The notes under the pieces were generated by a model. The model was not told the DNA's origin. It saw nothing but the letters and a program-made list of their open reading frames with translations, and did not search any database. A stretch of DNA of 59,284 nt, filler included. It is 2 parts of 2 records of this genome, joined end to end, with 100 filler letters (N's around TTAATTAATTAA, not from the genome) between each part and the next. Parts side by side here need not be neighbours in the genome. Positions count along the whole stretch, not along the records: positions 31,886 to 59,284 come from SRR20825006_1297; 1 more part is not named here. One strand, given 5' to 3'. Shown here in pieces: positions 1-59,284 of the stretch (position 1 is its first letter; each line of letters opens with the position of its first letter). The position numbers were made by a program, and so were the translations under genes.

Positions 1-1
1 C

Positions 2-157
2 GACTTCAACCACAACCCGAACAGCTCCACATTCGATAGCAGTCAAACCAAGGTAATCGACGGCAAGTTCGTCCGTATCCTGACCTGGTACGACAACGAG
101 TGGGGCTTCTCCAACCGCATGTCTGACACAGCGGTTGCGATGGCCAAGTTGGGTTAA
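2..157 (+). CDS. gap: Glyceraldehyde-3-phosphate dehydrogenase, C-terminal fragment (5' truncated by window edge)
   Basis: Manual translation [51 protein letters not shown] has the GAPDH WYDNEWG motif; lies directly upstream of pgk. Confidence 0.96.
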
Positions 158-181
158 GGCTCTGGTGAGCTAATCAAATAC

Positions 182-209
182 AGGGCGGCCTTTTCGGTCG
201 CCCTTTTTT
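182..209 (+). terminator. Intrinsic terminator-like hairpin between gap and pgk
   Basis: AGGGCGGCC-TTTTC-GGTCGCCCT followed by T-run. Confidence 0.7.
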
Positions 210-240
210 GTCTTTAAATGAATTTTTCGGAGTTATGACA

Positions 241-1404
241 ATGGCTTTCAAGCGCATTTCCGACCTTGGTGACCTGACCGGCAAAATCGCAGTGGTTCGG
301 GTTGATCTCAATGTCCCGATGGCTGACGGCAAGGTGACCGACGATACACGGTTGCAGGCTGTGAAGCCTACCGTTGATGCTGTGGCAAAGCAAGGCGGGC
401 GTTCGGTTCTGCTTGCTCACTTCGGCAGACCCAAGGGGCAGGAAGTGCCTGAAATGTCGCTGAAGCCAGTTGTGCCCGCTTTGGCTAAAGTTCTTGGTCG
501 CAAGGTTGGCTTTGCCGAGCTTTGCGGCGGGCTGCCGGATGATGACGTTGTGGTCATCGAGAACACCCGCTTCCATGACGGTGAAGAGAAAAACGACCCC
601 GGGCTGGCTGTGAGATTTGCCGCCCTTGGCGATGTTTATATCAATGATGCATTTTCTGCTGCGCACCGCGCACACGCGTCTACTGAAGCGATTGCTCACC
701 TGCTGCCTTCAGCGGCGGGCGAGACGATGGGGGCTGAGCTGGAAGCGCTGGAGAAAGCCCTGGGTGACCCAGAACGGCCTGTTGTCGCAGTTGTTGGCGG
801 TGCGAAGGTGTCATCCAAGCTGGCAGTGCTTGAGAACCTTGTTGCCAAGGTTGATCACCTGATCATTGGCGGCGGCATGGCCAACACGTTCTTGTTCGCG
901 CAAGGGCACGATATTGGCTCAAGCCTATGCGAGAAGGATCTGAAAGACACCGCGCTCAAGATTATCGATAACGCCAAGGCGGCGGGCTGCAAGGTACATT
1001 TGCCAACGGATGTTGTGGTGGCGCGTGAGTTCAAGGCCCATGCCGCGAGTGAGGTTAAAGCGGCTGACGCAGTGGTTGACGGTGAGATGATCCTTGACGC
1101 TGGCCCCGCGACAGTTGAGATGCTGAAGGGCGTGCTGGCGGAATGCAAAACGCTAGTCTGGAACGGCCCGATGGGCGCGTTCGAGATGGAACCGTTTGAT
1201 ATGGCCACGGTTGCCCTTGCCAAGGCCGCTGGCAAGCTTACCGACGAAGGTAAACTGCTAAGCGTTGCCGGTGGCGGTGACACCGTGGCTGCCCTCGCAC
1301 ATGCTGGTGTGAAAGACAGTTTCACTCATATCTCCACAGCGGGTGGTGCTTTCCTTGAGTGGATGGAAGGCAAGCCTCTACCGGGTGTTGAAGCGCTTGG
1401 TTAA
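241..1404 (+). CDS. pgk: Phosphoglycerate kinase
   Basis: [26 protein letters not shown] and [13 protein letters not shown] motifs; ATG 241 preceded by GGAG. Confidence 0.98.
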
Positions 1405-1428
1405 TATTCTACGAGGTTGCGAATCACC

Positions 1429-1461
1429 AGAGCCTCCGATGGTTTCATCGGGGGCTTTTTT
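1429..1461 (+). terminator. Intrinsic terminator after pgk
   Basis: AGAGCCTCCGATG-GTTT-CATCGGGGGCTTT plus T-run. Confidence 0.75.
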
Positions 1462-1680
1462 GTACCCCGAGTCGGCGCGGGTGATTTGACTGTGAAATTG
1501 ACAGCGCTGCCAATTCAGGCTGATGGGCAAGATTGTGTTAAATACCGATGAAACTGGACTTTTTCGGCCGTTCGCGCGTTGCGGCAAGAGGTGCATTTGT
1601 GTATCAAGGGGCCACCGATTTCGCAAACGCAACAAAAAGAAGATCGGGCCCCAATAAGCTGGAATATACAGGGAAATACC

Positions 1681-2745
1681 ATGAAACCAGGTGTCGTATT
1701 TGGCGAAGAGTATGCTGCTCTTGTCCAGAACTGTAAGGATCAGGGTTACGCGCTGCCCGCGGTTAATGTGGTGGGAACAAACTCCATCAATGCCGTAATG
1801 GAATCAGCCGCAAAAAATCGCTCTGACGTCATCATCCAATTCTCAAACAGCGGCGCACAATTTTATGCAGGCAAGGGCATGAAGGATAGCTTCGGTGCCA
1901 AAGTGCTGGGTGCTGTATCTGCCGCCCGCCATGTGCAACTGCTTGCCGAGCATTACGGAATTTGCGTCATTCTGCACACAGACCACGCGAACCGCGGCCT
2001 TGTGCCATGGGTTGAGGCGCTGGTTGACGAGAGCCGTAAAAACATAAAGCGCGAAGGTATGCCGCTTTATACCTCGCACATGCTGGATCTTTCTGAAGAG
2101 CCGATTGACGACAATCTGGAAACATGTGCTCGCGTGCTGAAAGACATGACGCCCCTAGGCATGAGCCTTGAGATTGAACTGGGTGTCACCGGCGGCGAAG
2201 AAGATGGTGTTGGATCGGACGTGGATGACGATTTTGAAAACCCAAGCCTCTATACCCAGCCGGAAGATGTGCTTAAAGCATATGACCTGCTCACACCGCT
2301 TGGTCATTTCTCTGTCGCGGCATCATTCGGCAACGTTCACGGCGTCTATAAGCCCGGTAACGTCAAGCTGCGTCCTGAAATTCTCAAGAACAGCCAGTCG
2401 CTTGTTATGGCTGAGCGCGGGACGGCGATGAACCCGCTCAACTTCGTGTTCCACGGCGGTTCGGGCTCGGAAAAAGAGAAAATTACCGAAGCTGTGGGTT
2501 ATGGCGTGTTCAAAATGAATATCGACACGGACACGCAGTTTGCTTTCTCAAAAGCGGTTGGCGGCTATGTTGAAGGCAACGCTGACGCTTTCAAATGGCA
2601 GGTACACCCTGAAACGGGCACGCCCTTCAAGAAGCAATATGACCCTCGTGTCTGGCTCCGCAAATGCGAAGAATCGATGGCGGCACGCCTTGATGAGGCC
2701 TTTAAGGACCTCGGCGCGCAAGGGAAGTCGATGGCAGACGTGTAA
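1681..2745 (+). CDS. fbaA: Class II fructose-bisphosphate aldolase (FbaA/E. coli subtype)
   Basis: HTDH, SHMLDLSEE, EIELGVTGGEEDG, FGNVHGVYKPGNV, VFHGGSGS and YDPRVWLR motifs; start MKPGVVFG. Confidence 0.96.
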   Translation: MKPGVVFGEEYAALVQNCKDQGYALPAVNVVGTNSINAVMESAAKNRSDVIIQFSNSGAQFYAGKGMKDSFGAKVLGAVSAARHVQLLAEHYGICVILHTDHANRGLVPWVEALVDESRKNIKREGMPLYTSHMLDLSEEPIDDNLETCARVLKDMTPLGMSLEIELGVTGGEEDGVGSDVDDDFENPSLYTQPEDVLKAYDLLTPLGHFSVAASFGNVHGVYKPGNVKLRPEILKNSQSLVMAERGTAMNPLNFVFHGGSGSEKEKITEAVGYGVFKMNIDTDTQFAFSKAVGGYVEGNADAFKWQVHPETGTPFKKQYDPRVWLRKCEESMAARLDEAFKDLGAQGKSMADV

Positions 2746-2771
2746 TCGGTCATCAGGTCACCAAATTTACA

Positions 2772-2802
2772 GACGGGGCGGCGTTGTTGCTGCCCCGTTT
2801 TT
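2772..2802 (+). terminator. Intrinsic terminator after fbaA
   Basis: GACGGGGCGGCG...TGCTGCCCCGTT followed by Ts. Confidence 0.65.
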
Positions 2803-2899
2803 CGTTCAGGCATGCTTTTTTGCATGGTATTACTTCCCGCATACCTAAAAATCAGGCATATGCGGGGACGCACAGCTTACTGAAGATGAGGAGCATACG

Positions 2900-3544
2900 A
2901 TGTCGCAAAACCCGGAGGCCTGTCGGCTCTACCTAATCACGCCTGACGAAATTTCAGATTTGGACCGTTTTGCCGCCCTTCTTGATGAAACGCTGGCGGC
3001 GGGGGATGTGGCGTGTCTGCAACTGCGCCTTAAAGGTGCTTCCGATGATGAGATTGTTGCAGCCGCTGAGAAGCTGATGCCTATCTGTCACAAATACGAT
3101 GTGGCGTTTTTTCTCAATGACCGTGCGGATCTGGCGGCGCAAGTGGATGCGGATGGTGTTCATCTGGGTCAGGATGATGGCGATGTGCCAAGCGCGCGCA
3201 CGCTTCTGGGGCATAGTAAAGACATTGGCGTAACCTGCCATGACAGCATGCACCTTGCCTATAAAGCGGGTGATGAAGGCGCTAACTACGTCGCGTTCGG
3301 TGCCTTTTTCTCGACAGATACCAAAACGACTGAATACCAGCCTGAGCTGGATATCCTGACAGTATGGGATGAAGTGACAGAGCTGCCCTGCGTGGCCATT
3401 GGCGGCATAACGCCTGAGAACTGCGGTGAACTAGCCGAGGCTGGTGCGCATTTCGTGGCGGTATGCTCGGGCGTCTGGAACCATCCGGAAGGCCCTGCCG
3501 CTGCGGTGCTAGCTTTCAATGAGGCGCTTGGCTTAAACGGTTAG
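2900..3544 (+). CDS. thiE: Thiamine-phosphate synthase
   Basis: LYLITP, LQLRLK, ND..., DGVHLGQDD and AIGGIT motifs; GAGGAG RBS. Confidence 0.93.
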   Translation: MSQNPEACRLYLITPDEISDLDRFAALLDETLAAGDVACLQLRLKGASDDEIVAAAEKLMPICHKYDVAFFLNDRADLAAQVDADGVHLGQDDGDVPSARTLLGHSKDIGVTCHDSMHLAYKAGDEGANYVAFGAFFSTDTKTTEYQPELDILTVWDEVTELPCVAIGGITPENCGELAEAGAHFVAVCSGVWNHPEGPAAAVLAFNEALGLNG

Positions 3545-3563
3545 ACACAAAAGAATCTTGTAG

Positions 3564-3589
3564 AAAGGGCGGTCAACGACCGCCCTTTT
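3564..3589. terminator. Bidirectional terminator between thiE and the DoxX gene
   Basis: AAAGGGCGGTC-AAC-GACCGCCCTTTT between convergent genes. Confidence 0.75.
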
Positions 3590-3599
3590 GTGTTTTCAT

Positions 3600-4073
3600 T
3601 TAGTATTTTATGCCGAATTTCTGGTCCAGGCTGTAGCGCCCGCCGCCCTTCAGCGCGAAAGAAAAGCCTACAATCGCCCAGAGGATTGGGTATTCCCAGC
3701 CGCCGTCTGTCCAGAAGAAACCGGTGCCAAAGTGGAAGGTTGATGCAACCGCCAACATCACCGTGATGGCAATAGCGGAAGAGCGGGTGAACAGTCCGAG
3801 GGCCAGCAGAAGCCCACCGAAAAATTCGACTGAACCTGCACCGAGTGCGGCAAGGTATCCGTTTGAGAAGCCAAGCTGACCCGCAAAAAACTGGCCTGTT
3901 GCCTCAAGTCCGTATCCGCCAAACCACCCAAACAGTTTTTGAGCGCCGTGAGGCATCAGAAATAGCCCCCCTGCGACACGGGTGAGCGTGGTGCCGATAT
4001 CAGAATATCCGCCGAGAATGCCCTCAAGGGTCGGTAGGCCGAAGGGACCTTGAGCTGTTGTTTGTGTCGTCAT
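3600..4073 (-). CDS. DoxX family membrane protein
   Basis: HGAQKLFGWFGG, EFFGGLLLALGLFTR, GWEY and GGGRYSLD motifs. Confidence 0.92.
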   Translation of the reverse strand: MTTQTTAQGPFGLPTLEGILGGYSDIGTTLTRVAGGLFLMPHGAQKLFGWFGGYGLEATGQFFAGQLGFSNGYLAALGAGSVEFFGGLLLALGLFTRSSAIAITVMLAVASTFHFGTGFFWTDGGWEYPILWAIVGFSFALKGGGRYSLDQKFGIKY

Positions 4074-4303
4074 TTCAAATCTCCGAATTGCATATATGTC
4101 GCTTATGTTGTTGGCCCGCGTGGCCTTTGATTATTGCGTTCTCAACAAGGTAGGGTTTCGCACTTCGGGTGAAAATCTCTTTGAATTGAACGTAGCGTTC
4201 GCAAATGCGCAACGCGAACAAGCCATAGCCTTCGCATCAATGTGATTTGCGGGTCAGGGGTCGGGCGTGCCACGGTCCGCACGGCATGAAGGAGGGAAGG
4301 CTC

Positions 4304-4708
4304 ATGTTATCACGCACTGCATCCTGCACCTGCGGGCAACTATCAATCACCGTGGAAGGGGAACCGGGCGGTGTTGGGCTGTGTCATTGCCTCGCTTGCC
4401 AGACGCGAACGGGCAGTGCCTTTGCCTATCTGGCCGGTTTTCGCGGGTCTTATACTGTTACGGGCAGGGCGACGGAATATGTGCGCACGGGGGATGCTGG
4501 TGCTTCATTTTGTTTCCGTTTTTGCCCTGTCTGTGGCAGCACGATCTATCATACGGAAGAAGGTGTTGAGGGTGGTGTAAGTATTGCCGTTGGTGCTTTT
4601 GCGGACCCTGATTTCCCGCCGCCCCAAGACTCGGTTTATGATTGTCGCAGGCATGGCTGGGTAGTCATGCCGGAGGGCGTTAGGGTCTTTGACTTGGACC
4701 CGGAATAG
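4304..4708 (+). CDS. GFA (glutathione-dependent formaldehyde-activating, CENP-V) family protein
   Basis: CxCG...CHCxxCQxxTGS...FCxxCGS pattern; GGAGGGAAGG upstream of ATG 4304. Confidence 0.9.
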   Translation: MLSRTASCTCGQLSITVEGEPGGVGLCHCLACQTRTGSAFAYLAGFRGSYTVTGRATEYVRTGDAGASFCFRFCPVCGSTIYHTEEGVEGGVSIAVGAFADPDFPPPQDSVYDCRRHGWVVMPEGVRVFDLDPE

Positions 4709-4832
4709 GCCGAGCCATGCGCGGTTCGCACGGCTGCTCCACCACATGTCACCCATTGCATACTACGGTCGAATCTGATACATCGCGGCCCAACTTGTTC
4801 TTTGACACTTATGAGATATTAAGGGGTGCTCC

Positions 4833-5396
4833 ATGAAAATCGACGGTAACGCCGTTCGTCCGGGTAATGTGATTGAGCATAAAGGTGGCCTGTGGCGCGC
4901 AGTTAAAATTGCCCACACCCAGCCTGGTAAAGGTGGCGCATATTTGCAGGTTGAATTGAAAAACCTCGTAGACGGCACCAAGCTGAATGAACGTTTTCGT
5001 TCCAGCGAAAAAGTTGAACGCGTGACCCTTGAGCAGAAGGATTATCAATTCCTTTATGTTGAAGGTAACATGTATAACTTCATGGATCAGACTACTTACG
5101 AACAGATCGCTATCTCCGATGAAGATATCGGCGAAGACAGTGTCTTTCTCCAAGACGGTATGACCGTTGTAATCGAGCTTCACGGCGAAAAGCCGTTGGG
5201 CGTGAGATTGCCTGAAAAAGTAACGCTTGAAGTGACCGAGACCGAACCTGTTGTAAAAGGTCAGACAGCTTCAAGTTCCTACAAGCCTGCTATTCTCGAA
5301 AATGGTCTGCGCGTTGGTGTTCCGCCTTTTGTTAGTGCGGGCGACCGGATCGTTGTTTCTACCGCAGAGCGTGAGTATGTGAGCCGCGCAGACTAA
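4833..5396 (+). CDS. efp: Translation elongation factor P
   Basis: PGKGGA loop, YQFLY and [13 protein letters not shown] motifs; 187 aa. Confidence 0.97.
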
Positions 5397-5454
5397 GGTC
5401 TGCACGTATCCTTTTTGTTTTGAGTATAACCCGAGAATAGATCGGAGATTTCTA

Positions 5455-6264
5455 ATGGCCCGTCGTTCACCTCTAATGAATGTCATGGTTGCTGCCGTCC
5501 TTAAAGCGAGCCGCAACCTGCGCCGTGATTTTGGTGAAGTGGAGCAGCTTCAGGTTTCCAAAAAAGGCCCTGCTGACTTTGTCTCGCAAGCAGACAAGCG
5601 CGCTGAGAAAATCCTGTTTGAAGAACTTCACCGTGCACGACCCGACTTTGGTTTCCTGTTGGAAGAAAGCGGCGAGGTGAAAGGCAAGCGTGATGATGTT
5701 CGTTTTATTATCGACCCGCTTGATGGCACCACGAACTTCCTTCATGGGCTGCCGCACTTTGCGATTTCGGTCGCGGTTGAAGAGCGTGGCGAACTGACTG
5801 CGGGTGTTGTGTACGCACCACTGACAGACGAGCTGTTCTGGGCCGAGAAGGGGCAGGGCGCTTACCTTAATGAAGCACGCCTTCGTGTTTCTGGCCGCAA
5901 CAAGATGGAAAACGCGCTTCTTGCCACAGGTATCCCGTTCAAGGGCCGTGGCGATCACGAGACCTTCATGGCTGAAATGGCAGAGTTTATGCCCAATGTT
6001 GCAGGCATCCGCCGCTTTGGCTCTGCAGCCCTTGACCTCGCCTATGTGGCGGCTGGTCGGTATGACGGTTTCTGGGAAGCTGGGCTGTCGACCTGGGATA
6101 TCGCCGCGGGTATCCTGCTCGTGAAAGAGGCTGGCGGTTATGTGAGTGACTACAAGGGCTCAGCCGACATGCTTAAATCCGGCGACATTATTGCGGCGAA
6201 CGACCAGCTTCATGCCCCCATGCAGCGTGTGATCAAACGTGTGCATCGCCAAATGGAGGGTTAA
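5455..6264 (+). CDS. suhB: Inositol monophosphatase family protein (SuhB)
   Basis: IIDPLDGTTNF, RRFGSAALDL and WDIAAG motifs. Confidence 0.95.
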   Translation: MARRSPLMNVMVAAVLKASRNLRRDFGEVEQLQVSKKGPADFVSQADKRAEKILFEELHRARPDFGFLLEESGEVKGKRDDVRFIIDPLDGTTNFLHGLPHFAISVAVEERGELTAGVVYAPLTDELFWAEKGQGAYLNEARLRVSGRNKMENALLATGIPFKGRGDHETFMAEMAEFMPNVAGIRRFGSAALDLAYVAAGRYDGFWEAGLSTWDIAAGILLVKEAGGYVSDYKGSADMLKSGDIIAANDQLHAPMQRVIKRVHRQMEG

Positions 6265-6286
6265 TATCCAAACATTAATGTGTATC

Positions 6287-6313
6287 AAAGGCCGCCTTTC
6301 GAGGCGGCCTTTT
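6287..6313 (+). terminator. Intrinsic terminator after suhB
   Basis: AAAGGCCGCCT-TTCG-AGGCGGCCTTTT. Confidence 0.8.
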
Positions 6314-6483
6314 CCGTTGTGCGGTGTCAATTTCTTGTAATTTATAGATGAATAGCATTGGATAGGGGTTCACATTGGTTTACTTCATTTTTGAATAGCT
6401 GGCATACGCGTGTGTGCCTTTGAAAAACCTTGAGAAACGCGGCGCGGGGCCTATTGTTACCCCTGCAGCGAGGAGGACATATC

Positions 6484-7182
6484 TTGAGAGACGAGATTAC
6501 CATTATTGGTACCCCAATTTCCCCATATGTCCGTAAGGTTCTGGCGATTCTGGACATAAAAGGTGTGCCCTTCCGCTGCATCCCCCTTGTGCCCTTTCGG
6601 GCAGAAGAAGACTTTTCCGAAATCAGCCCTTTAAGGCGCATCCCAGTGATGAGGGTTGGTGATTTTACTATCCCAGACTCGAGTGTGATCGCGCAGTATC
6701 TTGAAGAGCGTTTCCCGGAGACAAGGGTTTATCCGGAAAATCTGGAGGCGCGGGCTCGCTCGCGTTGGTTCGAGGAATATGCTGATGATCATTTCGGTCG
6801 CAACATCATCTTTAATCTCTTTTTCCAGAAGCGCGTGAAACCAGCGGTCCTCAAACAGGAACCGGACCAGGCGCTGATCGATAGTGCGCTCAACGACCAT
6901 TTCCCCAAGGCGCTGGATTATCTTGAACGGGAAGTCCCGGATGAGGGTTTCCTGTGTGGCGACGTTAGCGTAGCTGATTTGATGATTGGTGCGATGGTCC
7001 GAAATGCGGTGTGGGCTGACTGGAGGCTAGATGAAGCGAAATGGCCAAGGTTTGCAGCTTATCTGAGCCGTGTAAACGCCATACCGTCGCTTGCGAAAAT
7101 GAATGCATTGGCTGATGAAATGTTACTTGCGCATCCAAAACAGCACCAAGAGATTATGGCTAAGCATTTGCAGGCTGCGTAA
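6484..7182 (+). CDS. Glutathione S-transferase family protein
   Basis: SPYVRKV, ISPLRRIPV, DSSVIAQYLEE and SVADL motifs; TTG 6484 with AGGAGG RBS. Confidence 0.9.
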   Translation: MRDEITIIGTPISPYVRKVLAILDIKGVPFRCIPLVPFRAEEDFSEISPLRRIPVMRVGDFTIPDSSVIAQYLEERFPETRVYPENLEARARSRWFEEYADDHFGRNIIFNLFFQKRVKPAVLKQEPDQALIDSALNDHFPKALDYLEREVPDEGFLCGDVSVADLMIGAMVRNAVWADWRLDEAKWPRFAAYLSRVNAIPSLAKMNALADEMLLAHPKQHQEIMAKHLQAA

Positions 7183-7307
7183 AGAGCCCGGTTCTCCGCC
7201 ATATTTTATCACCCCGTAAATCGCCATTTACAGTCATAAAATTGCCCTTAAACTATAGCCAAGTATTTGGAGTAGTTTGAATTCCACCGTGGGGAAGCGA
7301 GGGCACG

Positions 7308-8531
7308 ATGCAAAAGCCGAGAAAGTTTATCATTCGCATGACACTGTTCCTTGCAGCAGTGGTTGTGCTCGTGGCGCTTCTCAAGGATGCGATGATCGAC
7401 GCCTTCATGGCGAATGTTGCGCTGAACGGTGTGATTGTGGCGACACTTCTGATCGGGACTGTATTCGCCTATCGCAGGGTGTTTGACCTTTCCCCCGAGG
7501 TGGAATGGATCGCAGCGTTCAAGCGACACGAGAGCGCGTCGGCAAGCGTTACACCGAAGCTGATGGCACCTGCCGCTGCCCTATTGTCCGCGCAGGAAGA
7601 AGGTGGCATGCGATTGTCCACGCTTTCCATGCGCTCAGTGCTGGACGGCATTATCTCCCGCCTTGAAGAAAGCCGCGAGATCAGCCGATATTTCACCGGA
7701 CTTCTGATCTTCCTCGGGCTTTTGGGTACGTTCTGGGGCCTCTTGGGCACTATTGGTGCTATTGGCAAAACCATTAACGGGCTGACCGTGGACGGGGGTG
7801 ACATGGCGCTGATGTTTGACGAGTTGAAAGCAGGCCTTGAAGCACCACTTGCCGGTATGGGCACCGCATTTTCAAGCTCGCTCTTTGGTCTCGCCGGTAG
7901 CCTTATCCTCGGTTTCTTGGATCTGCAGGCCAGTCAGGCGCAAACCCGGTTTTATAATAACGTTGAGGATTGGCTTGCGTCTGTCACACATCTGTCGCGC
8001 TCTGAACTCTCTGAAGGCATGGCGAGCCCCAACGCTTACATGACAGCCTTGATGGAGCAGACAGCAGATGGCATAGACCGCCTGCAGCGTACACTCAAAA
8101 GCTCGGAAGACAGCCGCAGCCAAGCACAGCATACTATGACCTCTATTGCCGAATCGCTTGCCATGCTCGCCGATAAAATGGATGCACAAAGTGCCCATAT
8201 AGCAAAGGGTGACGAAGCATCAAAAGCGCTGGCGTCAGCCATTGAAAAGCTGGCCACTGCTCACCGGGCACCGGAAGCGCCTGTGGTATCGCCCGCGATG
8301 GATGAAGCCACCAAAGGCCATATTCGCAACCTGGATGTGGGTATCAAGCGGCTTATTGATGAGCAGGAACGCAATTCTGATAATATGATTGAAGCCTTGC
8401 GGGCTGAACTCAAACTGCTTTCCCGCACCATTGCCGCAGGCATGGACGGTAATGCGGCCCCTGCCAAGATGCCGTCTCGTCCCACGGGCCTGAGCGCGCG
8501 GCGTGATGATGACGGAACACCAGACGCATGA
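7308..8531 (+). CDS. MotA/TolQ/ExbB-family proton-channel protein with long C-terminal helical tail
   Basis: N-terminal TM segments; channel helices LGLLGTFWGL and GMGTAFSSSLFG; ~200-aa soluble helical tail. Confidence 0.85.
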   Translation: MQKPRKFIIRMTLFLAAVVVLVALLKDAMIDAFMANVALNGVIVATLLIGTVFAYRRVFDLSPEVEWIAAFKRHESASASVTPKLMAPAAALLSAQEEGGMRLSTLSMRSVLDGIISRLEESREISRYFTGLLIFLGLLGTFWGLLGTIGAIGKTINGLTVDGGDMALMFDELKAGLEAPLAGMGTAFSSSLFGLAGSLILGFLDLQASQAQTRFYNNVEDWLASVTHLSRSELSEGMASPNAYMTALMEQTADGIDRLQRTLKSSEDSRSQAQHTMTSIAESLAMLADKMDAQSAHIAKGDEASKALASAIEKLATAHRAPEAPVVSPAMDEATKGHIRNLDVGIKRLIDEQERNSDNMIEALRAELKLLSRTIAAGMDGNAAPAKMPSRPTGLSARRDDDGTPDA

Positions 8532-9622
8532 TCGGCGCGCGGCGACGCATAGGCGGGGCGGGGCCTGATAACAGCTGGCCGGGCTTTGTGGACGCTTTGT
8601 CCACGCTCCTGCTGGTTATCATCTTTCTCCTGTCCATGTTTGTGCTGGCTCAGTTCTTTCTAGGCCAAGCCTTGTCCGGGCGTGATCAGGCGCTTGCGGA
8701 GCTCAGGGGGCAGGTGGCCCAGCTCGGTAATCTTTTGAAGATGGAGCAGCAGGCCAACTCAGCGCTTCGGGAAAGCATGGCTGAGCTATCGGCCTCGCTT
8801 ACCTCCGCCAATAAAGACCGGGATAGTCTGTCTGCGTCCCTCGACAGCACCCGTGCGAGCCTGAGCGAAAGCGAAGCCAGGCTTGCAGAGATGACGGAGG
8901 CTCGGGAGCGCTTCGAGGCTGAAGCCAACCGCCTTCAGGAACAATACGCGTTATCGTCCGGTGAGCTTACCGAGGAGCGCGAAATATCCATGCGCGCCAG
9001 AGCGGAAGTCGCACGCCTGCAGCGGAATATCACCGCGCTTCAGGAACAGCTTGGTCGGCTGGAAGCAGCCCTTCAGGCGAGTGAGGAACGAGACCGGCGC
9101 AACCAAGCCGTGATCGTGGATATGGGACGCAGGCTGAACCGCGCACTCGCGAGCAAGGTGGAAGAGCTTGCGGGCTACCGGTCAGAATTTTTTGGCCGCC
9201 TCAAGGAAGTTTTATCCTCCCGTCCTGAAATCAGAATAGAGGGTGACCGTTTCGTCTTTGCAAGCGAGCTCTTGTTTGGCTCAGGTAGTGCAGAGCTTGG
9301 CCCTGAAGGCCGCGCGGAAATGCGAAAATTCGCGGAGACTCTCCTCACCATTTCACGAGAAATACCAGCTGAATTGAGCTGGATTTTGCGTGTTGACGGC
9401 CACACAGATGTACGGCCGATCTCAAACGCACAGTTCCGCAATAACTGGGACTTGTCAGCAGCCCGCGCCATCAGCGTCGTGGAGTTCTTGATCTCTGCTG
9501 GCGTGCCGGCGGAACGTTTGGCGGCTACCGGGTTTGGTGAATTTCAACCCATCGATCCAGCCGAGAATATCTTCGCCTACAGCCGGAACCGACGCATTGA
9601 GATGCGTTTGACGCAGCGTTAA
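8528..9622 (+). CDS. MotB/OmpA-family peptidoglycan-binding membrane protein with long coiled coil
   Basis: WPGFVDALSTLL TM with conserved Asp, coiled coil, OmpA domain (LLFGSGSAEL, VDGHTD, NWDLSAARA, NRRIE); ATGA overlap with upstream gene. Confidence 0.9.
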   Translation: MIGARRRIGGAGPDNSWPGFVDALSTLLLVIIFLLSMFVLAQFFLGQALSGRDQALAELRGQVAQLGNLLKMEQQANSALRESMAELSASLTSANKDRDSLSASLDSTRASLSESEARLAEMTEARERFEAEANRLQEQYALSSGELTEEREISMRARAEVARLQRNITALQEQLGRLEAALQASEERDRRNQAVIVDMGRRLNRALASKVEELAGYRSEFFGRLKEVLSSRPEIRIEGDRFVFASELLFGSGSAELGPEGRAEMRKFAETLLTISREIPAELSWILRVDGHTDVRPISNAQFRNNWDLSAARAISVVEFLISAGVPAERLAATGFGEFQPIDPAENIFAYSRNRRIEMRLTQR

Positions 9623-9628
9623 GCGTAG

Positions 9629-10492
9629 TCAGTCGCAGGTGGTTTGTTCATTGAAGCAAGGAGCCAGCTCGGTCGTTACCTTTGCCTGAAGCTGGGCCAT
9701 TAAACCTTTGTTGCCTCTGACGTTAGCGATGGCTTGCCAGATGCGGTTGACTGAGGTGTTGTCAAGCTCAACGTTTCTGCCAAAGGCCAGGAAGTGAGGG
9801 GTGGACCATAGAGCGGGTTCATGGATGACAAGAGGTTGCTCGCTTCTTGATACATAATGTATTGCTGCTCCTCTAAGAGCCACGACAGAGGCGATACGCC
9901 TTCGCTCCAGCATCTGAAACAGGCTGCTTTGTTTGGCAACAATTTGCGCCTGCTTGCCAGCCTCGGCGATTGTGCCTGCAGATCGGTAACCTAGCAGAAC
10001 CCCCACCGGCTCAGGAAGCGTTGCGACTGAAATGCTGACGGGCGCGGGTGTGTCTGCGTGGGTGATCACGACAAATTCAACATCGCTGAGTGCCTGCTTT
10101 GGTACCAGGGGCGTGATTGCGTCACCTTCCCCCTCATGAGACGGAAACCGAAAAAGAGCACCACGTTCTTCCGTATAGGAAATGCCGACAATGCCGTCGA
10201 GTTCACCTGCTGCCACTCTGTCCTGGCATCGTTTCCACGGCAGCAGGATCAGTTCATAGTCGAGCCCGATGTCAGCAAAGGCAGCATCGAGTATTTGGGT
10301 GTGAATGCCCCGCATCACATCATTTTTCATGAAACTATAGGGTGGCCAGAACTCAGTGCTGTTACAGAGCCGAACAGGGGTCGCGAAGGAGGGGGCTGAG
10401 GTGAAAATTGCCAGCAAGCTCGCCAGGAAAAGCTTTTTATAGTTCAACCGCTTGGCTCCTTTACCGGTTCGCTTGCCTAATTCGTGGCTCAT
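9629..10492 (-). CDS. Periplasmic substrate-binding protein (SBP_bac_3-like); start codon uncertain
   Basis: Signal-like LFLASLLAIFTSAPSFA; WPPYS, LPWKRC, GELDG and YTEER motifs. Confidence 0.8.
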   Translation of the reverse strand: MSHELGKRTGKGAKRLNYKKLFLASLLAIFTSAPSFATPVRLCNSTEFWPPYSFMKNDVMRGIHTQILDAAFADIGLDYELILLPWKRCQDRVAAGELDGIVGISYTEERGALFRFPSHEGEGDAITPLVPKQALSDVEFVVITHADTPAPVSISVATLPEPVGVLLGYRSAGTIAEAGKQAQIVAKQSSLFQMLERRRIASVVALRGAAIHYVSRSEQPLVIHEPALWSTPHFLAFGRNVELDNTSVNRIWQAIANVRGNKGLMAQLQAKVTTELAPCFNEQTTCD

Positions 10493-10627
10493 TTGAGTGC
10501 ATGATGACACCAGCTTGTCCAAGGTGATCGATACAGCATCTGTTTTTGTTTATACAGGGTATAGTTGCGATTTCCTTAAGGCGGAGCAAAGATATAGTCG
10601 CCGTAGGGGCGAAGCGGGGAGAAAAAC

Positions 10628-11656
10628 ATGTTTCTACAATGGGTGCGTGTCGCGTTGAGTTTGGGGATGCTGGGGGGAGCAGTCTGGTCGCCTCTCCACG
10701 CGAATGATATGATAGAAACTATTGCTGGGAAGCTCTCAAGAGGTGACTACGATGGCGTCACCGGGGGAATGGTGAGCGTGGACGGCAAGCTCCTGTTCGA
10801 AGCTTACGTGGGCGGTAATGACGCCGATAAACGCCACGATGTTCGCTCAGCTACTAAAAGCATCACATCGCTACTGATTGGTGAGCTGGTTGAGGACGGC
10901 AGCCTTTCATCTGTGAACGTTAAAGTATCCAAGATACTACCGGATGAATTTGCGCATATGGCGAACGATGACCCGCGCCGGGGTATCCGGATCGAGGATA
11001 TTCTGACCATGCGCACAGGTCTTGCCTGTAACGACTGGGTGCCAGCGTCGCTTGGACAGGAAGATAAGATGTACAAAACCCGTGACTGGGCAGCATTCCT
11101 GCTGAGCCAGCCGCTTGCCCATGAGATTGGCGAACATTTCAGCTATTGCACAGGCGGTGTGGTGTTGCTTGGCCGCGCAATCGAGAAACTCAGTGGAATG
11201 GATGTGCCCTCATTCGCGGAGGAGAGGCTGTTTCGGCCCTTGGGCATAGTGGGTGCCAAGTGGGAGAAGACCCCGACCGGCCACACTGATACGGGTGGTC
11301 ACCTTCGGTTCAGCCTGCCAGACCTTCATAAGTTGGGTGTTTTGATGCTGAACATGGGCCGTGTTGGCGACACGCAGGTTGTGACGGAAGACTGGATCAA
11401 AGCCTCGACCAAGGAACACACCAATATTCATGAACGGCATGAGAGATACGGATATCTCTGGTGGCTCAACAGCGGTGAAGTGAAGGGCAAGGCGGTAAGC
11501 CTCATTTTTGCGCACGGCAACGGTGGCAATTTCATCTTCATTATGCCAGAGCTGAACCTTGTCGCGGCATTCACTGGGAAAAACTACGGCAAACCAACAC
11601 AGTTCATTCCGATGCAGATTCTGACCAAAGAGATTGTGCCCGCCCTTATCAACTAA
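10628..11656 (+). CDS. Serine hydrolase, beta-lactamase class C-like family
   Basis: SxxK (SATK), FSYCTGG, YGYLWW and AHGNGG motifs; signal peptide. Confidence 0.9.
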   Translation: MFLQWVRVALSLGMLGGAVWSPLHANDMIETIAGKLSRGDYDGVTGGMVSVDGKLLFEAYVGGNDADKRHDVRSATKSITSLLIGELVEDGSLSSVNVKVSKILPDEFAHMANDDPRRGIRIEDILTMRTGLACNDWVPASLGQEDKMYKTRDWAAFLLSQPLAHEIGEHFSYCTGGVVLLGRAIEKLSGMDVPSFAEERLFRPLGIVGAKWEKTPTGHTDTGGHLRFSLPDLHKLGVLMLNMGRVGDTQVVTEDWIKASTKEHTNIHERHERYGYLWWLNSGEVKGKAVSLIFAHGNGGNFIFIMPELNLVAAFTGKNYGKPTQFIPMQILTKEIVPALIN

Positions 11657-13444
11657 CTATACGCCGACACCAAATTGAAGGTCAGCAAGCCGCTTATAAA
11701 GCCCGCCAGCGGCCACAAGCTCGTCATGGGTACCCTCGGCGACAATACGGCCTTCATCGAGCACCACGATGCGGTCTACCTTCTTTACGGTGGCAAGCCG
11801 GTGGGCGATCACAAGCGTGGTGCGCCCTTCCATCAGGTGTTCGAGCGCTTCCTGCACTTTTAGCTCAGATTCGGCGTCTAGTGCGCTGGTCGCCTCATCT
11901 AGCAGCAGAACGGGGGCGTCACGCAAAATGGCACGTGCAATGGCGATACGCTGGCGCTGCCCGCCTGAAAGCCGACTACCGCGCTCGCCAAGGAAGGTGT
12001 CATAACCCTCCGGCGCGCGCTCAATAAATTCTTTTGCTGCCGCAGCCTGAACAGCCCGTTTTACATCGTCGTCCGAAGCGTTCAGGCGGCCATAGCGGAT
12101 GTTCTCTGCGATCGTGTCCGCAAAAATGATGGTGTCTTGCGGCACAAAGGCGAGGTGCGAGCGGAAGTCCTGCGGTTCTGTGGTGGCGATATCTATGCCG
12201 TCCAGAGTTACGGAGCCCGATTGCGGGTCATAAAACCTGAGCAGCAACTGCAGGACGGTTGACTTGCCCGCGCCGGACGGCCCGACGAGCGCAACAGTCT
12301 CACCCGGTTTGACATGTAGGTTGAAACCGTCAAGTGCGGCTACGTCCTTTTTGCTGGGGTAATAGAACGTTACGTTATCGAAACGAATGTCGCCATTGAT
12401 GGCTGCCGGAAGCGCAACAGCGTTGGCGGGCGCCTTGATGGTTGCCTCAGCTGAAAGCAGCTCGGCCAGTCGCCCGGCAGCACCTGCTGCGCGTTGAAGC
12501 TCGCTATAGACCTCGGAAAGGGCACCAAATGCCCCTGCAACAAACACGGCGCGCATAATGAAATCAAGCATCTCGCCGCCGGTCATGCTACCTGCGATAA
12601 CGTCTTGCGCGCCTTCATAAAGCACAAGTGCGATGGCGCCGAAGATAAGGAAGATCATGGCGAAGGTTAAACCTGCACGAACCTGTATACGACGCTTCGC
12701 CGCGACAAAGGCGTCGTCTACATGCTCGCCAAAGCGTCTGGCTTCGGCTTTTTCCTGTGTGAAGGCCTGTACGATATTGAGGGCGGAAAGCGATTCGCCC
12801 GCGCGGGCGCCCACGTCGGCCACTTTGTCCTGGCTGGTGCGGGACAGGTCGCGCACACGCCTCCCAACCACAATGATGATGCCGAGCAGCAGCGGGATCA
12901 CCACAATGATATAGCTCATCAGCTTTGGCGACATGACGAAAAGCCAGATGGTGCCAGCAATAGCGATCAGAAAATTACGCGCCCAGACAGATACGCTGGA
13001 GCCGACAATGGTTTGAACAAGCGTTGTATCTGCCGTTAGCCGGGAGACGATCTCACCGGGGCGGTTTTCCTCAAAAAATTCAGGCGACAGGGTGATTAGG
13101 CGCTCATAGACAGCTTTGCGGATGTCAGCCACAACACGCTCGCCCAACCATGTCACAAAATAAAAGCGGCAGGCGGTGGCAACGGCCATCACGCTTACAA
13201 TGCCAACAAATACGAGGAAATAATCGTTCACTTTCTGCGCATTATCTGCCGAAAAGCCTTTGTCCACGATATCGCCAAGGGCGGTGGGGACAATGAGGAC
13301 AGTGAGTGCTGCGATAATGAGAAAGAAGGATGCTAGCACCAGCTGGAGCTTATAGGGCCGGACGAACGACCAGAGCGTACGCAGGTTGGAGAGTTTACCC
13401 TTGGGTGGTTCGTGCTCCTGGCGCACGGCAGAATCAGTCATCAT
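11657..13444 (-). CDS. ABC exporter, fused permease/ATPase (MsbA-related)
   Basis: 6-TM domain; Walker [26 protein letters not shown] and IAHRL motifs. Confidence 0.93.
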
Positions 13445-13599
13445 TACTTCCCTATGAATTACCCGGCAGATATAGGGCTGCAGAGGCGCCATGCCAATCA
13501 ACGTTTTTGAAAAACTTGCTATTTGCCTGTAATAAGGGGCAGAAGAGCGTCCTCAGGATGGAAAAATCCGGTATTTGTCCAAAAAGCCGAGAAACAGCC

Positions 13600-13626
13600 T
13601 TGCAAAGGGGTGAAACATCCGCTAAA
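13600..13626 (+). promoter_or_regulatory. Probable sigma70 promoter of rpmE
   Basis: TTGCAA-N15-GCTAAA resembles the alphaproteobacterial housekeeping consensus; a similar TTGCAA-N15-GCTAGA precedes atpH. Confidence 0.45.
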
Positions 13627-13656
13627 CGGACGCCTCGTTTTCGGAGATTAAAGACC

Positions 13657-13881
13657 ATGAAACAAGACATTCATCCCGACTACCACACAATCAAAGTGGT
13701 AATGACCGACGGGACGACTTTTGAGACCCGCTCAACTTGGGGCTCGGAGGGCGATACAATGACACTCGAGATTGACCCGAAATCCCACCCGGCTTGGACC
13801 GGTGGCGCCCGCCAGGTACTTGAAGGTGGCCGTGTGGCTCGCTTCAACAAGCGGTTCGGTGGATTTTCTCTTAAGAAGTAA
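13657..13881 (+). CDS. rpmE: 50S ribosomal protein L31
   Basis: [10 protein letters not shown]...SHPAWTGG...[10 protein letters not shown]; 74 aa. Confidence 0.97.
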
Positions 13882-13906
13882 GTCATTCCCGTACTTTAGT
13901 TTTTCG

Positions 13907-13936
13907 AAAAAGGCGTCCCATTGGGGCGCCTTTTTT
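13907..13936 (+). terminator. Intrinsic terminator after rpmE
   Basis: AAAAAGGCGTCCC-ATT-GGGGCGCCTTTTTT. Confidence 0.8.
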
Positions 13937-13947
13937 GCATGTCGCCT

Positions 13948-13976
13948 CTTGCAGAAATTATCTGCCATTCCTACAT
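13948..13976 (+). promoter_or_regulatory. RpoH (sigma32) heat-shock promoter of ibpA
   Basis: CTTG-N18-CCTACAT resembles the alphaproteobacterial RpoH consensus (CTTG-N17/18-CYTATNT); upstream of an sHSP gene. Confidence 0.65.
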
Positions 13977-13985
13977 GAGATTTGT

Positions 13986-14079
13986 CCGGTCGCCGCATAG
14001 GTGGGGCCGGGAAATTGAGTTGGCCTGGCAATGGTTGCAGGCCGTTAAATCAGTCGCTTCTGAAGGAGGACATGACATG
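13986..14079 (+). ncRNA. ROSE-like RNA thermometer in the ibpA 5' UTR
   Basis: Two upstream hairpins, then GUC-G(bulge)-CUUC/UGAA/GGAG-GAC sequestering the SD (UCGCU motif) just before AUG 14077. Confidence 0.75.
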
Positions 14080-14535
14080 AGAACTTTTGACCTTTCCCCA
14101 TTAATGCGCAGCAGCGTGGGCTTCGATCACCTGAACAGGTTGCTTGATTCGGCCCTGAATACGGAACAGGCTGCGCCTTATCCCCCATACAATATTGAAA
14201 AATTGAGCGATGACGACTATCGCGTCACCATGGCTGTGGCCGGTTTTGCACCGGACGAGCTGACGGTGACCGTGCAAGAAGGCACCTTGTTGATTGCCGG
14301 GAGGGCGGCAGATGATGACAAGGAAAGACGCTTCCTGCACCGCGGCATCGCCAAACGCGCCTTTGAGCGCCGGTTTGAGCTTGCAGACACCATTCAGGTT
14401 GGTAACGCCAAATTCGAGAACGGCTTATTGCTGGTAGAGTTGAAGCGCGTGATCCCTGATCACAAGAAACCTCGTCAGATTGAGATCCGTACGGACGAAA
14501 ATGCCGTAAAACAGATTGAAGCTGACGCAGCGTAA
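14077..14535 (+). CDS. ibpA: Small heat-shock protein, IbpA class
   Basis: MRTFDLSPL, YPPYNIE, AVAGF, LHRGIA, NGLL and C-terminal IEI motifs. Confidence 0.95.
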   Translation: MRTFDLSPLMRSSVGFDHLNRLLDSALNTEQAAPYPPYNIEKLSDDDYRVTMAVAGFAPDELTVTVQEGTLLIAGRAADDDKERRFLHRGIAKRAFERRFELADTIQVGNAKFENGLLLVELKRVIPDHKKPRQIEIRTDENAVKQIEADAA

Positions 14536-14666
14536 CGCGTTTCTCGCTCTTTAAGTTTCCTCCACGACCCCTCGCTGTCGTGTACCTCACGTGAGGACCG
14601 GGCCATTCCTCCCCCTGAACCCCGCCCTGTCCTCACGTTTTTTCACAAGTTGCACTCGTTGCCCTG

Positions 14667-14861
14667 TCAGGTTTTGAAAAAGGCTTGGGCGGCCTCGCGG
14701 CTGGCTTTTTTGGCCTTCATTTCCTTCTGGGTGCGATCAATTTCAGCCTCAAGGCGTTCAATGCGCAGCTCAAGCTCTTCCGCGCTGATGGTGGACAGGT
14801 CTTCCCGCTCCACGGCGGTGAGCGGGCTATCTTTTTTTACTGGCAGGTCATCAAAATCCAT
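14667..14861 (-). CDS. DUF1192 family small protein
   Basis: DLSTISAEEL..RIERLEAEI...ASREAAQAFFK; typical position divergent from the quinone oxidoreductase gene. Confidence 0.85.
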   Translation of the reverse strand: MDFDDLPVKKDSPLTAVEREDLSTISAEELELRIERLEAEIDRTQKEMKAKKASREAAQAFFKT

Positions 14862-14965
14862 CGCAGATCTCCCTTTTCGGTCGTTTGTCCATGATGCCGA
14901 AGAAGCTGGCCCTTGTCACGCATGCCTTAACGCCCCACCTTGAGAGAAAGCGTTAGGAGAGGCAT

Positions 14966-15955
14966 GTGAAAGCTATTGAAATTAAAACACCGGGTGGACC
15001 GGAGGTCCTAACCCTTACCGAACGGGACAGGCCTGAAGCTGGCCCCGGTGAAGTGTTGATCAGGGTTCGTGCAGCGGGCGTTAACAGGCCCGATATCGTG
15101 CAACGCGAAGGGCGGTATCCACCCCCGCCGGGCGCTTCTGATATCCCGGGCCTTGAGGTTTCTGGTCAGGTTGTTGCCGTTGGAGGGCAGGTTTCAGGCC
15201 TCGCTGTGGGCGATAAAGTATGCGCGCTTGTGCCGGGCGGCGGCTACGCAGAATATTGTGTTGCACCCGCAGCCACAACATTACCGTTACCCGAAGGGTT
15301 TGACTTCATTAAAGGCGCTGCGATTCCGGAGACATTTTTCACTGTGTGGTCCAACCTGTTTGACCGTGCGGCTTTGAAGGCGGGCGAAAGCTTGTTGGTA
15401 CATGGGGGCTCGAGCGGTATCGGCTCGACCGCAATCCAGCTGGCTAAGGCCTTTGGCGTGAAAGTTTTCACCACTGTGGGGACGCCGGAGAAAGCCAAGT
15501 TCTGCATAGAATTGGGCGCAGACTGCGCGATCAACTACCGGGAAGAGGACTTTGAAGAGCGCGTGCTGAAAGAAACTGGCGGTGCGGGCGTGAACGTGGT
15601 GCTGGATATGGTGGGCGGTGATTATATCGCCAAAAACATTGCGTGCCTCACACCAGACGGCCGCCATGTTTCCATCGCGTTCCTGACAGGTCCGCAGGTG
15701 AGCCTGAATATGCTGCCGGTGATGCTGAAACGCCTTACCTTGACTGGTAGCACGCTTCGGCCGAGAGATAATGCGTTCAAGGGGGCGATTGCGAACGCGC
15801 TTCGGGATAAGGTTTGGCCGATGATGAAGGTGGGCGGCCCCGCGCCTGTTATCAGTGCGGTATTCCCGCTTGAGAAGGCATCGGATGCCCACGCGATGAT
15901 GGAGGCCAGCACGCATATGGGTAAAATTGTTCTTGAGGTGCCAGAATCAGCCTAA
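14966..15955 (+). CDS. NAD(P)H-quinone oxidoreductase, PIG3/zeta-crystallin family
   Basis: AGVNRPD, PGLEVSG, PETFFTVW, HGGSSGIG and GSTLR motifs. Confidence 0.93.
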   Translation: MKAIEIKTPGGPEVLTLTERDRPEAGPGEVLIRVRAAGVNRPDIVQREGRYPPPPGASDIPGLEVSGQVVAVGGQVSGLAVGDKVCALVPGGGYAEYCVAPAATTLPLPEGFDFIKGAAIPETFFTVWSNLFDRAALKAGESLLVHGGSSGIGSTAIQLAKAFGVKVFTTVGTPEKAKFCIELGADCAINYREEDFEERVLKETGGAGVNVVLDMVGGDYIAKNIACLTPDGRHVSIAFLTGPQVSLNMLPVMLKRLTLTGSTLRPRDNAFKGAIANALRDKVWPMMKVGGPAPVISAVFPLEKASDAHAMMEASTHMGKIVLEVPESA

Positions 15956-16141
15956 AAACGTGTATCTGGGCCCGAAACGGCTCATTATTCGCGGTGACAG
16001 GCGCTTTCTGACCTGTTAAAGAGGGGCATGGGAGAAATTCCTCCCGCCCCTTTCAGGAACATTATGATCTTTCCGGGAGGGCAGGTGAACGAGGCGTTTA
16101 CCTGGGCGGAGAAGAATTCTGTAATTTGTAGGGATACTGGG

Positions 16142-16771
16142 ATGACACAACCTTTGATGCCGATGGCCACAGCCGTGTGGCTTGTAGACAATACAGCACT
16201 GACGTTCAAGCAGATCGCGCTGTTTTGCCAGATGCACGAGCTTGAAGTGCAGGGCATTGCAGATGGCACGGTTGGCACAAATATTGTTGGGCAAGACCCG
16301 ACAGCAAGTGGCCAGCTGACCTGGGACGAGATCAACCGCTGCCAGAAAGACGCGAGCGGCGTATTGAAGCTTAGCGTGGATGATGTGAAGGCAATGCCGC
16401 GCACAAAAGGCCCACGCTATACGCCTGTTTCCAAGCGGCAGGACAAGCCGGATGCGATTGCGTGGCTGGTGCGTCACCATCCTGAGCTGAGCGACCTGCA
16501 AATCAGCCGTCTTGTGGGCACCACGAAGCCGACCATCTCGGCTATTCGTGACCGTAGCCACTGGAATATCCAGAACATCAAACCGCAGGATCCTGTTGGT
16601 CTTGGCCTATGCCGCCAAACGGAACTTGACGAAGCGGTTCGCAGCGCTGCAGAGCGCCGTCGTAAAGCGGATGAGAAGGCAGGTATTGTCAGCGCTGACG
16701 AAGCGGTGGAAGAAGATTCCGTCGTGCGGGTTGACCCTCCGGCACCGGAGCCGACAGGCGACGAAAGCTAA
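16142..16771 (+). CDS. trcR: DUF1013 domain protein (TrcR-like transcriptional regulator)
   Basis: PLMPMATAVWLVDNTAL, RYTPVSKRQDKPDAI and GTTKPTI..IRDRSHWN motifs. Confidence 0.88.
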   Translation: MTQPLMPMATAVWLVDNTALTFKQIALFCQMHELEVQGIADGTVGTNIVGQDPTASGQLTWDEINRCQKDASGVLKLSVDDVKAMPRTKGPRYTPVSKRQDKPDAIAWLVRHHPELSDLQISRLVGTTKPTISAIRDRSHWNIQNIKPQDPVGLGLCRQTELDEAVRSAAERRRKADEKAGIVSADEAVEEDSVVRVDPPAPEPTGDES

Positions 16772-16796
16772 GGGAAACCAAGGCAATTGCTTAAAC

Positions 16797-16829
16797 AAAA
16801 AGCGCGAGGCATATACCTCGCGCTTTTTT
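16797..16829. terminator. Bidirectional terminator
   Basis: AAAAAGCGCGAGG-CATATA-CCTCGCGCTTTTTT between convergent genes. Confidence 0.8.
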
Positions 16830-16846
16830 GTCATCTGGAAATCCGG

Positions 16847-17014
16847 TTAATGCTTAACAAATCGGGACATTTCCTCTTTCAGCCGGAGCTTTTGTTTTTT
16901 AAGCTCCGCGAGCCGTATCGTGTCTGGACACGGTCGATGTTCTTCACGGGCGATGATCTCTTCAATTTCAGCATGTTTGGCGTTGAGTGAATTAACATGC
17001 GATTCTAGGTTCAT
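16847..17014 (-). CDS. DUF465/YdcH family small protein (55 aa, missing from the ORF track)
   Basis: Manual translation MNLESHVNSLNAKHAEIEEIIAREEHRPCPDTIRLAELKKQKLRLKEEMSRFVKH*; AAGGAG RBS; H..LE..I and LKK.KL.LKEE pattern. Confidence 0.88.
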   Translation of the reverse strand: MNLESHVNSLNAKHAEIEEIIAREEHRPCPDTIRLAELKKQKLRLKEEMSRFVKH

Positions 17015-17168
17015 ACCCGTCACTCCTTTTCTTTGATAGTTGGACTATACATTTCATCATTCTGTCACGAAGTTGTCACGGAAAAGATTGGCCTCATCTG
17101 ACTAAGCCTGTATCTTCGGGCACTTAGCAAAAGCGGATTTTTTAGCCTTTGAAGGATTATTGCGCGGA

Positions 17169-17756
17169 ATGCCTGAGACTCGAACAAACAGACTGGTGAT
17201 CGCGATCACGGGCGCAAGCGGTGCAGCTTATGGTGTCCGTATGCTGGAGCTTTTGAAGCCCGAGGATGTGGAGACCCATCTGGTGATCTCGAAGGCAGGG
17301 GAGCGCACGATTTCCGAAGAGCTAGATAAAACATCCAAAGAAATCAAGGCGCTAGCAGATGTGGTCTATCCGGCAGCAGATATTGGTGCGGCGATCGCAA
17401 GCGGCAGTTTCAAGACCATGGGCATGCTTATTGCGCCGTGTTCGGTGAAAACCATGGGCGAGGTTCGCACCGGGCTTACTTCGTCGCTGATCAGCCGGGC
17501 GGCGGATGTGATGCTGAAAGAACGCCGCAGGCTGGTGCTGATGGTTCGGGAAACACCCTTTCATCTTGGGCACTTACGCACCATGACGGCACTGTCTGAA
17601 ATGGGCGCTATTATCATGCCGCCGATGCCAGCGCTTTATGCAAAACCCAAAACCATTGACGAAATGGTGACTTATACCGCCGTGCGGGCGCTTGATCTTT
17701 TCGGGCTTGATGTCGGTGATATCAACCGTTGGGGCGAGGGGGGTGAAGGGAAATAA
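17169..17756 (+). CDS. ubiX: Flavin prenyltransferase UbiX
   Basis: ITGASGA, IASGSF, APCS, RAADVMLKERR and RETP motifs. Confidence 0.95.
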   Translation: MPETRTNRLVIAITGASGAAYGVRMLELLKPEDVETHLVISKAGERTISEELDKTSKEIKALADVVYPAADIGAAIASGSFKTMGMLIAPCSVKTMGEVRTGLTSSLISRAADVMLKERRRLVLMVRETPFHLGHLRTMTALSEMGAIIMPPMPALYAKPKTIDEMVTYTAVRALDLFGLDVGDINRWGEGGEGK

Positions 17757-17838
17757 CGCCACACCGCCACATATTCCGGGTGAAACTGTGACGGTTTTTG
17801 TGGCGCGACTGTGGCGTAAAATTCCGGTGTCCGAAGGC

Positions 17839-18579
17839 TTATTGAGGGGTTAAAAGCTGCATGCAATAGTCTGGCACCTTGATCTCATCGTCGCCGGTAC
17901 GGCTGAAAACCAAATCACTGAAATGTCCGCTGCTTACCAGTTTTTCCCCTTCATACATCTCAAAGCGGAATGGCCACATCACCCCGTCTATACGGCGATA
18001 CTCAAACTCGCGCCCGTATGACTTGCCACCAAACCACAGCGCGCTGATCAGGCTGGTTTCCGGGTCGATACCAATATGGAACCCCTTCCAGCCAGGGCGA
18101 TAGATGTTGTACCAATCAAGGCCCGCGTATGGCGCTGTTGTCGGCGCGCCGGGGTCTGCGGGCGCGAGAATCGTCTGGCTGTCGCTCAGGAGAAACAGGA
18201 AGTTGCTGTAGAGCGAACGCATCATGCGGTTTTCTTCCGCCTCTGGTAGCGGCGCGCAATGTCCGCCAATGAAGCTGTATCCGCGCCCGGCGCCTGCAAT
18301 CTTGCGCTCTAACCCGCCTTCGCTGGTTTCTTCTTTGGCGATTGCCTTGTTCTGGAAGTCATAGTGCATATCAGCGACATGAGGCAGCTTGTCCCCCGGG
18401 TTGCGGGTGTAAAGCCGCATCCGGGCGGACGTCAGGGACATCAATGCCTCCCCACCATGCGCCGCCCGCATCTGGGCGAGCATCTCAGACGGTGTCGCCG
18501 CTGCGGTCACATGAGGGCCAGCAAACAAGCTTGAAAAGGCGAGCAGTACGCCCGCGAAAATCCGAACAGAAATCATCAT
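17839..18579 (-). CDS. Secreted hypothetical protein (beta-rich, possibly LolA-like fold)
   Basis: Signal peptide; AHGG.AL near the N-terminus; IDPET.LI and EYRRIDGVMWPF motifs. Confidence 0.65.
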   Translation of the reverse strand: MMISVRIFAGVLLAFSSLFAGPHVTAAATPSEMLAQMRAAHGGEALMSLTSARMRLYTRNPGDKLPHVADMHYDFQNKAIAKEETSEGGLERKIAGAGRGYSFIGGHCAPLPEAEENRMMRSLYSNFLFLLSDSQTILAPADPGAPTTAPYAGLDWYNIYRPGWKGFHIGIDPETSLISALWFGGKSYGREFEYRRIDGVMWPFRFEMYEGEKLVSSGHFSDLVFSRTGDDEIKVPDYCMQLLTPQ

Positions 18580-18655
18580 TACCTCAACATTAAAGCGTGA
18601 GGCTTATGGAAACCCTGATTAGGCCGCGTCTCAAGCGCGGTGCGATGAACAGGGG

Positions 18656-19189
18656 CTAAGGCACGCCGGGTCGCACCACTTGTTGTGCACCAGCCAAAAG
18701 CGGGGAGAGCAAGTGTTCTGACAATCCACACTCATAGGCATATGAAGTCAGGTGTTGGCCTCGGGCTCCTAGCGGTGTTTCGCTAACTTCAACCCCACTC
18801 ATGCAGGCGATCAATGCTTTCTGGGCGCGTTTTTCAATTTCCAGTTCCTGCGCCAGAAATTCCCGATATCCGCTGCCACCTTTCATGCCATTCCGTATCT
18901 CGCGTAGCGGGCCCAAAATCTCCGTCTGCCAGAGGTGCGATGTGTTACCGAGCGCCACTGACGTCTCGTTTGGAAGCGCCACACGGTGGCAATCACACCA
19001 CAGGTACAGAAGCATCAGGTTTATATCTGCACCAAAGCTGTTCTGTGCCTCAAGGCAAATGTCTTTCACGCCTGGTTTCCCATAAACCTCTAAAGCGAAG
19101 TGCCAGAAAATATCCGGGTCATGAACCAGCTTGTGAATAATATCAGGGGCTTGCACGTCAGGCCTCTCTTCCTTGTGGTGATCGGTCAT
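18656..19189 (-). CDS. TIGR02444/DUF2390 family protein
   Basis: FWHFALEVYGKPGV..CL.AQ..FGADINLML..LW and ELEIEK motifs; usual neighbour of ubiX. Confidence 0.85.
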   Translation of the reverse strand: MTDHHKEERPDVQAPDIIHKLVHDPDIFWHFALEVYGKPGVKDICLEAQNSFGADINLMLLYLWCDCHRVALPNETSVALGNTSHLWQTEILGPLREIRNGMKGGSGYREFLAQELEIEKRAQKALIACMSGVEVSETPLGARGQHLTSYAYECGLSEHLLSPLLAGAQQVVRPGVP

Positions 19190-19233
19190 GCTATAACGGC
19201 GTACTTTGGGAAAATCGGGTTTTGAGGCAGTTG

Positions 19234-19431
19234 ATGGACGAGGATGACATCCGGGGGCAGATGGCGGTTCTCATGCAGGAACACAGGGATCTTGATGATG
19301 CCATCACTGCAGTAACGCGTGCGGGTACATTCGATCTGTTGCAGGTGCAGCGGCTCAAGAAGCGGAAGCTGATGCTCAAGGATGAGATCGCCAAGCTCAA
19401 GAATATGCTGGTGCCGGATATCATTGCCTAA
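19234..19431 (+). CDS. DUF465/YdcH family small protein
   Basis: EHRDLDDAI...RLKKRKLMLKDEI...PDIIA. Confidence 0.9.
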   Translation: MDEDDIRGQMAVLMQEHRDLDDAITAVTRAGTFDLLQVQRLKKRKLMLKDEIAKLKNMLVPDIIA

Positions 19432-19461
19432 ACGGGTAATGCCCAAAACGTGTGGTGGCGT

Positions 19462-20202
19462 CTAGCGCACACCGTCCTCGCCTTTTTGTTCCTTTTTATT
19501 CTCATACATAGCTTTGTCAGCCTTATCGAGCGCATCGTCCGGCTGGTCGCCAGACCGGAAGGTATAGGTGCCATAAGCAAGGCTCATGTCGATGGTCTCA
19601 CTGTCTAGCGGAAGAGGGTGGGAGGCGATAAGCTCGGCAAGCGACGCAGCTTTTTCCGCGCCGACATTCTCATCAGCCTGCGCGAGGATCACCCCAAACT
19701 CGTCACCGCCAAGGCGGCCAATCACGTCGGTGCCGCGCACATTCTCAGCCAACAGGCGTGCAACATGAAAAAGCGCCTTGTCGCCCGCTTCATGGCCATA
19801 ACGGTCGTTGATCTGTTTCATGTCATTCAGGTCAATGAACATGAGCGTTGAAGGCGCGCCGTAGCGTTCCGCGAACGAGATCATGCGGTTCAGCTCGCGC
19901 ACAAATGCCCGCCTGTTGGGCACGGGCAGCAAGGCGTCGGTATCTGCCACGTCTTCCATTTCGCGCAGGCGGCGCTGGGTATGATCGAGCTCACGGCGGA
20001 GTTTATCCACCTCTTCCATCAGCGACATGATCGCCCGCTGCACGCGTGGGGTCATCTCCTCGGGTGGAATTGTGCTCACATTTACGGTGTCGTCAATTTG
20101 CCGGGGTGCGCTGGCGCTGGTTGCGCTACTTGTTGATGATGTCCGCCGGACCTCCCGCGTGGGTGCTGTACGTGAAACACCGGGTGTATTGGTAATCTTC
20201 AT
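19462..20202 (-). CDS. Diguanylate cyclase (GGDEF) with intact RxxD I-site
   Basis: [18 protein letters not shown] and [14 protein letters not shown] motifs; coiled coil before the GGDEF domain. Confidence 0.93.
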
Positions 20203-20306
20203 AAATAACCTGCGGTCCGTGGCAAATAATACTCTTCTAAAGCATTATGCCGCTATTGGGAATCGACTTGCAAGCTTGGGCTTGAAAATCATCGCCCTAA
20301 CGCCCC

Positions 20307-20334
20307 TTGCAATCACAATCCGCCTGCCTATAAT
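20307..20334 (+). promoter_or_regulatory. Probable sigma70 promoter of purEK
   Basis: TTGCAA-N16-TATAAT about 80 nt before purE. Confidence 0.5.
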
Positions 20335-20416
20335 GCGCGCTCCGCAAGCCGGTGCCGTACTGATTGGCACGAAAGAGTGCCCGGCCCCTTGCATACTCGT
20401 GAGCGTGAGGACAGGC

Positions 20417-20914
20417 ATGACGAGCGAACGTCCCCTTGTTGGTATCATTATGGGTAGCCAGTCTGACTGGCCGACGATGAAACACGCTGCGGAAGCGCTT
20501 GACGGGCTTGGTGTGGCTTACGAGACCAAGATTGTCTCCGCACACCGCACACCAGACAGGCTCGTTGAATATGCGAAATCTGCGAAAGGCCGTGGGCTTA
20601 AATGCATTATCGCGGGCGCAGGCGGTGCTGCACACCTGCCAGGCATGGCAGCGGCGATGACACCTCTGCCGGTTTTTGGCGTACCGGTACAGTCCAGCAT
20701 GCTTTCCGGCAAAGACAGCCTGCTCTCGATTGTACAAATGCCTGGCGGTGTGCCAGTAGGCACGCTGGCGATTGGCAAGGCAGGCGCGAAAAACGCGGGC
20801 CTTCTTGCAGGTGCAGTTATTGCCCTGATGGATGATGCAGTAGCTGCAAAGCTGGATGACTTTCGTGCAGCGCAAACCGAAAGCGTTGCCATCGATCCGG
20901 TGGATGAAAGCTAA
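20417..20914 (+). CDS. purE: N5-carboxyaminoimidazole ribonucleotide mutase
   Basis: [23 protein letters not shown] and SIVQMP motifs. Confidence 0.97.
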
Positions 20915-20968
20915 GGCGCGATAGGCGCAAGCTGATAAAGATTTAACACAAAGGCAAAGAGCGTCGAC

Positions 20969-22042
20969 ATGACCCAGATCGCACCCGGCGGTACTATTGG
21001 TATTTTAGGCGGCGGCCAGCTTGGCCGTATGCTCGCGCTCGCGGCGGCCAATTTTGGTTATCGCTGCCATGTCTTTTGTCCAGACAAACGCAGCCCCGCC
21101 TTTCAGGTGGCTCATAAGGTCACCATCGCAGACTATGAAGACGAAGAGGCGCTTGAGGCTTTTTCGCGCGATGTGGACGTGGCCACATACGAGTTTGAAA
21201 ATGTCCCTGCGGTGACGGCGGAACTGGTGGCGCGCGATACGCTGTTGCGCCCCGGAGTGAAAGCGCTCAAGACTACGCAGGACCGTTTGCTTGAGAAAGA
21301 CTTTCTCAACGAATCTGGTGTGAAAACCGCCCCCTATAAAGCGTTTGAGACGGAAGAAGAGCTGAAGCTGGCGATGAAAGAGATTGGCCGTCCGGCTGTC
21401 GCTAAAACCCGGCGGTTTGGCTATGACGGCAAAGGGCAGGTGATGATCAAGTCCCGCGCGGACCTTGACCGTGTGATGGAAGTCACTGGCGGCGCACCCG
21501 CAATCCTTGAAGGTTTTGTGACCTTTGACCGTGAAGTGAGTGTTGTGGTTGCGCGCTCTGCCTCTGGCGACGTCGCGGCATTCCCGGTTTCTGAAAACGT
21601 TCATACCAACCACATCCTTGATACCACGACCGTCCCTGCTGCGATTTCAGAGATGCTGGAAGCCAAAGCCAAAGTGATGGCGACCCGCGTGGCCAATGCG
21701 CTTGAATATGTGGGTGTGATGGCGGTCGAGATGTTCATCAACGACGGTGCAGGCGATATTGTGGTGAACGAGATTGCCCCCCGCGTGCACAATAGCGGGC
21801 ATTGGACAATTGAAGGTGCTCACACCAGCCAGTTTGAACAGCATATCCGCGCGATATGTGACCTGCCACTTGGCGGCACCGACGCCAGAGGCAAGGTGCG
21901 GATGAAAAACCTGCTGGGGACCGAGATTTTGGATTACGAGCCGTATCTGGCTGACCCCAAGGCCTATTTCCACCATTACGGTAAACAGGAACCACGCCCC
22001 GGCCGCAAGATGGGCCATGTAACATGGGTCGAGACAGACTGA
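20969..22042 (+). CDS. purK: N5-carboxyaminoimidazole ribonucleotide synthase
   Basis: GGGQLGRM, YEFENV, GYDGKGQ, NEIAPRVHNSGH and RKMGH motifs. Confidence 0.97.
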   Translation: MTQIAPGGTIGILGGGQLGRMLALAAANFGYRCHVFCPDKRSPAFQVAHKVTIADYEDEEALEAFSRDVDVATYEFENVPAVTAELVARDTLLRPGVKALKTTQDRLLEKDFLNESGVKTAPYKAFETEEELKLAMKEIGRPAVAKTRRFGYDGKGQVMIKSRADLDRVMEVTGGAPAILEGFVTFDREVSVVVARSASGDVAAFPVSENVHTNHILDTTTVPAAISEMLEAKAKVMATRVANALEYVGVMAVEMFINDGAGDIVVNEIAPRVHNSGHWTIEGAHTSQFEQHIRAICDLPLGGTDARGKVRMKNLLGTEILDYEPYLADPKAYFHHYGKQEPRPGRKMGHVTWVETD

Positions 22043-22044
22043 CG

Positions 22045-22068
22045 AAAAAGGAGGCCTTCGCCTCCTTT
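22045..22068. terminator. Bidirectional terminator between purK and the desaturase gene
   Basis: AAAAAGGAGGC-CTTC-GCCTCCTTT. Confidence 0.7.
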
Positions 22069-22071
22069 AAC

Positions 22072-22977
22072 TTATATCTCCCGAAGTTCAGGCCGAGGCG
22101 CTAGTGTCTCAGGTGTCTGGATGTTTGATACCAGCCCCAATCTTTCGAACAGCACTAACACCCACCATCCTGGGTCACTTTGGCCCCTCTCCAGTCCAAT
22201 TTTGGCCGATCCGGGGAAGGCGTGGTGATTATTGTGCCAGCATTCTCCGAAGGTGATGAGACCAGCGAACTTGATGTTGTACCCCTGTACGCCAGCACCA
22301 TCGACGTGCCAGTGACGATGGCCTTGCCGGTGAGCGAAGTGCCCAATTAGCCAATGACCTGTGATGCATGCCGCTACCCGCGCGCAGCCACCCCATAAAA
22401 CCCAGTCTATACCCCCCATGGCATAAAGGAGTATGGCTGGAGGTAGTTGTTGCCACATCCAGGTGCGGTCAATAAAGTGGTAAAATCGATCTCGTTTTAT
22501 GCGATCTTCGATCTTGAGAGTTGGTGGGAAATCGAGTTTCAAGTCGCAGCATAGCTGCCAAAAGGCGTCTTGGAAGAATGGGCGCCTGTGCGCGAAATAG
22601 TCGTGGCACGCGTTTTGGCGCTGGGCCCAGTCGCGTAGATCATGCGTTTGAATCATTCCGTAAGGGCCAGCGAGCCCTACAAGCGTACCAAGATACACCA
22701 TGATATATTCAAGCCACCGCGGACAGTCGAAGCTGTTGTGGATAAGCCGACGGTGCATACCGAGCGAATGACCGAAACACAAAACTCCTGCGGTGGATAC
22801 TAAAAACACAGCGAGGTTCTGCCAGCTGAAATACCAACAGGCCGCGATGATAGTGCCAGCATACATGGCCAGTACCCAAGCTGTCTTGGCTGCGGACCAA
22901 ACAACGTGCCCCGATATAGCTGAAGCCTGTGAGTCCTCTTTGAACCTTGGTTTGTCGATCCCGTTTGACATTGCCAT
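22072..22977 (-). CDS. Membrane fatty-acid (delta9-like acyl-CoA) desaturase family protein
   Basis: His boxes HSLGMHRRLIH and GECWHNNHHAFP; TM segments. Confidence 0.88.
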   Translation of the reverse strand: MAMSNGIDKPRFKEDSQASAISGHVVWSAAKTAWVLAMYAGTIIAACWYFSWQNLAVFLVSTAGVLCFGHSLGMHRRLIHNSFDCPRWLEYIMVYLGTLVGLAGPYGMIQTHDLRDWAQRQNACHDYFAHRRPFFQDAFWQLCCDLKLDFPPTLKIEDRIKRDRFYHFIDRTWMWQQLPPAILLYAMGGIDWVLWGGCARVAACITGHWLIGHFAHRQGHRHWHVDGAGVQGYNIKFAGLITFGECWHNNHHAFPGSAKIGLERGQSDPGWWVLVLFERLGLVSNIQTPETLAPRPELREI

Positions 22978-23025
22978 GATAGATTTCTCCCATTCCCTCT
23001 TGATCCAAATCGCGTGAGATATTAT

Positions 23026-23088
23026 TATTTAGCTAAATAGCTAATTACGAATTATATGAATTTAGATATTTAGTCAATAAGCTAAATA
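23026..23088. promoter_or_regulatory. Two inverted-repeat operators for the adjacent ArsR repressor
   Basis: TATTTAG-N8-CTAATTA (23026-23047) and TATTTAG-N8-CTAAATA (23067-23088) in the AT-rich divergent intergenic region. Confidence 0.7.
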
Positions 23089-23106
23089 ACGAAGCAAGGA
23101 AGTTTT

Positions 23107-23448
23107 ATGGATAAGGTGTTTCAGGCATTGTCCTCCAGTGTTCGCCGGCAGATTTTGGCGTATCTATCGAGTGCAAGTATGACCGCAGGCGAAATTGCGG
23201 ATCGCTTTGATATCAGCAAGCCTTCTCTCTCAAAGCATCTCGCTATTCTCGAAAATGCCGGTCTGGTTTCAAAGGAAAAACAAGGTCAGTATGTTCACTA
23301 CGCTTTGGTGCCAGACAACCTGACGAACACCCTGGCAGGGTTTGTGATGGAAGTGTGTCCAGTGGGGCGGCCCTTGAAAAAAGAAAGTCGAGAGAAGGCC
23401 GCGCGAGACCAGATGGATGCTCCCTTGAAAGCGGACTCCGAAGGCTAG
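23107..23448 (+). CDS. ArsR/SmtB family transcriptional repressor (SdpR-like)
   Basis: VFQALSSSVRRQIL, MTAGEIA.RF.ISKPSLSKHL..LENAGLV and KQGQYV.Y motifs. Confidence 0.92.
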   Translation: MDKVFQALSSSVRRQILAYLSSASMTAGEIADRFDISKPSLSKHLAILENAGLVSKEKQGQYVHYALVPDNLTNTLAGFVMEVCPVGRPLKKESREKAARDQMDAPLKADSEG

Positions 23449-23450
23449 AG

Positions 23451-23480
23451 AAAAAGGGAGGCATGTGCCTCCTTTTCTTT
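23451..23480. terminator. Terminator after the ArsR gene
   Basis: AAAAAGGGAGGCA-TG-TGCCTCCTTTTCTTT. Confidence 0.6.
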
Positions 23481-23534
23481 TGAGGGTCACTGATGGAACT
23501 TGCTTGTTCCTGCTTTTCAGTCGCCGCAACCTGA

Positions 23535-24200
23535 TCAGGCCCGGTGCAGCACCCATGTGGCGTGGTCAGCCTCAGCCCTGAAGCCGTGCTTTTCAGCAAA
23601 GGCATAAACGATCTTGCGCATGGGGTAGCCTTTGGTGCGGCCCCAGTGCCAGTCATCCCCGGTGATCTGGGCGTCAGGCCACAGGGTGTGACACACTTCC
23701 AAGTCATTCGCCTGTTTGTTCGCATCAATATAAATCAGCTCAGGCTCCAGTCCCATATCATTCAGCCCATAAAGTGCGTCTGGCGACAGGCCGCGGACGG
23801 GTACAAAGCGCGCTTCAAAGCCGCGAAGGTTGGCAAGCGCTGTGGGGAAGGGCCCGTGCTGTGCGATATCAGCAGCGAAGCGTTCCTGTACCCTGCGTTC
23901 AGGGTAGGCACGGGTAAGCGCGGGCCTGCCCACATAGCGCGCGCACTGCTCAATAAGGCCGTCGTTCCACGGGTCAATGCCAACTACCTTGAGGTCCGGG
24001 TCAAGCGAAAGCCAGCGTTTTGTGCTCGCGCAGAGGAAACATCCAATCTCAAGCATAACCGCTGGTTTACGCTCAAGGATGATGGCATCCACCAGCTGCC
24101 GCCCACCACCACCCAACGTATAGTCCCACGCCGTGACGCCGGTGGTATCCGGCCAAGGGTGTTTGGCAGCCAAGGTTTCAAATGCGTGGGTCATCGGCAA
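23535..24200 (-). CDS. Class I SAM-dependent methyltransferase (Methyltransf_24-like)
   Basis: MLEIGCFLCAST, VGIDPW, LIYIDANK and ITGDDW motifs. Confidence 0.8.
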   Translation of the reverse strand: MPMTHAFETLAAKHPWPDTTGVTAWDYTLGGGGRQLVDAIILERKPAVMLEIGCFLCASTKRWLSLDPDLKVVGIDPWNDGLIEQCARYVGRPALTRAYPERRVQERFAADIAQHGPFPTALANLRGFEARFVPVRGLSPDALYGLNDMGLEPELIYIDANKQANDLEVCHTLWPDAQITGDDWHWGRTKGYPMRKIVYAFAEKHGFRAEADHATWVLHRA

Positions 24201-24257
24201 TGCAGTCCAGATAGAAAAAGGGCGCGAACTGCCGCCGCGCCCTGATCGTTCAAATCC

Positions 24258-24911
24258 TTAAAGGATCGAGAAGCCTGTGGCAGCCCAGTCTTTATCAAAA
24301 GCTGCGAGGCCGTTTGATGTCAGCGGATGGTTGAAAAGTTTCCGGAGCACATCAATCGGGAACGTCGCAACATCTGCGCCGATACGAGCTGATTCGAGGA
24401 TATGCGTGGGGTGGCGAACAGACGCCACAAGAATCTGCGTATCAAACTGGTAATTGTCATAGATCGTGCGGATATCTTCGATCAGTTCCATGCCGTTGAA
24501 ACCAGCGTCATCATGACGGCCAACAAATGGCGAGATGAAGGTGGCACCTGCTTTTGCAGCCAGAAGCGCCTGGTTTGCGCTGAAACAAAGGGTCACATTC
24601 ACCATGATGCCTTCTGCGCGCAGGGCTTTACATGTTTTAAGCCCTTCGATGGTGAGGGGCACTTTAACCGCGATATTGTCCGCAATTTTCGCGCACTTGA
24701 GGCCTTCCTTGAGCATGGTTTCATGGTCGTGGGCAACAGTTTCAGCCGATACAGGGCCATCAACCTCGCTTGCGATTTCCTTGATCACTTCAAAAAACTC
24801 GCGGCCAGCTTTTTTGATGAGTGAAGGGTTTGTTGTTACGCCGTCGAGAAGGCCGGTGGCGTTTGCTTCGCGGATTTCGTCGATGTTGGCGGTATCGAGG
24901 AAGAATTTCAT
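24258..24911 (-). CDS. tal: Transaldolase / fructose-6-phosphate aldolase family (short type)
   Basis: [26 protein letters not shown] and ISPFVGR motifs; Phe in FISPF favours transaldolase activity. Confidence 0.93.
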
Positions 24912-25122
24912 CTTATGCTCCTTGGGCCCCTTTAGGGCGCTGAGTAGTAGGCTTTGGGTGGCCGCAATTGGTTGAGAATGCTCTAGGCCGCACCATAAAA
25001 CGGATTTCCCGGCTTGCCTAATGAATGTTTGCTATCTTTTCAACCCGTGTTTTCTATTGAAACAGGGAGATTGCGAATAGCCTGTGGCTTCCATATGGTG
25101 CGACGGCATATCCTGCAGGACC

Positions 25123-27417
25123 ATGACAATGAAACAACGCACATTTGACCTCGGCGATGTGGCCCCAAAGCCTGAAGCGCCAGAACTGCCGGGCCCGGAC
25201 AGCCTCTCCGCGCCGGAAGGCCCGCGTGCGCGTGTGTTACTGCCGGTGCCGGCGCTTGGTGTGCTTGACTATGGAGTGCCAAGCCATCTGGTGGACCGGA
25301 TTACACCTGGCGCGGTGGTGGAAGTGCCGCTCGCGGGCCGCACGGCCACCGGCGTGGTGTGGGATAGTGCGGCCGATGGTGGCCCAGCAGAGGGCGGCAA
25401 AAAGCTGCCGTATGGCAAGCTGAAGGCGATAGAGGGTATTCTCGACCTGCTGCCTATGCGGCAAGACCTCAGGCGTTTTATTGACTGGGTTTCGGCTTAC
25501 ACACTCTCAGCGCCCGGCCCGGTCCTAAGGATGAGCTTGCCAGCGTCTGCCGCCCTTCAGGCTGTGCCTGTAAAACGGCACTATAGGGCAACGGGCGCGA
25601 GTGTGGACGGTGTGCGCTTGACGGCGGCGCGGGAAGCTGTGCTCAAGGTGTTAGCGGACGGGAAACCGCGGATGGCGCCTGAAGTCGCATCGCTCGCTGG
25701 TGTATCCGACACCGTGGTGCGCAGCCTTGAGAAAACCGGCCTTGTGGAAGGCATGGATATATCTGTTGATCTACCTTATCCGCAGCCGGACGCAAATTTG
25801 GATGGGCCCACCTTGTCTGATGAGCAAGCGGAAGCCGCGCGCGCCATTCGTGACAAAGTCTGGGAAGGTGGTTTTGCCCCTTTCCTTCTCGACGGCATCA
25901 CCGGCTCTGGCAAAACAGAGGTCTATTTTGAAGGGCTGGCGGAGGCCCTGAAGACAAAAGGCGCGCAAGTTTTGGTTCTGGTGCCTGAGATAGCGCTTAC
26001 CAGCCAGTGGCTGGACCGCTTTGAAGCCCGGTTCGGGGTGGTGCCTGTGGTTTGGCACTCGGAAGTGGGGCAGGCCGAGCGCAGAAGGGCGTGGCGCGCG
26101 GTGGCATCTGGCGAAGCCCGTGTGGTTGTGGGCGCACGCTCTGCCTTGTTCCTGCCGTTCAAGCATCTGGCATTCATCACAGTGGACGAGGAACACGACC
26201 CGTCTTTCAAGCAGGAAGAAGGCGTGATGTATCACGCGCGGGACATGGCTATCGTTCGGGCCAAGCTGGCGGAATGCCCCATCGTGCTCGCGAGCGCCAC
26301 ACCCTCGCTTGAGACACTGGTAAATGCGGACGAAGGACGCTTTGAAAAGCTGATCCTTCGCGAACGGCACGGCAATGCTGTGCTGCCCGAAATGCGTGCC
26401 ATTGATATGCGGCATGAACCGCCTGAGGCTGGCACCTGGCTCTCGCCCGTGCTGGTGAGAGAGATTGAAGATACATTGGCGGCGGGCGAGCAGATCATGC
26501 TGTTCCTGAACCGCCGGGGCTATGCACCGCTTACGCTGTGCCGCACGTGCGGCTTCAGGATTGAATGCCCAAGCTGCTCTGCCTGGCTTGTGGAACACCG
26601 TTTCCGGCGCGAGCTGCAATGCCATCACTGCGGCCACGTTGAACCTATCCCTGAAGCATGCCCTGAATGCAAAAGCGAAGACAGCCTTGTAGCCTGTGGG
26701 CCTGGGGTTGAGCGCTTGTTTGAAGAGGTGAGCACAAGATTCCCCGCAGCGCGGACCTCTGTGATGACATCAGACACCATGATGAGCCCAAGCGCGACCG
26801 CTCATATGGTGGGGCAGATCGCGAGCGGCCACCTTGATATCGTTATCGGCACCCAGATTGTGACCAAAGGCTACCACTTCCCCAACCTGACGCTTGTGGG
26901 GGTGGTGGACGCAGACCTTGGCCTAAGGGGTGGTGACCTGCGGGCAGGTGAGCGGACATACCAGCAAATGGTGCAGGTTGCTGGCCGAGCGGGGCGGGCC
27001 GAGAAGCCGGGGCGCGTTTTCCTGCAATCTTATGAGCCGGAGCATCCAGTGGTGCAGGCGCTGCTATCAGGCGATGGTGATGCCTTTATGGCGGCTGAAA
27101 AAGAATCGCGGGCACGGCACCATATGCCGCCTTTTGGCCGACTAGTGGGCCTCATTTTGTCGGGTCAGGATATGAAGGACGTGCTCGACACAGGCCGCAT
27201 GCTGGCAGCAAAAGCACCGATGGAGCACGGTGTTGCGGTTGTTGGACCGGCGCCAGCACCAATGGCAAGGGTGCGAGGGCATCACCGCTTCCGTATGCTG
27301 GTGCACACAAAAAAAGAAGTACGCGTACAGAAGCTGGTTTACGACTGGCTGATGTCAGTGAAGGCTAAAAAAGGCGTGCGCATCAAAGTTGATATCGACC
27401 CCTATAGCTTTATGTAG
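25123..27417 (+). CDS. priA: Primosomal protein N'
   Basis: GITGSGKTEVY, DEEH, SATP, NRRGY, four CxxC pairs and QVAGRAGR. Confidence 0.97.
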   Translation: MTMKQRTFDLGDVAPKPEAPELPGPDSLSAPEGPRARVLLPVPALGVLDYGVPSHLVDRITPGAVVEVPLAGRTATGVVWDSAADGGPAEGGKKLPYGKLKAIEGILDLLPMRQDLRRFIDWVSAYTLSAPGPVLRMSLPASAALQAVPVKRHYRATGASVDGVRLTAAREAVLKVLADGKPRMAPEVASLAGVSDTVVRSLEKTGLVEGMDISVDLPYPQPDANLDGPTLSDEQAEAARAIRDKVWEGGFAPFLLDGITGSGKTEVYFEGLAEALKTKGAQVLVLVPEIALTSQWLDRFEARFGVVPVVWHSEVGQAERRRAWRAVASGEARVVVGARSALFLPFKHLAFITVDEEHDPSFKQEEGVMYHARDMAIVRAKLAECPIVLASATPSLETLVNADEGRFEKLILRERHGNAVLPEMRAIDMRHEPPEAGTWLSPVLVREIEDTLAAGEQIMLFLNRRGYAPLTLCRTCGFRIECPSCSAWLVEHRFRRELQCHHCGHVEPIPEACPECKSEDSLVACGPGVERLFEEVSTRFPAARTSVMTSDTMMSPSATAHMVGQIASGHLDIVIGTQIVTKGYHFPNLTLVGVVDADLGLRGGDLRAGERTYQQMVQVAGRAGRAEKPGRVFLQSYEPEHPVVQALLSGDGDAFMAAEKESRARHHMPPFGRLVGLILSGQDMKDVLDTGRMLAAKAPMEHGVAVVGPAPAPMARVRGHHRFRMLVHTKKEVRVQKLVYDWLMSVKAKKGVRIKVDIDPYSFM

Positions 27418-27481
27418 GGTATCTTTTAACTGCTGCCGTTCTAAGCATGGCAGATGGATGGAAATGGCGGCATAGTTTTAT

Positions 27482-28033
27482 ATGGTCTGGATTATTTGTG
27501 GCCCCAGTTCTGCTGGAAAGAGTACCTACTTCCACAGCGTGGCAAGGAAACCCTTTGATAATAATGAACCCGTGGACCTTCTCTTCCCTTCTGACGTCAA
27601 GTCGGGCCCGGTGGATGGGGTAATACACTATAATATCCTACAAAACCTAAGCGTAGAAAAAGATGAAAGCGGGACCGTTCAGGTGGTGCTGCCTCCATAT
27701 GGGTCATGTCAGTTCTGGACCAAGTTGGTTGAAGATTATGGAAACGATATTAATGCCATAGTATTGGTTTGTAGCCAGAAGGAGCTGCTTAGGCGCGTTG
27801 AAACACGCACGGTCATTGAGCTTTACGCGAAAGACTCGCGTAAGCATCCGGCTTACGATAGCGAATTCTGGGATTTTATATATCGAACCGTCGATATGAC
27901 GAAAGTATACTACAGGTGGCTGACGGAGTTGGAACGCCGAGGTGTGCGGTATCGTTTGATTGATAGCACTAGCGAGGGCTACACCAACATCAAGTCAAAA
28001 ACTGACGCATTTGAGTTGATTGGTGGCGCCTGA
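27482..28033 (+). CDS. Hypothetical P-loop (kinase-like) protein
   Basis: N-terminal IICGPSSAGKST Walker A; AT-richer codon usage than neighbouring genes. Confidence 0.7.
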   Translation: MVWIICGPSSAGKSTYFHSVARKPFDNNEPVDLLFPSDVKSGPVDGVIHYNILQNLSVEKDESGTVQVVLPPYGSCQFWTKLVEDYGNDINAIVLVCSQKELLRRVETRTVIELYAKDSRKHPAYDSEFWDFIYRTVDMTKVYYRWLTELERRGVRYRLIDSTSEGYTNIKSKTDAFELIGGA

Positions 28034-28199
28034 AAAACGGCCTTCCTGTGATGGCGTTTGGTTCTCATATATGAACAAAGTGGGTGTTGGCCTCGTTTTT
28101 TGTGGCTGCGCCAATAACTATGTGCCAACCCGAATGACGGTTTATCTAGCCCGATAACCTGATTCGAGTTGGCGTTATATGGTGAAGCCGCTTTAGCTA

Positions 28200-28544
28200 T
28201 TAGCCTTGGTATTCGGCTTTCAACGCTTCCAGTTCTTCCTGGTGGCGCTGCTTCATTTCCTGCTTTGCGTCAGCATGACGGTCCATCACTTCTTTTTGCT
28301 CTTCAGGGGATTTATCACCCATCTGAGCAATCTCAGAACGCTGTTGGTCCATCAGTTGGTTCCACTCCTGATGCTGGCGGTCTTTCAGTTCACGAAGTTT
28401 TTGAGCAAACTCCTTGTCCTTCGCGACCTGATCCTGAGCAATGCCAGCCAAAGGTGCTGATGCTGTTGCAGAAACAGCGGGTGCCACAAAGCCTGACAAG
28501 GCGATAGTGGCTGCGAGTACAGTCTTTGTCATCATGTGTTTCAT
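28200..28544 (-). CDS. Small secreted alpha-helical (Q/E/K/H/M-rich) protein
   Basis: Sec signal MKHMMTKTVLAATIALSG...; GGGAG RBS; charged helical mature part. Confidence 0.75.
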   Translation of the reverse strand: MKHMMTKTVLAATIALSGFVAPAVSATASAPLAGIAQDQVAKDKEFAQKLRELKDRQHQEWNQLMDQQRSEIAQMGDKSPEEQKEVMDRHADAKQEMKQRHQEELEALKAEYQG

Positions 28545-28710
28545 AGTTCACACTCCCTTGAATTAGCCCCCTTGAGTTAGTTTATGCTGCCGTAAATTGT
28601 AAAAAATAGGGCGGTAAGGTGCCCAAAATGAGAATGCGCCTCATTGTGCGGGCTAGCCTGGGGTGTTAATAGCGGGTAATTGGCAGTAAATGCTTGGTTC
28701 TGGGGGACTT

Positions 28711-30324
28711 ATGACGGCAGACGTCAGCGATACGGCGGTAGAGATATATAAGGACGCAACATGCTTGCCTGTTTTTTGTCCTGTCCCTCGAAGGCCCGGA
28801 AAAGGTGGGGTATTCGACAAGGAGAAGCGGCTCATCCGCTCAACTCTGTTATTGCGCCACAATTTCCCGTCGGGGGTAAAACCTGTTGACCGGCCTGATC
28901 TCGAGCATGATCCGGCAGTGAAAACCGAGCGGATCGTGCGAGAGGGCACGATAGGGGAAACTGAAAGCTGGCTTAAAGGCCGGTATATATTTGGCGGCTA
29001 TTTCTTCTATCACTACGGTCATTTCCTTTTGGAGACCCTGACGCGCCTTTGGTATTTTAAACAGTTCCCTGACGTTCCCGTGATTTGGATTTCTTTTGAG
29101 GGCGACGACTTTGCTGACTGGCATGTGGACCTTATTCGGCAATTGGGCGCAACCAATGAAATAATTTGCCTCAAACATCAAACAGAGGTGGAAAGCCTGG
29201 CTATTCCTGAGCCAGGCTATGTCATCTCAAGCCGGTATTGGGACTGTCAGGTTGATGCTTTGGCTATGGTGCGAGGCTATGCGCCCAAGGCAGGCAAGAA
29301 GGTATGGCTGTCGCGCAGTAGCCTGAAGAAGGGCGTTATACTTAACGAATCGCTTCTAGAGGAATGTCTGACTGCGTCAGGGTGGACGATCTATCAGCCG
29401 GAAGCCCATTCTATCGCAGACCAGGTCAAAATGTTGGCTGACGCAGAAGAGATCGCGGGTATTGAGGGATCGGCACTGCATACACTTGTGCTGATGCCGG
29501 ATTACCGGGGGCGGGTCAACATATTCGACCGTGTGCATGTATCAGACTTCGAAATGATTGCAGATAAACTGGGCGTGTCGCAACGCATGATACAAGTGCA
29601 GCGTATGTCGCTGCATATCATTGCCAACACCTGGCCGAATGAAATCAACAGTTGGTGGAAAGACCTTGATGAGGTGCTTGGCCACCTTGATGTTGTTCGC
29701 CCGAGCTATGCAGGGCAAGCTATCGATCAACGGCTGGCGGCAATAACAGGGTCCGTTGCCAAGTATTTTGGCGCCAAGAATTGTATGGAGCTTTGGCCGG
29801 AACATAACACTGCCGCAGCAGGCCTTGCGGGATTGCAGCGATACTTGATCACCAATCGGGCGCGATTCGATGTTGCCGCTGCGAAACAGTCTGGTGTTAA
29901 TCATTTTGATGTTCGGCCTGATGTCTTCTTCGCGACAGCCTGTCTTCGTGCGCCAATCGACCTGTTTGTTTTTCGGGCAGCAGATGAGGGCGACAATGTA
30001 GAGCAGACTTTTTACGGAAGTCTGGACGTTAGCCACGTCAATTCGCTTTGGATCATGGATATCCCTGTCGAAGATGCTGCGGTACGGAAGCCGTTTGAGC
30101 GGATAATGAACAGCAACCCGGCGCTTAGCGCGGCGCGCATTCAGGGATCTAGCTATATATTGCTATGGCGGGCTATACGTTCCTTGGCTGTTACCAGTCT
30201 TGAATGGCTACGGCGTCAGGACCTGGGCCAAGGCGCCAAATGGGAGCTGCCGACCATGTCCCTCAACGATGTAGCCAAGCAGATAGAGATGGATCGCAAG
30301 AAAAACCGCTCAAATGCACTCTAA
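28711..30324 (+). CDS. Glycosyltransferase family 61 protein with C-terminal degenerate methyltransferase-like domain
   Basis: HYGHFLLETLTRLW, WLSR, NE..LE, PE..SI.DQV and GSALHT GT61 motifs. Confidence 0.82.
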   Translation: MTADVSDTAVEIYKDATCLPVFCPVPRRPGKGGVFDKEKRLIRSTLLLRHNFPSGVKPVDRPDLEHDPAVKTERIVREGTIGETESWLKGRYIFGGYFFYHYGHFLLETLTRLWYFKQFPDVPVIWISFEGDDFADWHVDLIRQLGATNEIICLKHQTEVESLAIPEPGYVISSRYWDCQVDALAMVRGYAPKAGKKVWLSRSSLKKGVILNESLLEECLTASGWTIYQPEAHSIADQVKMLADAEEIAGIEGSALHTLVLMPDYRGRVNIFDRVHVSDFEMIADKLGVSQRMIQVQRMSLHIIANTWPNEINSWWKDLDEVLGHLDVVRPSYAGQAIDQRLAAITGSVAKYFGAKNCMELWPEHNTAAAGLAGLQRYLITNRARFDVAAAKQSGVNHFDVRPDVFFATACLRAPIDLFVFRAADEGDNVEQTFYGSLDVSHVNSLWIMDIPVEDAAVRKPFERIMNSNPALSAARIQGSSYILLWRAIRSLAVTSLEWLRRQDLGQGAKWELPTMSLNDVAKQIEMDRKKNRSNAL

Positions 30325-30720
30325 TGTTCGATTCGGATAAATGGGTCGCGAGCGTCCGGCGGAGATACCAATATTAGCTAAAGTATTCTAGCCTTGAGCC
30401 GAGTTTAAGGCTACCTCTTCTTGCGCTATGTATTATAAAGGCTATGCCGCGTCGCATGAAGGTCCTTAAGCGTACGATTTGCGGGCATTTGACTACTTCA
30501 AAACTGCCCAATCAATGATTGATGGGGAATTGCTGTACTAGGCGGCTTGCAAGCACGAATTCTCTATGCTAGAGGGAGCACGCATTTCGGCTGGCCATTG
30601 CCGTGAGGGGTATGAATTTCATACCAATCAAAACCGGCCAAAATTGAGCGTAGGTGAGCCAATACTCGGCCATCTGCAAAGGTTCAACAGGTTCAGACCT
30701 AACCTAGGGGAACGTCTGAC

Positions 30721-31281
30721 GTGACCTCGCACAAAGCGATAGTCTCTGGGATTTCCGGCCGCTATGCGGTAGCGCTTTTTGACCTCGCCATTGAGGAAAA
30801 GGCGCTCGATGCTGTCGAATCCGATCTCTCCAAGCTGAAAGCGATGATAGAAGATAGCGCGGACCTGCGTGATCTGGTGTCGTCGCCTCTCTTCAGCCGG
30901 GAACAACAGTCAAAAGGCATTATCAGTGTTGCGCAAGCCGCAAAGCTGAATGTGATGACTGAGAAATTCCTCGGCGTGCTCGCGGCGAATCGCCGCCTCG
31001 GCGCACTTGGTGCTATCATTTCTTCCTTTGAGAAGCTTCTCGCGCATCATCGCGGTGAAGTACGGGCAGAAGTTGTCAGCGCGCGCAAGCTCACGAAGAA
31101 ACAGCTCGGTGATCTTGAGAAGAAATTGAAACTGGCTGTCGGCCATGACGTGGCCATCGACGCTTCTGTTGATGAAACACTGCTCGGCGGTCTGACTGTA
31201 CAGGTTGGCTCCCGCATGGTGGATGACAGCCTTAAAACGAAACTCGATAACCTCGCAATCGCCATGAAAGGGGTTCAGTGA
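30721..31281 (+). CDS. atpH: ATP synthase F1 delta subunit
   Basis: [34 protein letters not shown] motifs. Confidence 0.96.
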
Positions 31282-31785
31282 TGGATATCCGTGCAGCGGA
31301 AATTTCCAAGGTCCTGAAGGACCAGATCGCAAATTTCGGCAATGAAGCTGAAGTTTCTGAAGTTGGTACCGTTCTCTCAGTGGGTGACGGTATTGCTCGT
31401 GTATACGGCCTCGACCAAGTGCAAGCTGGTGAGATGGTTGAATTCCCGGGCGGCGTTAAGGGTATGGCCCTGAACCTCGAAAGCGACAACGTCGGTATCG
31501 TTATTTTTGGTAACGACCGCGGCATTAAAGAAGGCGACACCGTTAAACGGACCGGCGCCATCGTTGACGTGCCTGTTGGTAAAGGTCTGCTGGGTCGCGT
31601 TGTTGACGCGCTCGGTAACCCGATCGATGGCAAAGGCCCTCTGAAGGACGTTCAGCGTCAGCGCGTTGAAACAAAGGCGCCGGGTATTATCCCACGTCAA
31701 TCGGTTTCTGAGCCTATGCAGTCTGGCCTGAAGGCTATTGATGCGCTCGTACCCGTTGGCCGTGGCCAGCGCGAGCTGATCATTG
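31281..31785 (+). CDS. atpA: ATP synthase F1 alpha subunit, N-terminal fragment truncated at contig end
   Basis: [41 protein letters not shown] then Ns. Confidence 0.97.
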
Positions 31786-31885
31786 NNNNNNNNNNNNNNN
31801 NNNNNNNNNNNNNNNNNNNNNNNNNNNNNTTAATTAATTAANNNNNNNNNNNNNNNNNNNNNNNNNNNNNNNNNNNNNNNNNNNN
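31786..31885. other. Artificial contig-joining linker
   Basis: 44 N + TTAATTAATTAA (stops in all six frames) + 44 N; composition and gene content change abruptly across it. Confidence 0.97.
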
Positions 31886-31954
31886 ACCAGTCTGGACGTG
31901 CAGTTTATTGAGAGTTTCGCTCTAGCGCACTGCCCTGAAAAACAGCTCGAAGGC

Positions 31955-32012
31955 GAGCAAGAGCGCGGCGAGGCGGACCACTCGGGTGGTCCGCCTCGCC
32001 GCGCTCTTGCTC
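31955..32012. repeat. 27-bp perfect inverted repeat (terminator or REP-like hairpin)
   Basis: GAGCAAGAGCGCGGCGAGGCGGACCAC-TCGG-GTGGTCCGCCTCGCCGCGCTCTTGCTC followed by TTTGTTT. Confidence 0.85.
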
Positions 32013-32025
32013 TTTGTTTGGATGC

Positions 32026-32484
32026 TTACCTGGCTGGCGCAGGCACCACCGCGAAGCTGATCAGCGGGACCCGCTTGCGATGGATCTCGAACCCGACCCA
32101 ACGCCGCGCATCCGCAGAGCGTTGGTCCAGGTGCTGCTCGATAGCAGCGAGGTCGATCACCTCGCCATCTTCAGGTGCTCTCGTCATCAACGTCGCGCGG
32201 AAGTGATCGGTGTCGGGGAATGGCTCGACATCGACCAGCGTCAGGTCCGCGATTTGTTCGTCGTCCTGCTCTCTGAGCCAGAAAACAAGCGCCTCTGTGA
32301 CTTGTGTTCGAAGTTGTGCTCGCTTGCGAAAGTGCGGCGAGGCGCGACCTGCTCGCTGCCTCTCTCGCCGCTTCTTGCTCTCGCGGTATTGCTCGCGAGG
32401 ATCGACGCCGTCGCCCTCGTGCAGCGTATCGCACACTTCACCGATGAGACGCAGCAGCGTCCCCTTTTCGTTCGAATTGTTCAC
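32026..32484 (-). CDS. RbfA-like (ribosome-binding factor A fold) paralogue
   Basis: R..QL..QV.EAL...D..IADLTLVDVEPFPD...R.WVGFEIHRKRVPLISF mirrors RbfA D.R...VT..V..S.D...LR.TP.L.F; N-terminal extension with C...GDGVDPRE. Confidence 0.7.
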   Translation of the reverse strand: MNNSNEKGTLLRLIGEVCDTLHEGDGVDPREQYRESKKRRERQRAGRASPHFRKRAQLRTQVTEALVFWLREQDDEQIADLTLVDVEPFPDTDHFRATLMTRAPEDGEVIDLAAIEQHLDQRSADARRWVGFEIHRKRVPLISFAVVPAPAR

Positions 32485-32517
32485 GTGGAAACTCCACTCG
32501 GAGGTTGGATCTTCTCT

Positions 32518-32550
32518 GGCGCTGAACTCTTTTGAAAAGAGTTCAGCGCC
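32518..32550. repeat. 16-bp perfect inverted repeat in the leader of the RbfA-like gene
   Basis: GGCGCTGAACTCTTTT-G-AAAAGAGTTCAGCGCC. Confidence 0.85.
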
Positions 32551-32610
32551 CGACAGGTCACAACTGGTGGAGCGCGGCCCTACTTGGCGTGAGGCGTCTT
32601 TATCACGACC

Positions 32611-32691
32611 TCATGCCAGGATGGCGTCGCGCGCCACCCTCATCGCAAGAGGGAGAGACGTGAAGTCGAATGCTGAGGTTGGAGTATGCAT
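32611..32691 (-). CDS. Putative 26-aa leader peptide (uORF) MHTPTSAFDFTSLPLAMRVARDAILA
   Basis: Manual translation; AAGGAGG SD 5 nt before ATG; lies upstream of the hairpins and the RbfA-like gene. Confidence 0.55.
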   Translation of the reverse strand: MHTPTSAFDFTSLPLAMRVARDAILA

Positions 32692-32833
32692 GATGGCCTC
32701 CTTGCCGTGGTCTTATCGCAGGTGTCACCGGGACATCGAGATATGCGGTAAACACGGCAGCGACGCGATTTATTCACAGGCAGCGGCGCACCTGTGGAAA
32801 ACCTCGCCAGCGGCTGGCTTTATGCACCGAAGC

Positions 32834-34159
32834 TTAGCTTCTGGTTTCGATAATAAGCGGGCCGGTTCCGAGCTCGTCTCCTTGCTGACCGAGTGAGATC
32901 GCGCGCTCCAGACGCGTCGTCGATCTCTTGAAGGAGGCCTCGTCTCGGTAGTGCATCGTCGCGATGGTTTCGCCCTTCTCGACGGCGTCGCCCACCTTCT
33001 TATGGAAGACAAGCCCGACCGCTGGATCGATCTCGTCCTCCTTGGTGCGTCGACCTGCGCCCAGATCGAGCGCGGCCATGCCGACCTCCGCGGTGTCCAT
33101 GGCAGTGATAATGCCAGCCTCAGATGCCGCGAAGGGAGCCTTGTGGGGCGCCTGAGCGAGCACCTCTTCGGGTGTGTCACAGACGCGAGGATCACCGCCG
33201 TGAACCTCGACGAGGTGGCGAAAGCGCGCGAGGGCGCGACCGCTGGCGAGGATCTCGCGAAGGCGTGCCTTGCAGCCATCGAAGTCTTCGCCAGGTTCGA
33301 ATGCATCGGCGAGCAAGACCATGTTGGCGACGAGCTCGATGGTGACATCGATCAGATCTTGTGGACCTTCTCCTGCGCGCATCACCTCGACGCACTCCTG
33401 GACCTCGAGCGCGTTGCCCACGGCCCAACCGAGCGGTTGATTCATGTCCGTGAGCACGGCGCGCACGGGCTTGTCGAGCTGTGCGCCGATCTCGATCATC
33501 GTGTCCGCCAGGACGCGAGCTTCATCCACATTGCGCATGAAGGCGCCCGAGCCGACCTTGATATCGAGGACCAAGGCGTCGATCCCCTCGGCCATCTTCT
33601 TGCTCATGATCGAGCTGGCGATGAGCGGGATGCAACGCACCGTCCCGGTCACATCGCGCAACGCGTAGAGCTTCTTATCTGCGGGCGCGATCTGGTCCGT
33701 CTGCCTGATCAGGCCGCACTCGTGCTCTTCGATAAGCTGGCGAAAGCGATCCGTGGAGGCGTCCATGTCGAAGCCAGGGATGCTGGTGAGCTTGTCGACG
33801 GTTCCGCCTGTATGCCCCAAGCCTCGGCCAGAAATCATGGGGACCTTGAGGCCCGCCTCGACCGCGAGCGGTGCGAGGATCAAGGACACCTTATCGCCCA
33901 CACCACCCGTGGAGTGCTTGTCGATCTTGGCGCCGGGAATGTCCGAAAAGTCGAGGACCTGACCTGACCGAAGCATCGCCATCGTCCACGTGCCCAGCTC
34001 TCGGGCAGTCATTCCGTTAAAGAACACCGCCATCAGGAACGCCGACATTTGATAATCGGTGACGTCCCCGTGTGTGTATCCCTTGACGAGTTGTTGCAAC
34101 GCCTCGTCGCTGAGTTCCTGGCCATCCCTCTTGGCGCGGATGATCTCCACCGTTTGCAT
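32834..34159 (-). CDS. pdp: Pyrimidine-nucleoside/thymidine phosphorylase
   Basis: DYQMSA, DKHSTGGVGDK, SGRGLGHTGGT, YALRDVT and SIMSKK motifs; start MQTVEIIRAKRDG. Confidence 0.95.
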   Translation of the reverse strand: MQTVEIIRAKRDGQELSDEALQQLVKGYTHGDVTDYQMSAFLMAVFFNGMTARELGTWTMAMLRSGQVLDFSDIPGAKIDKHSTGGVGDKVSLILAPLAVEAGLKVPMISGRGLGHTGGTVDKLTSIPGFDMDASTDRFRQLIEEHECGLIRQTDQIAPADKKLYALRDVTGTVRCIPLIASSIMSKKMAEGIDALVLDIKVGSGAFMRNVDEARVLADTMIEIGAQLDKPVRAVLTDMNQPLGWAVGNALEVQECVEVMRAGEGPQDLIDVTIELVANMVLLADAFEPGEDFDGCKARLREILASGRALARFRHLVEVHGGDPRVCDTPEEVLAQAPHKAPFAASEAGIITAMDTAEVGMAALDLGAGRRTKEDEIDPAVGLVFHKKVGDAVEKGETIATMHYRDEASFKRSTTRLERAISLGQQGDELGTGPLIIETRS

Positions 34160-34403
34160 TCGCTCCTCTCCTTGGAGGTGATCCACGGGCCGCGCAACAT
34201 CTTCATTCCGGTGTGCGACCACTGCTTGAAATCGACGCGCATTTAGAGTTCGCCGCGCCGCAAAAGAAGACCCTAGCACGAGGGGACCCACAAGCGAAGA
34301 ATCATGCGGCGAGAGCGCGAGGTCCAAGGAACATTCTCGCCGCAGAAGTGTCTCCTGATCGAATGCCTCCCTCCCCTCGATCTCACTGGCTGCTGGAAGG
34401 ACG

Positions 34404-35543
34404 ATGAGCCTGACCATAAAGACAACGCTGACGCTCTCGAGCGCCGCTCTGATCTGCGCGCTCGCGGTGATGCTCGCGCCCACACCCGCCAGCGCTTGCT
34501 CGCCGATCAGGGGCTACACGCGCCCGACAAACATCGAGCTCGTGCAGGTCGCCGACGCGATCGTCATCGCCAAGTCCAGGCGCCTGCTTCGCTCGAGCCG
34601 CGGAGACCAGATCATGTTGTCAGTGGAGGATGTCATCAAGGGGACGATTCCGGTCGGCGAGGAGCTCGTCGTGCGCGGGACGCACGCCGCGCATGTCGAG
34701 CCCGATGGGATCGTCGAGGACTTCTCACTCCCTCGCAAGGGCGCGTTCGCGGGAGGTTGCATCGCCTACAACTACAGCCTTTGGGGCAACTACCTGTTGT
34801 TTCTGCGGCGACTCGATGGAGGCGGCTGGGGCATCGCCGGTTATCCGTTCACGCGCGTGAACGAGCAGATCGCGGGTCATCGCGATGATTGGGAGGTCGC
34901 CGTTCGCCATTATCACGCAGCGCATCTGCTCCCGGATAAGGCGCGTGATGCGATGCTGCGCAAGCTCGCGAACATGGCCGAGGTGGGAGTCGATCCTGCG
35001 CGATATCCAAAGGCGATGGCGAGCGACATCGATGCACACTTCGCCACGCCGACCCAGTTCAAGCCTAGCAGCAAGCTGATCGCGATGTACGAGCAGCGCC
35101 AAAACCCCAAAGAACGACTCCGCATCCTGTGGGCGATCGCTCACAGCAAAGATCCCGAAGGGGTCGACTTTATGCGGGGGAAGCTCCATGGAGAGCTGAC
35201 CACGTTCGAGCTCGAGGCGCTGGCGGCGTACTTCTCCGAGGTCGAGGATCGCGAGGCGACCGAGAAGATGCTCGAGCTCACGCTCTCGATGGTACGCCGG
35301 GATTACAACACATACTCGTACTGGCGCGCGCTCTTCGTGCTTATCGACCACGCGAAGCCAGGGGATGAGGAGGCGATGCGCGAGATCTACGCGGGCGTGA
35401 ACGAGGAGGCCGCGGGCCGACTCGAGGTTTGGTTTCGGCGCATGGAATCAGCAGGTGCGACGGGCGCGCTCGAGCGCGCCCGAGAAGCGCGAGCGCGTCG
35501 ACAACAGCGAGACAAGGCGCACTCGGCCAAGGAGGCGCCATGA
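34404..35543 (+). CDS. Secreted hypothetical protein (N-terminal Cys, TIMP/OB-like domain; helical C-terminus)
   Basis: Signal peptide ending ASA|CS; ADAIVIA...V.DVIKG...GGC...YLLFL pattern. Confidence 0.7.
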   Translation: MSLTIKTTLTLSSAALICALAVMLAPTPASACSPIRGYTRPTNIELVQVADAIVIAKSRRLLRSSRGDQIMLSVEDVIKGTIPVGEELVVRGTHAAHVEPDGIVEDFSLPRKGAFAGGCIAYNYSLWGNYLLFLRRLDGGGWGIAGYPFTRVNEQIAGHRDDWEVAVRHYHAAHLLPDKARDAMLRKLANMAEVGVDPARYPKAMASDIDAHFATPTQFKPSSKLIAMYEQRQNPKERLRILWAIAHSKDPEGVDFMRGKLHGELTTFELEALAAYFSEVEDREATEKMLELTLSMVRRDYNTYSYWRALFVLIDHAKPGDEEAMREIYAGVNEEAAGRLEVWFRRMESAGATGALERAREARARRQQRDKAHSAKEAP

Positions 35544-36151
35544 GCATCCGAGTGATTCCGCTGGGCATCGATCCGATGAGGCTACAGACGGTGACGCGCG
35601 ATCCGAGGTCATTTGTCGAAGATCTCGAGGAGGACGAGCCCGCCTGGTTCGCTCGCGCGGACCGGAGTTATTTCTCGAGCGAGGAGGGATACAGCGCCAG
35701 GATGGCCTGCGCGCTGATGACAGGAGAGCGCCATGGCGAGCACCCGAGGTTCGAGGGGTCGTTTTTAAGGCTCGTCAGTCAACACGTCGGACAACGGCTC
35801 GAGAGCGGCTCCTGGCGCGATCAGGATGACGAGTTGCTGTTGTTGCTCTCGCGGTGGCTCCAGCTCGTCGATGCGCCGGAGCGTCTGGCGATGGAGACGC
35901 TCGTGCACGGACAAAGCTTTATCGCAGGGCTCGTCGCGGCGGGCGGGTGGTTCGAACCTGAAGAGGTCGACGAGGTCGATGGCTTCTTCCTCGAACTCGA
36001 CGAGGAGATGCGCCAGGAGGCGCTCGAAGAGCTCGACCTCTGGGACCCCTCGCTGTTGCGGAAGGCGTGCAACGAGCTCGAGGGGTGGTTTAGCGAGTGT
36101 TCATCGCGAGGTTGGGGGTTGATGCTGTTCGCTTCTTATGGCGATGAATAG
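35540..36151 (+). CDS. Acidic hypothetical protein
   Basis: ATGA overlap with upstream gene; GGAGG RBS; ends EL..WF..C..RGWGLMLF. Confidence 0.65.
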   Translation: MSIRVIPLGIDPMRLQTVTRDPRSFVEDLEEDEPAWFARADRSYFSSEEGYSARMACALMTGERHGEHPRFEGSFLRLVSQHVGQRLESGSWRDQDDELLLLLSRWLQLVDAPERLAMETLVHGQSFIAGLVAAGGWFEPEEVDEVDGFFLELDEEMRQEALEELDLWDPSLLRKACNELEGWFSECSSRGWGLMLFASYGDE

Positions 36152-36436
36152 CACCGAGAGCGATGCTTTCTACACAGTAACTCGTTTAACAAACACACCA
36201 TCTTTGTATTATACAACTAAAGGTTCCGATCTCGACTAAAACTTACCCGATACCACCAAACACCACATTTCATGCGCGTTTAACTTAACGCTCGTTACAA
36301 TTGTCAGCGAGGTCACCAGGCGTTAGCGTGGGGTGTTGCTTATCGGGCTGATCCTCTTTGTATGGATGTGGAGTGGGAAGAGGTGATGTGAGGATAGCCC
36401 GATGAATGTTTCCTGAGCGAAAGCGAGGAGTCTGTT

Positions 36437-37108
36437 TTGGCCCCATCAAGCCAGAAGAAAAAATCTTACCACCACGGGAACCTCAGAGAGTCGCTGATCG
36501 AAGCGGCGATCGAAATCATCGCCGAGCGGGGACGCTCGGAGTTCACATTAAGGGAGCTGGCGAAACGCCTGGGGGTCACACACGCGGCGACTTACCACCA
36601 CTTTAAAGACAAGGACGACCTGCTCTCGACAGTGGCCGAGCGCGGCTATCACGAGATGGGGGAGTACCTCGAGGCGGCGAGCGAGGATGGAGATCAAAAC
36701 CCGATCATGAAGATGCGGCGCATGGGCGCGGCCTACATCCGCTATGCCCATGAAAACCAAGCGTATTTTCGCGTGATGTTCGGTCAAAAATTCGCCGACA
36801 TCAACACCTACCCGGAGATGGAAAACGCCGGGATGGCGACCAAGAATATGATGGAGACGCTCGTCCGCGAGGGTCAGAAGGCGGGCATCTACAACACGGA
36901 AGCCAACGTCGAAGAGTTGATCGCCATCTCCTGGGCTGCCGTTCACGGCCTCGCGCTGCTGACCATCAACGGCTACTTCGAACATCTGCGCGAAGGGCTC
37001 GAGTTCGACGATTACGTCATGCGCATCTCGCGCCACCTCTTCACCGGCACGGGCTCGCCGCAAGCACAGGTCGCCGTCCGCGCCGCGAACAAGCAGCCAC
37101 CATCCTGA
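36437..37108 (+). CDS. TetR/AcrR family regulator with WHG C-terminal domain
   Basis: YHHGNLRESL, TLRELAKRLGVTHAATYHHFKDKDDLL and SWAAVHGLALL motifs; GAGGAG before TTG. Confidence 0.93.
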   Translation: MAPSSQKKKSYHHGNLRESLIEAAIEIIAERGRSEFTLRELAKRLGVTHAATYHHFKDKDDLLSTVAERGYHEMGEYLEAASEDGDQNPIMKMRRMGAAYIRYAHENQAYFRVMFGQKFADINTYPEMENAGMATKNMMETLVREGQKAGIYNTEANVEELIAISWAAVHGLALLTINGYFEHLREGLEFDDYVMRISRHLFTGTGSPQAQVAVRAANKQPPS

Positions 37109-37217
37109 GCGCGAGAGCGTTGGCCGCTCGAGATAAGATCGTTTAGATCCAGGCGCGGCGTTTGCCGTTCAACCTCCTTGTCGAAGGTCTTCATGACCTG
37201 TTCACGAGGAGGTTTTT

Positions 37218-38033
37218 TTGTTTCATCGACGCATCATGACCCTGTTCGCCGCGCTCACCGCCACAGTCTTTCTTGGCGGCTGCGCCTCGGATCAAGCCAG
37301 GCAACCCGCCGAGGTCCCCGACAACACGCCCACGCTCGAGGTCGCGACCTTCAACGTCAACTACGGCATGGCGCGCGACGCACAGACGCTCGCGGCGATC
37401 CCCGATGTGGACGTCGTGCTGTTGCAAGAAACTACCGAGGTGTGGGAGCGAAGCATCCGCGGCGAGCTCTCGGAGCGCTACCCGCACATGCTCTTCGAGC
37501 ACTGCTGCGGGGCTGGTGGCTTGGCGATCCTGTCCAAACAACCTATCGAATCGATCGCCTACATCCCCGCGCCCGAGCCAGGGTGGTTCCCCGCCTGGAT
37601 CGTTCAGGCCGAGACGGCCATCGGCAAGGTGCAGCTGCTCAACGTCCACCTGCGCCCTCCGGTCAACGATCAGGGGAGCTGGGTCAGGGGTTATTTCTCC
37701 ACGCCCGAGATCCGCATCACCGAGATGCGAGCCTACCACGAACACCTGGACAAAGACCTCCCCACGATCATCGCCGGTGACTTCAACGAGGGCGAAGATG
37801 GAAAGGTCATCGCGTTCCTTCGCGACGAGAACTTCGCGCCCGTCCTCCAGGACTACTCGCCAAGCGCAAAGACCTGGCGATGGCAGACATCCATGGGGAC
37901 GATCTCGACACAGCTCGACCACATCGTCTACGATCAAACCTCGCTCGAGCCGATCGAGGCGAAGGTCCTCGATCAGGGTTACTCGGATCACCTGCCTGTC
38001 GTCGCGCGCTTTCGCGCGCTCGAGCAGCGCTGA
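37218..38033 (+). CDS. Endonuclease/exonuclease/phosphatase family lipoprotein
   Basis: Lipobox LGGC; TFNV, LQE, NVHL, AGDFN, LDHI and SDHLPV motifs. Confidence 0.9.
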   Translation: MFHRRIMTLFAALTATVFLGGCASDQARQPAEVPDNTPTLEVATFNVNYGMARDAQTLAAIPDVDVVLLQETTEVWERSIRGELSERYPHMLFEHCCGAGGLAILSKQPIESIAYIPAPEPGWFPAWIVQAETAIGKVQLLNVHLRPPVNDQGSWVRGYFSTPEIRITEMRAYHEHLDKDLPTIIAGDFNEGEDGKVIAFLRDENFAPVLQDYSPSAKTWRWQTSMGTISTQLDHIVYDQTSLEPIEAKVLDQGYSDHLPVVARFRALEQR

Positions 38034-38145
38034 ACACCGACGTGACAGAACGAGCAGTCGGGGAAGTTGACCGACACCTGCAGAACGATCTATCCAGAGC
38101 CTGACGCGACGCCTTGACTGTCGCGAACATGCGCGGACGTTTGCG

Positions 38146-38165
38146 TTGTATGCGAATGCATACAA
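38146..38165. promoter_or_regulatory. Palindromic candidate operator upstream of the copper ATPase
   Basis: TTGTATGC-GAAT-GCATACAA in an AT-rich intergenic patch. Confidence 0.45.
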
Positions 38166-38284
38166 AACAAATGCTCGCGCATTTAATTTATCGCAGCCAC
38201 CATGCACACCATGCATAACCCGAAGGGCTTCCTCGAGAAGATGCGACAGAACCACGCGCGGCGCCCTCCTCACACGGACCCACC

Positions 38285-40975
38285 ATGACTCGCCTCCACG
38301 TCGATATCCAAGGCATGACCTGCGGTCATTGCACCAGCCGCGTCGAAAAAGCGCTCGCCAAACTCGAGGTGCTCTCCCACGTCGAGGTCGATCTCGAACA
38401 CCACAACGCTCGCGCCACGCTCGATGGTGAGCTCGACGAGCGCTTGCGCGAAGAGGTCACCGACGCCATCGAGTTCGCCGGATTCGATGTCTTGGATGTT
38501 CGCGAGGAGCCCGGGGGTGAGTCCGGGGAGGGGGACCGGCACGACGAACAAGATCAGAACGAGGATGTGTCCCCCTCCCCGGACTCACCCCCGGGCGACG
38601 AGCCAGCGCGGGTATCTTCAGATACCCGCGCCGCCGACAAGGAGAGCGCTGCTTCCACAGATCACGCCGAAGCGTTCGCCAAAACAGAAGGCAACCACGC
38701 CATCGAGATCGATGTGCGCGGGATGACATGTGCCTCGTGCGTGGCGCGTGTGGAGAAGGCGCTCGCTGGCTCAGATCGCGTCGCCAGCGCCTCGGTCAAC
38801 TACGCCACCGAGGTCGCCACCGTATATATCGAGCAACCTCCCGAGCAGGAGCAACTCGACGCCTTACGCGGACTGGTCGAGCAGGCAGGTTACGACGTCG
38901 AAGCGATCCGCATCCGAGACGAGGACGGCTCGGGGGCGCATGAAAGCTCGTCCACGTCAGCTTCTTCAGAATCACAGCGTTCGAAAAAGGAGGCGGCGAG
39001 CGAGCGGCGCGCGCGTGAAGCCCTCGCCTGGAAGAGTCGGTGGATGTGGGGCGTGGCGCTCACGCTCCCGATCATGCTCGCGCAGATGGGGCCGATGTGG
39101 TTCGACTTCTCGCTCATGGGCACCGCAGAGATCGGACGCCTCGCGTTGGTGGCTTACCTGACCGCGCTCGTGCTCGGCACGAGCGGGCGCCCTTTCTTCA
39201 AGGGCGCCATATCTGGGTTAAAGCACGGCTCTGTAAATATGGACACGTTGGTGGCCATGGGCGCAGGCGCGGCGTTTATCTCCTCGTTCATCTCGTTGAT
39301 TTTGCTCGCGGCAGGGTCTTCGCGCTCGCTGGGCATTCACTTTGACGGCGCGGCGATGATCGTGACCCTGATCGGGGTGGGCAAGTGGCTCGAAGCGCGC
39401 GCCAAGGGGGACGCGAGCAAGGCGCTCGAATCACTGCTCGCGCAGAGCGCGAGCAGTGCGCGCGTATGGCGCGGCGGACAGTGGCAAGAGATCGCCGTCG
39501 ATCAGGTCGAGCAAGGCGACAAGGTCTCGGTGCGCGCTGGCGAGAAGATCCCTGTGGATGCGACCGTGACCGAAGGCCGCGCGAGCATCGACGAATCGAT
39601 GATGACCGGCGAGCCGGTCCCCGTGACACGAGAGGAAGGGGACGAGGTCTTCGCCGGGACGCTCAACGTGGATGGCAACCTCGTATTGAAAGCCACGCGC
39701 GTCGCCTCGGAGTCGACGCTCGCGCAGATCGCCAGCGAGGTCGAGCGCGCACAGGCCGCGAAGGCAGACATCCAGCGCGTCGCAGACAAAATCTCTGGCG
39801 TGTTCGTTCCCGTGGTGTTGCTCGTCGCGCTTGTCACGTTTATCGGCTGGTGGATCTTCTCGGGTGATGTGGCGGCAGCAATTGTCCCAGCGGTGGCGGT
39901 GTTGGTCGTCGCGTGTCCCTGCGCGCTCGGCCTGGCGACGCCGACGGCGTTGCTCGTGGGGAGCTCGCGGGCGGCCTCGAAGGGGATCTTGCTTCGCGAC
40001 CCCGACGCGCTCGAGCGCGCCAAGAAGCTCGACGCGCTGATCTTTGACAAGACCGGCACGCTGACTCAGGGGAAGATGAGCCTTCGCGACATCGAATCGT
40101 GCGGCGAGGAGGAGGACAGAATTCTCGCTCTCGCCGCAGCGATGGAGGAAGGGAGCACGCACCCGATCGCCAAAGCGCTGACTCAGGCTGCGCTCGAGCG
40201 CAGCCTGGAAAATGCGGGACCGATCGAGGACTTCGAATCCTTCGCGGGGCACGGCATCGGCGCCACGATCGATGGCGAGCGATACTGGCTCGGAGAGGCG
40301 ACCTGGGTGGTGGAGAAGGTCGGCGAGAGCGCGATCGACGAGGAGCGCCTCGCCGCGCTAAACGCGGCGGAGGCATCGCCGCATACGACCATCACTTTGG
40401 GCGCCAGGAATCAGCTCCTCGGGTGGTTCACGCTGGAGGATGCGCTCAAGGATTCGGCGCGCGAGGTGGTCTCCAGGCTGCAAGAACGCGGCGTCGAGAT
40501 CTGGATGATCACGGGCGATGCGCAGGGGAGCGCGGAGCATGTCGCGGGACAGCTCGGCATCGCCCCGGAGCATGTGCGCGCCAGGGTCAAGCCGCAGGAG
40601 AAATCGAGCGCGGTGCGCGAGCTTCAGGAGAAGGGACACGCCGTCGGCATGGTCGGCGATGGGATCAACGACGCCGCCGCGCTCGCGGCGGCGGATCTGG
40701 GCATCGCGATCGGCGCGGGCGCCGACGTGGCGCTCGAGGCGGCTGATATCGTGCTCGTCTCCGAGGAGCTCGCGACGGTGGTGCGCGCCATCGACATCGC
40801 GCGCACCACGCACGGGAGGATTCGTCAGAATCTTTTCTGGGCGTTCTTCTACAACCTGGCGCTGATTCCGATCGCCGCGCTGGGGTGGTTGATCCCGGCG
40901 ATGGCGGCTGGCGCGATGGCACTCTCGAGCGTCTCGGTCGTGACAAACTCGCTCAGGCCACATCGCATCGAGTGA
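38285..40975 (+). CDS. copA: Cu(I)-translocating P1B-type ATPase
   Basis: Two HMA domains (GMTCGHC, GMTCASC); TGEP, CPC, DKTGT, HP, GDGIND, YN and MxxSS motifs. Confidence 0.93.
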   Translation: MTRLHVDIQGMTCGHCTSRVEKALAKLEVLSHVEVDLEHHNARATLDGELDERLREEVTDAIEFAGFDVLDVREEPGGESGEGDRHDEQDQNEDVSPSPDSPPGDEPARVSSDTRAADKESAASTDHAEAFAKTEGNHAIEIDVRGMTCASCVARVEKALAGSDRVASASVNYATEVATVYIEQPPEQEQLDALRGLVEQAGYDVEAIRIRDEDGSGAHESSSTSASSESQRSKKEAASERRAREALAWKSRWMWGVALTLPIMLAQMGPMWFDFSLMGTAEIGRLALVAYLTALVLGTSGRPFFKGAISGLKHGSVNMDTLVAMGAGAAFISSFISLILLAAGSSRSLGIHFDGAAMIVTLIGVGKWLEARAKGDASKALESLLAQSASSARVWRGGQWQEIAVDQVEQGDKVSVRAGEKIPVDATVTEGRASIDESMMTGEPVPVTREEGDEVFAGTLNVDGNLVLKATRVASESTLAQIASEVERAQAAKADIQRVADKISGVFVPVVLLVALVTFIGWWIFSGDVAAAIVPAVAVLVVACPCALGLATPTALLVGSSRAASKGILLRDPDALERAKKLDALIFDKTGTLTQGKMSLRDIESCGEEEDRILALAAAMEEGSTHPIAKALTQAALERSLENAGPIEDFESFAGHGIGATIDGERYWLGEATWVVEKVGESAIDEERLAALNAAEASPHTTITLGARNQLLGWFTLEDALKDSAREVVSRLQERGVEIWMITGDAQGSAEHVAGQLGIAPEHVRARVKPQEKSSAVRELQEKGHAVGMVGDGINDAAALAAADLGIAIGAGADVALEAADIVLVSEELATVVRAIDIARTTHGRIRQNLFWAFFYNLALIPIAALGWLIPAMAAGAMALSSVSVVTNSLRPHRIE

Positions 40976-41188
40976 GGATTCATGCGGCATAACGCGTGGT
41001 TGGGGTTGTCGATTGATCTGGGCAAATCGGCGTGATAGGACTTGCGAGTCTTCAGAGGAGAGGGCGGAAATTCTGCGAATTATGGCGTGAGATTCACGCG
41101 ATGATGACGCGACAGGCTCATCCTCTCCTCGCTTCGCGAGTTTCCATTCACGCGTGTGAACGCACGCCCAGACGGGTTCGACCTCTCC

Positions 41189-42196
41189 ATGACGAATGCA
41201 CGATATGTGATCACGGGCGGCGCTGGTTTCATTGGCGCCAATCTCGTGCGACACCTGCTCGAACACGCCCCACAAGCCGAACTGACCGTCGTCGACAAGC
41301 TGACCTACGCGGGCAACCTCGCTTACCTCGAGGATGTCTCCGATCAGATCCGCTTCGTCGAGGCCGACATCGCGGACATGGAGGCGATGACCGCGCTCTT
41401 TAACGAGGTCAAACCGACGGGCATCTTCCACCTCGCGGCAGAATCACACGTCGACCGCAGCATCACTGGACCTGCGGCGTTCATTCAGTCGAACATCGTG
41501 GGGACCTTCACGTTGCTCGAGTGCGCGCGAAAGCTGTGGCTCGACGACGAGAACGAGGTCACCGGCCGTTTCTTGCACGTCTCGACCGATGAGGTCTACG
41601 GCTCGCTAGGGCCAGAGGGCGCCTTCACCGAGGAGACCCCTTACGATCCTTCGAGCCCTTACTCCGCGAGCAAGGCCGCCAGCGATCACCTCGTGCGCGC
41701 CTACGAGCGCACCTACGGGCTCGACGCCGTGATCACGAACTGCTCGAACAACTTTGGCCCCTATCAATACCCCGAGAAGTTGATCCCCGTGATCATCCGC
41801 AACATCCGCGACCAGAAGCCGCTGCCGGTGTATGGCGATGGGATGAACGTGCGCGATTGGCTCTACGTCGAGGATCACTGCCGCGCCATCAGCGCCGTGT
41901 TCGATCGCGGCGAGAAGGGGCGCTCGTACAACATCGGGACCGAGAACGAGTGGACCAACATCGGTCTGGTTCGCCTGCTCTGTGATCTGGTCGACAAGGA
42001 GCTTGGCCGAGAGACCTCCTCGCAGGAGCTGATCACGTTTGTCACCGATCGCCCCGGGCACGACCGCCGCTACGCGATCGACCCGAGCAGGATCCGCGAC
42101 GAGCTCGGCTGGGAGCCACAACGCGACTTCGAAGAGGGGATCGCGTTCACGGTCCGCTGGTATCTCGAGAACCTGGAGACGCTCTGGAATGTGTGA
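41189..42196 (+). CDS. rfbB: dTDP-glucose 4,6-dehydratase
   Basis: TGGAGFIG, DKLTYAGN, AAESHVDRSI, STDEVYG, YSASK and DRPGHDRRYA motifs. Confidence 0.97.
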   Translation: MTNARYVITGGAGFIGANLVRHLLEHAPQAELTVVDKLTYAGNLAYLEDVSDQIRFVEADIADMEAMTALFNEVKPTGIFHLAAESHVDRSITGPAAFIQSNIVGTFTLLECARKLWLDDENEVTGRFLHVSTDEVYGSLGPEGAFTEETPYDPSSPYSASKAASDHLVRAYERTYGLDAVITNCSNNFGPYQYPEKLIPVIIRNIRDQKPLPVYGDGMNVRDWLYVEDHCRAISAVFDRGEKGRSYNIGTENEWTNIGLVRLLCDLVDKELGRETSSQELITFVTDRPGHDRRYAIDPSRIRDELGWEPQRDFEEGIAFTVRWYLENLETLWNV

Positions 42197-42295
42197 GCCA
42201 CGTCGTGGCGCACGCTCCATTCATTTAACGCGAGGCGACGCTGATTCTCCGTTCGAGAACAGCGAGACAGCCTCGACACGCACGAGAGTTCACGC

Positions 42296-43015
42296 ATGAA
42301 AGGGATCATCCTCGCAGGCGGGACGGGCAGCAGGCTCTTCCCATTGACCAAGGTCACCAACAAGCACCTCTTGCCCGTGGGCAAGAAGCCGATGCTGCTC
42401 CACCCGGTCGAGAAACTCACCGAGGCGGGCATCGAGCAGATCCTCATCATCACGGGCACCGAGCACATGGGAGATGTGGTCGGGCTGCTCGGCAGCGGCC
42501 GCGAGTACGGCTGTCAGTTCACCTTCCGCGTTCAGGATGAGGCGGGCGGGATCGCGCAGGCGCTCGGGTTGGCCGAGAACTTCGCCGGTGACGAGGACAT
42601 CGTCGTCCTGCTCGGCGACAACATCTTCGAGGACTCGATCGCCGAGGATGTGCGCCGCTTCCGCGAGCAAGCCGAGGGCGCGCGCGTCCTGCTCAAAGAG
42701 GTCCACGACCCGGGCCGCTACGGCGTCGCTCGCGTCGACGGCGATCAGGTCGTCGAGATTCTGGAGAAGCCAAAGAATCCGCCGAGCAACCTCGCCGTCA
42801 CCGGCATCTACTTCTACGACAACAACGTCTTCGAGATCATCCGCACGCTGGAGCCTTCGGCGCGCGGCGAGTACGAGATCACGGACGTGAACAACTCTTA
42901 TATCGAGCGCGGCGTGATGACCTTCGGGCGCTTCGAAGGTTGGTGGACGGACGCGGGGACCTTCCCCTCGTACCACCACGCGAACAAGCTCGTCTCCGAA
43001 TCGGAAGCGAAGTAA
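42296..43015 (+). CDS. rfbA: Glucose-1-phosphate thymidylyltransferase (short form)
   Basis: GIILAGGTGSRLFPLT, LGDN, EKP, RGEYEITD and WTDAGT motifs. Confidence 0.92.
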   Translation: MKGIILAGGTGSRLFPLTKVTNKHLLPVGKKPMLLHPVEKLTEAGIEQILIITGTEHMGDVVGLLGSGREYGCQFTFRVQDEAGGIAQALGLAENFAGDEDIVVLLGDNIFEDSIAEDVRRFREQAEGARVLLKEVHDPGRYGVARVDGDQVVEILEKPKNPPSNLAVTGIYFYDNNVFEIIRTLEPSARGEYEITDVNNSYIERGVMTFGRFEGWWTDAGTFPSYHHANKLVSESEAK

Positions 43016-43052
43016 GCAACCCCACAGATCCTATCAAGTAAGGGAGCCCAAG

Positions 43053-43541
43053 GTGGCAGAGGAACGCGAGTTTACAAGAGGGAAGATCGAGGACGTTCAG
43101 ATCCGCCCGATCAAGAAGTTCGTCGACGATCGCGGCTGGCTGGCCGAGCTCTGGCGCACGGACAACGTGGACGACAAGATCCGCCCTGTGATGACCTACG
43201 TCTCACAAACCGAGCCCGGTGTGGTGCGCGGCCCGCACGAGCACGTCGCGCAGACGGACTACTTCGTCTTTTTGGGGCCTGGCAACTTCAAGCTCTACCT
43301 GTGGGACAACCGCGAGGACTCCCCCACGTTCAACGTCTTCCAGACGTTCGTCGTGGGCCAGGACTCTCCGGCAGCGGTCGTGATCCCCGAAGGCATCGTG
43401 CACGCGTACAAGAACGTGAGCTCGCTCCCTGGCGTGGTGATCAACTGCCCCAACGCGCTCTACGCTGGTGAGAATTACAGCGAAGAGGTCGACGAGATCC
43501 GCCACGAAGCTGATCCCGACTCTCCATTTATTGTCGACTGA
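43053..43541 (+). CDS. rfbC: dTDP-4-dehydrorhamnose 3,5-epimerase family protein
   Basis: DDRGWL.E, VVRGPHEH, D.REDSPTF and IP.GIVHAY motifs. Confidence 0.88.
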   Translation: MAEEREFTRGKIEDVQIRPIKKFVDDRGWLAELWRTDNVDDKIRPVMTYVSQTEPGVVRGPHEHVAQTDYFVFLGPGNFKLYLWDNREDSPTFNVFQTFVVGQDSPAAVVIPEGIVHAYKNVSSLPGVVINCPNALYAGENYSEEVDEIRHEADPDSPFIVD

Positions 43542-43557
43542 CAAGACCGAGCGCGCC

Positions 43558-44721
43558 ATGCCCCGCCTCGTCCATATCACTACCGTCCCCAAGTCGTTCC
43601 TCTTCTTGCGGGATCAGATCCGTTACGTCCGCGAGCAAGGCTTCGAGGTCAGCGCGATCACCTCGCCAGGGCCAGAGCTCGAGCGCTTCTCGCGCGAGCT
43701 GGACCTGGAGATCGTGCCGATCGAGATGCCGCGAAGGATCTCTCCGCTGGAGGATCTCGAGGCGCTGTTTCGCATCGCCAAAGCGCTGCGCGAGCTCTCG
43801 CCAGACATCGTCCACGCGCACACCCCCAAGGGGGGACTGCTCGGGATGATGGGCGCCACGCTCGCCGGGATCGATCACCGCGTCTACCACATGCGCGGCT
43901 TGCCGATGATGACCGCCACGGGCGCCAAGCGCGAGCTGCTAAAGTGGACCGAGCGCGTCTCCTGCGGCCTGGCGCACAGGACGATCGCGGTCAGTCACTC
44001 GCTGCGCAATGTGGCGATCGACGAGCACCTCACGCCAGCGCGCAAGATCCACGTCATGCTCGGGGGGAGCGGCCAGGGGGTCGAGGCAAAGCAGCGCTTT
44101 GCTCCCGAGAGATACCCCGACGCGCGCCAGCAAATCCGCGACGAACAGGGCATCCCACAGGATGCATTGGTTTTGGGGTTCATCGGCAGGTTGGTGCGCG
44201 ACAAGGGGATCATCGAGTTGGCGACAGCCTGGGAGACCTTGCGCGCGCGCTACCCCGAAGCACACCTGTTGATCGTGGGTCCCTTCGAGGAGCGCGATCC
44301 TGTGCCACAGCAGACGCGTGCATTGCTCGAGGAAGATCCGCGCGTGCACATGCTCGGGTGGCAATCCGAGACGGCGCCGTTTTATCGCGCGATGGATCTC
44401 GTCACGCTGCCGAGCTATCGCGAGGGCTTCCCCAACGTGCCGCTCGAAGCGGCCGCGATGGAGCTGCCCGTGATTTCGACGCTGGTTCCCGGTTGCGTCG
44501 ACGCGGTGGACGATGGCACAACAGGCGCCCTCGTGCCTGCGGGCGACGCCAGCGCGCTGACCGAAGCGCTCGACGCCTACATGCGCGATCCAGAGAAACG
44601 CCAGGCACACGGGAAGGCAGGACGCCGGCGCGTCCTCGATCAATTCGACCCGATCAAGATCTTCGCGGCGATCCACGAAGAGATTTACCTGGAGTTGCTC
44701 GACTCCAACGACCGAGCGTGA
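43558..44721 (+). CDS. Glycosyltransferase family 4 (CapM/PglA-like)
   Basis: HAHTPKGGLLG, FIGRLVRDKG and LPSYREGFPNVPLEAAAM motifs. Confidence 0.93.
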   Translation: MPRLVHITTVPKSFLFLRDQIRYVREQGFEVSAITSPGPELERFSRELDLEIVPIEMPRRISPLEDLEALFRIAKALRELSPDIVHAHTPKGGLLGMMGATLAGIDHRVYHMRGLPMMTATGAKRELLKWTERVSCGLAHRTIAVSHSLRNVAIDEHLTPARKIHVMLGGSGQGVEAKQRFAPERYPDARQQIRDEQGIPQDALVLGFIGRLVRDKGIIELATAWETLRARYPEAHLLIVGPFEERDPVPQQTRALLEEDPRVHMLGWQSETAPFYRAMDLVTLPSYREGFPNVPLEAAAMELPVISTLVPGCVDAVDDGTTGALVPAGDASALTEALDAYMRDPEKRQAHGKAGRRRVLDQFDPIKIFAAIHEEIYLELLDSNDRA

Positions 44722-44725
44722 CCGA

Positions 44726-46591
44726 ATGAGTGATTCGACAACCAAGAACATCGAGGAGCTCTCGCTCTTTCGAAAGATGCTCATGCTCTTCGAGACGACG
44801 GATCGGCGGTGGCTGCTGTTGATGTTGGCCTCGATGATCCTGAGCGCGGGCTTCGAGGCGCTCGGCGTGGGCCTGATCATGCCGCTGTTGGCGGCGATCA
44901 GCGCCCCCGAGAAGCTGGCCGAGTACCAGCTCTATCAATGGTGGGCGGACACCTACGGCGTCCCCGAGCGCGAGAACGTGCTGCTGGTGACATGCGGCAT
45001 GTTGCTGCTCGTCTACATCGTCAAGAACAGCTACCTGCTCGGGCACAAGTACTTCAGCTACGCGTTTATCTTCGATCGCCAGGTGCGGTTCTCGAACCGA
45101 CTGCTGCGCTCGTACATGAACCAGGATTACGAGTTTCACCTCCAGCGAAACTCCTCGACGCTGCTGCGCACGATCAACGAAGAGGTCCGCCTCGCGTTCA
45201 CGAGCGTCCTGGCGCCGATGATGAACGTGATGGTCGAGATGCTCGTCGCGCTCGCCATCATCGGGCTCTTGCTGGTCGTCGAGCCGCTGGTTTCGATCAT
45301 CACCTTCACCGTGTTCGCCCTGATCGCTGGCATCTTCCTGAAGTACGCGCGTCGCAAGGCGCATCAGTATGGCAAGGCGCAGCAGCTCCACGCGCGCGAG
45401 ATGATCAAGTGGGTGCAGCAAGGTCTTGGCGGGATCAAGGAGATCAAGGTCCTGCGCCGCGAGCCCTACTTCATCGACCACTACACCGAGAGCAGCCGAG
45501 GATTCGCTGACGCGATCCGCGCGCACCGCGTCATGACCGAGGTCCCCAGGGCGCTCATCGAGACCGTGGGCATCGGCGTGATGTTGTTGTTGACGGCGCT
45601 GATGCTCGGCAAGGGCGAGGACGCCGGAGCGGTGTTGCCAGTGCTCGGGCTGTTCGGGCTGGCGGCGGTCAGGATGATGCCTTCGATGAACCGCACGGTG
45701 ACGCTGCTCGCCATCGCGCGAGGTTACGTGCACGCACTCGACGGCGTCCTGGAGCACCTCGAGGACGCGCACTCCCCGAACGCGATGAACGATCAGGCCG
45801 CAAAGGAGGTCCGCGAGCCGTTCACCGAGCCGCTCGTGTTGTCCGACCTGAAGTTCTCCTACACCGAGGGAGAGCCTGTCTTGAACGGCCTCTCGCTGGA
45901 GATCGCGCCGGGCGAAGTCATCGGTTTCGTGGGCTCTTCGGGCGCAGGCAAGAGCACGCTGGTCAACATCATCCTCGGGCTGCTCCAACCTTCGAGCGGG
46001 ACGCTGATGTTGGGTGATAAATCACTGGCAGAAGTTCTCCCATCGTGGCAGCGCAACTGCGGTTACATCTCGCAGCCGACCTACCTTTGCGATGACACGA
46101 TCCGGCGTAACATCGCGCTCGGCGTGCCCGACGAGGAGATCTCGGACGAGCAGGTCTGGAGGGTCCTCGAGATGGCGGTGCTAAACGAGTTCATCGCCTC
46201 GTTGCCCGAGGGGTTAGACACGTTTGTCGGCGAGCAAGGGGTACGTCTTTCCGGTGGTCAGCGACAACGCATCGGGATCGCCAGAGCGCTCTATCACAAC
46301 CCGGATATCCTGGTGCTCGACGAGGCGACCTCGTCGCTCGACAACCGCACCGAGCGCGAGATCTCGGACGCCATCCACGCGCTCGGTCAGGACAAGACGA
46401 TCCTGATCATCGCGCACCGCCTCTCGACGGTTCGCCACTGCAACCGCATCTTCTATTTGGCCGATGGTCAGGTGGAGGCGGAAGGAACCTACGAGGAGTT
46501 GGTCGAGAACAACGAGAAGTTCCGCGACCTGGTGACCGCGTGGGAGCGCCCCGAAGAGGTCACGGAGCAGGTCGACGACATTTCTGCTTGA
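44726..46591 (+). CDS. ABC transporter, PglK/HetA-like glycolipid flippase
   Basis: Fused TM + [44 protein letters not shown] and LDEATSSLD motifs. Confidence 0.88.
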   Translation: MSDSTTKNIEELSLFRKMLMLFETTDRRWLLLMLASMILSAGFEALGVGLIMPLLAAISAPEKLAEYQLYQWWADTYGVPERENVLLVTCGMLLLVYIVKNSYLLGHKYFSYAFIFDRQVRFSNRLLRSYMNQDYEFHLQRNSSTLLRTINEEVRLAFTSVLAPMMNVMVEMLVALAIIGLLLVVEPLVSIITFTVFALIAGIFLKYARRKAHQYGKAQQLHAREMIKWVQQGLGGIKEIKVLRREPYFIDHYTESSRGFADAIRAHRVMTEVPRALIETVGIGVMLLLTALMLGKGEDAGAVLPVLGLFGLAAVRMMPSMNRTVTLLAIARGYVHALDGVLEHLEDAHSPNAMNDQAAKEVREPFTEPLVLSDLKFSYTEGEPVLNGLSLEIAPGEVIGFVGSSGAGKSTLVNIILGLLQPSSGTLMLGDKSLAEVLPSWQRNCGYISQPTYLCDDTIRRNIALGVPDEEISDEQVWRVLEMAVLNEFIASLPEGLDTFVGEQGVRLSGGQRQRIGIARALYHNPDILVLDEATSSLDNRTEREISDAIHALGQDKTILIIAHRLSTVRHCNRIFYLADGQVEAEGTYEELVENNEKFRDLVTAWERPEEVTEQVDDISA

Positions 46592-49115
46592 GCGCGTTGA
46601 TTTGCTTTCGAACGCGCTCGTCCCCTTGCGCGCTCAGGACCTTGAGCCCGAGGCACCTGCCGGTGCGCGCGTAGAAGCGCGCGAGTTCGAGCGCGTGGCC
46701 ATCTCTGGCGCGCAATCGCTGGAAGATCTCCTCGGCCTTCTCGTCATCCCCCTCGTATTCAGCGAGATAACCCCGCACGATAAAGCAGCGCTTTCGCAGC
46801 GAGTCGCGCGCGCTCGAGCAGCGCGCATCGAGCGCCTTCTCGAGCAGCGGGCGCGCCCGCTCGTCAGGTTTTTGTTTGGTGATGGGAAAGATCAAGATCA
46901 GCTTGTCTTGCAGCCGTTTGGCCTCGGGAGTCGTCTCGACGGCCTGGAGCAAGAACGCGAGCGCGGCGTCATCCTGATCCTGTCTGGCCATCGACTCGAC
47001 GCGCGCGATGACGGCGACCTCTCTGGCGGCGATGGGGTCCTCGAAGGTCGAGCCGAACATGACCTCGGTCCAGATCGAGATCATCTCCTCGCGTTTGGCG
47101 CGCGCGTAGTAATCGAGCAGCTTCTCGTAAGGTCTGTGATCACGTGATGAGAGGCTGACGATCTCGAGCAAGAACGAGGTCGCGCCGAACTCGCCCTCGA
47201 CCTTCTCGGCCAGCAGTGCGATCTTCCACCAGATCCTAGGCTCGGACTTCAGGAACAACTCGGCGCGTTGCCTCGGATCGCGGATCGCCTCGAGGACCAT
47301 GGGGACGATCGGCACATCGACGCGCGAATACACCTCGGGGTCGAGCAAGGCTTGAATGTGCCCGCGCGCCTCCTCGATTTCACCGGCGCGCGCGAGCACC
47401 AGCGCGTACATGGCGCGGATCGCGGCGCTCGGCTCGAGCGCATAGGCTCTGGCGGCGGCGCGTTTGGCGCGCGCGATGTCATCCTTATCGAGCGCATCCT
47501 GGGTCTCCTCGACAAAGAGCCTGCTCTCGGATGGGAGCTTTCTAGCGAGCTGTTGCCGTTCCTGGCTCGAGAGGTTGGCGAAGGCGCTATCCTTTGGAGA
47601 AGCATACGAGAGCTGCCCGAGGATGCCCGCCCCGAGCATCGCGACGACGAGCGTTGCCAGGACGCCCCACCCCGCCTTGCGAGGAACCTGCGGATAGAAG
47701 ATCTTTTTACGCCAGGTCGCGTCCGCGTCCGGCAGCTTGCCTTCCTTGCGCAGCAGGCGCGTGCGCATGTGCTCGAACCAGACCACGAGCGGGAGCCCCA
47801 ACCCGAGCGCGATAAATGGGAAGTGAAGCTGTGCGATGAGGATGGCGAGCACGCCCATCCAGAACGCCGCCAACAGATCGCGCGAGATCAGCGTATCGCG
47901 CTCGAGCAGTGAGATCGGAGCGAGCACTGAGAAGACAAGAAGCGCGATAGCGCATCCCCCGACAAACCAACCGGCGGTCATCAACCACTCGGCGAGGTCG
48001 TTCTCGATGACGGCGATGCCATAGGGGAGGACCACGGACCAGTCGATGTAGGGATAAATGGTGCGCTCGACGGCGCCCGCGCCGACGCCCAACACAGGCG
48101 CATCGAGGCTCGCTGCGAGCGCGCCGCGCGTGACCGCGGCGCGCGTGACCACGGAGGTCTGGAGTTCTCCAGTGAATGAGAGCCGCGCGCCGATAAACAC
48201 CGCGACAGAAGAGGCCGCGAGCGCGCCCAGCGTCGCGACCTGGAGGATGCGCGTCGCCGCGCCAGTCAGGCGCACGTTTTTGCGGCGCACGGCCAACGCG
48301 ACGAGTGACCAGCAACCCGTCGCGAGCAACAGCGCCCAGGCAGACGCGCCGTGACTGAGCCAGGGGAGCGCGCCAAAGAGGATCGCCGAACAGAGTCCGA
48401 TCCTGCTCCACCACGTTTGCTTATCACCGATGTATTCGACGGCGATGTGTCCGCCGATAAAGGCACAGAGCACATACAGCGAGGCGGCGTGGTTCCAGTT
48501 GACGAAGGTGCTCGCCATCTTTGGAGGGATCTGAGCCTGATAGAATCCAAGGAAGAGCTCGTCGCTCAAGAGGAACTGCCCGGTCCCAGCGAGCGCGCAG
48601 AGCGCGCCCGCGGCGAGGATCGTCACGCCGATCAGCCTGCCCACGCCCTTCTCGAGCGGCATGTTGGCGATGGCGAGTGATGCGAGCGCCAGCGTGCTCC
48701 AGCGAGCCCCGCGCGCGAGGCTCGCGCCAGGATCGAGCGAGAGCGTTCGCCATCCTGTCGCGTCCGCACCATCCCAGACTCCCATGGCGGCGGCGTAGAG
48801 GTCGAAGCCGCGCGAGTGAAAGATCTGTTGCACAAAACCTGGGAGCGGGAGCGCCTGAAAACAGGCGGTGATGGCGAGCAGTGAGAACGCGATCGTCAGC
48901 GGCGAGAGGGACACTTGCTCGAGGCGCTCTCGCCGCATCACGAGAGCCGCCGAGGTGGCGACGAGCGTGCCGAGCGCGAGGACGACAGGCGCGTGCACGC
49001 CGCCGATGGCGAGCGGCGCGATGAGGATAGCGAGCGCGAGCGGCGCGAAGAGCTTGGGGGAGCGAGACCTACGCCTCCTCCTCGTTCGCTTCTTCTTCTT
49101 GCCCTCTTCGCTCAC
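46560..49115 (-). CDS. O-antigen ligase/Wzy_C-like membrane protein with C-terminal TPR-like region
   Basis: ~12 TM segments; STFVNWNH, P.LGVGAGA and ENDLAEWL..AG motifs; soluble helical C-terminus. Confidence 0.78.
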   Translation of the reverse strand: MSEEGKKKKRTRRRRRSRSPKLFAPLALAILIAPLAIGGVHAPVVLALGTLVATSAALVMRRERLEQVSLSPLTIAFSLLAITACFQALPLPGFVQQIFHSRGFDLYAAAMGVWDGADATGWRTLSLDPGASLARGARWSTLALASLAIANMPLEKGVGRLIGVTILAAGALCALAGTGQFLLSDELFLGFYQAQIPPKMASTFVNWNHAASLYVLCAFIGGHIAVEYIGDKQTWWSRIGLCSAILFGALPWLSHGASAWALLLATGCWSLVALAVRRKNVRLTGAATRILQVATLGALAASSVAVFIGARLSFTGELQTSVVTRAAVTRGALAASLDAPVLGVGAGAVERTIYPYIDWSVVLPYGIAVIENDLAEWLMTAGWFVGGCAIALLVFSVLAPISLLERDTLISRDLLAAFWMGVLAILIAQLHFPFIALGLGLPLVVWFEHMRTRLLRKEGKLPDADATWRKKIFYPQVPRKAGWGVLATLVVAMLGAGILGQLSYASPKDSAFANLSSQERQQLARKLPSESRLFVEETQDALDKDDIARAKRAAARAYALEPSAAIRAMYALVLARAGEIEEARGHIQALLDPEVYSRVDVPIVPMVLEAIRDPRQRAELFLKSEPRIWWKIALLAEKVEGEFGATSFLLEIVSLSSRDHRPYEKLLDYYARAKREEMISIWTEVMFGSTFEDPIAAREVAVIARVESMARQDQDDAALAFLLQAVETTPEAKRLQDKLILIFPITKQKPDERARPLLEKALDARCSSARDSLRKRCFIVRGYLAEYEGDDEKAEEIFQRLRARDGHALELARFYARTGRCLGLKVLSAQGDERVRKQINALKQKCRRPAP

Positions 49116-49377
49116 GACTTACCTCTCATCACGCCATCACTCACTTTGTCTGTTCCAAGCTGCATCCGTCGAAGTCAGGTGCACGCGAGGCAAGTGCGAT
49201 GACCGGGTCACCGCACCTCTCGACTTGTCGGACAACCTCAGGCAGTAGTAATGGCTGTTCGTGTTCGCCAAAGCAGGCGTACGTCGCGCGAGGTTTTTGG
49301 AGTTCAAACGCCTCGACGCTAACAAAAAAACCCGTCGCTTTGCAATCGACTCGTCCCGAAAACCCCGGCATCACTCC

Positions 49378-50892
49378 ATGAGCCAGAACCCGACCGACCC
49401 CGAGGAAGAAACACTCGGTCAGAAAATGGCGCGCGCGTTGAGTTACTCGACCCTGATCACGGTCGTGTTGCAGATCCTGGGGTTCTTGCGCTCGATCATC
49501 CTGGCGAAGTTGCTGCTGCCGACAGACTTTGGTCTCTACGGGCTGGTGATGACGGTGGTGACCGGGTTGCAGGTCTTCACGCAGCTTGGCGTGAAGCAGG
49601 TCGTGATCACGACACCTGTCGAGGATGACGCGCAGAAGCTGCGGTGGGCGAGCACGGCGTGGTGGGTCAACCTGATCAAGGGGTGCTTCCTGCTGGTGAT
49701 CATCCTCGCGCTGGCGCCGATGTTCGGGGAGTTCTTCGACGAGCCGAGGTTGGTGAAGCTTTTGCGGCTGGCGGCGCTGGTGCCGTTCTTCCAGATGATC
49801 TCGAGCGTCGGGTTGATTTATCTGAACAAGGAGCTCGACCTGAAGCGCCTCTTCTACTGGGAGGGGATCAAGGGAATCCTGGGGTTCTGTGTCACCGTCG
49901 GGCTTTGCTACTGGCTCGAGAGCGCGCTGGCGCTGGTGATCGGGGTGATTTTTTCGGAAGCCTTCGGCGCGATCCTCTCTTATATCGTCGCGCCGATGTG
50001 GCCAAAATTCGCGCTGGATCGACCGTTGCTAAAGCGCGTGGCGCGCTACACGCGCAGCACGCTGCCGGTGGCCGTGCTGACGTTTGTCACCACGCAGGTC
50101 GATGACATCGCCATCGGCAAGATCCTCGGCGCGCGCGAGCTCGGCTTCTACACGCTCGCCTACGGCTTCGCGCTGCTGCCGATCAAGCTCATCAGCGAGA
50201 TCCTCGACCGGACCTTGCTGCCAGCCTTCTCGCAATCGATCGAACAGGGCGGCATCGAGAGCGGCGCCAGGCTCTGGCAGCAGATCTTCGAGGCGCTCGC
50301 CTGGTTGCTGGCGATCATCCTGTTTCCGATCTTCTACTTCCACAACGAGGTGATCGAGGTCTTCTACGGCGAGAAATGGGCAGCCGCGGCGCCGTTGCTG
50401 GCGATCATGCTCTGGCTCGGGTTGTTCAGGAGCTGGACGTTGATTTCGGGGAGGATGCTCTACGCGATCGACAGGCCAGAGGTGAACGCGCGCGCCAAGA
50501 TGGTGGAGACGGTCCTGTTTTTGGCGATCCTGTTTTATCTCGTGCCTCGTTATGGCGCGGTGGGTGGCGCGATCGCGGGGCTGGTCAATTACATACTTGC
50601 CTTCAGCTTTCGGTCCGTCTATGTGGTTTGGCGCTGCGGGCTCCCGTGGGGCTTGTTGCCGAGAGCCGCGCTCAAGCTGGCGACGGCCTTCGCGCTCGTG
50701 GCCCCGATCTGGTGGATCGCGCGCGACAACGGCGTATTATCACTGCTCGCGGGTCTGCTCGCCGCAGGATTGATCGCGGCGTTGGCCTACAGGAGCGAGC
50801 GCGAATTGATCGGCAAGGTGCGCGAAAACTTGAAGCGTCCAGGCAAGAACACGGACAGGGACGCGAGCCCAGGAGAAGCGAGCGATGGCTGA
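49378..50892 (+). CDS. wzx: Wzx-type oligosaccharide flippase
   Basis: ILAKLLLPTDFGLYG, D.IAIGK.LG..ELGFYTLAY and YGEKW..AAP motifs; multi-TM. Confidence 0.9.
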   Translation: MSQNPTDPEEETLGQKMARALSYSTLITVVLQILGFLRSIILAKLLLPTDFGLYGLVMTVVTGLQVFTQLGVKQVVITTPVEDDAQKLRWASTAWWVNLIKGCFLLVIILALAPMFGEFFDEPRLVKLLRLAALVPFFQMISSVGLIYLNKELDLKRLFYWEGIKGILGFCVTVGLCYWLESALALVIGVIFSEAFGAILSYIVAPMWPKFALDRPLLKRVARYTRSTLPVAVLTFVTTQVDDIAIGKILGARELGFYTLAYGFALLPIKLISEILDRTLLPAFSQSIEQGGIESGARLWQQIFEALAWLLAIILFPIFYFHNEVIEVFYGEKWAAAAPLLAIMLWLGLFRSWTLISGRMLYAIDRPEVNARAKMVETVLFLAILFYLVPRYGAVGGAIAGLVNYILAFSFRSVYVVWRCGLPWGLLPRAALKLATAFALVAPIWWIARDNGVLSLLAGLLAAGLIAALAYRSERELIGKVRENLKRPGKNTDRDASPGEASDG

Positions 50893-51574
50893 AGCAGAAG
50901 AACACGACGTCGATGTGGACCTCGACCTCGATGGCCCCTGGCGCATCGGCGAGGAGACCTTCGCCACGATCGTCGAGGATATGCGAGAGCTGCAACCTCG
51001 CAGCATCGTCGAGTTTGGCTCGGGCGCATCCTCTGTGAGGTTGGCGCAGACCTTCCCCGACGCGCATATCTTCTCGCTCGAGCATGACCCGGAGTACTTC
51101 CGGCAGACGCGCGCGCTCCAGAAGAACTTCCCCGACATGGCAAACCTGGACGTCGATCCTCGCCCGCTCGCCTGGCAGCGTCATCACGGCAGCCTTTATT
51201 ACAGCTACGGGTTGGGCTCGTTCCCCAAAGAGATCGACGCGGTGATTATCGACGGTCCCCCCAGGAAATATCTGGGCGGTCGCGAGGCATGTTTCTATCA
51301 GGTGTATGATCACCTGCGCGTTGGCGGACGTATTTACCTCGATGATTGCGAGCGCGACGGGGAGCTTCGCGCGATCTCGAACTGGCTCTATCGCTACCGC
51401 GAGGAGATGGGTGAGTGCGTGCGGTTTATCCACGGGCGCCATCACCTGTGCATCTTCGAGAAGAGGTCGCACGAGGCACATCCGCGCAAGAACCTCGGCT
51501 TGCAGATCGAGAACCGCATCCAGGTCGCCAGGAATGTCACGCGCGCGATTCGTCGCCGCCTGCGCGACAAATGA
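50885..51574 (+). CDS. Class I SAM-dependent methyltransferase
   Basis: IVEFGSGASS, SLEHD, IIDGPP and GG.IYLDD..R.GE motifs. Confidence 0.88.
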   Translation: MAEAEEHDVDVDLDLDGPWRIGEETFATIVEDMRELQPRSIVEFGSGASSVRLAQTFPDAHIFSLEHDPEYFRQTRALQKNFPDMANLDVDPRPLAWQRHHGSLYYSYGLGSFPKEIDAVIIDGPPRKYLGGREACFYQVYDHLRVGGRIYLDDCERDGELRAISNWLYRYREEMGECVRFIHGRHHLCIFEKRSHEAHPRKNLGLQIENRIQVARNVTRAIRRRLRDK

Positions 51575-51803
51575 AATGACAGCCCACGCGATCGATACCA
51601 GAAGATCGCGTAACCCTTGTAAATTCAGGTGGGACCGGCTGAGATTGACGAACGAGGGGAGCCTCTCTAGTATGCACCTCCTCGCACGACGCCGAGAAAA
51701 ATGGGCGTTCAGGCTTCTCTCACAGGTCCAGGCGTGATCTCGAAAGGAGCACCACGCGACTTCCTGGATGCCTGGCGCTTCGAGGACGAGCAAGTAACGA
51801 AAC

Positions 51804-54059
51804 ATGTCCAACGATCTCTACATCCCGGACGGACCGGCCGTCCCTCAAAAGCAAGAGGAGGACGGCCCTTCTCTGACGCAGATCGTGTCGTATGTGTTCG
51901 GGTTGCTTCGCAAGTACTTCTGGATTTTCATCCTGACTTGCGCGGCGACAACCAGCGCCGCCTACTTCTGGACCGAGCGCCAGCCGCGCGTCTACCGCGC
52001 GCAGGCAAAGCTCATCTTCCACGAATCTCAGAGCAACATCTTCGGACGCCAGATCGAGCGCGTGGACCTCATGGATCCGGGCGGGCGGTGGCAGTTCGAG
52101 CAGTTCTGGAGGACGCAGAAAGAGATCCTCGACTCCACAGAGTTCGCCACGCGCGTCGCGCGACGCGGTGATTTCCTGGGTCGCGAGGGCTTTGTCCCCA
52201 AGACAGACAAGGACGGCAAGGCGCTCGGTGAGGATCGTCGCCTGGAGCTTGCCGCCGCGAAGGTTCGCTCGAGCACCACGCTGAGTTTGACCACCAACTC
52301 TCGCGTGGTGAACGTCAGCGCGACCACGGTCAATGACCCCGAGCTCGCGCAAGAGATCGCCAACGCTTACGCCAAGGCGTACATCGACTACACGCGCGAG
52401 TTTCAATCGGGCGGTCTCAACCAGATGATCTCGTGGTTCGACGACTACGTGGCGAACAAGCGCGACGAGCTCGGCAAGGCGCAGAACAAGCTCCTGCAAT
52501 ACAAGCGCGACAAGGGAATCCTCTCGATCTCCTATGAAGATCGCATGGGGCTGACCGGCTCGAACATGGAGCTGATCAACCAGCAGCTCAACACCGTCAA
52601 GGCAAAGCTCGCGGCAGAAGAAGCGCTGCTGTCGCAGATCCGCGATATGGAAAAGCGCGGCGAGGATATGCGTAACCTGGCGGCGTTCATCGACCAGAGC
52701 GGCTCGCTCTCGGATGCGATCCAGCGTCAGGCGTTGCTTCGCGAGAAGGTCGCGCAGTTGCAAGGTCGCGGCTACCTCAATGAGAACCCCGAGATCAAGG
52801 CGGCGCGCGGCGAGCTCGAGCTGATCGAGAAGCACATCACCGAAGAGATCGACCGCATCAAGAGCGGCATCAAGAACCGCGCAGCGACCTCTCGACGCGA
52901 GCGCTCTCGCCTCGAGGCCGAGCTCAAGACCTTGCGTGGCGAGGCATTCGAACTCGACGCCGTGGGCGTGGAGTACGGTCAGCTCAAGGACAACGCCGAG
53001 AACCTCAAGGAGCTGTTCCAGACGGTGCTCAAGCGCTCCGAAGAGCTCGACATCAACTCGCTCTACGAGTCGAACAACGTCCAGATCCTCGAGGAAGCGC
53101 GCAAACCGGGAGCGCCGATTTCGCCCAACATGACGCTCAACCTGTTGATCGGGTTGGCGTTGGGGTTGGGTCTTGGCGCCGCGATCCTGGCGTTGATTTA
53201 CCTGCTCGACAACACGGTGCGGAGCGAGCACGACATCACGCGTTACACCGATCGCCCTGTCCTCGGCACGCTGCCAGCGGTCGACAGCAACATGATCAAG
53301 GATCTGACGCAGGGTCAGGACAACCCGCTCGACCTGATCACGCACATCGCGCCTCGCTCGACCTTCGCAGAGGGGATCAAGAGCTTGCGCACCAACCTGA
53401 TGTTCATGGCGCCAGACAACCCGCCAAAGGTCCTCATGGTGACGAGCCCTGGTCCTGGCGAGGGCAAGACGCTCATCAGCACGAACATGGCCGTGGCGAT
53501 GGCGCAGTCAGGTCTCAAGACCTTGCTTATCGACGCCGACATGCGCCGACCGCGCGTGCACAAGGCGCTCGGGCTGGAGAACGACCAGGGTGGTCTCGTC
53601 GAGCTTCTGGAGAGGCGCGAGGAGCTCGCCAATGTCGTGCGTGAGACACCCGTGGAGAACCTCCACGTGTTGACGTGTGGCGAGATCCCGCCAAACCCCG
53701 CAGAGCTGCTCCACGCAGATTCGCTGCCCGGGATCATCGACGAGATGCTCGAGATGTACGATCGCGTCATCTTCGACTCACCGCCTCTGGGCGCGGTCTC
53801 GGATGCCCTGGTGCTCTCTCACTTTGTCGAGAGCGTGATCCTGATCACGAAGTTTGGCCAGACGCGACGCGAGCTGCTCAAGCGCTCGATCGAACAGCTC
53901 GTGACGATCGGCGCGCCGCTCATGGGCTGCGTGCTCAACAACATCGACACGTCTGCCGGTGGTTACGGCTACTACAACTACTACTATTACTACCGCTACA
54001 ACTACGAAGAGCAGCCCGAGAGCAAGCCCAAGCGCAAGAAGCGCGGCGAAGCCGCGTGA
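51804..54059 (+). CDS. wzc: Polysaccharide co-polymerase/tyrosine autokinase (Wzc/GumC-like)
   Basis: Two TM segments with periplasmic coiled coil; LRTNL, PGEGKT, IDADMRRP, PPNPAELL and DSPP motifs; C-terminal Tyr cluster. Confidence 0.95.
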   Translation: MSNDLYIPDGPAVPQKQEEDGPSLTQIVSYVFGLLRKYFWIFILTCAATTSAAYFWTERQPRVYRAQAKLIFHESQSNIFGRQIERVDLMDPGGRWQFEQFWRTQKEILDSTEFATRVARRGDFLGREGFVPKTDKDGKALGEDRRLELAAAKVRSSTTLSLTTNSRVVNVSATTVNDPELAQEIANAYAKAYIDYTREFQSGGLNQMISWFDDYVANKRDELGKAQNKLLQYKRDKGILSISYEDRMGLTGSNMELINQQLNTVKAKLAAEEALLSQIRDMEKRGEDMRNLAAFIDQSGSLSDAIQRQALLREKVAQLQGRGYLNENPEIKAARGELELIEKHITEEIDRIKSGIKNRAATSRRERSRLEAELKTLRGEAFELDAVGVEYGQLKDNAENLKELFQTVLKRSEELDINSLYESNNVQILEEARKPGAPISPNMTLNLLIGLALGLGLGAAILALIYLLDNTVRSEHDITRYTDRPVLGTLPAVDSNMIKDLTQGQDNPLDLITHIAPRSTFAEGIKSLRTNLMFMAPDNPPKVLMVTSPGPGEGKTLISTNMAVAMAQSGLKTLLIDADMRRPRVHKALGLENDQGGLVELLERREELANVVRETPVENLHVLTCGEIPPNPAELLHADSLPGIIDEMLEMYDRVIFDSPPLGAVSDALVLSHFVESVILITKFGQTRRELLKRSIEQLVTIGAPLMGCVLNNIDTSAGGYGYYNYYYYYRYNYEEQPESKPKRKKRGEAA

Positions 54060-54071
54060 AAGCGCGCCGCC

Positions 54072-55190
54072 TTAGCGGCCACAGCTCTCGACCGCATCCT
54101 TCAACACGCTCGCGACATGTTCGATTTGCGCCATGCTCAATCCTGGCCAGATCGGCAACGCGAGGATGCGTTGACAGGTTTGCTCTGCCACTGGCAGCGC
54201 GCCCGGTTTGTAACCGAGCGGCGCGAAGCACTCCTGCAAGTGCAACGGCCCGGGGTAATACACCATCGTGCCGACGCCAGCCTGTGTGAGCCTGTCGCGT
54301 ACCTCGTCGCGGTGCTCCAACAAGACAGAGTACTGATTGTAGACGTGCTCCTCGCGTCGCTCGAACATGGGAGTGAGGATCCCTTCGCAGTCGGCGAGGA
54401 GGTCGTCATAGGCAGCCGCGCTCGCCTGGCGCTGGCGAGTCCAGTGCGCCAGGCCGTCGATTTTGACGGAGAGCATCGCAGCCTGCAGCGCGTCGAGGCG
54501 AAAGTTCCCGCCGATAACAGCGTGGTGATACTTGGGCTGCGCGCCGTGTCGACAGCGAATGCGAATGCGTTCTGCGAGGTCCTCGTTCTGACAGGTGATC
54601 ATCCCACCATCCCCGAAACCTCCGAGGTTCTTTGTGGGAAAGAAGCTAAAGCACCCGACATCGCCCACGCCGCCAGCGGGCGCGCTCGACGCGCCCGCGC
54701 CGACGGCTTGCGCGGCGTCCTCGATGACGAGCAGGTCGTATGTTTTGGCGAGGTTCAGCAGTGGCGTCATCGGCGCCATTTGTCCGAACAGATGCACGGG
54801 AATGATCGCGCGCGTTCTTGGCGTGATCGCCTCCTCGACAAGCTCCGGGTCGAGGTTGAACGTGCGCGCGTCGACATCGACAAACACAGGCGTCGCGCCC
54901 ACGCGAGCGATGCATCCTGCGGTCGCGAAGAACGTGAACGGCGTCGTGATCACCTCGTCGCCAGGGCCAATATCTGCGGCCATCAGCGCGGCGAGGAGCG
55001 CATCTGTCCCGCTCGATACGCCGATGGCGTGAGCGGTCCCGGTGAGTTCACAGAAGGTCTGCTCGAGCTTCGCGACCTCGCCACCACCGATAAAGCGCTG
55101 GGAATCGATCACGCGCGCGCAGGCGTCGAGCAGCTCCTGTCGCAATGGAGCGTGGATCGCGTCGAGGTTCATAAAGGGAATGTCAGGCAT
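54072..55190 (-). CDS. DegT/DnrJ/EryC1/StrS sugar aminotransferase (WbpE-like)
   Basis: SSGTDAL, FTFFATA, VHLFGQ, EDAAQA, SFFPTKNLG and NFRLDALQAA motifs. Confidence 0.93.
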   Translation of the reverse strand: MPDIPFMNLDAIHAPLRQELLDACARVIDSQRFIGGGEVAKLEQTFCELTGTAHAIGVSSGTDALLAALMAADIGPGDEVITTPFTFFATAGCIARVGATPVFVDVDARTFNLDPELVEEAITPRTRAIIPVHLFGQMAPMTPLLNLAKTYDLLVIEDAAQAVGAGASSAPAGGVGDVGCFSFFPTKNLGGFGDGGMITCQNEDLAERIRIRCRHGAQPKYHHAVIGGNFRLDALQAAMLSVKIDGLAHWTRQRQASAAAYDDLLADCEGILTPMFERREEHVYNQYSVLLEHRDEVRDRLTQAGVGTMVYYPGPLHLQECFAPLGYKPGALPVAEQTCQRILALPIWPGLSMAQIEHVASVLKDAVESCGR

Positions 55191-55191
55191 A

Positions 55192-55785
55192 TCAGGGAGC
55201 ATCCTCGAGCAACGAGAGCGCGCCTTGGCGCAGTTGGTAACGACGATCGCATCGATCACATGCGGCGAGAGCGTCGATGATCTCGAGCCTCTCGCCGCAC
55301 CGACAGACCCAACCGAGAGGTCTGGCGGGGTTTCCGACGACGAGCGCGAAAGGGGGTACATCACGCGTGACCACGCTGCCAGCGCCGATCATGCAATCAT
55401 GTCCGAGGCGCACGCCGCAGACGATGGTGGCGTTGGCGCCGATGCTGACGCCCTGCTCGACCTGTGTGGTGGCGAACTCGTCGCGACGTGGGGTGTGAGC
55501 TCTGGGAGTGAGGACGTTGGTGAAGACAGCGCTCGGACCAACGAACACATCCTGCGCGAGCTCGACCCCTTCATAGATCGAGACGTTGTTCTGGATCTTG
55601 CAGTTTTTGCCAATGCGCACGCCCGGCGCGACGTAGCATCCCTGACCGATCTGCGCGCCGCGCTCGAGCGCGGCGCCTTCGCGCACGTGGCAGAAGTGCC
55701 AGACCTTGACCTCCTCGGCCAGTGATGCCGCTGGCGAGACCACGGCGGTCGGGTGAACGTAGACGCCCTCGGGCCAATCACTCAT
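55192..55785 (-). CDS. Hexapeptide N-acetyltransferase (WbpD-like) with C-terminal Cys knuckle
   Basis: KVWHFCHV, KIQNNVSIYEGV, GPSAVFTN, GANATIVCG and GWVCRCG motifs. Confidence 0.9.
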   Translation of the reverse strand: MSDWPEGVYVHPTAVVSPAASLAEEVKVWHFCHVREGAALERGAQIGQGCYVAPGVRIGKNCKIQNNVSIYEGVELAQDVFVGPSAVFTNVLTPRAHTPRRDEFATTQVEQGVSIGANATIVCGVRLGHDCMIGAGSVVTRDVPPFALVVGNPARPLGWVCRCGERLEIIDALAACDRCDRRYQLRQGALSLLEDAP

Positions 55786-56848
55786 CGGCTTGCTCCAGAC
55801 AATCAGCGGGGATCAGATCGGCGAGCAGGACGCGTTGACGCGTCCTGCTCGCCGCGCGCGCGGCGTCGACGATCGCAGCGCCGATCAGCGGTGGACCAGC
55901 GACAGCGGGCAGCTGACCCGTGGCGTTGTCCAGCGTGTCGAGCAGATCGCGATAGAGGGTCAGGTGCCCGCTGTCGCGCATCTGGCGCGTTCGCGCCGAC
56001 GCATCCTCGCGCTCGGCAGGCGTCGTGAAGTCAGCGGCGAGCTCCCAGACCTCGATCTTATCGCAGGCCGGACCTCCGAGGCGGATGGTTCCGCGCTCGC
56101 CGAGGATCGTCATCGAGGCTTCGAGGTTGCGAGGATAGGTCAACATGCTCGCCATGAAGGTGCCGAGGCACTCGGGCCACTCCAGCACAAACGCGGCGCT
56201 ATCGGACGCCTCGATATCGCGCGCGAGCGTGGCCTCGCGGCCTGAAATAGCTACCGGCGCGCCCAGAATCCACCCGAGCAGATCGAGGTAATGGTTGGTC
56301 TGATTGAGCAGGACGCCGCCATCGAGTGATTCTGTGCCGCGCCAGGGCGCGGCGTCGTAGTAATCCTGTGGCCTGGTCCAGAAGACGCGCACATCCACAG
56401 CGTGCACGTTCCCAAGGTGCCCCTCTTGCACCGCACGACGAAGCAATCGAAGCGTCGGGTAAGAGCGCATCTGATAACAGACAAAGAGAGCGCGTTCTGC
56501 GCGCGCCGCGTGCGCGCGCAGAACGCGCGCATCCTCGAGCGTCATCGCCAGTGGTTTCTCCGCGAGCACATGTGCACCTGCATCGAGCGCCGCGAGCACA
56601 TGCTCGCGGTGCATTCCGCTGGGCGAGGTAATGCACACCAGGTCATAGGATCGAGCGGCGAGGAGGTCATCGACGTGCTCGTGCCTCGCCGCACCTTCCG
56701 GCGTGGGAGTGGCAGCGTCGGCGAGGCAAGGATCGCATATGGCGACGAGCTCGAGCCTGTCCGAGAGCGCTTGGATCGCGGTGATATGGCGTTTTGCGAT
56801 GCGACCGAAGCCGATCATCGCGACGCTGAGTTTGCCGAGTTCAGGCAT
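55778..56848 (-). CDS. Gfo/Idh/MocA oxidoreductase (WbpB-like sugar 3-dehydrogenase)
   Basis: IGFGRIA, SPSGMH, EKPLA, WTRPQDYY...WRGT..LDGG..NQ..H..D motifs. Confidence 0.9.
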   Translation of the reverse strand: MPELGKLSVAMIGFGRIAKRHITAIQALSDRLELVAICDPCLADAATPTPEGAARHEHVDDLLAARSYDLVCITSPSGMHREHVLAALDAGAHVLAEKPLAMTLEDARVLRAHAARAERALFVCYQMRSYPTLRLLRRAVQEGHLGNVHAVDVRVFWTRPQDYYDAAPWRGTESLDGGVLLNQTNHYLDLLGWILGAPVAISGREATLARDIEASDSAAFVLEWPECLGTFMASMLTYPRNLEASMTILGERGTIRLGGPACDKIEVWELAADFTTPAEREDASARTRQMRDSGHLTLYRDLLDTLDNATGQLPAVAGPPLIGAAIVDAARAASRTRQRVLLADLIPADCLEQADE

Positions 56849-57557
56849 GGTTTCTCCAGAAACGCGCCAGTGTTTTTTCCGAGATGCCCAGTTTGTGTGC
56901 GAGCCGCAGCGAGTACATCTTGCCCGTGGTGCGCCAGGGACCATACGTCTCCCAACGCCGACCGGATATTCTGAGCCAGGGTCCGAGCACGGCGACATCA
57001 CCCCGCTCGCGCAGAGCGCGAGCGAGCATGATCCCTTCCATCAGCGGCAGGTTTGGCACCCCACCGAGCGCGAGCAACAGCTCGCGCCGCGCGAACAGCG
57101 CCTGATCTGCGGTGGCCGTGGTAAACAGCCGCGTGCGCAGGTTGATCCCCCACGAGATAAGCCGCAGGGAGTTGGTGCCCTTTCCACGCTCGGGGAGGAT
57201 GTCGATCTGAAACCAACCTCCGGCAAAACCGCGCTCGAGCGCGGCTTGTGCGGCAGCGAGCATCCTCGGGTTACAGAGCGCGTCGGCGTGCATGAGCATC
57301 ACCCACTCACCGGCGGCGAGTTTTAGCCCGGCGTTGAGCTGCGTGGGGCGGCCAGCTTCGGTCTGGATCACGCGCGCGCCAGCGCTCTCGGCGCGAGCGC
57401 GCGTGTCATCGCGACTTCCTCCATCACAGACGATAACTTCACCGCGCAGATTCGCCGCCGAAAGCGACGCGATCGCGGCGCTCACCGAGTGCCTTATCCA
57501 GCGCTCTTCTTCGAGCGCCGCGATCAGGATCGTGACCTGGATGTTCTCTTTGTTCAT
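56841..57557 (-). CDS. GT2 glycosyltransferase, TIGR04283-like
   Basis: DGGSRDDT, GR..QLNAG, HAD, DQALF, GG.P..PLME and S.RRW..YG motifs. Confidence 0.85.
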   Translation of the reverse strand: MNKENIQVTILIAALEEERWIRHSVSAAIASLSAANLRGEVIVCDGGSRDDTRARAESAGARVIQTEAGRPTQLNAGLKLAAGEWVMLMHADALCNPRMLAAAQAALERGFAGGWFQIDILPERGKGTNSLRLISWGINLRTRLFTTATADQALFARRELLLALGGVPNLPLMEGIMLARALRERGDVAVLGPWLRISGRRWETYGPWRTTGKMYSLRLAHKLGISEKTLARFWRNHA

Positions 57558-57769
57558 CGAGGGGGAGGAATAACGCCGAGGCGCGAGATGTACAACGAAA
57601 TGCAACCGGACCATCGATGAAGCAGGCAAAACCCTCGTAACTCCCGAGGGGCACTTGTTTTCAGTCGGTGGACTTGACTCGAGCTGTCAGGTTGTGGAGA
57701 GTAGGTGCGCCCAGAAGGGGTGTCAACGCACCATGCGCCCCCGTACTTTACCGAGAGGTCTCACCGATC

Positions 57770-58486
57770 GTGAGTTTTGGCAACCGACATAAGCAGAGCA
57801 TCCTGGAGCTGCTCAGGCGCGCGAGCGTCCTGGCGACATTGCTCCTGTTGTGTCTGCCCGCGGCGAATGCGCACGCGGCGATCGGTTCGCTGACCGACCT
57901 CATCCTGGGTGACTCTGGCGTCTGCTTCGAGACGAGTAACGTCGAGTCGGAGACGCACGAGGTCGGCATGTCGATCGACCCGCGCACGCTCCAGATGTCG
58001 ATCGATGCGCGCGCGCTCCAGAGCATTCAGCTCGCCGCGCAGAGCATCGACACATCCTCGGAGACACAATCCGAAGCGCAGCCATGTTCGGTCGAGGATT
58101 CGACCGAGCAGATGCCAGAAGATGGCGCCGAGCTTTGCTCCAAACTCCCGGAACAGGAAGCACAACCCGAGGTCGAACCCGCGTTCGAACCACCGGCGTT
58201 CGTGCCCGCCTCTCTGGAAGAAGACATCGTCCCACTCGAGCCAGAGAACCCACGCAGCTGCTCTCCTTCCTCTGAAGGACCAGACCGCTGCGAGCCGTTC
58301 CCTCCGCTGCCTCAGCAGCTCTCGCTCGACATCCACTCCAATGGCGCGCTCCAACTCTCGGAGCTCGCCGCCACGCATCCGCCAGAGCGCGCTCAGACGC
58401 TCAGGCTCGATCCGATTCTTCCCGTCAGCTTGCTCGGACCCGCCGATGGCTTTCCTCGCGGGCCGGACCACCCACCCCGAAGCTGA
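57770..58486 (+). CDS. Secreted acidic, Pro/Cys-containing hypothetical protein ending RGPDHPPRS
   Basis: GAGG upstream of GTG 57770; signal peptide (LATLLLLCLPAANAHA); low-complexity acidic body. Confidence 0.65.
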   Translation: MSFGNRHKQSILELLRRASVLATLLLLCLPAANAHAAIGSLTDLILGDSGVCFETSNVESETHEVGMSIDPRTLQMSIDARALQSIQLAAQSIDTSSETQSEAQPCSVEDSTEQMPEDGAELCSKLPEQEAQPEVEPAFEPPAFVPASLEEDIVPLEPENPRSCSPSSEGPDRCEPFPPLPQQLSLDIHSNGALQLSELAATHPPERAQTLRLDPILPVSLLGPADGFPRGPDHPPRS

Positions 58487-58962
58487 ATCCTTCGCCAGCG
58501 ATGGCGCTCGTACGTCCGTGCTCGGGTCACGAATCACGTGAACTCGACGCGCGAGTGTACCTCTTTACCCCTGGTGTATGTGGCACTCCACGTCATCACC
58601 AGCAGTAAAGGAGCGCGTGAAGTTGGCACTTTGTGAGGGAAATCCCAAACTCCCCTGCTCGACACGCTCCGCGTCGAACTCGGTCCCGTGTGACCTCTCG
58701 ATGACGTGAAAGGTGCGTGGGCGACACGGTTGTGTTAGGGAGACCCCTCGCTGCAAGCACGCGAAACAAAAGAGAACGAGTTATCAGCAGGTTTCTGTCA
58801 GAAGAAACCTCGCTGTCATCTTCGAGAAAAGGGGACGCCGCGCGATCTTTTGCAGGGCTCGAGAGAGCCTGTAATGACGCGCTACGGTCCCGCTTATCTG
58901 AACTTCGAACCGCAATAACAAGAAGAACGCGGCTCGAAATTACAACCAAGGAGACCATTCAC

Positions 58963-59284
58963 ATGGCCCAAAGTTCAAACAACGCAACAGTGATCGTGAC
59001 CAGCATCGTGGTCGCGCTCATTTCCTTTGGCGGCGGCTATTTTGTCGGCTCGAACAACGTCTCGACCGCCAAGGGCGACGCTCCCGCGAGCGCAGCGCCT
59101 GGCGCTGGTCAGACGCCGACCTTCGGCGGCGCAGAAGGCGCAGCAAACGCTGGCGATGCTTTCAAAGGCACGCCTTCGACGCTCACGGACTCGCCACAAA
59201 TCCCCGTGGGCAACTCGCCCGTGCTCGGGAACCCGAACGCGCCCGTGACGATCATCGAGTTCTCCGACTTCCAATGCCCCTTCT
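58963..59284 (+). CDS. DsbA/thioredoxin-family membrane-anchored protein, 3' truncated (missing from the ORF track)
   Basis: Manual translation MAQSSNNATVIVTSIVVALISFGGGYFVG...SPVLGNPNAPVTIIEFSDFQCPF; AAGGAG RBS. Confidence 0.9.
   Translation, partial: MAQSSNNATVIVTSIVVALISFGGGYFVGSNNVSTAKGDAPASAAPGAGQTPTFGGAEGAANAGDAFKGTPSTLTDSPQIPVGNSPVLGNPNAPVTIIEFSDFQCPF

Follow-up and report, generated by a model that had tools for sequence, protein, structure and literature searches.

How might a bacterium control a second copy of RbfA, a protein usually regarded as an assembly factor encoded once, within an operon? The question is raised by a marine myxobacterium that carries a second, divergent RbfA gene, here called rbfA2, behind a long folded leader. 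The window, that is, the whole stretch of 59,284 nucleotides that was analysed, consists of two contigs separated by an N linker at positions 31786-31885. The rbfA2 locus lies on the second contig, whose GC content is 62%, and the left end of this contig (31886) is about 140 nucleotides past the stop codon of rbfA2 (32026). The canonical gene stands in the operon order nusA-infB-rbfA-truB; rbfA2 lies outside this cluster, its neighbours being deoA and a terminator.

A first-pass annotation had read on the minus strand, in this order, a Shine-Dalgarno sequence (SD), a short upstream open reading frame (uORF), a spacer, a hairpin and an open reading frame starting with GTG, and had taken them for a leader-peptide attenuator controlling a stand-alone second RbfA. 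All these elements are found in the sequence. The reading as a whole holds in part: the RbfA fold, the second copy and the recurrence of uORF and hairpin, checked in homologous loci, are supported by the analysis below, and a terminator role for the hairpin is not. The features needed in what follows are listed here, with the evidence in parentheses.

31945..32012, minus strand: terminator of rbfA2, made up of a large hairpin (arms of 27 nt) and, after it, a small one with a T-run (terminator scan, repeat search).
32026..32484, minus strand: rbfA2, a divergent RbfA-fold paralogue of 152 amino acids, GTG start, TAA stop (ORF reading, profiles, structure model).
32492..32495, minus strand: main SD, GGAG, 7 nt 5' of the GTG (sequence; invariant in three lineages).
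32500..32503, minus strand: local anti-SD CUCC, forming predicted helix P4 with the SD around a GAGU loop (RNAalifold).
32504..32564, minus strand: predicted helix P3, GUUGU (32564-32560) with CCAAC (32508-32504), around the palindromic hairpin (RNAalifold).
32518..32550, minus strand: 16+1+16 palindromic hairpin, without a U-tract on its 3' side (sequence, repeat search, alignment).
32566..32580, minus strand: seg2, GGGCCGCGCUCCACC, 3' strand of the predicted long-range helix P2 (RNAalifold).
32586..32617, minus strand: predicted hairpin whose 5' arm contains the stop codon of the uORF (RNAalifold).
32611..32691, minus strand: uORF, 26 codons and a TGA (sequence; three-lineage alignment).
32623..32638, minus strand: seg1, 5' strand of P2, within uORF codons 18-23 (RNAalifold).
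32646..32658, minus strand: invariant pyrimidine tract UCUCUCCCUCUUG, uORF codons 12-16 (invariant alignment columns).
32697..32703, minus strand: uORF SD, AAGGAGG, 5 nt 5' of the ATG (sequence; AGGAGG invariant in three lineages).
32748..32755, minus strand: conserved box GUGUUUAC, predicted partner of the start region GUGAACA in helix P0 (alignment, RNAalifold).
32769..32799, minus strand: palindrome TTCCACAGG-N10-CCTGTGAA, overlapping a possible promoter (invariant in three lineages; read by eye).
32834..34162, minus strand: deoA, thymidine / pyrimidine-nucleoside phosphorylase, the 5' neighbour, with an approximate start (NF004490, 555 bits).

The synteny with deoA is kept in loci L003/L037 and L005, and the orientation is divergent in L009/L038. 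A weak hairpin followed by TTTT lies after the deoA stop codon. On the other side of the gene, a canonical terminator is found at the matching position 3' of the L003 homologue.

We turn to the protein. The AlphaFold2 model of RbfA2 has a pLDDT of 90.4, and a Foldseek search with this model places RbfA-family chains, both bacterial and mitochondrial, at all of ranks 1 to 14, the best figures being those of 1jos (E 1.2e-4, TMt 0.71) and 2dyj (TMt 0.79). A profile of the RbfA2 family searched against the PDB reaches RbfA structures at E 1.3e-5, and its top seven matches are all RbfA. On this evidence, RbfA2 has the type-II KH (alpha/beta) fold of RbfA preceded by two extra N-terminal helices, much as the first-pass annotation had proposed when it spoke of an RbfA-fold protein whose N-terminus is extended. 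The helices are formed by about 50 additional residues that carry the clade motif C..L.E.DGVDPR; at the other end, RbfA2 and canonical RbfA have in common a C-terminal strand with the pattern basic-V/I-P-x-L-x-F. Ordinary family profiles do not recognize the protein: against Pfam RBFA (PF02033) it scores 13.9 bits (E 0.068), under the gathering cut-off of 34.7, and a search of the NCBIfam profiles gives no match.

The divergence extends to the residues that touch RNA. In the passages of PMC8177701 that bear on this point, the KH domain of RbfA binds G1530-A1536 of 16S rRNA, beside the anti-SD, and has an A-x-G variant of the KH motif GXXG followed by a conserved aromatic residue (in E. coli, Phe78) stacked against the 3' tail of 16S rRNA. 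Aligned at these columns, canonical copies from Myxococcota read SGF or AGF and other paralogues GW, GK or GA; the clade of the window reads S-A-D-A, without the G and without the aromatic.

Is this second copy an oddity of one genome? All 11 Myxococcota genomes tested (G002; G303, G163, G214, G242, G357; G154, G184, G397, G249, G123), which are relatives of the window's own genome and do not include it, have both a canonical RbfA, at 83-111 bits, and a protein of RbfA2 type, at 18-33 bits, which bears out the claim of a stand-alone second RbfA. In G002, truB adjoins the canonical copy and not the RbfA2 copy. One more genome, G001, has a canonical RbfA and no RbfA2 match; it was dropped as evidence because its kinship is probably limited to the window's other contig.

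A hidden Markov model of the clade splits the paralogues, at 66-175 bits, from the canonical copies, at 18-45 bits, and a profile of the clade collects 239 cluster representatives at E <= 1e-30. Among the relatives are proteins from Planctomycetota-type metagenome-assembled genomes (P0004-P0013), which are 32-37% identical to RbfA2 over 83-88% of the protein and also have the C..L.E.DGVDPR N-terminus; for one Planctomycetota-type relative, NCBI gives the name ribosome-binding factor A, Isosphaeraceae. Unlike the RbfA2 of the window, the N-extended proteins of these genomes pass Pfam RBFA in precomputed annotation. By sequence comparison, then, RbfA2 is a member of a distinct clade of N-extended RbfA proteins that coexists with canonical RbfA in Myxococcota. 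The N-terminus "C...GDGVDPRE", which had been noted as an extra, is not peculiar to this gene: it is the mark of a large clade that includes the Planctomycetota-type RbfA.

What, then, is conserved upstream of the gene? The uORF (32691-32611) encodes MHTPTSAFDFTSLPLAMRVARDAILA, ends in TGA and is separated from the palindrome by a 60-nt spacer. It has 26, 26 and 29 codons in the three close lineages, whose alignment keeps its frame and length despite highly diverged 5' halves. More widely, defining a uORF as a strong SD with an ATG, 7-30 codons long and within 300 nt upstream, we find one 5' of the RbfA2 paralogue in 18 of 28 lineages (3/3 close lineages, 9/15 discovery loci, 6/10 validation loci), the main starts being called automatically across loci and some of them, such as that of L053, being doubtful. 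The strict uORF is missing in the other 10 of the 28. None of four canonical-type loci has a strong-SD uORF, and 160,124 nt of background sequence yield 5, a rate of 0.0094 per 300 nt. The distance from the uORF stop to the main start is 97-138 nt in 11 of 13 loci.

The peptides themselves, 8 to 29 amino acids long, are not conserved and differ in sequence between loci, and the uORF variants seen within the population are three non-synonymous and two synonymous; no arrest peptide is therefore indicated. Nor does inspection of the peptide by eye show a +x+ arrest motif of the macrolide type. What is alike is composition: in 11 of 13 loci the uORFs are rich in C (0.32-0.44) and poor in G (about 0.2). 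The first 45 nt of the window's uORF contain very few G. Comparison of the loci thus indicates that what is kept is the presence of a leader ORF, with its position and the strength of its SD, and not its sequence. Literature searches on RbfA and paralogues, and on rbfA with leader peptide or uORF, found no description of such a system, in keeping with the annotation, which knew of none.

The leader is also strongly folded. Its 296 nucleotides reach -116.5 kcal/mol, versus -91.5 +/- 4.7 for shuffled sequences (z = -5.33; 0 of 200 as stable), and RNAalifold on the three lineages predicts 66 pairs, 89.4% paired. Twenty of these pairs are changed on both sides; shuffled controls give 9.1 +/- 2.1 (0/500 as many), and slid partners 2-4. 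The statistic is weak because only three lineages share the leader and the structure is derived from the same alignment. Searches of Rfam with the leader hairpins returned miRNA-like, sub-threshold matches only, which we discarded as chance.

The most visible element is the palindrome at 32550-32518, GGCGCTGAACTCTTTT-C-AAAAGAGTTCAGCGCC. It had been described as a perfect 16-bp hairpin: the palindrome is there, and the 16-nt arms stand around a single central base, so that the true stem has about 14-15 bp. The repeat search extends it to 30-nt arms with 80% complementarity (32504-32533 / 32535-32564). Between lineages its place is kept and its sequence wholly replaced, with changes on both sides in 4/4 pairs of the corresponding helix 8; from the alignment, it looks like a spacer element within a larger fold.

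That larger fold consists of several predicted helices. P2 joins the 3' part of the uORF (seg1) to the downstream segment seg2 by 14 bp, 97.6% paired with three compensatory changes in the three lineages, and a variant at 32626 in seg1, C>U on the RNA strand, retains a G-U pair; in the ensembles of L003 and L007, the CUCCAC core of seg2 has an alternative pairing with the main SD. The stop-codon hairpin (helix 6) is 75% paired, with three compensatory changes, and L010 has a comparable hairpin containing its uORF stop. The CU tract of the uORF, invariant in the three lineages at the nucleotide level, synonymous sites included, forms the loop of a covarying stem (helix 4) in which 4 of 6 pairs are compensatory. 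Closer to the gene, P3 has five pairs, one of them changed on both sides, and P4 (CUCC:GGAG) has four, 100% paired and none changed on both sides. P0, between the 5' box and the start region, has nine pairs and one compensatory change, and can form only if transcription starts upstream of the box at 32748..32755. The two alternative hairpins named earlier for the main SD, CUCC-GAGU-GGAG and GUGGA-GUU-UCCAC, are both present in the sequence.

Could the hairpin end transcription? No terminator-like site is found on the minus strand between 32485 and 32700, and a U-tract after the leader hairpin is seen in 0 of 3 lineages and in none of 12 distant leaders. Consequently, the hairpin is not a terminator, the leader is not a classical transcription attenuator, and any attenuation would be translational; leader-peptide attenuation of the trp type is ruled out, there being no intrinsic terminator between uORF and gene. 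As to the promoter, a scan for the sigma-70 consensus finds none; by eye, a candidate is TCCACA, 18 nt, and AATAAA at 32774-32769, and GAATAAA also occurs upstream of the homologue in G303. Contigs from RNA libraries of four studies cover leader and gene, and in two of the four runs a contig bridges the two: 32378-32722 in X15, and 32172-32724 in X16, where the contig is 548 nt long. The 5' limits of these contigs are 32722 in X15 and 32724 in X16, with X14 running to 32835 and X18 to 32807; such contigs give no RNA ends, strand or level, and the libraries may contain DNA.

Translational control would require the main ribosome-binding site (RBS) to be hidden, and in the predicted ensemble the main SD is nearly always paired. 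A part of this pairing involves the uORF. Over 19 loci, the mean predicted probability of RBS:uORF pairing is 0.46, versus 0.25 when the uORF is shuffled (Wilcoxon p 0.0017); in the window it is 0.61 versus 0.06, and none of 20 shuffles is as high, the predicted probability that the CU tract pairs with the main SD being about 0.6. The pairing is predicted to be strong in 8 of the 19 loci, window included. The third close lineage, L007, gives 0.16 versus 0.24 for shuffles (14 of 20 as high), and the predicted pairing also fails in L034, L054, L049, L018 and L058. We adopted this ensemble test because duplex energies alone are weak, with a mean z of -0.63 and 5 of 19 loci below -1.64; perfect uORF:RBS duplexes of 9-10 bp do occur in L019, L013 and L057. 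RNAalifold favours other partners: it pairs the start codon with the 5' box (P0) and the SD with the local CUCC.

Placing a modelled ribosome on the uORF of the window has a marked effect over codons 4-13, where the accessibility of the SD rises from 0.01 to 0.26-0.29 and that of the start codon from 0.0 to 0.4-0.57; no such opening is predicted at codons 16-27. In L003 the SD stays paired for every modelled position, and in L007 a ribosome modelled on seg1 closes the SD. Over 13 loci, masking the uORF changes the predicted accessibility of the RBS in no consistent direction, and the thermodynamics of masking were therefore not used for the sign of regulation. On these predictions, the long-range uORF:RBS pairing, together with the covarying helix at the 3' end of the uORF, is a better-supported candidate for a switch than the hairpin. 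Neither the pairing nor the covarying helix figured in the first-pass annotation.

We give about even chances to the following account: RbfA2 would be a second RbfA-family factor, predicted to bind the 30S subunit and translated from a monocistronic mRNA of its own, the leader of which would act as a uORF-based translational switch. The leader, roughly 270 nt, would be built around a short, efficiently initiated uORF. Its ribosome-free fold would bury the main SD and the start codon, the partners being the pyrimidine tract of the uORF and neighbouring bases, the local CUCC and possibly the 5' box. A ribosome on the first half of the uORF would cover this anti-RBS and free the rbfA2 start; P2 and the stop-codon hairpin, just ahead of that ribosome, may be a roadblock setting its dwell time. 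Expression would be up when ribosomes dwell on the leader, for example in the cold, under translation inhibitors or when elongation or termination is slow, and low when ribosomes pass fast or fail to load. Ribosome traffic on the leader would thus probably control the amount of RbfA2. That the uORF:RBS pairing works as a switch is suggested by thermodynamic prediction against controls; we infer the direction of the response and its signal, and with them an induction by stalled translation, antibiotics or cold.

The same pairing statistics also fit constitutive translational coupling, in which the uORF would load ribosomes and melt the leader without any sensing of stress, and regulation, if any, would act at the palindromic promoter. 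The rbfA2 start, structured and weak in initiation, would then be used in proportion to how much the uORF is translated. The invariant palindrome overlapping the likely promoter, the lack of conservation of the leader peptides and the many uORFs of just 8-11 codons all suit this explanation; it leaves unexplained, however, why a covarying GC-rich P2 and a stop-codon hairpin should lie in the path of the ribosome, and why a structured spacer of 97-138 nt is conserved where a simple unstructured RBS would suffice. We consider it unlikely, with an appreciable chance nevertheless. If, at the other extreme, the uORF were not translated at all, the leader would be a structured 5' UTR, acting in stability or as an RNA thermometer, with a chance SD-like purine run and ATG. 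In GC-rich DNA an open frame of 26 codons is indeed no rarity, the peptide shows no conservation, and RNA pairing explains much of the conservation that is seen. But SD and ATG stand at optimal spacing in 18 of 28 independent lineages, against the 0.0094 expected per 300 nt, and frame and length survive highly diverged 5' halves, which makes an untranslated uORF extremely improbable.

Two further explanations give the RNA of the uORF another reader. RbfA2 might repress its own translation by binding pyrimidine strands of its leader that resemble the 16S tail, with the uORF as an accessory. The candidate sites are the invariant CUCUCCCUCUU loop and GAUCCAACCUCC immediately 5' of the SD: the nucleotide-invariant CU tract sits exposed in the loop of a covarying stem, GAU(C/U)CAACCUCC is retained in two of three lineages, and the G1530-A1536 site of the RbfA KH domain, near the anti-SD, is the precedent offered by the relevant passages of PMC8177701. 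Yet L007 carries GAGACAACUUCC instead, and the clade of the window lacks the G and the aromatic of the RNA-binding site. Any anti-SD must moreover resemble the 16S tail, so the likeness of GAUCCAACCUCC is not specific; for this reason, and given the difference in L007, we keep such mimicry only as a rival, with a small chance of being right. The C-rich, G-poor RNA of the uORFs could also be a loading site for Rho, masked only while the uORF is translated, so that translation of the leader would govern read-through into rbfA2, and the absence of an intrinsic terminator agrees with this; against it, the C-rich stretch covers just about 45 nt, contigs from the RNA libraries span leader and gene in two of four runs, and a gene that turns off when translation fails would be odd for an assembly factor. 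Rho-dependent attenuation appears very unlikely to us.

The translational switch remains our preferred reading, and the company that rbfA2 keeps elsewhere hints at what it might serve. In 3 of 23 Myxococcota loci (L044, L053, L057), the RNA-ligase gene rtcB lies directly 3' of the RbfA2 gene, with stop and start overlapping or 10 nt apart, as in a tight operon. No RtcB stands beside rbfA2 in the window, where a terminator is followed by the contig end about 140 nt downstream, and none was found in G002, where the gene 3' of RbfA2 is a convergent BRCT-domain protein. Within the part of the literature covered by a search on RtcB and RbfA, no paper deals with such a link. One may conjecture that 30S subunits are repaired and quality-controlled by a stress-inducible system in which RbfA2 is the half that recognises the ribosome: the leader ORF would sense stalled or dwelling ribosomes, RbfA2 would hold the 16S 3' tail in 30S subunits that are damaged or immature and, where coupled, present the cleaved 16S 3' end to RtcB, with possible feedback through the tail-like pyrimidine tracts of the leader. 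Taken whole, this conjecture is improbable; the rbfA2-rtcB operons nonetheless offer a testable starting point for asking how repair recognises 16S rRNA with a damaged 3' end.

How does the locus compare with known systems? With canonical RbfA (PF02033; E. coli, T. thermophilus, S. aureus, and mitochondrial RBFA), RbfA2 has in common the type-II KH fold and homology at the level of profiles; it differs by its own uORF leader, its DGVDPR N-terminus, the absence of a truB neighbour and a Pfam score below the cut-off. The analysis points to a large unannotated sister clade of RbfA that occurs alongside the canonical gene across Myxococcota, and its conserved leader ORF suggests that bacteria adjust a putative 30S-binding factor to the ribosome traffic on the mRNA that encodes it.

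The closest regulatory models are the leader-ORF attenuators of cat, cmlA and erm, in which a short ORF has its own SD, the main SD is buried in a leader-dependent structure without a terminator, and the main start should become available once a ribosome is held on the leader. The rbfA2 leader resembles them in its short upstream ORF with its own SD and in having no terminator. It differs in that the predicted pairing spans a structured spacer of 100-140 nt instead of an adjacent hairpin, that the leader peptides are not conserved and have no known arrest motif, and that the regulated gene is a paralogue of a ribosome-assembly factor, not a resistance enzyme. If our account is true, this would be a long-range version of erm/cat-type attenuation, put to use for ribosome homeostasis rather than drug resistance. 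The three rbfA2-rtcB loci, finally, recall the RtcB-partner modules for repair of 16S rRNA, where an RNA ligase also stands beside a ribosome-binding protein, with the difference that the partner here is an RbfA-like KH protein and not a release-factor homologue; should the repair conjecture hold, RbfA2-RtcB would be the KH-protein counterpart of the RtcB2-PrfH module.

The gene rbfA2 lies with its leader on the second contig of the window, and the elements that the first-pass annotation had listed for it, from the first Shine-Dalgarno sequence (SD) to the GTG-started frame, are all found on the minus strand.

Elements of the leader and gene, read from the sequence; the last was located by repeat and terminator scans
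32703-32697, minus: SD AAGGAGG of the leader ORF (uORF), 5 nt before the ATG at 32691
32691-32611, minus: uORF, 26 codons, ending in TGA
between uORF and palindrome, minus: 60-nt spacer
32550-32518, minus: palindrome GGCGCTGAACTCTTTT-C-AAAAGAGTTCAGCGCC, the 16-bp hairpin
32503-32492, minus: CUCC-GAGU-GGAG, with the alternative pairing GUGGA-GUU-UCCAC
32484-32026, minus: rbfA2, 152 aa, GTG start at 32484
31955-32012, minus: perfect hairpin 3' of rbfA2, 27-nt arms, 4-nt loop

The terminator region downstream of rbfA2 consists of a long hairpin, then a small second hairpin with a T-run. The 27-nt arms are unusually long and perfect, and Rfam yields only miRNA-like matches to this hairpin, all sub-threshold. 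The left end of the contig lies about 140 nt past the rbfA2 stop; the linker at 31786-31885 (N runs flanking TTAATTAATTAA) joins the 31.8-kb contig (GC 54%) to the 27.4-kb one (GC 62%). ATP synthase delta and alpha genes are on the left contig. The nearest genome compared, G001 (42% of words), has a canonical RbfA, and a search of that genome gives no match to an rbfA2-like protein; G001 probably relates only to the left contig and was left out of the later comparisons, and the two halves may thus be different organisms of one bin. Upstream of the leader is deoA, a thymidine/pyrimidine-nucleoside phosphorylase gene, a neighbour retained in close lineages and in divergent orientation in G303, another of the genomes compared.

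The product of rbfA2 scores 13.9 bits against Pfam RBFA, below the cut-off of 34.7, and has no match in an NCBIfam search. A database search returns three proteins close to RbfA2 (identity 99, 81 and 70%; the second is from a Myxococcota MAG), and ten further ones at 32-37%: nine of them carry PF02033, and two, P0006 and P0010, are named RbfA by their source. The N-terminus described as extra is common to RbfA2 and these ten, with D25, G26, D28, P29 and R30 invariant. The AlphaFold2 model, built on a 28-sequence alignment (pLDDT 90.4), has two N-terminal helices, then an alpha-beta-beta-alpha-alpha-beta core. In Foldseek, only RbfA-family chains, from bacteria or mitochondria, occupy ranks 1-14 (1jos, E 1.2e-4; 2dyj, TMt 0.79), and the first seven matches of the family profile in the PDB are RbfA entries: the proposed RbfA fold thus holds.

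The suggestion of a second RbfA is borne out in relatives. In genome G002, whose homologue is 80% identical to RbfA2 and lies behind the same leader, a canonical RbfA (111 bits) is encoded at another locus, with a DHH phosphoesterase gene and then truB after it. Ten more paralogue-bearing Myxococcota genomes each have a canonical copy (83-108 bits) and one of RbfA2 type (18-33 bits), so that both coexist in 11/11 genomes tested: the RbfA2 type is a true second copy in these relatives. With a clade HMM, paralogues score 66-175 bits and canonical copies 18-45. Of 401 evenly sampled Myxococcota genomes, about 25 reach 59 bits or more with the clade profile, which gives the canonical RbfA of G002 49.7. 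Against a library of 1.84 billion proteins, the profile retrieves 239 cluster representatives at E <= 1e-30, and at E <= 1e-10, 1735 that include canonical RbfAs. One 12-Mb genome, G411, has two N-extended RbfA-like genes, L035 and L036, on different contigs. The two types differ at the RNA-binding site. According to excerpts of PMC8177701, the A-x-G motif and Phe78 of E. coli RbfA hold 16S residues 1530-1536. These columns read SGF or AGF in canonical Myxococcota RbfA, S-A-D-A in the window clade, and GW, GK or GA in other paralogues.

Is the leader ORF a property of the family? Our strict rule requires GGAGG or AGGAG, 4-9 nt, then ATG and 7-30 codons, at most 300 nt from the called start; main starts are called automatically, and some may be wrong. 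Among 15 distant paralogue loci found with a narrow profile, nine have such a uORF and two more have one with GGAG, against a background rate of 0.0094 per 300 nt in the same loci (5 elements in 160,124 nt; binomial 3e-15). Six of 10 previously unseen loci follow the rule as well, the other four having weaker SDs or GTG starts, and none of four canonical-type rbfA loci does. With the three close lineages included, the total is 18/28, and 10/28 are without. The peptides (8-29 residues) are mutually unlike and, as the uORF RNA has much C and little G, abound in Thr, Ser, Leu and Pro. The uORF stop and the main start are 97-138 nt apart in 11 of 13 loci, and the spacers contain GC-rich hairpins. 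The distant locus L044 has, 5' of its paralogue, a 7-codon frame without SD, ATG CTC CGT TCT CTC CCA CTC TGA (MLRSLPL), with nearly the same pyrimidine tract and SLPL residues as the window uORF.

Five loci of three close lineages (the window and L005; L003 and L006; L007) can be aligned along the leader. In all three lineages AGGAGG and the ATG are retained and the frame stays open, for 26, 26 and 29 codons; the uORF is strongly diverged in its 5' half, but G-poor throughout that half. The tract UCUCUCCCUCUUG in the uORF is invariant, and the block AGGGCC..GCUCC, CAAC(C/U)UCC..GUGGAG and CGUGAAC are also retained. A hairpin stands at the site of the 16-bp palindrome in each lineage, so that both features expected in homologues recur, but its sequence is wholly different each time; it looks like a replaceable structural spacer rather than the switch itself. 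The 296-nt window leader has an MFE of -116.5 kcal/mol, against -91.5 +/- 4.7 in shuffles (z -5.33; 0/200 equal). The RNAalifold consensus of the three lineages has 66 pairs, with 89.4% of cells paired; 20 pairs have both bases changed, where shuffles give 9.1 +/- 2.1 (0/500) and sliding the partners gives 2-4. The counts come from three lineages only, and from a structure predicted on the alignment used for counting.

Predicted helices and an invariant palindrome of the leader
32638-32623 (uORF codons 18-23) with 32580-32566, minus: P2, 14 bp, 97.6% paired, 3 compensatory
in the uORF, minus: stem with the invariant CU tract as loop, 4/6 pairs compensatory
around the variable hairpin, minus: P3, GUUG:CAAC, from RNAalifold
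main SD, minus: P4, CUCC:GGAG, fully paired, 0 pairs changed on both sides
32755-32748, minus: box GUGUUUAC, paired in P0 with the start region GUGAACA, one compensatory change
32769-32799, minus: palindrome TTCCACAGG-N10-CCTGTGAA, invariant in three lineages, spacer variable

This last palindrome shares sequence with a possible -35 (TCCACA) and -10 (AATAAA), and its form resembles that of an operator bound by a dimeric regulator. There is a GAATAAA 5' of the G303 homologue, too.

As for the leader-peptide attenuator, the conserved leader ORF and the structured leader stand, but a terminator-type hairpin is missing. No U run follows the hairpins in the three close lineages or in 12 distant leaders inspected, a terminator scan of the minus strand from uORF to rbfA2 gives no site, and terminator-type transcription attenuation is rejected. 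Rfam has no family in the leader region. Any switch would then be translational rather than terminator-based. In the window MFE and centroid folds, the main start ACGUGAA and SD GGAG have as partners UUCACGU and CUCC from uORF codons 10-14; the ensemble gives the SD a pairing probability of about 0.6 with the uORF tract, against 0.36 with the local CUCC. Over 19 leaders, predicted pairing of the main RBS (-15 to +3) with the uORF initiation or coding region averages 0.46, against 0.25 with that region shuffled (Wilcoxon p 0.0017); at most 1/20 shuffles are as high in 8 loci (window, 0.61 vs 0.06). Three loci with short uORFs, L019, L013 and L057, form perfect 9-10-bp duplexes between codons 2-5 and the main SD. 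A ribosome modelled on codons 4-13 of the window uORF raises accessibility from 0.01 to 0.26-0.29 for the SD and from 0 to 0.4-0.57 for the start codon; on codons 16-27 there is no rise. P2 encloses the uORF stop codon, itself within a hairpin. When the front of a ribosome reaches the base of P2, the P site stands at about codons 13-14, over the anti-RBS tract. The uORF may thus act as an occupancy sensor, a ribosome on it unmasking rbfA2, and a roadblock formed by P2 and the stop hairpin would set the dwell time. Temperature dependence of helix stability and of ribosome speed would fit the cold-shock role of RbfA.

However, part of the evidence goes against an occupancy sensor. The uORF:RBS pairing is absent in the close lineage L007 (0.16 vs 0.24 shuffled), and also in L034, L054, L049, L018 and L058. 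In the model of L003 the SD is paired at every ribosome position, and in that of L007 a ribosome on the 5' strand of P2 closes the SD via the 3' strand. Masking whole uORFs changes RBS accessibility in no consistent direction, duplex energies alone are weak (mean z -0.63), RNAalifold favours P0 for the start and P4 for the SD, and the 10/28 loci without a strict uORF count against it too.

Four RNA libraries, from four studies, have contigs in this region; these give neither strand, ends nor level, and DNA may be present in the libraries. One 548-nt contig of X16 (32172-32724) contains the entire uORF, the hairpin and two-thirds of the gene from its 5' end; a contig of X15 covers 32378-32722, and pieces of X14 and X18 reach 32835 and 32807. 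The uORF varies in the population: T3I, T11M and A16V alter the peptide, and the changes at F10 and D22 are synonymous, that at D22 retaining a G-U pair in P2. Contigs of two studies also depart from the window at 32529-32549, the loop and upper stem of the 16-bp hairpin, with an insertion of 1 nt, deletions of 2 and 3 nt and two base changes; the hairpin apex is thus polymorphic in the population.

In 3 of 23 loci, L044 (G242), L053 (G299) and L057 (G123), an RtcB RNA ligase gene is directly 3' of the paralogue. The junctions suggest translational coupling within one operon: the stop codon shares bases with the next start in L044 (ATGA) and L057 (TGATG), and the gap in L053 is 10 nt. A genome search of G002 finds no RtcB. 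A single locus, L052 (G148), has an HflX-type GTPase gene immediately upstream, with queA beyond a CoA-transferase gene. Excerpts of PMC5416887, PMC9223846 and PMC13166195, cited jointly, report that RtcB religates the 16S 3' fragment cut off by MazF, and that RtcB2-PrfH repairs 16S rRNA cut by colicin E3. Since RbfA holds the 16S 3' tail (PMC8177701, same excerpts), a part for RbfA2 in such repair can be regarded as a lead rather than a finding; titles and abstract openings on RtcB and RbfA hold nothing on a link between the two.

The literature covered on RbfA paralogues, leader peptides or uORFs, with most subscription journals outside its scope, has no second RbfA with a leader ORF. The first-pass interpretation is partly supported: the window gene is a real second paralogue of RbfA fold, its leader ORF is conserved and its leader structured. 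What is new here is that translational control by a leader ORF, itself of a known kind, would apply to a previously undescribed clade of RbfA.
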